A stretch of DNA of 64,000 nt from Eledone cirrhosa (lineage: Eukaryota). Below, in pieces: positions 1 to 64,000 of the stretch. Positions within the stretch are counted from its first letter, which is position 1, and every line of letters begins with the position of its first letter. The position numbers were made by a program, and so were the translations under genes. A model generated the notes under the pieces. That model worked only from the letters and a program-made list of their open reading frames with translations. It was not told where the DNA came from and searched no databases. Where the stretch lies: the NCBI GenBank assembly GCA_964016885.1, contig OZ024742.1, forward strand, positions 152,644,001 to 152,708,000, given 5' to 3'.

Positions 1-515
1 CACACACACACACAGTAACATTCACCAAACAGGCAGAGAATGGACTAACAGCTAGCGCCACCCCACTCCCACAATTGAAAGAACTACTTCGGCCGCTGAC
101 CTCTGCTTGACCGACCCTATTTCACGCGCACACGCGCTCTGTTGAATACCTCAGATATTCAAAACAACGAACAGCGGAGGACACGTTTCTCACCTTTCCG
201 ACAGCCCCCCCCCCCCCCCCCCCCGGAAAAAACCCCAGTTGATGGATGTGAATCCGAAATATATAGGGACAATTAAATCTCTCCCAAGGTAACTCTTTCT
301 CGTGTTGTTATTTTTATTTTTATCCTTTACGCTCTTTGCTTCATTCCTCTACACGTCTTATACACGCACGCGTCTCAACGTACATCCATTTACATCTCTC
401 TCTCCACCACCGGACCTTGTTACCGGAGATTTACCCATCTTCATTGTCGAGGCTTCCAAACGACTTAAACAATTACCTTATTATTCCACAATGCTTCAAG
501 AAAACTTTAATACCC

Positions 516-600
<85 letters not shown>

Positions 601-603
<3 letters not shown>

Positions 604-990
604 TGGTAACATGTAACCCAGTACAACAAGTCTCATTGCCGGGTCGTCGGTGACTAAACCGGCAACTCTACCAAGCTAGGTTGGAGGGTTAGATTTGGAC
701 AACCTGCGGCATCAATTACAGAACTCGGGTAAAGGCAGGGGAACTCAGCAGCAGAGTCAACAGCCATCGAAATAGTAATTTTTTCTTTTTCACCTGTGAG
801 TGAAGGACCCCTCAGCTGGTGTTCCAAACTGTTCTAGGAGAGGGAAACTCTGAAAAAAAACCTGCGGCTTCGGATGCATCCGATGGTGTTGACCAGTTCT
901 CCTTTTCGGGTAGTGTTTTCGACTCTCAGACAGTGGGATTGATCGAATGCAAGGCCTTTCCCCACTTAAAAAACCCAAACCGTCAAAGCA
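601..990 (+). repeat. Dispersed repeat resembling an RTE-type LINE 5' region (related copies 9200-9600 +, 30740-30930 -)
   Basis: Shared blocks ctggtaacatgtaNcccagtacaac and ttctaggagaRggaaaactctga between 601-990 and 9200-9600; the reverse complement of the second block is at ~30875-30900. The RTE assignment is from memory of the motif. Confidence 0.45.
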
Positions 991-1479
991 CAGGCACTGT
1001 TTGTTTAGGATATGCTATATGTACGTGTAGCTGGCGGTAGCCTAAAAGTGCACCAAACTCTATAGTCTGACAAGCGATTGCAATACTCCTAGCAGAGTTT
1101 TACGCCATCATATATATATAGATATAATGAATTTCAGCTCAGCTTCCACAAATGGTATGTTGGTGAGACCGACATTAATGGAACATTCCCTTCCTGAAGT
1201 TAAAACAGAAAGATCGAATCGCAAAACCATATGCCTGCTTCACAAGATTTCTAACCACAAAGCAAGGATTTGAACCAACTGCATATGAAAACAATTAAGT
1301 TAAGGTACGATGCAGTAGTCTGATTAACAATTACTATAATTCACATTTACCTGTTTGATCCGTATTTACTCACCTTGTTGAATAATATCCCAATGCAGTC
1401 CAAAGGTGATTAGATTGTTATGAGTATGAACGAGCAGCTTTGATCGCAGAATTTGATGGTTCCATTTGATGAAACTCGA

Positions 1480-1556
<77 letters not shown>
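1480..1556. repeat. (CTA)n microsatellite
   Basis: Read directly. Confidence 0.95.
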
Positions 1557-2199
1557 TAATTATTATGAGTCACGTATGGTTATATGAGTTGCAGTTTGAA
1601 CTGCTAAATCTAGTGGCCAAATGATCTTAAATTAAGACTATATGTGTAACATAGTTGCCGTTGGACTATCTCTGAAAATGGGACGATATGAATGAGACTA
1701 AAATATCATCGATTATACGTCCACTCGTCTAAGACTCTTATTACTGAAGTAACAATAACAGCATGCGTAATCTATATATATAAAACAGAGGATGTATGTG
1801 TGTCTGTTTCCCTAAAACTAGAAAAGTACCCAACGGTTGTTTTTCAAACTTTACACGTGTAATAAATATGACCCCGGAAGTGTTTTGAGCAAATAACATT
1901 TCAAATTATTCTGTCCTAGGGATCGAATTAGTGAAGTGACCAATGTCTCTACATAATGAGGGAGTGAGAGGGAAGAGAAAGAAACGGAGAGGCGAAGTGA
2001 CGTAGTGGCTTTTTTCTCCTCTTCTTCCTTCTCACATTCGTCACAGCGTTTTTCGATAGAATGTAAATTACAAAGAGAGAGAGAGAGTGAGAGTGAAATA
2101 AAGAGACAGACTACAAGAGGGGGATAGCGGGAGGGAGAGAGAGAGAGTGAAAGACGCTGTCTTTTGATACTGTCAAATATACATGACGTATAACTATTA

Positions 2200-2238
<39 letters not shown>

Positions 2239-2352
2239 CCAATAAGAGTAAAATCTATTAACATATGAGTGTGTGTATGTGCACATATGCGTGTGTGAGT
2301 TTGCCATATGTATATGTGTCTGTATCTGTATACACGTGTATATATATAATAT

Positions 2353-2442
2353 TTTCTACTTTTGGCACAAGGCCATCAATTACCCAGTACAAAGTACCAG
2401 TAATGTACTGGGTAATTGATGGCCTTGTGCCAAAAGTAGAAA
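2353..2442. repeat. Perfect ~39-bp-arm hairpin built from two inverted SINE 3' tails
   Basis: tttctacttttggcacaaggccatcaattacccagtaca (2353-2391) and its reverse complement (2404-2442); the sequence matches the tail of the SINE at 7785-7972. Confidence 0.9.
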
Positions 2443-2696
2443 CAATTATTATTATATATATTCTTATACATGTGTATATGTAGTCTGCTTCCCTTATGAG
2501 TTAGCGATCTCTTTCTCTTTCTCTTAGTCTTTCTCTTTTTAGATAGATACATAGATATGACGTCGCGCCTTCATAATATCTGTCCGTATGCCTGACTGTC
2601 GCATTACGTCATTATGACGCGATCAGTGTGTGTGTGTATATATATTCTTATGCCAGGGAACGTCTTCACGAACCAAAGTATCGTCTTCCTGTTTTC

Positions 2697-2946
2697 CAGA
2701 TTGATTTTTTTAGTTTAAGAAGATCCCGTTAAGGTTGAAAGCAGCGATTCTTTGCTTAAACATTAATATGTTATTTAAATATAGATATTCGTGTACAGAT
2801 ATTTTTGCATACATAAAAACAAAATATAAACAAACAAGGCCAAAGATTACATCAATTAGTCTTAGTGTATGTACTTCATACTGCTTTTAGGTAGAATATC
2901 CCGTTAAGGGTGAAAGCAGTGATTCTTTGCTTAAACTTTAGTCTGT
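2697..2946 (+). ncRNA. Two tandem degenerate copies of the extended 'A4' hammerhead-like motif (~175 bp apart)
   Basis: gttt-AAGAAGA-tcccgttaaggtt-GAAA-gcagcgattctttgc-TT-aaac at 2713-2761 and a TAGAATA-core copy at ~2888-2946; homologous to 31752-31827. Confidence 0.55.
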
Positions 2947-5583
2947 TATTTTAATATATATATATATATATATATGATTATATATTTATGGACAGATATT
3001 TTTGCATACACAATAACAAAATATAAACAAACGTATTTATTTCACGAGCTTCGATAAGGATAAATATATATCAAATATATAAGAACCCTATAGCAAATTC
3101 CGAGCAACGCCGGGCCATTCTGCTAGTATTTTATAAAATGAAAATTCTGAACATCATAACTCTCAGATACAACTGTTCCTTAAGGCTGAATAAGTAAGGA
3201 AAATACATAGGTGTTATCTCTTGTTTATGTATATCTTAGATTACGTGACTATTGAAGTTACAATTTAGCACACTGGTTTTATCTGAATAAAAAGGGGGCA
3301 TTGCCCAGCTTGGGGAAAATTAGATGAAACGCCTTATTTGGAAAATTTGTAGGGGATACTTAAAGTATAATAGCTTTAAGCAATGGCAATAGGGACCCTG
3401 ATTAATCTATCAACCTGTAGTTATATTTATAGGCAATATTGGAAATATTGCAGTCTATTCTAATTTAAAATCTTCCTTCATTTTGACATGTTTATATCAA
3501 CCAATATAAAAGTAAATCTGGTCGCCATATTTACGACTGTTATAATCATATAAATGATTACCTTCATCATGGTCACTATAGCACTTGTTGTCCTGACAAC
3601 TAATATCATGGTCACAGTAAAATTGATTCTAATTATGATTGTAATAATGATTGTAGCGTTCGTGTTGGCCATAAATCTAAATGCATTAACTATAATAGGT
3701 AAACTATTTAAGCGGTAACAGAAGGATTATAATAAACTAGAGATGCCAAGATGATTGTATCCATAAGAAGGGGAACTTCCATTATGCACAAATGGAAATA
3801 TCTAAACACTTTGCACTCATTTGACATAATGTTGTTAACCCTGAAGTGTTCATATAACTAAGAAATAATGTCATCGCTCCTAACCATAGAACAATCCAAG
3901 GAAGAGTTAAATGAAAACCATCTGAATTACTTCTTAAGGCAATACATATCTATGCAAAAGTTTACTATTCTGTATCTTTAACCGATTCAGTTTGAATGGA
4001 CATATTTCAGACATTAAAGTGCGCACTGGCGCTGAATGGCTCCTTACAATATACTATATGATATGAAAACATTACAAAGGTTAGAACGCTTGATTTGATA
4101 GCTCAATTTGAAAATATTTGGTGTCATTCTCTTTCAAATACACAGTTTCAATTCATTAAATTTTACTGGGTGCTGTATGCATGGTAAAACTAATAATATA
4201 TGATATTGTAAAATTATATATCTATCAGGCTTGGAGAATTAACATATTTCTGGTGAAGTTTGCTGAAAGTTGTTATTTAAACCGAAAATGTACATATATT
4301 ATGAAACTAGTCATTAGAATCAGCTTGAAATCTTCTGTTGAGCAGATTGCATGTTAATGGTTGGTTATTGTTTCGTTGCAGGGTGTGATGCATAAGATGT
4401 ATGTATTATGCTAAAACGAAACATGAAAATATTATCTGTCGATATGATGATACGGTTGTTGTACATGAAGTAGTTTACATGTTATAAACTTCTTTAATCT
4501 GTCCAAATATTAAATTTAGTATAAGGTTTCTTGATAAAATATCTATTTGGAAACATGGAGTACCCTAGCAACAAGCATATCATTATATGTACAATGCAAT
4601 AACATTGGAAATAGTTAAGAATATATCATCTAAACTAGTAATCTCTGCTAAGATTCAAGCTAAAAGTCTGTGTTGGAAACCCTGATTTTTAGGGGTGGGG
4701 AGGAAATTGAAATAGATAATTCTTGCTCATATGTTATCCCCTCGATAGATAATCATGACAAAGTAATTATATTAAAAAAAGGATAATTTTTTGCCAGCCT
4801 TCTGGAAGGACATCTGATTACAATTAAAACTAAGTACCATCAACATTGCTATATTGAATTTAATAGTCGTATTTAGGAATTCATCTTAAACAGGATCGAA
4901 TCACAATCAAATTTGATGTTTAATATTTGTAGAAAATGAGCTGCAAATTCTACTTATCCACAGCAAACAGAAGCATGAATCTGGATTTCATTCAAAATGG
5001 GGTGAAAACCAATATAGTTTCCCACAATCAAATTAGTTCAAACTTAGGGCAACATGCAAGACAATGGTCTTTCTTACCCGAGATCTTACATTGCATTAGG
5101 TTTCAGGTTTGAGAGAAGCTGATACTGTTCCAAGACCATTGAGAATGTAGCACAATCTAGCAAACAATTCGCAACAGCCGCTGAAACTCCATATTGTATA
5201 GCACCACAATCGAAGAGGTTGTGATGCAGTTTATCTAGAGTGTTTATTCCAATAAATCTTGCAATGATGATGCAAATATTGATAGCGTGAGAATGATTTC
5301 TGCCTCAAGAAACTGTTCTAAACATTGCTTGATTGGACTTTATCTGTAGAGCCAAATCCTAATCGGGCGATACTTTAGAACAGTTACCAAAACACCTTCC
5401 ATGCAAACATATGGATTACGCCCTATGAGGAGATGATTCAACTATAGAAACTTAGGAATCATGACAGGATTGAGGACAAGAATCTAGTTCAAGTTTCCAC
5501 TGTGCATCCCTGAAAGGAAACAATCAATCGCGTACAAAACATCCCTGCTTGATGGTCTATTGGACATGAAGGTGCATGAAATC

Positions 5584-6106
5584 AAAATGGTGATGTAAAC
5601 GTTAGTACAACGGCAAAGTTACTGAATAAATATGTGTTTTCAATTGTCATTGATTAATATGTGTATATTAATATGTGTATATTAATATGTGTATATAAAT
5701 ATAAGTTTAAAACATTTTCAAATTATTATCAAAGTTTAAACTGAATGAACAAAATCATTTTTGGTTAATTAAATGAAATGGTCAGTCTAATAATAATAAT
5801 AATAATAATCGTTAAAATGATTTCAATAATAATAATAATAATTGTAATAATAATAATAATATTACAATAAAAAAAACAAAAAAAAACAGAGTTAGTGACT
5901 GCTACTAGGAGGAACCACTAACCAATACAATAAAAATATTAAAATAAACACATTTATAATAAAAATGGAGATGTAAACGTTAGTACAACGGCAAAGTTAC
6001 TGAATAAATATGTGTTTTCAATTGTCATTGATTAATATGTGTATATTAATATGTGTATATTAATATGTGTATATAAATATAAGTTTAAAACATTTTCAAA
6101 TTATTA
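5584..6106. repeat. ~145-bp near-identical direct repeat pair (5584-5728, 5962-6106)
   Basis: aaaatggWgatgtaaacgttagtacaacggcaaag...cattttcaaaattatta appears twice, period 378 bp. Confidence 0.9.
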
Positions 6107-7784
6107 GATATATACATTAAGGCATTGTCTTATTTAAATGTCTGAACTTTTGATGATTTCATTGTTTTGTCGTTATAACTCCTGTTTATACTATTACACA
6201 ATATTTGTTGTTAATACATTTGGTAATATGTAGTAGCTAAGCAACATTAAGTATCTCGAATATAACTTATTGATAAAAGATTTATTTAGTATCACAAATA
6301 AAATGCCTTTTATAGATATTGCAATTATATATAAAATTGCAGGTCCTCATGAGAAAACGAATATTATTAAATATTTTCAGTAAAGACTATCAATTTTAAC
6401 GTTCGTGTTATTTGAATTTGCCCTCTCCTCGTAAATATTCATTCTCAGGCTGATGATGAAATTTAACTCCTTATATTTAACAGGAATCAACACATGTAAT
6501 ATTTTCCTCAATTTTATATAAGTGGTTAACAGAACACCACACGAATAAACATACTCTTCGTTGATTTAATAGTAGAACGAATATTTAAACGACACAAAAG
6601 ACAACAAAGTCGTGTAAACATTGGACTCTTGCAGCCTTGTGTGAAATGGAACTAAAATCATTTCTCTATTCAGAATGAGTTGATTAGTTGCAGGGAACCT
6701 TCTCATCATCAGAAGAATAACGATAAATTTATTTATATATATATATATTATATTATATTATATTATATTATATTTACGATCTGAGTTCAAATCCCACCGA
6801 GGTTAATTTTGCCTTTTATCCTTACGCGGTCGATAAAATAAAATACCAGTAATGCACTGGAATAATTGCTGGACTTGTGCCAAAATTAGAAACAATTATA
6901 TTATGTTATATGCAGAGGCCGTACTGATACTATGGAAATAACACATTCAACAGCCGTCAAACCCGTATATATGATCGTGTGTGTATACAATAATAGGTCC
7001 TTGTGTTTGAATGGGCATCCAGCATGTAAAAACTACATTAAAAAAACATGAATAGAAACAATAAAAGATAGAGTGGATTTGTTAAATCTTGTCAAAGGCA
7101 ACTAACTTCTCTTGTGTCAATGGTATAATAAAATAAAGCCAATCCATGTATGTTAATGAGAGTCGCATCAACTGTGGAAACCTTTTAATTTGATAAACAG
7201 CTCTGATTTTTTAGTTGTTTTAATTTTCTTTCGGTTATCGAGCAAAACGTGTTATGGTGGACATCGCACACACACACATATAGATATCAATATGTGTGTG
7301 TATATCATTATTATATTGTCCAAAACTCCCCTATGGTCGAGTTAATCAGGCGTGAACTAACTGCTTTTTCTAGCAAATACGTTACTCGCTCACTGTCCAC
7401 CTTTTCCACACTTCTGTGACCACTATATCACATGTTAATTTCTCCATCGGCCTCTCGAGAATTTCGCATTTGCTATGAACGCGTCAAGCAACAGTCCTTT
7501 TTTTGATGGGTCTCTTGATAATCCCTATCAACCTCACAGCGATGATGTACTTTTATAGTGCATCAATCGGGGCAAACGGATTCGGCGAAACTGCAGTCGG
7601 GACTTTAAATAAAAAAAATAAGTATATTTTTAATTTGACAAATAGCTCTGATTATTGATTTTTTTAAATTCTTTTGCTTATTTTAACTGTTTCGGTCATC
7701 GAGCAGAACTTGTTAAGACGGATATCTCACAGAACGATATACATATGGATATGTGTGTATATATCATTATGTATATATATATAA

Positions 7785-7972
7785 GGCGGTGGATTGGCAG
7801 TATCGGTAGAGAATAAGACACCATGCTTTCCAGCATAGTTACGTCCCTCTATGGTCTGAGTTCAAATCCCGCCGAGGTTAACTTTGCCTTTCATCCTTAC
7901 GGGGTCGATAAAATAAAGTAGCAGTAATGCACTGGGTAATTACTGGCCTTGTGCCAAAAGTAGAAACAATTA
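7785..7972 (+). mobile_element. tRNA-derived SINE, family 1 (octopod-type)
   Basis: Head ggcggtggattggcagtatcggtaga, B-box-like gagttcaaatcc, body ccgaggttaactttgcctttcatcc...gtcgataaaataaagtaccag, tail gtagaaacaatt. Other copies at ~6780-6900 +, 16778-16946 -, 21478-21593 -, 22665-22875 +, 41300-41495 -. Confidence 0.85.
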
Positions 7973-8017
7973 TGTATATATATATATATGCACACATTAC
8001 TACACAGAGACACACGC

Positions 8018-8096
<79 letters not shown>

Positions 8097-8726
8097 CCAG
8101 TCTATGTGTTATGATGTCCGAACATAAATGTGTATATAAACTGAATTTGTGTATGGTAATGAATGTTGCCTCCACGATACAAAAATCACATGTTTAGAAA
8201 CTGTCAATTGGCCTACCTTGGAAATGCAATGATATTGTTATTACACGCCAGATGCCATCCATAGTTGTCACCTGAAATCACGTTTGATTGACAACTCAAA
8301 TGGAAGCTTTCATTTAGATTCGATTAAGCAAGTGTTTGTCTATCAAACAGACGCATCTGCTTGATTCTGTTTGACACACGATGCACTGATGCACACACAA
8401 ACACAAACACATGTATATACGCACACGCACATATATACATATATTTTATATATGTATATATTTATTTATGTATGTATGTATGTGTTCAGGATTTATATTC
8501 CTGTTGGTGTTTGCTTGATGAACTTTTGGTCGTGATATTATATTTGGTTTCGTAATGTTTTTTGTCCTATTTTTGGTATTATGTATATCATTTTTCCATT
8601 TCTTGTTAGCATTATTTTTAACAATCTGGGGAAATGACCTAGGTTTTTCTTTCAGGTTTAGATCGTTTTTTCGCCCAGTTTCTCGTGGGTAATCTCTGTT
8701 GAGATCTTGAGAGTGATCTGGTTATT

Positions 8727-9188
8727 CTACGGTTTTTTCCTCCCGTTCCTTGTGGGTAGTCTCTGTTGAGATCTTGAGAATGATCTCCTGGTTTTTCTAC
8801 ATCTCATGGTCTGATCAAAGGAATACCTATCGTATTTATGATTTTTGTTCATGTTGTGTGCGTTAGGGTATTTTTGTAGAAAAAGCAAAGAGTTCTTACC
8901 GTAGTTCTTCTTTGATTCAAGGTAAGGTGAGTGTTTGTGTTGCCACGTGTTCTGGCGTATGTTGTGTTGGTGAAATTGTCCACTTTTAATGCTTTTTCTC
9001 AGAGTTCCAGAGTCTTTACCGTAATTTGCAGCATATTCGTCGAGAAATAATTGTTTCTGCTGCCATAACTTTCTTGATTTGCTTTCTTCTTTTGAGATAT
9101 CTCTGATCCATAGTTCTCGTAGTTTTTCAGCTATAATACCAGTCGTTAGATTTGAAATTTCGACTTCAATTTGATCACCAGTTGACAA
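8727..9188 (-). pseudogene. Fragment of a PLE N-terminal domain
   Basis: EKLRELWIRDISKEESKSRKLW aligns with ENISKLWLEDCNKEELKSLQRW in the 53778 ORF, which lies upstream of PLE RT motifs. Confidence 0.55.
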
Positions 9189-9929
9189 TTGGTGCTACTG
9201 GTGTAACTGGTAACATGCAATTGGTGCTACTGGTAACATGTATCCCAGTACAACCTGTCCCATTGTCGGGTCGTTGGCGACTAAACTGGCAACCCCCACC
9301 AAGGTTTCTTGGTGAGGAGGGTGACTTTGGACATCGTGCAGGACTAAAAACAAAACCTGTCAAAGGGCAAAGGAGCTCTTAAGAGTCATTGGGCATCCAA
9401 AAATCACCGGGGGAGATGACCCCTTAGCTTTTGTCAAGGCAGAATTCTAGGAGAAGGAAAACTCTGATATAACACCTGCAACCCTGATGGTATCCAATGA
9501 TGTTGACTTGTTCTTCTTTTTGGTAAATATCATCTTGGTTAAGAGAGTGGGACTGGCTTTGTGCAGGGCCTTTGCCCACTATAAAAGTTTCGCGGCACAG
9601 GCATTGCTTTATATCTGGAGATCTCTCTGCACTTGTCGTCACATGGTAACATGGGCCCAGCACTATGTGTCAATAATTGTCACAAGTGTAGTGTTTGTAC
9701 CAAAGTTTTCAAGTTGCTGGCTGGACTAAAAAGTCACACTTGTTCAGCGCATCGGTAGGGGTTCTCCTACATGGATATAATGTAGTGGCCGTACTCGAAA
9801 ACGAGTTGGCAGCCACCATGTATGTGTGTATGTTATCTCTTTCTCTTAATTTTGAGTATATTTTCTTTGACCCGTCACCTTCCTGGTGGCAAAGTTGTAA
9901 AAGAAAAGAAATTGTCATCCCTTGAATCG

Positions 9930-10440
9930 CAAGAATGTTTTGCAAATTTTGAAGGTGCCAGCTGTCGCAGCCATTTGTAGACTATGAATTAGGGAGCTGC
10001 GCTTTGTCCGCAAATCCAAGTACAGTTATACATTGGTCCAAGCGGGTTGGTATATAACCCGTAGCTTCAATAATGATGGGCATGACGCTAAAGGTGTATG
10101 TTGGATACTGGATTTGTAAACTCCTCATCAATGGTCCGTAGATGTCCTCCTTCTCCTATATTTTTCAGACAACTTTTACATCAAGTGGGCAGCTGATCTC
10201 CACAACACAACACGTTTTCAATGTGTGGTCCCAAACAACAATATCAGGTCGGTTGTGCTTTAATTTGGTGGCAGTTTTTATTTTCAGGTTCCACCAGTAT
10301 TCCTTAGTGCTATCTGTCTCAATATATTCTTCCTCGTTTGTTGTTAATTTTGTTTTCCGAAGTGCGTTCCAGATGGTTCTAGCTATCCCATCGTCTCTCA
10401 TGGAGAGGTAGTAGCAAGATGACATTCTTTTGCAGCTAGC
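9930..10440 (-). mobile_element. 3' fragment of an R4/Dong-like non-LTR retrotransposon (restriction-like endonuclease)
   Basis: EYWWNLKIKTATKLKHNRPDIVVWDHTLKTCCVVEISCPLD contains the RLE PD-(D/E) motif. Confidence 0.8.
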
Positions 10441-13400
10441 AACAATGTATGTATGTATGTATGTATGTATGTATGTATGTATGTATGTATGTATGTAGGT
10501 ATGTATGTATGTATGTAGGTGTGTGTTAGCTGCATATTGGGCGTCGTTAGTAATAAAGGCAAATAGAAATTAACATGCCTATCGCTAATCATTCCAGGGC
10601 TTGGTGCTCTTTTAACCCATACCTCAGGGAGATTGAGCGTGACATAATGTGTTACAAGGCTACAGTGAGTCATGGATATACGACAGCTGTAGTGAGTAAA
10701 ATACACACTCACTTCTACTACCACACACACAAATATACATATATACCCAGATAGATATACGTTGAAGGATGTCTTAATCGTTCTGGATGTCATAGATTAG
10801 AAATACACTTGTTATTTTAATTCCTCTGCTGGAATGCAACAGATATGTATTTATTCACTCACATATTCTATGGTTTAAGTAATAGCTGTAACAAAACCCC
10901 TTTAGTATTTAAAATCATTAGCGTTATATTGTTAAGTTTAATATGTTATGTTTAAATAGCAAGTTTGATAACGTTGTATTGGCAGCTGATCGGGAATATA
11001 ACATTCGATCTTTTGTTGAGTAGGGCAAGAAAATTAACTGCTATTTGTTGATTACCATGCATAACTGCTTTTGCCTTCCATTTATTTGGCTGATCATATC
11101 CTCCGAGTGAGCAACTCTGTGCGCGCCTACTGGTCTCACATATTTCAATGATTTGAGCTGGAATGGTTTTATCAAATCGATTGCCATGTCTGCTACCCAG
11201 AAAATGATGTGTTTTATTGCACTCCCTCCATTCCAATAAGAAAAAGCTTCCGAATATATCTTGTATTTTTCCAAATCCACCATTCGTCCTTTTGTTGAGT
11301 ATTGTTGCCACACCTAGTCAGGTGCTTCTGCAGTGCAACGTGATATTCTCGATATGGTCAAAAGGAGAATAGTCACATTTTTGTGCCTGCTACCATGACA
11401 TCTTCAATGATTATTTCACTACCGACATGTTCCCTCTGTTTATCCTTACTGTAAATATTCTAAGCAGGATCTTGTGCTATGTTCTGAGTGACATAATATA
11501 TATGTAAGTTCTTGGCATGTATAACACATACTAAGGTTATTACGAAAGGCAATAAGTGACCACGTTTGTTTGGTCTCTCTCCCTATCTTCCTCTGAACAT
11601 AAAATGCGAAGTATTTGTACTAATTCCAATATGCTAGCGTCCCAGAAAATCAATTGCTTTAATTACAAGTTTTTTTAAAAGAATAATATGTATAGTGCAT
11701 CATCATAATTGGAACAAGTCTATATGTTTAATTACTTATAAATTCATTTTCAGTAAATATTTCAATATTTGGTCTGGAGTCGGTGAAGTCGGTGAAGCTG
11801 GAATACAAGTCAAAAGGATTACATGAAACATCCGATGCTCCTATTACAAGATCCGAAATTAAGTAAGAGATATCTGAGTCAAGTGTGATATTTATCAATT
11901 TGGTCTCTACACAAACACAAAAACATTAATGTACTCCTATTTTAATTAGACTTAATAATCGTTTGTTGATGGGTGTATTCTAACACACGGAACAGAATCA
12001 CAAATTTAATCATATACACAATCACAGGCATATACAGGGGTAATGCAAAAGGAACACATTTTATATTAACACATATAATAACACATACATTAACATTGAG
12101 GCGAAAAGCAACACAATGAACAACAGCAATCTAATGATATTAGCGCATATATATTTACACACATACAAACAGTGATGTAAGATGGATAAAAAAATACACA
12201 CAAAACTTCATTGATTTTATTGGCTTCAGACCTTTCTGATCACACAGGGAATATTCAATTGATTTTTCAGACTGCTTTAAATTAGTTACAGAATGTTTTT
12301 TTCCAGTGATTTGTTGATAGCACAACAACCTATAACTCATAACTTCCCATAGATACTTCACTCTATTTTTCCTTAATGGCTATTTTATCATCTACTTAAT
12401 AAAAACAAAATTGTGATAATAACGGGCCAAGTTTTGTTTCGGTCTGTGATGATTTGTTGATGAGGAAATTAAGTGAGTTTGTTTGCTTCTTCTTTCTTAA
12501 TACGTTTGTATACATTAATTTTATTCGTATTATTTGTATTACAAGTATTTCTGTTTTTGTTTATTTTATGTTCAATTTGTTGTTATCGTTATTATTGTAC
12601 ATTCTGTTGTTATTGTTGTTGTGGTTCTTATTGGTTTAATTCACTTCCGGTAAATGATGATTTGTATGTCTTTTTTTAAGCTCGCAGTAATTTGTTGTAC
12701 ACCAAAGAGCGGAAAAAATGGAGGTTTGTTTTAAAGGTAAGTTCTAAAGAAATATACATAAAAAAGCTAAATATAAATTTGTGATATAGAAACTTTACTT
12801 CATTATAAGGGCTGGTTTGAAATCAAGAACGACGGAAGCTTGTATTATAACCTTTACAAAGTGAAATGTCGTGGCAGTAGATGATGAAAGTAATGTTTAG
12901 AGGCAAATTGAAATCGATACTCTTATGTGTAAGAAGATGGCATCATTGGCACAACTGTCCCCTAAAATACAATGCATAGTTTTATGTATGTGGTTCCACG
13001 TATAATAGCGTCATACAAATTCTGGATTTTCAGCAAACGTAATATCAAATATAGCAACAACCTCTAATAATTGTAACCAATGATATCGCAATACGTCACC
13101 AATAACAGATATAAGCATCAGCAGCAAGATGTCAAATTACGTCACCAATAACAGATGTAAGCAGCAGCAGCAAGAGCAACATTCACAGACACAATAAAAC
13201 AATAACATCATGCCGAGGAGTCTATATCGCTATTCAAACTGCTAAAATAAATGCTGAAACTAGAATCTTAAGCTTTGAAGAACGCGCAAGATAAAACGAT
13301 TGTCTGGTTGTGTTTATAGCCTATTTAGTGACAGGTTTCGTCAGGCAAATTTTACCTAGATTGAAATAAAATGATAATTTCACATATCGAGATGAGGTGT

Positions 13401-13529
13401 TTACGAAGTAATGCGGTGATGTGTTTGGATCTTCTCCGATCTGTAATTTTCCTCATTGCCTTCCTATCGTATAATATGTACATGATATATCAAAGGTTTT
13501 GAGAAGATTGGTTCCAAAATTAATCTCAT

Positions 13530-13878
13530 GAAGACGAACACAACCAGCCGAGATGGCCTTCCTCCGAAGAGTCATTCGATGGAGTGCGTAGCTTGGAGAC
13601 GAGAGAGACATCCTAGGTAGAGCTTTTACTCAAATTTAAAGGTCACAGATTCGATAATCTGGATATGCAATTAGAATGTCTCAGGAAAGAATCACTCGAC
13701 AGATTTTAAGTGCAAAAACCGGGAGACGCCGAGGAAGATGGTCGGATAATATCAGCTGGAGTCAAATTGGAGCTCAAGCCGGATCAATTGGAGACGGGTA
13801 CTATTGACAAGAAGAAGAAGAAGAAGAAGAAGAAGAAGAAGAAGAAGAAGAAGAAGAAGAAGAAGAAGAAGAAGAAGA
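13530..13878 (+). mobile_element. RTE-clade LINE 3' fragment with (GAA)n tail
   Basis: Decayed 'EMAFLRRV...GYAIRMSQER' RT C-terminal region followed by (AAG)n; similar to 48990-49460. Confidence 0.65.
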
Positions 13879-15299
13879 CTGAAATCATTGCCAAGTGTTG
13901 AAGCGTCAATTTGACCTATAACTAGAAGGAAAGAAGCTGGTAGTGGGGCCGTAAATGAGTTCCTTGTTCATTGAAGTTAAAGGAATCTTTTTAACAAGTC
14001 TATATATATATAATGTTTTATAATGTTTTCTCACGCTAAAAATTAATCGCCCACGTTTAAGAGGTGAGTATGGCGTGAAGTATACATATATGCAACCGTC
14101 CGAATCATACACACACATATAAATATATATTAATATAGTTACACCGAATACATAAATAATATAACCAAACATTTATACAATCGTAAATATATATAAACAT
14201 ACATATATAGCACCAAATATAGAAATATCGACTTTCACGCATTAACACACACATAAAAATAAAGATAAAAAGGATCAAAATAATTATCAACATCTATAAA
14301 AAGTTGATGCGTTTGAAGTTTTTCAACACATTGTTTCAATATCAATGAAAATTAAGGGAGAACAAATATTGGAGTGAAGCACAAATTTGTCCAGATCAAA
14401 GACAAATGCCAGATCAATTTTGCCATATTTTTCTGGTGTTGCTAGGCAACAAAGAAGAAGAATTGAAAGCGAAATATTTACAGTATATCAGACAGAATGA
14501 GATTCGTCTAAAATGGAATTCACAACGATTGACGTAATACTTCATATCAGTATGAAGACAGAGAGAATGACAGAAGGAGCAAGAAAAGCGAAACGACATT
14601 CAAAACAAAAGCTACAGAAATGTGCTTGAAACAAAAGAAAGAACAGAAAAAAATAAACAAATAAAGCATTTAAAGAACAGATCACAAGTAACAATAGTAG
14701 CAGCAGCATAAACAACAATGGCGATGTTATAAGGGGCAACATCCACACAAACAGAAGCGGTGACCACAACTGTAGCAGTCTTAACATGAATCAATGCGGT
14801 GATAACTGTGACAACATAAACAACGACAAGACCAGTGTGCAGCAATAGCATTAACAGCAGCTGCGACAGGAGCAACTACAACAATAGCAAGAACAGCAAG
14901 ATAAACAACGGAATGAGAAACAACCAAAGATAACTCCCAGTGGAATTATAGCCTAACTCCATCCCTGTCTCTTTTTCTCCTCTCTTCTCTTTTCTTGTAA
15001 AGACACTCAAGGAAATATAGCTCTGCTTTCATTCGAATATTCAATAACGGAAACCTCATCCTTCAGTGAGAAACCTCCCCCATAAAAAACAGCCTCTCTC
15101 AACCGAAGGGATACTTGAGAAATCATCACCAATATCAAACCCACACGACACGAAAAGCAGTCCAACCATAATAAAAACAAAACGCCGAGTACAATCAACT
15201 CAACTACCCCACCTCCACCATTACCACCATCACTATCACAGTTCATGATGGAAGATGTAGAACACAGCGTAGTACGGATATATGTGCATGTTTCATGAG

Positions 15300-16210
15300 T
15301 CTCAGTCCCTTGTTTTGCTGGTCTGTCCGTCGAAATTTACACAGATATGCAATTTTTATTCACCGATATAGTGGCAGACATCTGTTTGAAGCAGAGCAGG
15401 AGGATTCCAGTTTATGTGACGGAGCCTTAATAGCGCTCCTGGTCACGTAGTCCGACACCCAGCAGGGGAGCGCTCACTACACGGCGTATTTTGATGCGGA
15501 AATATGTGCTGAAGCTCCACTATTAATAAATGTTCATAGAGAGTGAACAGGTGTACCCACCGTTTCCCAGGTGCATCATCCCCCACCCTGTTACTTTGAC
15601 TGAGCTTCAATCCTTGATCAACCACAACCGAGACTGGAAGCGTGGCATCTGGAATGTTGCCAGGAGCTCACAGTTTTCCATGGTTGTCTGAGGATATTGC
15701 TTTTCACATTTTAGTGAGGAGGACTTTATGTCCGAAAACTATGGATAACTTCCAGAAATTCATGGCCTCTTCGTGCTACCAGGTGTTGGGAGAACTATCT
15801 GTTCATGACAAACGCTAATTAAACGGAAGTACTATCAAACTAGCCAATCCGAGATGTGGGTAGAACAGTGAAACCGCGCTATTCTTAATCATAGTGTATG
15901 CCTGCTTTGGTGACTTGTGAATATTTCTGGAACAGCTGTTTTCGGTGTAGTACGAGTCCTGCTATCGTCAGACACTATCATGAAGATCAGGCCACCATCT
16001 TATAGTGCCCAGGAAGTGCAGGCACTTTTCCTTTGTTTGGAACCTATGGTCAGATAGGTTGTGCAGCAGATGAAGACAGGCATATTCCCCCTTTGAGAAG
16101 TTCCTATCCTTGAAAAGGAAAAGGAATGTTTGAATAGAGTTACTGTCCCCAGAATATGTGTTAACAAGTGGGTGAATGTAGAGAGAATGGCCCGAATAAC
16201 TTTACAAAAA
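15300..16210. mobile_element. Highly decayed Tx1/L1-like LINE fragments
   Basis: Degenerate translation near 16150-16195 (…KWVNVERMAR) resembles the C-terminus of the element at 36553-37990; many stops and frameshifts. Confidence 0.4.
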
Positions 16211-17707
16211 CGGAACATGTAGCTGGAAGCTGGAAAGATTGGGGGAGAGTAGGCAGTTGCTTTGGTGATCAAAGTAATCCAGAACTTTGGGTGTTCTTCA
16301 TTGATCCTTGGTGGCGCACCCGCATAATGGAGAATACTGTTGTTATCTATTCATTTTTAATTGCTTTGCCTGTTACCAGGGTCGGCTCGAAAGTTCAATC
16401 GCTAAAACGTCCATAGGCCGGCAAAAATACTCTAATGGAATGATCAAAAGGGATTTATTTTTCAACATAGTGCCTGGAAAGAAACAATGCAGTTATTAAT
16501 AAGGAAAGTTGAAATTAATATATGCGAGATGTCACAGATCTAGCAATACTCCTTTATAGTCAGCCTATAACCGTTTCAGCCGAGATTCGTATTTCCCATT
16601 GTCCTTCAATTGCATGTAAATTATCATTTTTTTGTTATTTCTATTGTCCTTAATGTTTTCATACCGAGTGTCCAATAAGTAGTAACTATCTAAACTATAA
16701 TAAAGTAAGAAGCGCGGGACTGCATAAGGTTTATAATTTTTATCCCCTTAGTAAAATAAGTTGGATTACTTTCAAGAAATAATTGTTTCTACTTTAGGCA
16801 CAATGCCAGCAATTATCCAGTACATTACTGGTACTTTATTTACTTTGAATAAATAATTGTTTCTACTTTAGGCACAAGGCCAGCAATTACCCAGTGCCTT
16901 ACTGGTACTTTATTTTATCTACCCCGTAAGGATGAAAGGCAAAGTCTTGAATAAATAATGAATGAATATTACATAATTTATCCACTAAATTTCGTGGCTG
17001 TTCATTAAATATATTTTATTACTTATTTAAAGATTCACATCTTTAAAATTTTCAAAAGTCAACACTTCCGGTTAGCGATCGTTTAAATAAATATTCATAT
17101 ATTTATGTCACTAATTTTCTCCTAATGCAGTTTATATATAATATCGCCTTTTTTTAATGTATCATGGATTACGTTACTGATTACAGAAGACAGTGTAACA
17201 CAGTCTTCGTTCAAATTCTGTATCATATCTATATGCATATATACTTGTGTATAATATCAATATACACACTACACAAGCTAGAAGAAAACCACCCGAAGGC
17301 TGGTTTTCCTGCTTGTATTTATAATGATTTCTATTACAGGCAAAAGGTAAGCAATTTACAGAGAGGGAAAAGTCGATTAATTCGACCCAAGTGCATTACT
17401 GGCTCTTCATTTTATCGACTTTGTAACAAAGCTTACCTTGGTGGTATTTGAACTAGTAATTATAGTAATTATAGTAATTATCACTACTACCACTAATATT
17501 AGTTAGCTAATCGGATTATTTGTACACTATGTAGATTTTATTTTGTGCACATTACATTATAATTTCTCCATATCGTTTTGTAAAATACAAAATACATTTA
17601 TTGAGAAAAAAATGGATAATATATAATAACAAAGACCAGAATTGTATGTAGATCGACCTGAATGATTGTTCGTTTGATACATATTATTTACTGTATTTGT
17701 AAATAAT

Positions 17708-17896
17708 TGTTTCTACTTTAGGCACAAGGCCAGCAATTTCCCAGTGCATTACTGGTACTTTATTTTATCGACCCCGTAAGGATGAAAGGCAAAGTCAACC
17801 TCGGCGGGATTTGAACTCAGATCGTAAAGGGACGTAACTATGCTGGAAAGCATGGCGTCCGACCCTCTACCGATACTGCCAATCCACTGCCAATCC
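17708..17896 (-). mobile_element. SINE family 1, full length, with 18-bp TSD
   Basis: Reverse complement of the SINE consensus; actgtatttgtaaataat duplicated at 17690-17707 and 17897-17914. Confidence 0.9.
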
Positions 17897-18236
17897 ACTG
17901 TATTTGTAAATAATAACTTTCGTTAATTGCATGTTTTTCTCGATATGTTTGAATCTTTATGTTTAATCTGTAAAAATGCATCATACTAAAAGTAAATACA
18001 AATAACATAAACTTATTTATGTATCTATTACATTATTAAAGAATATAATATATTATCGTCTTCCTGCTACATATTTAGTGGTTGATTGTATCAATGTTTA
18101 CATAATATATTAATGAGGATATACAAAAAAAATGTTTAAATATACATTTAAAATATACTGATTTTAAAATATACTTGTTTCTATATATGCAGGGTACATA
18201 GTCGAATTTCAATTCCATTCATGATTAGTAAGAGTA

Positions 18237-18900
18237 GGGCGGTGAATTGGCAGTATCGGTAGTGGGTCGGACGCTATACTTTGCAGCATTGAGATACGAC
18301 CGGACCTTTATGATCTGAGTTCAAATCCCGCTGAGGTTAAGTTTGCCTTTCATCCTTACCGGGTCGATAAAATAAAGTACCAGTAACGCACTAGGTTCGA
18401 TTTAATCGACTTTCTTTTTCCCACAAATTGTTGGCCTTGTGCCTATAGAAAAACCCATTAATAAGGGTGGTATGGCTGTATCGGTAGAAAATCGGACACC
18501 ATGCTTTGCAGCACAGAGTTACGACCATTTACGGTCTGAGTTCAAATCCCGACGAGGGTAACTTTGCCTTTCATCGTTAAGGGGTCGATAAAATAAAGCA
18601 CCAGTAATGTATTGGGAGTCGATTTAATCAACTTTCTCTAACCCCCAAAATACTCGCCTTGTGCCTATACTAGAAATCCTTAATAAGGGCGGTAAATTGG
18701 TAGCGTCGATACGGCATCGGAGAAAATTCTTCGACGCATTTACTTACGGTACTTTACGTTTTGATTTTAAATCACGCCGAGGTCAGCTATGCCTTTTATA
18801 CTTCCTTAGACGATAACATAATATACCAGTCATATACTGTGTTGGATTCAATAGGCTTCCACTCCCTAAGAATTGCAGAATTCATTTCTAAATTTGAACT
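18237..18900 (+). mobile_element. Three tandem SINE family 1 copies
   Basis: Heads gggcggtgaattggcag (18237), gggtggtatggctg (~18465) and gggcggtaaattggtag (18687), each followed by the same body; ~225-bp period. Confidence 0.85.
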
Positions 18901-19603
18901 CATAGCGATCATTTGTGGTATCTAACTACGTCGAAATATTCACTGGAAACATTAAATCCAGACAGATATCGGATTTTCTATAAGTGAAAGTTTTCAAACA
19001 TTTTGGAAGGGAATATTATTTCATCTTCCTGTAAATATGAAATATATAGCAGGAACGTTTTGTTTAATGTTATGGAATATTACATATAATACGCTTTTAT
19101 ACAGAGAATCAAATACACGGTCGTTGAAATAAAAAAAAAATGGTAATGCAACAGGAACTTAGATTTTACTTTTCTATATATATTTTTTATAGAACTTTGT
19201 GGCTTAGCAAGTGGAATACGTGACACGCCCATTACATTTATCTATGGAAACCAAAACTGAAAAGGAAAGGGACTAAATTTCTGATGTGAGATCTGCTAAA
19301 AATGCTTGTACTTCAGGATTTTCAAAGCACATTTAAAATATCGATAGAGAATAGGCAGACCACCAGCTTCCAACGTGCATTGTGAGATAAGAACTGATCA
19401 AAAACCCTCAACATCGCAAGTCATTCCAATGTAATTATAAATAAAAAGAAAGAGCTAATATCTCATTACTGACACAAGCCAACATTTCCACAATTTCATG
19501 GAAGAAAGACACTTACCATGATAGAATTATCCGAAATGTATTAGGTTGACTAAACATGAACTAGTATGCCTGAGACACTAACATCACCCTATAGGCATTG
19601 ATA

Positions 19604-20165
<562 letters not shown>

Positions 20166-20167
20166 AA

Positions 20168-20405
20168 GGCGCATGGCTTAGTGGTTAGAACATTAGGCTT
20201 GCAATCGAAAGGTTGTGAGTTCAATTCTCGGACCGGGTGATGTGTTGTTTCCTTGAGCAAGGCACTTTATTTCACGTTGCTCCAGTTTACTCAGCTGAAA
20301 ATCGTGTACTGTCCAGCGGGGAGGGGGTCTTGTACTCTCAGTCGCTTCACGCCATGAAACCGGGATAAGCACCGACCAAATGAGCATTCTGCCTTAAGAC
20401 AGACT
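20168..20405 (+). mobile_element. tRNA-derived SINE, family 2
   Basis: A-box tggcttagtgg, B-box-like gagttcaattc, then ccttgagcaaggcactttatttcacgttgctccag. Related copies at ~47615-47940 and 50159-50276. Confidence 0.8.
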
Positions 20406-20430
20406 TTAGATATATATATATATATATATA

Positions 20431-21238
20431 TGTGGTGTGTCAGAAAAATCCCAGGACTGATGTATGTAACTCTAATCTTAGCTCTGCGCAGCGATCAAAC
20501 TTTTTTCTTCATAATGTTATATACATGTCCTCTGTTTCAGGTCGTCAAGTAATGAGCACAGAGCAACTTGAAGTTTCTGGTACGGTTGGGGAAAGCTCCG
20601 TCTGAAGCACTGGGATTGCTGCAGCAAGTGTATGGAGATGAGAAGATGTCACGCTCACGTATCTTTGAGTGGTGCAAGATGACCTCCAGGAGCGGAAGGC
20701 CCTCAACAACCAGAACTGAGGTCAAAGTTGAGCGCGACAGGCATATAGTGCGTAGCGATCGTCGGCTGACTGTTCGACTGATGGCAAATGAGCTGGGCTT
20801 GAATCTGGACAGCGTATGGAAGATTCTAACTGAAGATTTGGAAATGCGGAAAGTCTGCGCGAAGATGGTGCCAAAACTGCTGAAAGATGACCAGAAGAGT
20901 CGACGCATGCAAGTGTGCTAGGACATCCTCGAGCGTTTGAAACCGAACGAGACTTGCTAGGGACAGTCATCACCGGTGGTAAGTCATGGATCTTCGAGTA
21001 CGACCCGGAGGGGACCCGTTTTGAAGACGTGGACTACATCAAAAAGGCCGGACGACGGAACTGCGGAGGATCCCGGAAGAATCCTTCCAGGAGTGCATGA
21101 CGGCGTGGCAGAAAAGGATCGAAAAGTGAATTAGACTCCAGGGGGATTACTTTGAAGTGAAAACTCTTAGTGTGAAGTTTGGGTTTGAAATAAACCTTTT
21201 GTTACATCAGTTCTGGAACTTTTCTGACAAAAACCCCG
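20431..21238 (+). mobile_element. Internally deleted mariner (Tc1/mariner) transposon
   Basis: Imperfect TIRs (tgtcagaaaaatcccaggactgatgta / tacatcagttctggaacttttctgaca), TA flanks; ORF 20568-20921 has an HTH region, GRPST and KVCAKMVPKLL; frameshifted VITGGKSWIFEYDPE; most of the catalytic domain is deleted. Confidence 0.9.
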
Positions 21239-21714
21239 TATACATATATACATATACATATATTTATATATGTATATAATGTGGAAAGTAAATTAAGGCT
21301 AAACAATGCAAAATGGACGAGAAGATGACGGTAACGAAGCATTTAGCTGCCTGGCAATCTTTGTTTTTGTTGGTGTTGTTTCTTTTGTCCTAATATTTCA
21401 GGACTTCAAATTCCCTTCATCAGTGTATAGGCAACTCAGAGAAACCAGTTCCGGCTTCTTCTCTTTTTTCGAATATTAATAATTGTTTCTACTTTAAGCA
21501 CAAGACCAATTACCCTGTGCATTACTGGTACTTTATTTTATCGACCCCGTAAGGATGAACGGTAAAGTCAACCTCGGCGGGATTTGAACTCAGAATATTA
21601 ATAATAACGTTCGATTCGTTTGCAACTATGCAAACAATCCTCAATTGTATAGCCATGTCAGTAGCATGAACACTTCAGTCTTGTTCTTGTGTTGGCATGC
21701 GAACAGTACTGCGA

Positions 21715-21803
<89 letters not shown>

Positions 21804-21899
21804 ATATAAATGTGTGTGTGTGTGTGTGTGTGAATATATATATAGATAAAAATAATTATACACGGGTGTGTATGAATGTGTATAGAAGATTATATTAAT

Positions 21900-22269
21900 A
21901 AAAGGAATTCCAACTTTGTCTGATTTACTTATTTTATTTACAATCCTTTAAAATTATAATGGTATTAGAATGAAATAGTATGGTAGAATATTAAATGTTA
22001 AGTTTTAATTGAACAAGTACTTTCATGCTTTCGCAATCTTCAGGTTCATATTCTGGGGTGACAGTCAAGTTTGCAATTTTTACATTTGAAAATTGCAAAC
22101 TTGACTGTCACCACAGAATGTGAACCTGAAGATTGCGAAAGCATGAAGGTACTTGTTCAATTAACACTTAACATTTAATATTCTACCATACTATTTCATT
22201 CTAATACCATTATAATTTTAAAGGATTGTAAATAAAACGAGTAAATCAGACAAAGTTGGAATTCCTTTA
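21900..22269. repeat. ~370-bp near-perfect palindrome (two ~180-bp arms, 8-nt loop), inverted pLTR-like pair
   Basis: Arm 21900-22080 is the reverse complement of 22089-22269 with few mismatches; one HHR in each arm. Confidence 0.95.
22010..22048 (-). ncRNA. Minimal type I hammerhead ribozyme (mirror copy 22121-22159 +, with GAAA changed to GAAG)
   Basis: tgaac-CTGAAGA-t-tgc-gaaa-gca-t-GAAA-gtac-TT-gttca: 5-bp stem I, intact core, palindromic stem III AGTACT. Confidence 0.85.
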
Positions 22270-24559
22270 AAGTGATATTCCTTGTGTGATCGTTATACAT
22301 AAGGCTTATATTTTTAAGCAGACTGTATTTTAATTTAGGTGTCACAAAAACTCTACATCGGATTTTAACACCAATTCCGGGAGTCCAGGTCTGGTTGTCA
22401 TTTATTTTTTATGATTTATTTTGTTTTGAGCTGTTTAGCTTGATTTGGTTTTGGGCTGCTGTTTAGCTTGATTTGGTTTTGGGCTTGGGTGGTTAATGCC
22501 TTCTTGACCACCTTTTCCGTTTTGTATGGCGTCTTAACACATTGTTTAGCTCTGGTTTTTAACTATTGAGCACTTTGCCGTTTTATCTTTCAAATCGAAG
22601 GACCATTGTCTGAACGATTTCATCTATTTTTCTTATCTTCCATCACAGTTACTTTTGTTTCACATGGATGGGTAGAATCGGTAGAGCGTCGGACAACATG
22701 CTTAGTGACATAGAGTATGGCCCTTTACGTTCTGAGTTTAAATCTCGTCGAAGTTAGCTTTGCATTTCATCTTTACGGGGTCGATAAAGTACCAGTAATG
22801 CATTGGGTTCGATATAATCGATCTTCCCCTCCTTCAAAAATTGTTGGACTTGTGTCAAAATCAGAAAGCATTATTTGTGATCGTATTATCATTGCATTTT
22901 TTTTTTCAGTTTGGAGCAATCTGTGTTTCGAATGTACACGTTTGGCTCGTCTTCCCTCTCAATCGAAATATAAAATTCTACCTTGTTTCTTGTATTGTCT
23001 TACTCCTTTCAATTAATAGAAATGCTCACTAGCTGTTAGTGCACTAGGATAACCGATCAAAGATCACTTATACTGAACCAGCATTAGTCTAACTAACCAG
23101 CTTTGGCATCGGGTTATACGAAGCCGACAAGGCAATCACCACCATCAATTCCATCAAAATCACTATTACCACCAACTACATGAACAACTAATAAGCCAAT
23201 ACATCGATATATGACCCCTCGAAATTTCGTTATTTAACTCCCACCATTTCAATATTATATAAAAAATTAAATTTTCTTTAATTTCAATAAGCAGTTAAAA
23301 CAAATAGCTATAAGTGGCTTTTAGATGAATAAATAGAAAGAGGTAAAAAAATAAATGATTGGGAGACGCTGAAAACATTGTAAACCACATGTAAAATTTC
23401 ATAAAAGAATCCACTGAATTACTCTCGTCAAATTAATAATTAAATAGATAAATAAAACATTTCTGAATTTCGTTGTAAATTCAAGAAAATAATGTACGAT
23501 GCCAGTTAGTGCAAGCCATTAATGATTGGAATGTATTGTATAAATAGCGTATAGCTTTATGAAGAATTAATTAAAAAAACTGAAACGATTAAAACGTATT
23601 TTGTAATAGTTGAAGCTATAGAAATCCAAAATAAATTTTAAAAAAACCTTTATTCTTAAACAACAATAAATTCACCCTAAGCGCCCAGACTATCTACTTA
23701 TATTATTAATATTATTATTATTTGTATCATTATCTTTGTTGTTGAGTCTCTCCAGACGTGATACCCATCACTCCATAAGTTTGTTCTATTTTCATACTAT
23801 TATTCAAATCTATCGTATTGATTTGTGTTTACTCTTTTGTAGATAATATAACAAGCATCTGTGCCAGAGGGATAATTTTTCTCTACCTGTAGCTCTTAGG
23901 GGTAAACCTGTGTCTGTTTATCAAACATGCTCCTCAATTTAGAAATCAATGACAGCAGCAACAACAGCAAAACCACCAGCAACAACAATGACGGCGACAA
24001 CAACAATTATAATAACAAGAGTAGCAAGATTAACAGCCCAACACCAACAGTAAGCAAATCTCAAGGACTAGTGCACCAGTCACGAATGATTTTCCTCCTC
24101 TGCCAACATATACCACTTTGAACGACGCCACGCCACTACAATGGTAGTAATCACAGCCAAATCTGACAAAGAAAAAAGAAATAACACTAACACAGACGAC
24201 AGCGTCAACACAAATGATAACAACATTAACAAAAATAACAACATTAACAACAATAACAACAATAATACAACTGCAGTAACAGCTGCCAAAGTACTGAACT
24301 GTTCTTTATGAACATCACTAAAAAGGTTACGTTTTATCCAAGCAGCCAAACTGATAACATCGGAAAACTCCTGCACTGGCGTAGCCCCACACCTCAATCT
24401 CCGAGGTGTTGCCACACAAAGAGGTACGCACAAATGCGTATCCACTGACACGGATGGGTCGGAGTCAACAGTTCAGGCAGAACCCGAAATAACACTGAAA
24501 GAAAGAACACTCAATTAGGAGTGACATTGCAACCGAAGTGCTTGCTGTAAGAATAGCAC

Positions 24560-25140
24560 TAGACCATATTTTCAATGCAGAGAACGAAGCTTGCATTGAC
24601 AGAACGAAGGTGTGTGGTCTAAGAGGCGCAGTGTGGAAACACACCACAATTTAGTCCTTGATGAACCGTGACAAGCGAGTGCTAGCTTTTTCAGGCTTGT
24701 ATGTGCGGCTTTTCGCCAGCAACTTGCACGACTCTTTGGAGAAAGCGGGAATTCAGAGACGTTGGTTGATTTTAGTTCCTACCTGGATGGCTTGCCGGGA
24801 CTCTTCGCGACTGATGCGGGGTGCTACGAAAATCCGATAATAGTAGCCGAGTTTCGGGGAGCCCCAGTCGACTGTACGAGACTGAAATCGTCCGGGGTGG
24901 ATGGTCTGCCATATGAATTTTATGTAAACATGCCAGGCATGGTCTCCCACCTCCTCGAAGCCGTCTACTCAAACTGGCAGAGAATTCTCAGTACTATGAG
25001 TCGGGGTGTAGTAACGTTCATGAGAAATGATGAGAGCTCGGTAGGACATTTGATTCAACTTCAGGGCGATACCTCGTTCAAAAACAGGGTATTAGATGTT
25101 AGCCAAGGTGCTAGCTATGAGGCTCGCGCTTATCAGTATC
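24560..25140 (+). mobile_element. Tx1/L1-like LINE fragment (RT N-terminal region)
   Basis: KSSGVDGLPYEFY in ORF 24762-25202 matches the KSPGxDG motif. Confidence 0.7.
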
Positions 25141-26534
25141 CACTAAGCCTAGAACGCATAAAATATTTAACAATGAGGCAAAGAAACAAGGCACATAGAT
25201 AACATTATAATACTGTACAGAACGTCATAACGAAATTTAACTACACCCTTGTTTAAAGTACACGTCACTAACAGTCATATATATATATGTATGGAACTGT
25301 AACGCCTGACAGAGTAGCTGGGGTACTGGACTTACATATAGCGTGTCTTGGGTATTTAAACATTTGCGGAAACAAACCCATCTATATTTCAAAATTACAG
25401 AACTCTTCTAGAGAAAGAAAGAAAGGGTGGAGAGGGGGTGAGGGGGAGAGATCAAAAGTAATAAAGAAGAACAGAGAAAGAAATATTGACAATAGCATTT
25501 GCCTGGTACTTTCTTTATCGATCCCGAAAGAAGGAAAGCAATATTTGGCCACGGCGGATTTTGAACATGGTGTACGGATAGCATGAATGAATTTCCGAAA
25601 GCATTCCATCCAGCATTCTAATGAGTCTGGCAATTCGCCACATAATCTTAATATAATTACATACATTAAGCGAGTTAACGAGACATTCGCTGTAAACATA
25701 TATCAGATTGTATCATTCTGAAAATTGAATAAGCTGCACATTTATCCACTGGCGGTGTAGTAGTGATACCATAAAGTGGTATAACATTTGTCGTCGTTGA
25801 TAAACTGTGTTTATCCCATTCTATATACAAGCAGAAGTTTACCAGACAAATTCATAGAAACCTGTCTCGGAAGACCACTAGTTTGGTAAATGTTACGATT
25901 TTGGTGTCTGAACCACTACAACATTATATTTTAAAGCCATATATTGATATGTAAAATATTTATAAAATATTGTGATATACGCCCTCCATAATCTGCTAAA
26001 CCTCCCACGCAAGGAGATACTTCCCATTTCATTACCACGACATATACACCTCTCTATATATAAGTCGTATACAGCTAGCAACTTGAAACAATAAAACATA
26101 TTGTAGGTAATTTTAAGTATGGAAATACCGGATGTATAATTTACAGGAGATGGAGAGTAACCCCGCGTTTAGATCGATCTTTTCCCACAAAGCTTTATAG
26201 GTTTATTCCCATAGTTTTGTTCATGTGGTCAATTTGTCTCTTAAATACCTATTCATATCATATTTACGTATTCCTATTTTGCTTTACTTGCGATATTTAA
26301 CGAGAAAATCAAACTAATTATTTAGATGCTTATTATAAATATCGCGTGCGGTTGTTTCTATTTATAAATGCGTGATGCATTTATCGTACAATTTATGCAT
26401 CAGATGCAAAGTATGCACACACTTATTTATCTTGGGCTACGTCATAGGATTGTGTTTATATGCTTAATATTAGCTAAAAATTAGCCATTAAGGACCAACA
26501 ATTACCTCTGATAAAGCTCACAGATGTAACCACT

Positions 26535-26870
26535 CTTCTTCTTCTTCTTCTTCTTCTTCTTCTTCTTCTTCTTCTTCTTCTTCACTTATCCCTGGGACTA
26601 TCAAGGAGTGAGAGACCCGAGCGCACCTTCCAACGTCTCTTACTGGAATCCAGCCGGGCTCAACTTACTTGGAATCTAAACTCGCGGCTCCTGCCGGTAG
26701 GTGTCGCCAGTAAAATCTGTCCACCGATATTTTCCTTAGACATTTTAACCACATGTCCGTAGTATCGGATCTGTGATCTCTCAGTTTGGAGACGCAGCTG
26801 CCCTAGCTGGAGCGACGCTCTGTTCTCCCAGCTCGGCAATCTATAGAGTAAAGTTACTCCAAAGACACTT
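26535..26870 (-). mobile_element. RTE-clade LINE 3' fragment with (GAA)n tail
   Basis: Minus strand gives LRYYGHVVKMSKENI-like text; (TTC)n at 26535-26583. Confidence 0.7.
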
Positions 26871-26946
26871 CTATATGACGGTTAATTGCATTATGCACAC
26901 ACATACACACACATACACACGTACACACACACACACATATATACAT

Positions 26947-26977
<31 letters not shown>

Positions 26978-27058
26978 CATACACATATATATATATACTT
27001 ATATATATATATTAGAAAAAGGAAATGAGGTTCTATAAAAAACAGTGGATATAGAGGA

Positions 27059-28297
27059 AAGATGAAGTTGGAAATAGCACGGGAGATATATTTAAGGGTC
27101 TGTTTTTATTTTGTGATTCGTGAAAGTGACATTATTGAACAGATAGTGTTATTAAAAAAAGATAATGTTATTAAAAGAAGAGAGGGACAATTCCCCTTTA
27201 AAAGTATTTTTATGAAGTATATAAAGTATATGAGAATAAAATACCGGTTTCAAAGTATTAAAATCCATCTTGTCAAATGTAGTGTAAAAAGTTAATTAAA
27301 AAGAGTTGATAGGAGTAAAAAAAGAAAGGTTTAAAATTAAAATCAAAATCGAATGTTTGAGTAATTTTTCTTCCATCATGCTTCTTGATAAGTTGGCTGC
27401 GAACGCACCATCAACTTTCCCTATGAACAAATCACAAATAAACATTCTAAATCGGATCTCTCCAAACACGAATGGAAAGAATTATACACACTGCGAAACA
27501 ACAGTGAAATAACCATCAAAGAAGCTGATAAAGAGTGCACTGTAGTCATTCTGTACACTGACTACTATAGAGACCTGGCACTCAAAATCTTAGTCGATAT
27601 TTATGTATCTTTGGTAAGCCGTAGAAAGCACTTGTATTACATTTGAAATGGCTCATGTATTCAAATTCCTTTGGAGTTAGGCTACTGCGGTATCTTTGCA
27701 ATAATGCTAGGAGGTTCCCCAGAGTTTTAGTTTGTTTGTAGTTTGCTGTGTTTTCGTAGTATCTGTTGTCGTCTAAGATTTTGAGTGCCAGGTCTCTATA
27801 GTAGTCAGTGTCGGTAATGACTACAGTGCTCCCTTTATCAGCTTCTTTGATGGTTATTTCATTGTTGTTTCGCAGTGTGAATAATTCTTTCCATTCGTGT
27901 TTGGAGAGGTTCCATTTCGTGTATTTATTTGAGATTTGTTCATAGGGAAATCTGATGGTGCGTTCGCAGATAAGCTTTCAAGAAGCATGATGGAAGAAAA
28001 ATTATTCAAACATTCGATTTTGATTTTAATTTTAAACCTATTTTGTTTTACTCCAATAACTATTTTTAATTAACTTTTTTCACTACATTTGAAAAGATGG
28101 ATTTTAATACATCGAAACCGGTAATTTTTTCATATACTTTATATACTTCATAAAAATATGTTTAAAAAAGAATTGTCCCTCTCTTCTTTTAATAACATCA
28201 TCTTTTAATAACACTATCTTTCAAATAATGTCACTTTGACGAATCAAAAAAAGGAAAATAGACCCTTAAATATATCTCCCGTGCTATTTCCAACTTC

Positions 28298-28302
<5 letters not shown>
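27059..28302. repeat. Inverted repeat with ~540-bp arms (27059-27597, 27769-28302) and a ~170-bp spacer
   Basis: The arms are reverse complements with scattered mismatches, flanked by (TA)n and (CT)n(TA)n; each arm has a U3-A8 HHR-like motif (27238-27280 -, 28085-28127 +). Confidence 0.9.
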
Positions 28303-28369
<67 letters not shown>

Positions 28370-28375
28370 TCTCTC

Positions 28376-28432
<57 letters not shown>

Positions 28433-29399
28433 TGAGAGGTCGGCTTATTTCTACATTACCAGTGGCTACATTCACTTAACCACGTCTATTTCGGATGCTT
28501 TGAAAGTCGTTTGATATAGTTAGATGTTCATAAAAGTATACTTAATATATTAGAATGAATTGAATCCAATGAATATATTTACTATTAACATAAGAGTGTT
28601 TATTATCTAAATAACAATTGTGGAATTATGAATGTACTAAGATTGTCTCGAATTTTATAATGATTACCATCAGATTGAACTCGACAAAATTAATAGAGCC
28701 TCGAACTAGATATTTAGTATTATATTATTTCGCATGACAGCTGTCTGACTACAGTCACCATGTATATGTGGAATATCTTTTTTTTTTTTTAGACGTTTAC
28801 AAGAATTCAACAGAGCTTACTCTTTCTTGTATTTTGTGAGCATACAATCCATTCACCATCACTTCTTAGATTTCTTTCTTGTCCATTGTTTTACTGCAAT
28901 CAAATTATATCTCGATATCATGATGTTACATACAATGTCAGTACATGATCAAATATTCAGCGTCACTTTCAATCAGAAAATAGAGAGGCATGATTTACTA
29001 CAATGAGGGAAATATATTGGCTTCAGTTCTAATGTAAACATTCAATTGATTAAAACAAAATATAAATGTCGAATGAATCTGATACTGTTATCGTAAGATA
29101 AACACAAATTCATATGCTATAGAAATAATAGTGTCGACGGAAAAATAATAAGGTTTACTTACATAAATAGGCGAATTAAGAAATGCAAAATACTACACAA
29201 TGAAAACTAGATCACGCAAATCGGTAAACGCGCAGTATATGAAGGCTAATCCTGTTATCTATATTTCAATATGTTGCACAAAACAACGTATCTCCGTTTT
29301 CTGTTAATAAGGAGACACACTACGATATCCACAGGAAATAAGTGCACATACATACAGAAAAACATATCCCTCCGAGAACATTTACGAACCTCGAAGCGT

Positions 29400-30320
29400 A
29401 GGAGCCCATCTATCGAGCAATTCTATCTGCATGAGACAGATAAAATCATGATAGTCGGGAGCTTCCTGAAAGATGCATAATAATCAAAAACTCACACCCA
29501 GGGAAATTTCCCAGCAGTACCGCAGTGAATCCCCGGATGAAAAGATGCATGCTTATCAGCAAAGAATCATGCATGGATATGTTGCCAGTAAGCTCCAGTG
29601 TGAGAGTAATATAGAAAAGCAAAGTAGTCTATATTGGCTCCCACTTTGAAGGATATGCTTTTGCATCCAAGAACAGAAAATCAACACAAAATATCTGAGT
29701 TACAAATGGGATTGGGATGCAGGAAAAAAACCTAAATGCGACAATAAGTACAGACTCCACAGAATTAACATCGAAGATGTCACCCATGTCATAAAAAGCT
29801 GACCAAAGATGTCATCACGGTACTATCTACCTATGAAGCATGATGTATATCCCAAACACTGTAGAATGCAATTTGTAGAAAATATAGCCCCACCAGTAAA
29901 TATATTAAAAGCTACAGCAATGTGGAAGGCATACATATACATAATATGAATGAGTACTGGTGGAATGTTCCAGTAAAATCCCCAATAAAATGCAGGCATA
30001 ACAGACCAGATATAATGATATGGGACAGGGAAAAGATGGCATGCACAGTAGTTGAAGTTAGCTGCCCAGCAAATGCCAATATAATATTAAAGATTAGCGT
30101 AAAGGAGAATATCTATCGAGAACTAATGGGAAATTTTCAGATACTCCACTCTGACTATACCTTCAGATTTATGCCTGTGATTATTGCGGAACTGGAATAT
30201 ATTAGTAACTGACTGAGTACAATCTGGGCTTCACAGAAACAGAACGAACATGACCAGTTAGGAAATTACAAGTACAATCCGTTAATGCAACAGTAAAATA
30301 ATTCTGCATTTAACCAAGAA
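29400..30320 (+). mobile_element. Decayed R4/Dong-like non-LTR retrotransposon 3' part
   Basis: NEYWWNVPVKSPIKCRHNRPDIMIWDREKMACTVVEVSCP (RLE), preceded by a degenerate CCHC-like region. Confidence 0.8.
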
Positions 30321-31439
30321 TTCTGCATTTAATAACTACATATACACTTGTATAGATACAAAGCATATGCATAATGAACAAATATAACTCAACATATCCA
30401 CATCCACACATACAATGACATCCATAGCCGCACACACATGCATGCATACAGACATGCATACCTATCTACCTAGTTGATGATGTGAAAATTCCAATGAGAG
30501 AGTCTTGTATCTATGTTAGGAACCGACTCTCTCTCTATAGGTAAACGTTTGTGAAATGATATAACCAGAAGTACATGCATATACATACATACATGATGGA
30601 TGCAACTCGATTTAGAGTAATGCCATCGCTCGATACTTATGCATGAGCATCACGAACGTTGCTTTTTAGTCCTGCTAGGGACTTGCTGTAGTGAGCAGTA
30701 CCAGGCATCGCAAAAGAAGAATAAGTCACATATCAAGCCATGCCTTTGCTTAAAGCTTTTTTAAGTGAGGAAAGCCTTTGCACAGGGCCAATCCCACTAT
30801 CTGAACATCGAATGCATTTTCCCAAATGGAAGAAATGGTCTACATCATTGGATGCAAAGGAAGTCGCAGGCTTTATATCAGAGTGACCTTCTCCTAGAGA
30901 GATGTCTTAATGGAGACTAGGAATCCCTTAACCCCAGAATAACAAAAACAACACATTGAATTCCACCCGCAGGGTGTGCAAAGTCCTCCTCCTCACTGAG
31001 CTTGTTTCTAACTCACTATATATTTGTCGGCTCCATCATGTAGAGCTAATGTGAATGTCCTGTAAGCCAGGCTGCTATTTTTAGCGGCATGGAATTTCGA
31101 GACATGTTGGGTTACGAAGACATGTGATAATTCTTATCGCACGCAATTCAGTCTTAATATTTTTAGAAGTGAAAGGATCATAATTTCTCAACAACTACTG
31201 AGGAGAAGAGAAAAGAGTGGACATCACTTAATAAGATGTTGCGTAACAGTCTCCAAAACTGTCTAGTTGTTACCAGGGGATTGCCCAATATAAGTCTGTT
31301 ATGTTTCTTACTTTGATATTTAAAATTAAGTCTGACAAACCATATTGCTGTAGTCAGTATTTTTACACCCTAGCAAACTTGGTCCTTACGATTCGAACAC
31401 ATATATGTTTATATTAGTTTTCATCTCTCTTGTTTATTC

Positions 31440-31502
<63 letters not shown>

Positions 31503-31632
31503 GAAGGAAATGTGATAAGGAACCAGGTGGACCATAACGAACCAAAGTACTCAATACTTAGGGTAGTAGAGTGGGTAATAGGAACGAGTAGGACCCCGAC
31601 TAGTCCAGAATTAGCCGTCGAAACGGCTTGAG

Positions 31633-31736
<104 letters not shown>

Positions 31737-31751
31737 TATTTATTAAAAATA

Positions 31752-31827
31752 ACAGATTAAAGTTTAAGCAAAGAATCGCTGCTTTCACCCTTAACGGGAT
31801 CTTCTGAAACTAACAAAGTCAATCTGT
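31752..31827 (-). ncRNA. Extended type I hammerhead-like RNA with CAGAAGA core
   Basis: acagattga...gttt-CAGAAGA-t-ccc-gttaa-ggg-t-GAAA-gcag-cgattct-ttgc-TT-aaac-t-ttaatctgt: all three stems pair, and distal stem I is 9 bp. Confidence 0.75.
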
Positions 31828-32269
31828 AAACGCAGAAGTGGATATTTCAAAAAACGTTGCAACCGGAGGAAGACAGGTAGACGATACTTTGGTTCGTGGA
31901 AACGTTCGCTGGCAAAGAACGGGAAAAAACGAATATAATACGTCATTAATAGGAGCGGTGAAAAACAATTACGCGCAAAGACAGAACCACGTTTATGGTA
32001 TAGAAGAGGTCGTAGACTAATGTTCTCTTAGGTGGTTCATAGAGACGTTCTCTGGCAATGAACGAAAAAAACGAAGATAATACGTGATATGTGGAGCGTG
32101 GATAACAATAGCATGCAAAGACAAAACCACGTAAATGGTATAGCAGAAGTCGTAGACTAAAATTCTAACTAGGAGACCGAATGAATATCCGCTACGGTTC
32201 TTATATATTTGATATATATTTATCCTTATCGAGCCCTCTTTGGATTCTAGTCTTCAAATATATTATTAT

Positions 32270-32329
<60 letters not shown>

Positions 32330-32383
32330 CGGCGATGAATTAGTTTTACGAGGTTTTTTATATGAAATCGTGAGTCGAAACAA

Positions 32384-32765
32384 ATATTGTTATTCTTGGG
32401 GAGGGTCATATTTGTGTAATATTGCCAGAATTATTAACAGAACACACTCACTGTTTGGTTGGTTTTCGCTTTTCGCTTCTGTGTCTTTTATATCGGTAAC
32501 CTACTTTACTCGGTCCTCAATGTTGCCATTGACGGACCGACGGTCACAAATAATACAGTACAATATGGACACATAACATATATATAGTTTATCATAAATC
32601 TTTCGTTGCACATCTGCAACATCGTCAGTGGTGCTATTATTTCCTCCCGTTGTATTGTATGTCTACGCCATTTTTATTCAGTCTGTCTATATATTTATTT
32701 ATTTATTTGCTCGTTTGTTTATTTTATTTTGTCTCCTTTGCGCATGCGTTTGCGTGTGTGTATAG
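32384..32765 (-). mobile_element. Solo PLE 3' end/pLTR of a related subfamily, with an HHR at 32591-32632
   Basis: Terminus atattgttattcttggggagggtcat resembles the PLE end at 56545; minus strand acca-CTGACGA-t-gttgca-gatg-tgcaac-GAAA-gatt-TA-tgat. Confidence 0.7.
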
Positions 32766-32775
32766 GATTCGCACT

Positions 32776-32826
<51 letters not shown>

Positions 32827-33118
32827 TATCGATTATGGTCAGGCGCAGATTTTCTGGCAAGGAAGCCGAGAGCCAGATAAGTATGTTTCCACAGGTCTCT
32901 ACGAGACATCAATCCCTGTATCTCAGATACCAGCTGAGTATTCTAGTCATTGAGCTAAGGTTATTCTGAAACTATTTTACTGTCTGAATTAAGGAGATGT
33001 CTGTAGCAGCTTGTCATTGTAAACAACAGCTCAGACTTGCGAAGCGATGCTTATTTTAATTAAATTACATATATAGAGAATAATATAATTTGATTAAAAT
33101 AATTTATATATCCATTTT

Positions 33119-33248
33119 ATTAAGGTTAAATAATGAGTCTTGTTACTCTGGAGTATAGCGTGTTTATCACAGTGTCATCAATTCCTTTTGGATGACCCTG
33201 TGATAAACAGGTCAAATTCCAGAGTAACACGATTCTATTTAGTCTTAA
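33119..33248. repeat. Imperfect ~130-bp hairpin
   Basis: tgttactctgga...tgtttatcacag.gtcatc pairs with gatgac.ctgtgataaaca...tccagagtaaca. Confidence 0.75.
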
Positions 33249-33339
33249 TACACTGAATATGAAGCTCTACGTCGCTATGCAGTACTTGTTTCTCTCAGCC
33301 ATCAACCACATACGGATATATATATCTATATATAAATAT

Positions 33340-33750
33340 AAATTTAGCAAGAATCGTATTTCGGCTGTTAGAAAAAGCGAAACGAAACACAAAATCTTAG
33401 ATATGCTGGCAAACGCTCCAATAGTTAAGAAAACTAGTGCTAAACAATATGTTAAAACGCCATACAAACTGAAAAAGTGGTCAAGAAGTCATTAACCACC
33501 TAAGCCAAATAACAAATCAAGCTAAACAGGTCAAACAAAATAAATTATAAAAACAGACCTGGATGCAAATGGATTTGATGATAAAATCCAAATGCAGGGT
33601 TTCTATGCCATCTAAACCAATAATACTCTCTGCGTAAAACTATAAGCTTTTAGCATAATGTTCGGACAAGGAATATCACGTTATCAACAGGTATTTTGCT
33701 CTGCCGAATTTTGTGAATGACGTAGAACTTTGTAAAAGCACATGTGTAAC
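33340..33750 (+). repeat. Unclassified dispersed repeat (other copies reversed at 22270-22585, 52390-52750, 56317-56460)
   Basis: Shared text agcRagaatcgtatttcggct...tggcaaRcgctcca...atgttaaaacgccatacaa...aaaagtggtc; no recognisable protein. Confidence 0.7.
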
Positions 33751-33751
33751 T

Positions 33752-33840
<89 letters not shown>

Positions 33841-33848
<8 letters not shown>

Positions 33849-34096
33849 ACACTTTGGGAGGGCCATGTTGCCAATAAGAAACACACGCACCAACTGCTTT
33901 CACTTCAATTTATTATAATAAATTTATAAATTTAGGAATTTATAAATTTCCGGTTGGTTGGTTGGTTCCACAACCAGATGGTTGTTTATAAAGTTCTTTC
34001 GTCACACATTCTGTGAACTCTTCAGTGACTAGAGATTCTTTTCTTTGTATCTTTTTGCCTCTCCTTTGTTCTGTCCTACGCCATCTTGTTTTTGTG
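33841..34096 (-). mobile_element. Solo 3' terminus (pLTR) of the 56545-62082 PLE family, with an HHR at 33987-34029
   Basis: Near-identical to 56545-56806; abuts (TA)n on the left and the tandem array on the right. Confidence 0.9.
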
Positions 34097-34103
34097 ACAC
34101 ACA

Positions 34104-36302
34104 TTATGCATATTATGCATATTAACGGCTGAGCAGCCTAATTTGCATATCGAGTGAATTAATCGGTCGGGCGCACCGAAAACGATAGACGGAAAAAATG
34201 AGACGAAATTTCATTTCTCACTCTTAGTACGGCTGTTACATAAATATAAGTATGTATACGTACATACATATATGTATACAGACGTACAGTAATATGTATA
34301 TATATATATACATACATGCACACATATATATATGTACGTATGGATTTACGACAATTTATTATAATGCTCGGTGTGTTCGCAAACAAACATCACGAATTAA
34401 GACGTACAGTGTTTAGCAACCATCGTTGCTCTTTTGTTTAACACTGAGAAAGGAACGATGTACTAGTTTCAAGCTTATTAGCTATCTTCAGCACCGTATA
34501 CCTTCCTGTCAGGTGATTGAACGTGTGGAAGTATATACTTTCCTTATGCATATTAACAGCTGAGCAGCCTAATTCGCATATCGAGTGAGTTAATCGCCCA
34601 GGCGCACCGAAAACGACAAAATGAAAAAATGAAACTTGTCACTCTTAGTACGGCTGTTACTTAAATATAAGTATGTATACGTACATACATATATGTATAC
34701 AGACGTACAGTAGTATGTATATATATATACATACATGCACAAATATATATATGTACGTATGGATTTACCGAACATTTATTATAATGTTCGGTGTGTTTGT
34801 AAACATACATCACGAATTAAGACGTACAGTGTTTAGCAACAATCGTTGCTCTTTTGTTCAACACTGACAAAAGAACGATGTACTAGTTTGAAGCTTATTA
34901 GCTATCGTCAGCACTGTATACTTTCCTGCCAGATGATTGACTGTTAGAAAGTATATACTTTCCTTATGCATATTAACTGCTGAGCAGCCTAATTTTCATA
35001 TCGAGTGAGTTAATCGGCCGGGCGCACCGAAAACGATAAACGGAAAAAATGAAACGAAATTTCATTTCTCACTTTTAGTACGGCTGTTACTTAAATATAA
35101 GTATGTATACGTACATACATATATGTATACAGACGTACAGTAGTATGTATATATATACAGATACATGCACACATATATATATATATGTACGTATGGATTT
35201 ACCGAAATTTTATTATAATGCTCGTCGTGTTTTGTAAACAAACATCCCGAATTAAGCCGTATAGTGTTTAGTAACCATCATTGCTCTTTTGTGCAATACT
35301 GACAAAGGAACGATGTACTAGTTTCAAGCTTATTAGCTATCGTCAGCACCGTATACCGTCCTGCCAGATAATTGAACGTCTGAAAGTATATACTTTCCTT
35401 ATGCTAAGAGTGAGAAATGAAATTTCGTTTCATTTTTTCCGTTTATCGTTCTCGGTGCGCTCGGCAGATTAACTCACTCCATATGCAAATTAGGCTGCTC
35501 ATCCGTTAATATGCATAAGGAAAGTATATACTTTCAGACGTTCAATCGTCTGGCAGGAAGGTATACGATGCTGACGATAGCTAATAAGTTTGAAACGAGT
35601 ACATCGTTCCTTTGTCAGTGTTGAACAAAAGAGCAACGATGGTTACTAAACACTGTACGGCTTAATTCGGGATGTTTGTTTACAAACACACCGAGCATTA
35701 TAATAAATGTTCGGTAAATCCATACGTACATAAATATGTGTGTGCATACATGTATATATATATACATACTACTGTACGTCTGTATACATATATGTATGTA
35801 CGTATACATACTTATATTTAAGTAACAGCCGTACTAAGATTGAGAAATGAAATTTCGTTTCATTTTTTTCCGTTTCTAGTTTTCGGTGCGCGCGGCCGAT
35901 TAACTCACTCTATATGCAAATTAGGCTGCTCAGCCGTTATTATGCATAAGGAAATATATACTTTCAGACGTTCAATCATCTGGCAGGAAGGTAAACGGTG
36001 CTGACGATAGCTAATAAGTTTGAAACTAGTACATCGTTCCTTTGTCATTGTTGAACAAAAGAGGAACGATAGTTGCTAAAACTCTACGGCTTAATTCGGG
36101 ATGTTTGTTTACAAACATACCGAGCATTATAATAAATGTTCGGTAAATCCATACGTACATATATATGTGTGCATGTATCTGTATATATATACATTCTACT
36201 GTACGTCTGTATACATATATATAAGTACGTATACATACTTATATTTAAGTAACAGCCGTACTAAGAGTGACAAATGAAATGTTGTTGCATTTTTTCCGTT
36301 TA
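34104..36302. mobile_element. Head-to-head tandem array of a 420-435-bp HHR-containing non-coding unit (retrozyme-like)
   Basis: Three units with the HHR on the - strand (34113-35404) and two-plus units with it on the + strand (35404-36302). HHRs at 34455-34497, 34875-34917, 35310-35352 (-) and 35565-35607, 35995-36037 (+). Confidence 0.9.
35995..36037 (+). ncRNA. Minimal type I hammerhead ribozyme (representative array copy)
   Basis: acggtg-CTGACGA-t-agct-aata-agtt-t-GAAA-ctag-TA-catcgt: 6-bp stem I, intact core, palindromic stem III ACTAGT, GUA cleavage triplet. Confidence 0.9.
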
Positions 36303-36552
36303 TATATATATACATCGATTGGTACAATCATTGGTACATTTATACATTTATATTTATAAAGTCGGAGGAGATTTGTGAGGTAGAGTAAGGCGTTATATAT
36401 TTTATTGACGATTAGCTCTCATTTAGGAGGTGGGAGATAGTATTTATGACTTTCTCTAATTATTAGATATATGATTTTTTACTGAACGATTTTGTTTTCA
36501 TAAGCTATCCGACAATTATCGATAGTTTCTTATCAATAATCCAATAATGACG

Positions 36553-36579
36553 CTACTACTACTACTACTACTACTACTG

Positions 36580-36638
<59 letters not shown>

Positions 36639-36649
36639 ACTGCTGCTCT

Positions 36650-36712
<63 letters not shown>

Positions 36713-37990
36713 CACTACTACAACTAATACTACTGACAATGATACTAATAATAATAGTTTCTTCATTGGCCACTAGACCCTACACGAAGGGGATAATATA
36801 AAAAAGTGGAGAGTAGAGTCCCTACAAAAAAACATCGACTATAAATGTGTATAAGTACAAAATCAATTAACAGCAAAATTATAACAAAATAAAATCCCCT
36901 ATAGGTGGAGCACGACCCAGGGGCGACTCATTTACCCCTCCAATCCTAACTACGAGAGACTTCGAGATAACCCGGGAAGGGCACTCCCAGCCTCAAATCA
37001 ATAAACCTACATGCGCATGCTAAAATGGTCATTCTTGCAACACCCCCCTACCTTTTAGCAAATGTACTGGGGTTAGCGATTATTTTTCCACACTCACCTT
37101 TCTTTCTAATTGAAACTTGGAAAAGTTGGTGAGGGATGAGACGAAGTGAAAAGTGTGTCTTCAGATCTTGTATCCTCTAGAGTAGATGTTCCACTGGCCA
37201 CATTTCCCGCCTGATGGAAAGCAGGGAGTTCCTAGCAAATTTCCAGATGCCAGTCGTTAAGTCTCTGGTTCTTCTCGGCCAAGGACTGTAGCTCAATCAA
37301 AATGACGAGTTGCTAAAAGGCTTTTCACACAAACAGTGACCAGACATGTTCACCGTTTACGCAGTATATCTGTAGATGCCCTAGCCACAGCGCATATTTG
37401 CGCATCATCAGCCACAGCATGCGCAATCCTCCGCGTGGAGTGTGCTGGCAGAAGATGGTGTGCCTGACCAATGGAATCTGTTCGTTCCATGAAAAGAGGA
37501 AGAATATACTTTCCAATGTGGTGAGTTGCGAACGGGGGAAAAACACGACGGTCAAGGAGTAGTAGGAGACGGCTGCTATGTACGGGTACGTCAGCTCCAC
37601 TCGCCCTTTCATAGATAGCTTTCTTTCAACCCAGTTTCGGGTGAGTGTGGCCACCCTGGTCGTTAACTAATCCCAGTTTTATCCTCCTGAAGTTCTGGTA
37701 TAAACCAGATCCCTCGTAACTTCAACGATCCAAGACATCTGCCTTTCGCAGCGATCAGTACCAGCTGGCAAGTCGTGCGGTAGACCGTCGATATAGGAAC
37801 TGGAATCCACTACAGTCCCCGACGCCTCGCTCCCACCGAACAGCTGAGCAAAGTGCTAACTAAATGCCTCTGTCTGGAATCGTTCAGCCCATGTTCCTAT
37901 CTTTCCGTCAAAGATCGAATTGTGGCTTTGCTGCGACGCTGCGTTTCTGTCACTTGGGTCCATCGAGTAGCTTTCGTCCTCTCGAACTCT
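36553..37990 (-). mobile_element. Decayed Tx1-like LINE 3' portion ending in (TAG)n
   Basis: ORF 37325-37654 WVERKLSMKGRVEL...PRGGLRM matches the L1/Tx1 W..R.LS..GR and P...GGL motifs; 3' UTR runs into (CTA)n at 36553-36720. Confidence 0.75.
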
Positions 37991-39878
37991 GTCTTAGCTC
38001 TGAGAATGCAACATTAATAGTTCACATTTAAAAAATGGTCAAGTGCCATACTCGCTCCATATATTTTAGTTACTAACTCGCTCTCTTTCAATATTCTCTA
38101 TCGCTACTTCTTTACTAAAATCGTCTGATTCAACAACAACCGTAATAATAATTATAATAATAATTTGATCATTAACAAGAGAACGCTGGCCGTTTGAAAT
38201 CGCTCGAAAAATTATCCAGTAACAACGTTTGACAAACAACTATTCCATTGTAAATTAAACATGTAGATATGGAAGAATAACCGTGAGAAATTGTTACTTT
38301 TATCGATCATAGAAAGAAAGTGTTGCTGATGTCTGCATTTGACAGACTAATCGCTCCGAATTCAAACAGTATTATTGCACGCTTAATATCAGTATGAGGC
38401 ACAGCTGGGGGCTTGTGAGGCCGAGCGAAAACGTGTGAGGTGGTGCTGGTCGAGCTGGCGCGTTAGCCTGTCCGACGCCGTGTTACACTGGATGATATAC
38501 CATATGCTCCAAGGTGATTTCACGTCAACAGGCAAGAGGTGAAGGGAAGACTACTGGGCGGAGTCCAAGCTGGTTTCAAGTCTCATAGGTGACCTCACGT
38601 TCCTCGGCCACAATGGGTTGCACTATGCTTTGGAGAGCCATGTTGATGAAGACGCTAACAAGAGGTAACGACGAAAAGAACACGGCAACGCCAGCGAAAC
38701 CGGCGTCCTGGCGTCACCATTTCTAACAGGTATGGTGTCCTGTTATCATCCAAGGTCCTAAAACGAGACGTTGCATATCTTCTCAGCTGCCGCTCGGATA
38801 CGCGTATTAGCGAGAATGCAAACAAAGCGCTATTATTCAGTTCAATGTGAATAAACAATTGCATACTTTGTATCTAATGCACAACATGTACGGTAAATGC
38901 ATTACACTAAACTCGATATCACAAAAGAAATAAAACCGTACGCGATATTTATAATAATCATCTAAGTAATCGGTTGGATATTCTAGTTAACTATTGCAAG
39001 GAAAACGAAATAGACATATATGAAAACGATATGAATATTTAACGGAATTATTTTGATGTATATATATGTTTTAAAGCAGCATTTCATACTTAAATACTCG
39101 TGCATCGAAGGTAACTACTTTTAACAGAAAGACGTGGTGTGTATCATATATGTTAGATTGTAGCAGTTTTATTAATCACCAGTTTAGCAGAGTTATAGAT
39201 GTAGTAATGTAATAGTTATAAGGCCAAGAGTAACCAGTTTGGTAGACAGATATGGTAAGAATATCGACAACGACTTTAGCTTGTTTTATATTATTTATTA
39301 ACAAAGGTTGAGCTGAGTAGAGCTGAGTAGAGCAGGCATGTCAAGACAAATAAAGCAAACGAATTAAGATTTCAGAAGGCACGGTCTACTGGCTGAAGTG
39401 TTGCCAGGCCGTGGTTAAATTGTTGTGTTACATATTGGCTAGGGATTTCACGACGAAAGAAAAGCAGTTGTTTACATTTTCGCTGTCGGGCTGCAAGAGA
39501 GAGATTTCTCGAATCGACGCGGGAATTTTTCCCTCAGAGCGCGTAGAGATACATTCTCCTCCGCTGGCGGTAATTGTCTGGGCTGAGCCAAATAACGCAC
39601 GGATAATCTATATGAGCCCGCGGAATGTAGGTCCCTACAAATACATATTTAGGAGACTCACTCTACCACAAGAAGAAATCTATATGAATAAAATCTATAA
39701 AGCTTTGTGGAAAAACATGAATCTAACGTAGTGTTGCGTTCCACCACATTATCTTCAGCAAATACTTCACCTAAGGCAATATCAGATATCAAAATAAACA
39801 CTTATCAATCATAATAATACGCCGCCCATGTTTGTATATTTGAATATATCTCTGTGACTCTTTAAAATTTACACACAA

Positions 39879-40059
<181 letters not shown>

Positions 40060-43000
40060 CATAATGCAATTTCCATCTCACATATGTTACTACTGTAATA
40101 CATTTGCTTAGCAATCGCAATGTTTTTTTTTTCGAACCTTACATTTATCTTTGTAAATAGTTCTCCAAAGTTATTCATAAATGTAGCCATGTATGTCATT
40201 TTTACATACATGCTGAACCTTTATGTAATTATATATTAGATGTAAATTGTTAAAATATCATGTTTAACTTTACACAATTTCACTCGTCAGTAATGAACTA
40301 TAGTGTTTCTCGTAGGAAAAACCATATATTTATGAAAAGACATAGTTGGTACTTTGTATGAATGCTTTTCTGCTCATTATTTCTGGGATATATGGCATAC
40401 CAATCCAGGACACCATTCACTTCATACATGCAATTCTAATGCTGTCTTTATTGACAGCAAATGTCTACTAGTAAATAATAATACGTAACACAAAAAGTAA
40501 CGAATATAAAATAAACAAGAAGTATAAAACTATGAATGAGATCTAAAGATTAGGCCGTACCCTTACTGCCAAATATAAGCAAGGAATAACATAAAACCAA
40601 AAGGTACATCACTTACAATATACTGCCATTAAGTAAAAAATATATATTGAGATTGATATTTTAAATTTCAAGTCATGAAGATATCAATTTAAAATTGGGA
40701 ATAATTACAGAATTAAAAGAAATAAAAGAATATCTTAAAAATACAAAATTGTTCCCAACGATGAAATCCAAAGTTAGATTAGCTACAACAATATAAGAAA
40801 TACCAAAACTCCGGTCATCATCTTAATGTAAACGGATACTGACACCAAAATCATCAGGTTAGACGATATAATGTTTGCAGTTATCGTTGTAGTTACATAT
40901 GAAATCTTGATATATAATTTCAAACCAATATCGTTGAAAATGTCCGTAGATCAATAGAATAATCAACAAATGAACACGAAGAACAATTTCTCTGCAATTT
41001 ACTGCCAACTATATTTAAATCGAAGGATATATTGTTTTGCTAGCAGGTGAAGAGACAGCATATGCTTTTTAATTGTTTGTTTGAGGTTCGAAAAATTATT
41101 TAGTCCTCTGTGTGTCCCTTCTTCAATGATCCATCAATTCCCTAGGCTTCTATATGGGAATCATTCAGGATCATAATTTATTACATACGACATTATTGAT
41201 ATGAAACTGCTGACTTCCAAACTATTTTTCAGGAAACTGTTACCTCAACTAAATTCTATGTCCTGAGAGACCTATCAAAATCCCATTATTCACGTTGAAA
41301 TGGTATCTGATTTAGAAACAAGCCAACAATTTATGGGTGGGGGATTAATTTAAACGCCAGTGCGATAAAGGTACTTTATTTTATCGAGCTCGTAAGGATA
41401 AAAGCCAAAGCTAACACTGACGGGACTTTAAATCAGTAAATAAAGAGCCGTATGCATGGTGTCAGATGCTATAGCATAGAGCCAATCCATCGCCTTGTTA
41501 ACGATGAAATAATAATTATTAATATAGTTGCAAGTTAATTAATTTACGAAAGTGTCTTCGTTTAAATGAACCCAATTTTCAATCCCAGAATATAAAAATC
41601 AAATATTTTAGATTTGAACATAAAAGAGAAAAAATTGTTACAAAATAACAAAATGTAAAAAGGGAACTTATTCAGTATCCTACCATTTGCACACACTGGA
41701 CGAAATATATTCTTAATGATTCTTATGATATTTACAAGGCAACATAATTTTCGTAGTTCAACAATCGATTGCGTAGACGTTAGTAATTGACTATTACTAA
41801 CCAACACCTTAATGAGATTAGAGCTGGCAATAGTAAACTATTGTTACTAAATTTCGCTAGGAAATGTACTCTGTTTTCTAACAATTCTGCATTCCACTGC
41901 CCTCTATTCTAACATTTCCTGCAAACAAAAGAGTTGATTTCATACATAGTTAATTTTAGAGACGAATGGATAAATAAACAAAAGAGAAATTGCGAGTGAA
42001 AGGGAATGAGTTTAGAAATAAAAGACAGAGAAAATAAATATAAATGGTAGTTTCCCGAGACAAAAATGCAATGTTAGTGTTTATATTCAGGTTATGTACA
42101 AAACTTAATCGATGACATCATTTCGTCACTCTCTCTGATATTTGGCTTATCTCAAAATGATAGAAAACATTAATTCAAGACTTTCTATATTTGTACAAAT
42201 CTGAAATCACTCTAACTTCAATTTTTTTTATTGATTTTTCAAGTGATTAACATGTTCTTTTTTATCTTTGCCTTGAATAAATTAATTGATTAGTTTCGGC
42301 AACGTAGTCTTAAAATGATAGCTACCAGTGAATAAAACAGCCAAGTTCATAACACTCAGACCATTCCTAGAGGTCAATTTAGTTAACACAATCATGTGAA
42401 TCAATCCCTCGCATAGAGAGGAAGTTCAATTCCTATTTTATCGAATTCGCGTCTCATATAAATATCTCTATTAAATTTGCATCGTATATCAATTACTCTA
42501 TCAAATACGAGTTGTGTATGTTTTAAATTAACCGATTATAATGCATTATCGTCTACAATATGCAACTTAAGGTCTTTAATATAGAGCATATTTTGGCTTG
42601 CATCGAAGTCCTATCTGGTTAAACATATTAGTACAATATTAGTACCAGATGTCAAGAAGTATTTCCCAAGGAATATTTAATTTATAACTCCTATTTCTCC
42701 CTGCATCTGCCGAACAATTTCTCATTTCTTATTGGCATCTCATACATATCTCATACATATTGGCAACTCATACATATGAAATATTTTTAGTATCTGCATG
42801 AAGAAAATACTACGAATACATTTTCACGCTATGTCCATCCCCTTCTCCAATATTTGATTAAGTCTGTGCTAATCAGTGCATAATTCATATAATCATATGA
42901 TATTTTTTTTGCATGTTTCTACCCCATCAGCAACATGTCTTTGAGATGCTTCCTTTTTTATTCGTTGCTTTGGTATTGCGTTTAAAAATTTGTGAGCTGT

Positions 43001-45832
43001 AGGATGGCTGCTCATGGGATTCGGCAATCGGTTTTTATTTTATTTATGGAATTAGATGTAATCCCCCTCATTTAGAATGTGAAGTGTTGTCTCTCGCTCC
43101 GCCAATATCATATGAAACAATCTACTAGCAAGCTATGTGCCGCAGCTAAATGTTTTAACCATATATTTGGGAACGTGTGCCCCAGAAACGTTCACTTGTT
43201 TGATCTTTTAACATTTGAAGGCTCTTTTGTGAAATGCATTTATTGATTGGAGAATTTTGACTGGAGTTTACAATGTCTATACCTGAATTATTATATTTCT
43301 TTGGCAGCTTAAGCTGCGGGTTATTTAGTTTAGTTTTACATAGTTTCCGATTATGATATTTTGCTTTGGCGTCGAACTGTTTCCTTTATTCAAAGCATCG
43401 TTGTTGGTTTTCATTCCGACTGATTTTTTGCGATTTGACAAAACATATCTAAGGTTTCCTTTTCTTCGTGTTTTGCTGTTTTATATTTCTGTTACATTCC
43501 TCTTTATTTTGGTTTCACTTGTGTGGTTTTAGATTTCGATAAGGATTGAAAGATATTTCCTCATATTATTTATCTGTTTCCTAAATGTGTCTTGTTTTGA
43601 TTTTGTTATTTTTGTATGAGTAAATCTCAAAGATTACCCATAACGTATGCTGCTGCGTATTTTATTTTTTGTAAAATGGTGATCTTGAAATTCGATTTAA
43701 TTTATCATTGACACACACGTTATTGCCGTAATTATATATGAAGATATTTTAAAGATGAATAGATTTGCTTTTCTGACTCCATTGACTTTGTGTTGTGTTA
43801 CAAATTCTCATATTGTTATTGGTTTGCATTGATTATAACAGGAACAAAAATATATCCCAGAAGATATGTCACCTGTTACATGAAAAACAAATAAGGCAAT
43901 TTAGTATAATTTGTTTAATACGAAATGAGCGTGCATACTCATTGGGTTTCTGCTCATTAGAATTTATTAAATGTATTCCGTCTTTTGCGAAAAATAATGC
44001 ACTCAGATTTACGAGAATGCATTTATATTACAACAATGTTGGTTTGGTAAGACTGTCTAGTTCAGAACATTTCCAGCTTCGACGTTCCCTATTTAGACAT
44101 TTAAAACTCCTATCAATGCTTGGAGTCCTATATTCATAGCTCAACTTTTACAGATTACATTTGTGTAGAAATGTTGATCGGAAATTTCATTCGTCAGTTC
44201 TCTACAAACGTTCTCTTTAAACGTATTTCATAGACGAGCATCAAGAAAATAAACAAAATACTACGTGAATAATATAATGAAGCGCATTACTCTATCTCCT
44301 GATCTTACTGAATAAATAACCATAGCATTAGTATTGTTTCAATAATTTCAATAATCAGTTTGTTAAATTGTAGAACGTAAATAGCAAACACGCACGCGCG
44401 CACACACACACACATACCTTAACGCCTGATGCCAGCTCAACACGTGTTTAACCATAACACACGTTAATTTGTTTTGGCATATAAAATAACATGCATTAAA
44501 ATTCTCTTGAATTTGAGCTAAGAAGTGTAGTTATTCACCTTCAGTACATATTCGACTAACAAGTAGGAATGCAATAATAGCATATAAATATATTCTATTA
44601 TGTGTTTTCACCGAAATATGTTGCATATAATTCAAACAAACAATTATATGTTAATTCAATATATAGATACGAATATTATTTATTTGATTAAATTAATATT
44701 ATTGGGTGTTTTTAGATTTGTCTGATATATTTATTTCATGAATATGTTTAGAATGCAGAAAATTGCTTATGAAATGTTTACCATAATCTGCTAATGCCGA
44801 TATTAAATATTATTTACGAGAGGGCTCGGTCAAAGTTCAGTAAGGGTCAATAGCCTTAAATTGGATTTTATAGCATTAGTGGGATAATAAGTGTAGTATA
44901 AATAATGACATTGTTGGTTTCTGAGATATTTGACGGAGCTAGTCTATATGAAATCACAATGCGTGAAAAGTGGATAACATACTTATTAATTCTTTCATAG
45001 AAACGGTTTCAATCATATTCAATCACATTAAGGATAATACAATGAATGCGGTGTGGTTGAAACGTTAGAGTATCAGACCAAATCTCCTGCGCTATTTAAT
45101 TATATATCATTATAATCGAGGTTCAATTACCGGAAATATTGTCATTGTCTTTTCTACTTGTGAGCAATTGATACAAGAATTACCAGTAATACACCTGTGT
45201 TGATTCAAACTTATATACATTTGTGATTGTGTCAAAATCAAACTAGAATATTTGTGGTATTATTTAAGTCATTATACAACACTATGTTTCAGATTCAAAA
45301 TGGTTAACTACATGATCAACAATCTGAAGTAAAAGAAAATGAGAACCTATGATTAGCTGGATTTGACTAATTCGAGAGAATTTCTTTCGAAATATCGTGA
45401 TATTTGTACCGATGTGAGAAATTATTCTATTTAAGAAATTATTCAAATACGGTATATATTGTACAGAAGAAGCAAATATTTTGTCAAGCCACATTCATAA
45501 GGTGCCATAGATCTATATTTCTCACTAACTTTCTACATTCAAATTGAATAAAGATAAATGGTTTCAAAGTGATTTTCTGTAGAAAAATATATATCAATTC
45601 GCAGATATAAAGCTTTATTTTACTTACAAAAAGATATATTTGTGGTAAGGAACTATTTCTAGGCGACACATGGGGCACAACTGAAGAAACATTACGCAAC
45701 AAACGTTAGAGCAACACAACTTGATTCATATTGCTTAGACCAAGACTTCATTTCCTCGATCAATGTACACATGTTTCTATAATATATGTGAGTGTGTGTG
45801 CGTGTTTATCTCTGTGTGTGTGTAAAATATAA

Positions 45833-46020
45833 TTGTTTCTACTTTTTGCCACAAGGCCAGCAATTACCCAGTGCATTACATGTACTTTATTTTATCGAAC
45901 CCGTAAGGATGAAAGGCAAAGTTAACCTCGGCGGGATTTGAACTCAGAATGGCAAGGGGCGTAACTCTTTGCGTCAAAGCATGGAGTCCGACCCTCTACC
46001 GATACTGCCAATCCACCACC
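45833..46020 (-). mobile_element. SINE family 1, full length
   Basis: Reverse complement of the consensus, flanked by duplicated tgtgtgtgtgtaaWatataat. Confidence 0.85.
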
Positions 46021-47937
46021 ATTGTGTGTGTGTAATATATAATGTTTGTATATGTGTGATATTCCCGGTATCCTTGTAGATTCATATGATGCAAGAACCT
46101 TATTTGACAACTACATCTTAAAATCAAAATGTTGTATGAGATATTTATACACATCCACAGTTGAGGTAATCTCTCTAAATAGTTTTAGAAATGAAAGATT
46201 CACATATAGAAATAAAAAGATAATATTTGTTGATATGGTCTTATCACTCTAATTTAGTGAAATGAAAGCAGATGGCAACATTTTCTTGTTTTATTGGTTA
46301 CCGCACATTGTACGTAATGGTCCATATGAATGAGATAATGATTTTCATTAACATAGTTTCCCATTTTCCAGTCAGAACTTCGTGTCATAATTTATTAAGA
46401 TCAAATATTGAGTTCTCTTAGAGAAAACGACGTGGAGATGTTCATGCTTATAAGATTTCGTAATGTGTATTGATTTTGAATTGCATCGATGTCGAAGTGA
46501 AATTTGATCACTGTCCCGTGTTTCTGAAATGAGCTTACTGTGTGTTCTTCGAGACTAGCTGCATTAGATTGCATTAAATGTTACACTTGTTTATTTCGAA
46601 ATCTCCTTAGAAATACATGAAATAATTATTTAGTAAAAAATAAAACGAAATAATAATGCTAATGGAATATAGAGCGAAGGTGAGTCTATATTGGAGATTT
46701 TTAGCAAAACTGGTCATTGTTAAATCGGTAATTCTCGCCGAATGAATGATGGGATTAATATTTTCTGAAATAATCTTTCTTTTCATATAATAGCTAAAGT
46801 AGATGCTTTTCTTGAGTAACAAGAAATGGCTGTCTTTGTATCTTTTCCTATAATTTTAAGTTTTAATGCAGTAGACAATGTAAACAGTGGTGTAAAGCTT
46901 TAAAAAACAAACAGCTATTTTATGTTTTTTTAGTCTAAACTCTTGAACAATAGAAACAGCCTGAAAAATTTAAAACCACTTTGAAAAAATGTATTTCAGA
47001 ACGATTTTGACGTAACATGGAAAATTTATAAAAGTCTCAGAGACTTGTTAAATAAATATTTATACATATGTCCTTATACTATTGATAGACAAAAGGAGGC
47101 TTAACTACATTTCATATAAATTATATCGATTGAAAGACAATTCTCAGTGCTGTGCCATGCAGAATTGCTTAGTTAATTAGGACGTTGCAACTACGCTGAT
47201 ATGTGGAAATTATATTGACATGTCTCAAGTAATAATATTACTGGTTTCATATGGAGGGAAAAGGGATATAAAGAGAAGATATCGATTGCATCAACATCTG
47301 TACTTAACTGAAGATATTTTATCGAGATCTGAAAAATGATAGGGAATGTTGACACATAAAATTATTCTTCTCGGCATTCTGACAATCACGATATGAACAG
47401 CTATTTAAGTACCAATACACGTACATACATATGTATATGCAATACATGTATATACATATATATATATATATATGCAATACATGTATATACATATGTATAA
47501 ATATATATATATTTATAGGTATGTGTATACACACACACACGCGCGCACGCGCGCACCCAATCCCCTCCCATCCCCCCACATACCCCCCCACACACACATA
47601 TATGTATATACATGTCTTAATGGTAAGAATATTGGGCTTTTAAACGTGAGGTTGGGAGTTAAATTCCAGGAACGGGTATTATTTTGTGTACTTGAGCACG
47701 ACACCTAATTCGCGTTGTTCCACTTTACTCAGCTGTAGAAAAAGCTACCGATGTCACTGGTTCCACGCTGTAGCAGCCATTCCCTTTCTGTTAGAAAACC
47801 TCAGTAACGTGGAGAGGGGAGACTGGCATGCATCAGCGAGTGCAGGTCTTCCAAAACAACCATGTCCAATCATGTGTCTTGGAAGGGAAACATTGTAAGT
47901 TCAAATCCCATGATCAATCGTGACGGAATGGGGTGTT

Positions 47938-48000
<63 letters not shown>

Positions 48001-48001
<1 letters not shown>

Positions 48002-48816
48002 AGAATTTAACATTCTTCTAGCGGGTCCGGGTGAGTTTTTTTTCGGCTGTGCGATTGATTCTAAGCATCGTCTTTATGTGTTGGTATTTTAACGATAGTT
48101 ATAGCTCTGGTTCATCCAAACTATTGAGCCCTCTGCTACACATGACGAAGTTTGTTTATCGTTATTTCGTGGCCGAAATTCTGATTCTCGATTATTTACT
48201 TGTATTAATCTCCAGACTTTAGCTATTGACCAGTTAATTTATTGATTTTTTAGCTGATCTTATTGACTGATGAATAGCTCTTGTTTATTTTAACACGTCT
48301 GTTGAGAACTCTTATTCGATATGTGATTTTTTTGTATTCTTACAAAATTTACACTTACTGAATTCTTTCGCCATGTATAGGGGTTTCCTCCCTTGCTGGA
48401 CTACACGTGCGTCCAGTAACAGGTCCCCCTGTATTATTGAACGAAACATCCGTTGAGAAAGTAGGTTCCACGTTCATCTCTTTACTAGAAGTCATATATT
48501 TTTTGATGTGGCCTGACAATAATTGATTAAGGAACTGCAGAAACCCAAAAAGCTAGAATTTAACATCCTTCTAGCGGGACCGGGTGAGTTTTTTACATTC
48601 ATTTAATTTATAAATTTTTTATTTGAGTGACCCGAATTTTCCTGGTCGGTTTTTTTCGGCTGTGCGATTGATTCTAGGCATCGTCTTTTTGTGTTGGTAT
48701 TTTAACGATAGTTATAGCTCTGGCTCATCCAAACTATTGAGCCCTCTGCTACACATGTCGATGTTTGTTTATCGTTATTTCGTGGGCCGAAATTCTGATT
48801 CTCAATTATTTACTTA
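48001..48816 (+). repeat. ~200-bp direct repeats (48001-48200; 48555-48816 with an insert) flanking a unique spacer, pLTR-like
   Basis: tagaatttaacatYcttctagcgggWccgggtgag...ttatttactt appears twice; (TA)n on both sides. Confidence 0.85.
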
Positions 48817-48989
48817 TATATATATAGCATTCTTTCGAATCCACACGACATTGTTATAACCTAGCGCACCAAATACTGTGTGATATCGGTCAACCAACTA
48901 CTCGCTCATTAATATATTTTTAGAAACACTTACTTTAGTGGAGGGGTTCTTCTCTGAAGACCGTCTGCTGACGCCATCTTACCACAATA

Positions 48990-49460
48990 TCTTCTTCTTC
49001 TTCTTCTTCTTCTTCTTCTTCTTCTTCTTCTTCTTCTTCTTCTTCTTCTTCTTCTTCTTCTTCTTCTTCGCGTCCACTTATTCGTCGCGTCCACTTATTC
49101 CTGAGATGGTCGTGGTGGCAGAGTCCTCAAACACTCCTTCCTGACCTCAAACACGCCCAACTGAGACCTACCAAGGTTTGGGATGTTATTCAACCATGTT
49201 ATACTACCTCTGGAACTCCTACTAATGAGTTGTGCACGTAAAATCTGTCTTGCGCTTCTTTCCTGAAAAATTCTAACGACATGTCCATAATATTGGAGCT
49301 GATATCTCTCAAATTGGATAAATAACGGTTCTAACTGGAGCGGATCCCTGGATATTGAGCTATACACTGTATCGAGTAACCTTACTCCCAAAACCCTTCG
49401 GAAGAACCCCACTTCAACCGCTTCTATCGTGATCGTTAACGAATATCGATTTGAGGGTAA
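48990..49460 (-). mobile_element. RTE-clade LINE 3' fragment with (GAA)n tail
   Basis: ORF 49095-49472: EAVEVGFFRRVLGV...QLQYYGHVVRI..ERSARQIL; (TTC)n at 48990-49069. Confidence 0.8.
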
Positions 49461-50414
49461 CAACTTTGGCATTTACACTCACCTCTCTGCTTCTAATTAC
49501 CACTCGCTCTTTTGAGAAAGAGTGCACGAAGCACTCAACAAGAAGATATCGATAAATCGATAAGTGACATCTCAGAGTAATAAACATACTTTAAAGGCGT
49601 GACAAATTGAAAATTGTGGTTAAATGGAGAAAGCCACAGAAGCCACTACAGCAACGTAAATACAAGCAGGTTGAATACGTACTTGGACCATATCGAAAGA
49701 TATTATATATGTTCGATTGGTTTCTGTGAATTTCAATCAACAATCCAAATTGCGCAATATGCAGTCCGTACCGTTTGAAAATCGAGCGCGGACTCACCTT
49801 GTCAGCAGGTTGTCATTCTGTATCATGCCCTCGGTGTGAGGCAGTGCAGTTAATGCCTGTAGTATTAGTCACAGCGACGTGGTCAGATGTTCATCTCAAG
49901 GAAGGAGGAAGAACCCGATCCTGGTTTTTGGCAGATAAATTCAAAATATGAACAAAGGAATTAACTCTGTTCAATATCTACCGAATTCAAGCACTAAACC
50001 AGATTATCAAACAAACACAGATAACTAATCAATCAATAAAATCAATTAATTTATTAATTATTAAATCTAGGAGGTAATAATAAACATGAAAGTGTGTATA
50101 TATATATATACGTACATAATTTATATGTATATATGTATATATGAATATATGTTTGTGATGGCGCATGGCTGAGTGGAAAGAAAATTAGATTCGCAATCGT
50201 GAGCTTGTGTGTTCGATTCCTGGACCGGGTGATGCGTTAGGTCCTTGAGCAAGACACTTTATTTCACGTTGTTCCTTCTACCTGAAGTTGCGACCGATAG
50301 GTAGTATTAGCAATTGAAAAGACCAAGGGAAACATTGTTTCCTAGGTCCGATTTGGCGAAAGTCGATCGATTGTCGATGTGTGTGTATAAATATATAGAT
50401 ATATAATATATATG

Positions 50415-50474
<60 letters not shown>

Positions 50475-50526
50475 TAATAGTAATAATAAAAAATTTGAAG
50501 ACTAAAATACAAAGAGGGCTAGATGA

Positions 50527-50585
50527 GTTTCAGAAGATCTTGTTAAGGGTGAAGTCAGCGATTCTTTGCTTAACATTTAATCTGT
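50527..50585 (+). ncRNA. Degenerate copy of the 'A4' hammerhead-like motif
   Basis: gttt-CAGAAGA-tcttgttaagggt-GAAG-tcagcgattctttgc-TT...ttaatctgt. Confidence 0.5.
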
Positions 50586-50597
50586 TATTTTAATAAA

Positions 50598-52272
<1,675 letters not shown>

Positions 52273-52892
52273 TTTGTGATTTTTGCAATTTTGCAATAAC
52301 CACACATACTGTATTCATCCACCAAGACTAGGGGTTGTCTCCCTTCTAACTTCGCACGTGGGTTCAGATAACGGCCAGTTCCTTAGCTTTGCATAGAACT
52401 AAATGCCTGTTGAAAAATTGACTTCCTTGTTCGATCATCATACCAAAAGCTTAACATTATTTGTTTAAGCAGACAGTACCTGATTTAGGAGTTGCAGAAA
52501 CCCCATATTGGATTTTACCACCGTTTCCAGGGTCTGGGTATAATTTTCAATCATATTTTATTATTTGTTTGATCCGAATAGCTTGGTCGCTTCTATGGCT
52601 TTGCGGTTAATGGTTTAACCATCGTCTCAGTGTGTTTGGCCTTTTAACGTATGTTGCTCTAGTTCACTCGTTTCTATGGAGCGCTTGCCACACATTTCGG
52701 AAGTTGTTTTTCGCTAACTTCCAATAGCCGAAATGCGATTCTCGCTAATTTATATATATATATATATATATCAATGAGATTAATAAATGGAAACTATATT
52801 TATTCTATTATATATATCCACACAGACGACCATGTTATTCTTCAAACTTGCACTACTATATATGTATATGTACACACACACACACACACATA

Positions 52893-53037
<145 letters not shown>

Positions 53038-53071
53038 ATATAGGAGATTTTTCAAAAATATCACTGTATTA

Positions 53072-53149
53072 AATTGCCTTGTCTGATGATCGAATGCGGA
53101 CGTTTCTTGTATTCGTCTTATTCGGGAAAACTCTGGTAATGAGGTAATT
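53072..53149 (+). ncRNA. Type I hammerhead ribozyme upstream of a PLE ORF
   Basis: aattgccttgt-CTGATGA-tcgaat...attcgg-GAAAA-ctctgg-TA-atgaggtaatt: 11-bp stem I including G-U pairs, long stem II, one extra A in the core. Confidence 0.7.
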
Positions 53150-53320
53150 ATATCTTATTGTTTAGTATACATTAAATATAGCACTGTAACTTACATAGAG
53201 CCCTCTTCACTCCTATGACTTTTTAAATTTTGAACGGAAACTTCACTACTTATATATATATATAAACATATATACATAAATACATATATATATATACATG
53301 TACATATATATATACATATA

Positions 53321-53432
<112 letters not shown>

Positions 53433-53559
53433 CACATATATATATATATGTATGTGTATGTGTATGTGTATGTGTATGTATGTATGTATATCTCTTTATG
53501 TATGTGTAGGTATGTTATATATATATATGTATAAATATATATATACCTACACATACATA

Positions 53560-55876
53560 AATACACTTACAACTTGCGTAATAAAAAATAAATTAATACC
53601 ACAATGGTACACATCTCTTAAAAACAGGAAATTCTCCTTTTGGAAGATGATACAAAACAACAACAAAGCGGAAATCTATGAAAAATAGATTAACTCATCC
53701 CCATTAATCACCTCCGCAAACTACAAATTAAATCCATCCCAAACGAACCCGAGAAACAAAGACGCCTCGGGGAAAGAATGGCACTTGATAGCATAAAAAC
53801 CGAAATTGAAATCCTAAAATTAAGAGCCCAATCAAATGAAGATAGGATCAAATCAATCGAGGATGAGATTAATCAAGCAATTATCAATAAAACCAAAGAC
53901 ACCACCCTAGAAAATATTTCAAAATTATGGTTAGAGGACTGTAATAAGGAAGAATTAAAATCCCTTCAACGTTGGAAAATAAACGGAACCTGGTTCTCTA
54001 AATATGAAGCACTTTTCCAAAAAGAACACACATCCAAAAACCCCTTCATTAAAACCATAATAACGAGAAAACTCAATCAACACCCAAACACCACACAACA
54101 ACCAACATCAACAAAAAAACAATACCTCCCCACATACCAAAGAAAGAAGGCATCACCTCGCCCCTGCCTTCTACACCCTCCCCATAACTACCACACGGAT
54201 TCCCAAGCAACAAATATAGTAATAGAGAAACATCAGCCTCAAGATAGACACTACAACTTCTCTCCCACCAGGAGAATCCATAAAACCCCCTACACTTACA
54301 ACCCACCTAACATCCCCACACAACAAACCTACAACCATCATTACTTCCAACATAGAACCCAAAATACACAACTACCACACATGTCACATAGGGGCTCACA
54401 ACCACACACCAACTATAAGGAAACCGTAATATACCCTCCTCCACTAACCACATCCTACTACAACAACAGCAGCAGGGGACAATACAACCACACGAGACAC
54501 CCTAACCACTACAATCACCATAACTACACACCGTATAACAACAACAGCAGGATTCAATATAACCACACAAGATAACCCTACTACAACTACCACTATGTCT
54601 ACACACCCTACAACAACAGCAGTGCTCAGCACAACCATACGATACATCCCAACTTCAACAACCACCACAACTTCACACCCTATAACAACGTCCATCAAAT
54701 CTACACACTCTACAACATCATCAGGGCTCAATACACGATACAACCTAACTTCAACAACCACCACAGCTACACACCATCTAACAACAACAGCAGAGGCCAA
54801 TACAACCAGAAGAGACATCCAAACTTCAACAGCCACCACAACTTCCGTAATCATTTTTCAGACACAGCACACAGAAACAGGATAACAAGATAACACAAAA
54901 CACACACGAGACACAAAATATAATAAAAATTGTTAATTTAATCTCTAAAGAATTAACAACAGTCCAAATCAACATACTCTCCAAAAATCTAAAATTTACA
55001 TCAACTCCCCAACAACCAAACTATGCCGAAATGAAGGAAGATATTGCAGAATTCTGTGGAAAACTAAGATTCAGCGAGCAACTATACGACAAATACAATG
55101 AGGATGACTCAATAGCCAGAAATAGAAGCAACTACACCCCACCAAAAGGCAAGAACAAATTCCTCGATCAATTCTTCGAACACATTACTAATTACCCATA
55201 CCACCACCTACACAGACATAAGCAAAAACCAAACATAAGCCAAAAAGAATGGAATGGTCTTAACAGTCTAAAAAAGACAAAACACTAACAATCAAAGAGG
55301 GAGATAAAGGGAGTGCAGTAGTCCCTATGGGGACATATTATTACACGACTCTAGTACTCTCAACTCTAGAAAACCAAATATATTATGAAAAGCCCCAACA
55401 CTACACACAACAGAAAATAATGAGAAACCTAAAATCCCTAACAACCCTTTACAAATATAACTTACAGACTTACAGACAAGGAATACAACTACATCATCAA
55501 TTTCAAAAGCAGAACCAGCCTATTCTACAGTATCCCAAAACACACAAGAGTGAAGTAATAGGTAGGGCCTGCAAGCAAGCCACATGCATTTACATCAATG
55601 TAGCGCCCCCCCCCCCCCCCCCCCCCCCCTGATGACCTTAAATTAAGACCCATAATAGCAGCTACCACATGTGAAACCCATCGCCTCAGCAACTTCCTAG
55701 AAATTCTACTTAAACCTTTCCTAAAATAACATAAAAAGCTTCATAAGGGACGACCTTGACATGCTCAACCACTTCCTAACAACACTCGATAATGAACATA
55801 CCCTACTAGTAACCTTTGATATCATCAATTTATATTCCAATATCCCACACAACCTAGGTAGAGAGGCAATACAATT
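53560..55876 (+). pseudogene. 3'-truncated, frameshifted Penelope-like element (N-terminal domain and first half of RT)
   Basis: ORFs 53778-54575, 55031-55288 and 55327-55632 plus intervening frames give LSKNLKF, IKEGDKGSAVV, PKTHKS, LRPIIA, HRLSNFLEILLKP and LVTFDIINLYSNIPH, all PLE RT motifs. Confidence 0.85.
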
Positions 55877-56132
55877 GAAAATGTTCCTTCTACCACTTTA
55901 TTAATTTTTTAAGCTAACTCCAACAATAACAACACTTAGAATGAAGAATGTTCTAACAACTGACCAATGAGAGGAGAAGAGGCCCTTTGCCACTGAAATT
56001 CATTTGTTTGAATTCATATGATTCCAGTTCCTCAGTGAAATAACAACCCAACCAGTAACTGGGCATATCAGAGTATTAACAAAATTATTCACCTCAATAA
56101 CATATGTACTTGTCTATACCACACTAATTCGG

Positions 56133-56187
56133 ACAGCCTGAAGAGGTCAAAGCCAAAGATGGCTGTCACTGAAATATATATAGCAGT
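56133..56187 (+). ncRNA. Minimal hammerhead-like motif in a pLTR-like segment
   Basis: acagc-CTGAAGA-ggt...act-GAAA-tatata-TA-gcagt; one stem I mismatch, palindromic stem III. Confidence 0.65.
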
Positions 56188-56233
56188 AATAAACGAGGCT
56201 AAATTTTAAACATTCGACTTTTTATTTAACTTT

Positions 56234-56311
<78 letters not shown>

Positions 56312-56502
56312 CATAGACCACTTTTCAGATTGTATGGCGTTTTAACATATTGTTTAGCCCTAGTTTTCTCAACTGTTACTATTGGAGCGCTTGCCAGCAT
56401 TTCTACGATTTTGCGTTTCGTTTCGCTTTTTCTACCAGCCGAAATACGATTCTCGCTGAATGTATATTTATATATATATATAATAATAGTAATAATAATA
56501 AT

Positions 56503-56544
<42 letters not shown>

Positions 56545-56552
<8 letters not shown>

Positions 56553-58662
56553 ATACTTTGGGAGGGTCATGTTGCCAATAAGAAACACACGCACCAGATG
56601 CTTTCAATTCAATTTATTATAAATTAAATTTATAAATTTAGGAATTTATAAATTTCCGGTTGGTTGGTTGGTTCCACAACCAGACGATTGTTCATATATT
56701 GTCAAAATTCTTTCGTCACACATTATGTGACCTCTTCAGTTACGGGATTCTTTTCTTTGTTTTTGTGCCTCTCATTTGTTCTGTCCTACGCCATCTTGTT
56801 TTTGTGTGTGTTGTGTGCTTAGTTTGCGCATGTGTTACATCCGGGTGTCTGTGTGTGTTTATATTTGTTTAGTTATTTGTTTATTTAGATGTTACAGGTT
56901 GGTTGTTTGTTCTATGTGTGTGTGTGTTTTGATTTTGTCCTTAATTGTAGGTTGTGATATTGCTATTCCATTCATGCTTTCTATTTAATTTTGGTTGGAG
57001 TTCATTTATGTTTATTGCCTCTGTGATTTGTCTAAAAATTGCGTGTTTTCTGTGTGTAGATTCTATTTTTATTTCTATGTTCTCTAATTTACCCTTATGT
57101 TCTATTTTAGCATGTTGGTAGAGTACAGATGATTCTTTACTATCTTGAAGCTCTCGCCAGTGTTCATTTATCCGTTCTCCTATACTACGAGCTGTCTCAC
57201 CTATGTACACTATATTCTTATCTCTAGATTGTCCTTCAGTACATCTTATGCTATATACTACATTTCTAGTTTTACAGTTAATATGGGGGCTTAGTTTACA
57301 GATTATACATTTCTTATCTATACAGGGAGGTCTTTGAAAAGGGTATGTATTGCTAATAAGAGTTTTTATGGAGGTACCTGGTCTTTCTACTATCTTAATA
57401 TTGAGTTTATGTTTATCTAGGGCCCTTCTGAATTTGTATGCTAATTCACCTCTAGGGGTTGTATTGATGAACATTACACTCTGGTATTTATTGCTGTCAT
57501 ACCATGAGTTTATTCTATTAACCTTATTCCTAGTTCTTTCTATTCTATTCCAAAATTTGCTCCTATACAAGGGGCAGGTCCCATTTGTATCATTATTTAT
57601 CATTTTCTACCATTTGGTTCTGGCTCCTCTATATACTCTGATCTTATCTCTCTGATTGTAAATAGAGAACTGCATACGGTGGATGAAGTGTTGTATGTGT
57701 CTCTCTAGTTCTTTGGGATTGCACATGCGGGACACGTTTCTCATCACCCGTACAAAATCCGCAATCAGTATGTTGATTTTGGTGTCGTCCGAAACAGCTG
57801 AGTTTCGGTGGATCAGATATTTGGAAGTCATGGGTTTGGCATAAAGGGAATGGAGGATCTGTTTTTTGTTATTGATAGTATCTAACCAGAGCTCTGTGTC
57901 TAGTACAGGTAATATATTGTTGGGGTGTTTGCTTGGGTAGTCTATAGTAACTCTAAAACTCTGGTGAATAGAGATAGCTATTTGCTGAATGCTTTCCATG
58001 GTGTTTTTCTCTAATTCCTGACTGTTCTATAGTGGGGGTGTGTTTACTACGATGTTTATATCATCAACGTAGCGGGAGTACATTATCAGGGTTAAGAGGT
58101 TGCTGTCTTCTATTTGTTCTTTAAGTGTAAGTTTAAGTCTATTGTCCCACCATACCATGAATAGGTTAGCTATGTCACCTGCAATGCCAACTCCAATGGC
58201 TGCTCCCTCCTCTTGGGCATATGTTTTTCCATTAAATTTGAACATATGTTCCTTAAGGGTTAATTTTATACTGGCTCCCACCGCCTGTGCAATCATTTTC
58301 TTTAGTTCATCGTGCTTTTCGGGGGTCCGTATGGCTCTGGTCCACCAGTTCCATCCATGTGTGTGATTTTCTTGGCCATTGAGTTAATGGTAGGTGGTCT
58401 GCTTCTTGCTGGTCTTGTAAGGCACTGGTTGCTAAGGTCATATGTATCTAGATAATTATTACTATAAGTAATTTTAAGTAGGAGTCCTACCTCACTGGTA
58501 TCAATCCCACGGAATTCAACATTGCTCTCACTGATCATTTCTACGCATTTCTCCACAGCAAAATCCACGCCAATAGATGGTTATAGGGACACAACATCCA
58601 TACTGCCTATTATGCAATTTGTTAGGTCCCTAGATCGGTTACCTTTGCTGATTCTGCTGAGG
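56545..58662 (-). mobile_element. Penelope-like element, inverted 5'-truncated copy (frameshifted RT and GIY-YIG; 3' HHR at 56701-56743)
   Basis: ORFs 58302-58568, 58027-58296 (QEEGAAIG, RYVDDI), 57607-57999 and 56941-57603 (NVVYSIRC...YIGET..R..EH). Confidence 0.92.
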
Positions 58663-60070
58663 TTATTTTCTCTGTCAGTATTGATAGTCTCCCTTCTCCT
58701 TTCAATCCTATTACCTTCCCTTCTTTCTGTGTTACTGTCATCATCTGTTTTCTATGTCTGTGTGTTTGTTAAGATTGTGCTGGTGGTGAGAGGCATAGAA
58801 TGTGTGTGTGTTGTTGTTGATGTGTGCTGTTGTTTATGTGTGTTGTTGTTGTTGTCTCCGTGTATGTTATTATTGTTGTTTGTGTCAGCGTGTCTGTTGT
58901 TGTTGTTTCTGAGTATGTTACTATTGTTGATGTGTGAGTTGTTGTTATCGTTATTTGTGTCTGTGTGTCTGTTGTTGTTGGGATGTGTGTTATATGTGTC
59001 TGTGCGTATATTTTTACTTTTGTTTTTTGTTTTTGTTTTTGTTTTTGAGGCTCCAACGTAATTTTGTAAATCATTTTTCTATTTCTGACAAGCATTTTAT
59101 CATATTTACCTTATTATATGTGGCATATTTAGACTATCAATACTGACATATAAAATAACCAGGACGAACACACAGACACACAAAATAGAGTAGATAATAA
59201 CAATGAGCCAGAGGAAAGAGACAGGAGTAATAATGAGAGACATATAAACAACCATGAGGCTGTTGGTGGAAATAGAAATAGAAACAACACAGTTAACAAT
59301 AACAATAGCAATAGTACACATAAAGCAGCAGCCTGGAAATCTACATTTTATGATCCTTCCGATAAGTCTTTCGACCTGCGACGAGTACACGCCACAACTT
59401 TAGCTTTTAACAAACGCACGCAATTGCCGTCGCAGGTCGATGAACAAACAAAAGCACAATTTAGTATAGCTAGATCTAAACTTAGAAACATTATAGAACA
59501 CTATAGTAAGAAGCAAAATAGAATCGAGGCCCAGCAACTGAGAGAAAAATCTGCAAATGGCTTGCGAAGGTCATGCAGCGCTCGCGTAATGGAGAGATTG
59601 CATGCTTTCCAACATACAAGTCTGGCAGAATGTCGGTTAACAATTTGTCAAACTACATCCAGGCAATGCAACCCGATATCACTAACACAAGAGAAGTAAC
59701 ACCACAAGAGCATTAGGATAGGGAAAAAAACCCTCAATCCCCATATGATGATATGGAAAAACATAATGCAGCCCAACGAAAGGACTTCCAACAACTTCCA
59801 GGCCTGGAACAATGAGGTGCCAGCGTTGTATGGGCTTCGAAAAGACCATAAAACGAACAGTGACCCTGTCACAGGACCACCGACACGGCCAGCCAGTCTG
59901 TGGAGCTAACATTGCTAGTAACTACAGACTTTCCTACTTCCTCTCCCTGATCATACGCCCCATCGTTTAAATGTCCCAAGATATATGTGACAGCACGGAG
60001 GAACTCCTCAGCAGAATCAGCGAAGGTAACCGATCTAGGGACCTAACAAACTGCATAATAGGCAGTATGG

Positions 60071-61687
60071 ATGTTGTGTCCCTATATCCATCTATTGATC
60101 AGTGAGAGCAATATTGAATTCCGTGGGATTGATACCAGTGAGGTGGGACACCTACTTAAACTTACTTATAGTAATAATTGTCTAGATACATATGACCTTA
60201 GCAACCTGTGCCCTACAGGACCAGCAAGAGGCAGACCACCTACCATTACCTCAATGGCCAAGAAAACCCACACAGATAGTTGGATCGGGTGGACCAGAGC
60301 CATACAGACCCCTGAAAACCACGATGAACTAAAGAAAATGATTGCACATGCGGTGGGAGCCAGTATAAAATTAACCCTTAAGGAACATATGTTCAAATTT
60401 AATGGAAAAACATATGCCCAAGAGGAGGGAGCAGCCATTGGTGTTAGCATTGCAGGTGACATAGCTAACCTATTCATGGTATGGTGGGACAATAGACTTA
60501 AACTTAAACTTAAAGAACAATTAGAAGACCTCTTAACCCTGATAATGAACTCCTGCTACGTTGATGATATAAACATCGTAGTAAAAACACCCCCACTCGA
60601 GAACAGTCAGGAATTAGAGAAAAACACCATGGAAAGAATCCATCAAATAGCTTACTCCATCCACCAGAGTATTAAAGTTACTATAGACTACCCAAGCAAA
60701 CACCCCAACCATCTATTACCTGTACTAGACACAGAGCTCTGGTTAGATACTATCAATAACAAAAAACAGATCCTCCATTCCCATTATGCCAAACCCATGA
60801 TTTCCAAATATCTGATCCCCCGAAACTCAGCTGTTTCGGACGACACCAAAATCAACATACTGATTGCGGATTTGGTACGGGTGATGAGAAACGTGTCCCG
60901 CATGTGCAACCCCAAAGAACTAGAGAGATACATACAACACTTCATCCAACGTATGCAGTTCTCTATTTACAATCAGAGAGATAAGATCAGAGTATATAGA
61001 GGAGCCAGAACCAAATGGGAAAAAATGGTAAATAATGATACAAATGGGACCTGCCACTTGTATAGGATCAACTTTTGGAATAGAATAGAAAGAACTACGA
61101 ATAAGTTTAATAGAATAAAATCCTGGTATGATAGCAATAAATACCAGAGTGTAATGTTCATCAATAGAACCCATAGAGGTGAATTAGCTTACAAATTCAG
61201 AAGGGCCCTAGATAAACATAAATTCAATATTAAGATAGTAGAAAGACCAGGTACCTCCATAAAAACACTTATTAGCAATACATACCCGTTTCAAAGACCT
61301 CCCTGTATAGATAAGAAATGTATAATCTGTAAACTAAGCCCCCATATTAACTGTAAAACTAGAAATGTAGTATATAGCATAAGATGTACTGAAGGACAAT
61401 GTATAGATAAGAACATAGTGTACAAAAGTGTGACAGCTCGTAGTATAGGAGAACGGATAGATCAACACTGGCGAGAGCTTCAAGATAGTAAAGAATCATC
61501 TGAACTCTACCAACATGCTAAAATAGAACATAAGGGTAAATTAAAGAACATAGAAATAAAAATAGAATCTACACACAGTAAACACGCAATGTTTAGACAA
61601 ATCACAGAGTCAATAAACATAAATGAACTCCAACCAAAATTAAATAGAAAGCATGAATGGAATAGCAACATCACAACTTACAATTAA
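60071..61687 (+). CDS. PLE reverse transcriptase (C-terminal part) plus GIY-YIG endonuclease; probably defective
   Basis: 538-aa ORF with QEEGAAIG, YVDD, LPVLD, CIDKKCIIC...CKTRNVVY and E..NI...LNRKHE. YIGE is mutated to YKSV and the N-terminal RT is out of frame. Confidence 0.85.
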   Translation: MLCPYIHLLISESNIEFRGIDTSEVGHLLKLTYSNNCLDTYDLSNLCPTGPARGRPPTITSMAKKTHTDSWIGWTRAIQTPENHDELKKMIAHAVGASIKLTLKEHMFKFNGKTYAQEEGAAIGVSIAGDIANLFMVWWDNRLKLKLKEQLEDLLTLIMNSCYVDDINIVVKTPPLENSQELEKNTMERIHQIAYSIHQSIKVTIDYPSKHPNHLLPVLDTELWLDTINNKKQILHSHYAKPMISKYLIPRNSAVSDDTKINILIADLVRVMRNVSRMCNPKELERYIQHFIQRMQFSIYNQRDKIRVYRGARTKWEKMVNNDTNGTCHLYRINFWNRIERTTNKFNRIKSWYDSNKYQSVMFINRTHRGELAYKFRRALDKHKFNIKIVERPGTSIKTLISNTYPFQRPPCIDKKCIICKLSPHINCKTRNVVYSIRCTEGQCIDKNIVYKSVTARSIGERIDQHWRELQDSKESSELYQHAKIEHKGKLKNIEIKIESTHSKHAMFRQITESININELQPKLNRKHEWNSNITTYN

Positions 61688-61888
61688 GGACAAAATGAAA
61701 ACAAACACACACATAGAACAAACAACCAACCAGTAACATGTAATAAAACAAATAAATAAACAATTATAAACACACACAGACACCCGGATGTAACACATGC
61801 GCAAACTAAGCACACAACACACACACAAAAACAAGATGGCGTAGGACAGAACAAAGGAGAGGCACAAAAACAAAGAAAAGAATCAACA

Positions 61889-61930
61889 GTCACTGAAGAG
61901 GGACACAATGTGTGACGAAATAACTTTGAC
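61889..61930 (+). ncRNA. Minimal hammerhead ribozyme in the PLE 3' region
   Basis: gtca-CTGAAGA-g-ggacacaatgtgtgac-GAAA-taac-TT-tgac; the sister copy at 56701-56743 has a perfect gtcaca/tgtgac stem II. Confidence 0.8.
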
Positions 61931-62137
61931 AATATATGAACAATCGTCTGGTTGTGGAACCAACCAACCGGAAATTTATGAATTCCTAAATTTATAAATT
62001 TAATTTATAATAAATTGAATTGAAAGCAACTGGTGCGTGTGTTTCTTATTGGCAGCATGACCCTCCCAAAGTATAACAATATCGGTTTCACCACACGTTT
62101 TCAGATAGAAAATCTTGCTAACAAATTCAGAAACGAA

Positions 62138-62223
<86 letters not shown>

Positions 62224-62325
62224 AATACTATTTATAGTTATGTATATTATATAAACAACTATAAACAGGAGGTCAATAATTTCTTATTGCCGTATTAGCA
62301 GTAAGAGAACTAGCTCAATGTATGA

Positions 62326-62829
62326 CAATCAGTTGTTTTACAGAGCAGGAAAATAAACCAGAATTCTTCACAACATAGGAACCGGCAAGCTAACACCCAG
62401 AATAAATGTAACTGTAGAACTAATAGAACTTGCCCCTTAGGTAATAATTGCTTAACCAAAGACATCATCTACTCATGCACCGTCAACGTAAACAACTCTT
62501 CTAAAACATATATAGGTTCTACTTCGACCAACTTCAAGATGAGATACAACTCGCACCTCAACTCTTTCAAAAAACACAATCTAGCCAGCTCCACTTCCTT
62601 ATCTAGCTACGTAGACTCTCTGAAAACTAGGAATATACCTTTTACACTGCAATGGGAAGTATTAGGTAGGGCCTCATCGTATAAACTACCGAATAAATTG
62701 TGTAATCTCTGCCTTCTGGAGACACATACTATAATCTTTTCGAAATTAGACATCCTTAATAGAAAGTCAGAGACATTTTCTAAATTACACAACAAAATAA
62801 TAATAAACTATATATACATTTATAATTAA
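62326..62829 (+). pseudogene. GIY-YIG endonuclease fragment of a different PLE clade (Naiad-like)
   Basis: The open frame extends upstream of the listed ORF: CNCRTNRTCPLGNNC..DIIY...YIGST..FKMRY..H..SF...STSLSSY...W...CNLCLLE...LNRKSE. Confidence 0.8.
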
Positions 62830-63906
62830 ATATAAAATGTAATAGCATTGTATATTAGGGATTAACTTTCAAAACAATAATGTATATTATTACACATATG
62901 GCATATCTATTATGACATATTAACAGCTATATAATCCTTCATAACATATACCTTGTCCAGTAATGAATAGATAACAGTCTAAAGAGAACTTTAATGTATG
63001 ATATTAAAATACACTGTATTTAAAATCAGGTATAAATATACAGCGTTATGTAACAATGATCCAATGGTATCACATTATAATGTGTATTAGAACAAAGAAT
63101 GTTAATAACTGAATTGAACTTAATTAGCTAGTTACCTCCCCTTACGCATTAGCTCCACGTATGCACTTCCGGAAATTAACGATTGGAAAATTTAACGGTT
63201 GATCAAATATAGTCTATGAATATGATTTCATTAAGACTAATTTACAATCCATTGCTCTAATTATCTTAAAACATTCCATATAAACATTAACTAAAATTTA
63301 ATTCAACATATGTAAAGGAAAAGTCTGCAAAAACTGTATGTTTCTCAACACACATAAATTCGAACACTATCAGCATTCAGCAACCACCATAGATTCTAAT
63401 ACATTAACATATGTGCTTAAAGTGCATTATTTATTCATATGCATAATAGCTTTGCTTGTCTCCTTCTCATAATATGACTAACGCAGTTGCACTCTCCACA
63501 CGCCTGCCTATGAATTGTTAATGTACTCTTTCTTTCTCAAAACTTCTTTCTCAATGCCTCTTTAATGATTGGACTATTCTCTTGTTTTATCTGTTCCATG
63601 AAATCCACTCCGTGCTTTTGATTTTAATTTAATTTGAATTTGAATTTAAACTTGAATGTTTGTACAATTATTGTACAATTCTCGTAAAATATATGTCACA
63701 TCCATTCCACCCAGTAAATACGAAACTTTTGCTCACAACATCAATTTATATGTATCTATATTATTGTTCAGTTGAATAGGAGGTTAATTGAATAGGAGGT
63801 TAATAATGTGCAAACATTGATAATGCTCCGATGATTCCAAACGAGGTTTTGGAAGATACGATTGTCAGCTATTAAATGATTTGAACACAACTTTGATAAT
63901 TGTATA

Positions 63907-63978
<72 letters not shown>

Positions 63979-64000
63979 GGGAACAAATTATGAATTCGAA

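Follow-up and report, generated by a model that had tools for sequence, protein, structure and literature searches.

Does an array of hammerhead ribozyme (HHR) repeats fused to the 3' end of a Penelope-like element (PLE) record a PLE reverse transcriptase (RT) changing templates, and does the joint name the helper of an animal retrozyme? The question is raised by one locus in a 64,000-nt window of the Eledone cirrhosa genome (contig OZ024742.1, positions 152,644,001 to 152,708,000; the window is the whole stretch of DNA analysed), for which an initial annotation had proposed both. PLEs were named a strong candidate helper of metazoan retrozymes by Cervera and de la Pena 2020 (PMC7229834), and a preprint (bioRxiv 10.64898/2026.07.22.740005) presents retrozymes as non-autonomous PLE derivatives, arguing from co-occurrence and from pseudo-LTR homology in Xenopus. 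A PLE-retrozyme link is already in print, and what appears to be new here is the type of evidence, namely insertion anatomy and chimeras; the literature searched, with supplements and most subscription journals outside its scope, contained no description of chimeras between PLEs and retrozymes or of a retrozyme tail. The features of the window are listed in Table 1.

Table 1. Positions in the window of the fused insertion and of related elements.
Feature	Positions	Strand	Remarks
Sister PLE 3' end	32336-32790	-	own minimal HHR (32628-32597); similar tail
(TA)39	33767..33844		left half of target tract
PLE pseudo-LTR arm, 252 nt	33845..34096	-	5' breakpoint hot spot at 34096; short 3' end, without tail, at 33845
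PLE minimal type I hammerhead motif	33991..34030	-	helix I 3' strand deleted
acacaca	34097..34103	+	first 7 nt of linker
ttatgcata	34104..34112		9-nt duplication of first unit bases
Three hammerhead repeat units	34113..35404	-	period about 420-431
HHR motifs of minus-strand units	34464-34491, 34884-34911, 35319-35346	-	
Inverted second arm, 2.1 units	35404..36303	+	ends at long (tailed) 3' end of unit
HHR motifs of inverted arm	35571-35601, 36001-36028	+	
(TA)6	36301..36312		right half of target tract
Second array of the focal unit	51402..52272	-	
Two-armed head-to-head insertion of partner PLE family	56549..62140		short end 56549; long end with 58-nt tail 62140
Partner PLE RT-endonuclease frame	60062-61687	+	

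The PLE family that takes part in the fusion, here the partner family, is abundant and potentially coding. Its 11-nt pseudo-LTR motif has 19,388 exact copies in the 3.0-Gb genome (control, 136), and copies outside the window contain uninterrupted frames of 1238-1257 aa (about 1240) in which DKS, YVDD and VYSIRC..YIGET motifs, recognised by eye, indicate an RT followed by a C-terminal GIY-YIG domain. Such a single ORF, together with pseudo-LTRs, a minimal HHR, an optional tail and an inverted 5'-truncated arm, characterises the family as an EN+ Penelope-like element, and its HHR motif fits the definition of the minimal type in PMC4209133. Atlas matches to the protein reached 0.96-0.97 and included RVT_1, GIY-YIG and HTH_animal clusters; a Pfam search on the family returned no RT or GIY-YIG match, and its RT was not recognised in a PDB sequence search. 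The linker finger before the endonuclease, CIDKKCITC (CX4CX2C), fits the CX2-5CxxC finger that is a feature of the Neptune/Nematis-type PLE clade (PMC8557442). In the L304 and L305 frames, a long asparagine/threonine-rich stretch of low complexity precedes the RT at residues of about 260-440, resembling the N-rich inserts described in PMC3846280.

The insertions of this family have a regular anatomy. In full-length copies (L305-L307), the 5' pseudo-LTR continues into the 58-nt tail and from there into the 5' UTR. At 29 loci that were not selected, all 29 arms end at, or no more than 4 nt from, one of two 3' sites, and two-armed insertions pair a short with a long end, the latter carrying the tail, in 12 of 12 cases; at least two exceptions to this pairing were seen among best-match loci. 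Six of 24 resolved 5' breakpoints at the unselected loci fall within a 15-nt hot spot. Breakpoints cluster just upstream of a AAGATGGCG motif (L305 3129-3470; window 61815-61841), which we take to be YY1-like, and this region is a candidate transcription start within the pseudo-LTR. Fold-backs from the hot spot often end after 30-35 nt. The cleavage triplet of the PLE HHR is CUU in the commonest subfamily, whereas two others have CUA and a longer helix I, and ribozyme activity may differ between subfamilies.

The repeat fused to the PLE arm has the properties of a non-LTR retrozyme. Units measure 420-435 nt (420 for the focal period), and a 14-nt unit motif occurs in 26,827 exact copies genome-wide (control, 12). 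A type I HHR motif, altered in its core in one case, is present in all five focal units, in agreement with the tandem 150-450-bp units, each with a type I HHR, that define non-LTR retrozymes. The unit HHR has a palindromic helix III, and G-U, U-G and A-U variants occur at one helix I pair among 182 motifs. The unit is non-coding, since no ORF of at least 120 aa was found over 34113-36303, and its predicted circular fold is highly self-paired (z -7.4; none of 60 shuffles as good), as in other circles of this class. Both unit and PLE HHRs are minimal or dimer-type motifs found by pattern and not by a curated model; an Rfam scan of the window gave no HHR family at E<=1, only microsatellite-driven miRNA noise. 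When six HHR stretches were folded as single strands, they did no better than shuffled sequences, as expected of minimal motifs.

How these arrays end provides the strongest argument for their status as cargo, and it is independent of the focal joint. Among 52 unselected insertions, two fixed sites separated by 56 nt account for 61 of 77 outer array ends, which typically abut (TA)n, and every two-armed array in which both ends could be typed (13 of 13) combines a short end and a long one. The unit therefore shows the two tail-bounding 3' ends, the pairing and the (TA)n target expected of a non-autonomous element mobilised by a PLE. In vitro, the tail of PLEs lies between two internal RT start sites, and the PLE protein cuts and extends both strands (Frangieh 2024, PMC11167929); since that tail signature was called unique to PLEs, the two fixed ends and the short/long pairing of the unit are a PLE-specific signature. 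We conclude with high confidence that the ribozyme repeat is a cargo mobilised by PLEs. Tandem repeats of arrays and PLE copies together with their flanks were also seen (L240; G000:C1:14381936-14394387; periods about 2.6 kb and 4.1 kb), representing either local duplication or tandem full-length elements.

At the focal locus itself, the initial annotation had described an array fused to about 255 bp of PLE 3' end with (TA)n beyond it, and this description holds: the arm matches the partner-family arms at 56549-56806 and 62078-61824 by 88.6% and 86.3%, respectively, and spans the interval from the short 3' end to the 5' breakpoint hot spot. The array start at 34113 adjoins the linker, with no (TA)n between PLE arm and array, and the HHR motifs of the PLE (34025-33991) and of the units at the joint all lie on the minus strand, as had been stated. 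The PLE end does bear an HHR motif of its own, but not an intact HHR, because an 8-nt deletion removes the 3' strand of helix I; this ribozyme is likely inactive. One unit motif (34911-34884) is altered from GAAA to CAAA. The array begins at an internal unit position, at neither fixed 3' end; facing its long end, a short-end part of roughly 310 nt would be expected, and this is missing. Sequence comparison within the 64-kb window found no PLE sequence beyond the array, which sets aside a simple nested insertion. Private changes amount to 8/195 positions (4.1%) in the PLE arm and 60/1341 (4.5%) in the five units, all of which have six subfamily variants in common; both the ages and the variants fit a single event that used one template. 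The inverted second arm (35404-36303) was absent from the original description. The copies at 33845-36303 and 56549-62140 differ by about 4-6% from the subfamily majority, whereas the closest copies elsewhere average 1-3.5%, reflecting either older insertions or a faster-mutating region.

The 16-nt linker (34097-34112) consists of acacaca and ttatgcata, and the latter 9-mer recurs at 34113, confirming the duplication already reported. The string cacacattatg (34098-34108) is indeed also present in stem II of a PLE HHR at 56717-56727, but the origin from this stem that the coincidence had suggested is not preferred: the stem-II loop variant with this string is rare (7 of 165 PLE HHR copies), the focal arm has the majority variant, and its own stem matches the linker over 8 nt, not 11. 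At locus L042 the acacaca joint is identical and runs on as an inverted PLE arm, and loose ends at 34101-34103 were seen among public records compared at 99% likeness; acacaca most likely represents the initial 7 nt of an inverted, fold-back PLE arm. An ordinary fold-back start of 7 nt plus a 9-nt slip is the better reading of the linker.

Genome-wide, four patterns that allow a gap of 5-460 nt between the PLE motif and the unit motif (two motifs in two orientations) gave 38, 20, 33 and 56 exact matches, compared with about 40 under uniform placement; ten places of one scan duplicated those of an earlier one. Raw adjacency is not enriched and, with counts so near the uniform expectation, is uninformative by itself, and the adjacency count was dropped as a test of association. 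Most of the 56 matches in one pattern, like most co-oriented matches and the remaining matches in general, are PLE-array neighbours separated by (TA)n; at unselected array loci, a PLE is close by in 4 of 57. Direct PLE-unit joints, with an internal unit breakpoint and no (TA)n, were found at 34 distinct loci with differing breakpoints, a lower bound because an exact match to both motifs was required; all matches were mapped by BLAST, their classes were judged by eye, and about 15 ambiguous loci were excluded. In 33 of these the PLE leads into the unit, head to head in 26 and co-oriented, with at least 80 nt of co-oriented unit, in seven including the focal joint; the additional locus, L086, is the reciprocal joint of unit into PLE. 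Co-oriented junctions, whose genome-wide count had been put forward as the check on the proposal, are accordingly a minority. Uniqueness of the junction, which had been named as a refutation, applies to the exact joint, which a genome search that scored 40 of 2132 candidates found at no other place, but not to the junction class.

For the focal locus, a single event in which the partner family acted as helper and the repeat was copied in trans as a non-coding retrozyme is the reading that we favour, with moderate confidence. It is rather unlikely that a deletion instead fused two insertions made separately in one (TA)n tract, either as a target-site deletion when the PLE entered beside a pre-existing array or later, in which case the array would still be PLE-type cargo while the junction would be silent on template switch and helper. 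TA-separated neighbours, the raw material for such fusions, are common; the focal array lacks just the part that its short end should supply, and its junction belongs to the co-oriented class that deletion favours. Short templated linkers are also produced by end-joining repair. Moreover, outer ends are short plus long in 13 of 21 chimeras, much like chance, compared with 25 of 25 pure insertions (p 0.0008); it seems that each RNA was primed separately or that two insertions were fused. The orientation of the joints speaks against deletion: when PLE arms were joined in a simulation to points inside 61 real oriented arrays, 64-86% of the cases that would be detected were co-oriented, whereas 7 of 33 were observed (P<=6e-7), which rejects joining into a neighbouring array as the main source of junctions, with the proviso that centre-biased hairpin repair of palindromes lies outside the simulation and would weaken the test. 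Inverted PLE remnants in chimeras are all short, between 7 and about 70 nt, as in fresh fold-backs, the breakpoints of the PLE still fall in its native hot spot, and at L091 a captured unit sequence is sandwiched between a PLE short arm and a PLE long arm, the pair remaining complete. The ages of the focal arm and units also match; across chimeras, arm ages were uncorrelated (rho -0.27, p 0.14; 30 of 34 loci, with low power, and a neighbour control of 33 of 42 was also flat). The proposed switch of a PLE RT onto retrozyme RNA is partly supported, by the recurrence of the junction class, the hot-spot breakpoint, the compatible ages and the PLE signature, and is qualified at this one locus by the possibility of deletion.

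A single event could also have been carried out by the enzyme of another PLE family, either the sister PLE or one of the others in this genome, with partner PLE RNA and unit both as passengers. The unit's fusions at L011 (to a sister PLE) and L002 (to an element with no coding frame seen) imply that the partner need not supply the enzyme, and further PLE-like frames lie in the window; the partner is nevertheless the more abundant of the two families counted, has long frames and a matching tail, and forms more chimeras per copy, and we consider this alternative very unlikely. Still less probable is that the repeat is an amplified piece of the partner pseudo-LTR, a cis-derived satellite as reported for Xenopus retrozymes (10.64898/2026.07.22.740005), with the junction as ancestral continuity. 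Unit and pseudo-LTR do not align significantly (154/200 and 109/200 shuffles score as well), so the homology to a helper pseudo-LTR seen in Xenopus is lacking here; the unit and PLE HHRs differ in all helices, and breakpoints vary between loci. A tail-to-tail alignment of unit and PLE is weak (3/300 shuffles as good, for one of 21 pairs tried), and origin of the repeat from the partner family is largely refuted. The least credible alternative is an assembly chimera of two abundant repeats. The joint is bridged by no contig or read in four public runs at 99%, a lack of bridging that proves nothing in itself, and these consist of fragmented short-read contigs or RAD reads, perhaps from other individuals; placement of runs over 32300-37300 was dominated by repeat matches, and contigs from runs X1 and X3 connect the right array end with its flank. 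Against a mis-assembly stand the ordered anatomy and differing linkers of the 34 loci and the private linker letters at the joint.

The single-event reading leaves the claim that the junction identifies the helper unsustained. The sister PLE (8,005 motif copies) is about 70% identical to the partner in the coding part, and its HHR differs by changes on both sides of helix II. It gave no clean direct junction in three head-to-head matches, compared with 23 of 31 loci for the partner family, and ten co-oriented matches, one of which has a short unit piece joined directly (L334); the preference of the unit for the partner is borderline after correction (p 0.02-0.16). Moreover, 46 free array heads from 84 loci not chosen for PLE adjacency include three direct fusions: one with the partner PLE (L018), one with a sister-PLE short arm (L011) and one with a short element that is not an HHR element (L002). 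Because the unit also fuses to the latter two, a chimera marks common machinery and not the source of the enzyme, and the partner family is the leading candidate helper, though not the sole one.

Other elements in the window share this setting. Three abundant short elements (31499-31636, 31742-32260 and 33318-33705) adjoin (TA)n, often in inverted arms; no HHR motif was seen in that at 31499-31636. Short elements of this kind fuse directly with a PLE (L200) and with the unit (L002), and the three are probably further PLE passengers. A cis motif common to the TA-targeting families was sought but not established. Fragments of other PLE-like families, with DKG motifs and a GIY-YIG frame, lie at 53560-55900, 27582-27977 and 62326-62829, indicating that the genome holds several PLE lineages. 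In addition, a near-perfect hairpin at 2342-2446, with a related 74-nt tandem at 16766-16915, is a dispersed repeat, since its sequence recurs inside L073 and beside L058.

Compared with known systems, the focal repeat resembles metazoan non-LTR retrozymes (PMC7229834) in its tandem units of a few hundred bp, type I HHR with short palindromic helix III, strong circular self-pairing and co-existence with PLEs. Its circular RNA form and self-cleavage are predictions, and its targeting of TA tracts, inverted arms, pair of fixed 3' ends and direct PLE fusions go beyond the accessible parts of that description. As for the Xenopus retrozymes (10.64898/2026.07.22.740005), PLE dependence is the conclusion, here from anatomy and chimeras in a unit without clear pseudo-LTR homology. 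Earlier studies of PLEs describe tails, inverted arms and a bias towards (TA)n as well as capture in trans (Craig 2021, PMC8557442; PMC3846280), and the focal elements share with the PLEs of PMC11167929 and PMC8557442 two start sites bounding an optional tail, extension of both strands (in vitro in the former work), inverted 5'-truncated arms, (TA)n bias and an HHR upstream of the start sites. However, the tail is 56-58 nt here as opposed to 30-40 and is present on a non-coding HHR repeat; strict short-plus-long pairing and two-family arms likewise exceed what the accessible parts of those two sources describe. The Penelope capture of Adineta vaga (PMC3846280) similarly mobilised foreign sequence with pseudo-LTRs, with template jumps proposed, and non-autonomous Chlamys elements such as MRC1 form head-to-tail copies (PMC8557442). 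Whereas these cargos need the helper's pseudo-LTR or its 3' end (PMC3846280, PMC8557442), the focal unit has ends of its own, with which it has inserted at tens of thousands of places.

On the single-event reading, the focal insertion would have arisen as follows. A PLE RT-endonuclease, acting as a predicted dimer, would nick both strands of a (TA)n tract, and each nick would prime cDNA at one of two fixed internal RNA sites. The left primer would copy the PLE pseudo-LTR from the short site to its natural 5' stop, followed by a 7-nt fold-back, and the cDNA would then jump with a 9-nt slip onto retrozyme RNA for about three rounds. The right primer would copy retrozyme RNA from its long site, and the left and right cDNAs would be joined head to head. 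More generally, the PLE machine may be a two-site enzyme that loads two unrelated RNAs together and writes both into one (TA)n break as a head-to-head or template-jumped chimera, the hammerhead circle, without pseudo-LTR homology, having evolved its own start sites about 56 nt apart; we hold this broader model to be evenly balanced.

Collectively, whereas the mobiliser of animal retrozymes has so far been proposed to be a PLE from co-occurrence and, in frogs, from homology, this genome provides, across tens of thousands of copies, footprints at the level of mechanism (tail, paired ends and mixed insertions). The predicted start nucleotides on both RNAs, together with the long partner frames, open the process to a direct test with the in vitro assay already published for PLEs, and the strict short-plus-long pairing, which is lost in two-family insertions, constrains how the inverted repeats of PLEs form. 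If two RNAs are indeed loaded together, the chimeras would be fossils of RNP stoichiometry, naming the enzyme-cargo pair for animal retrozymes.
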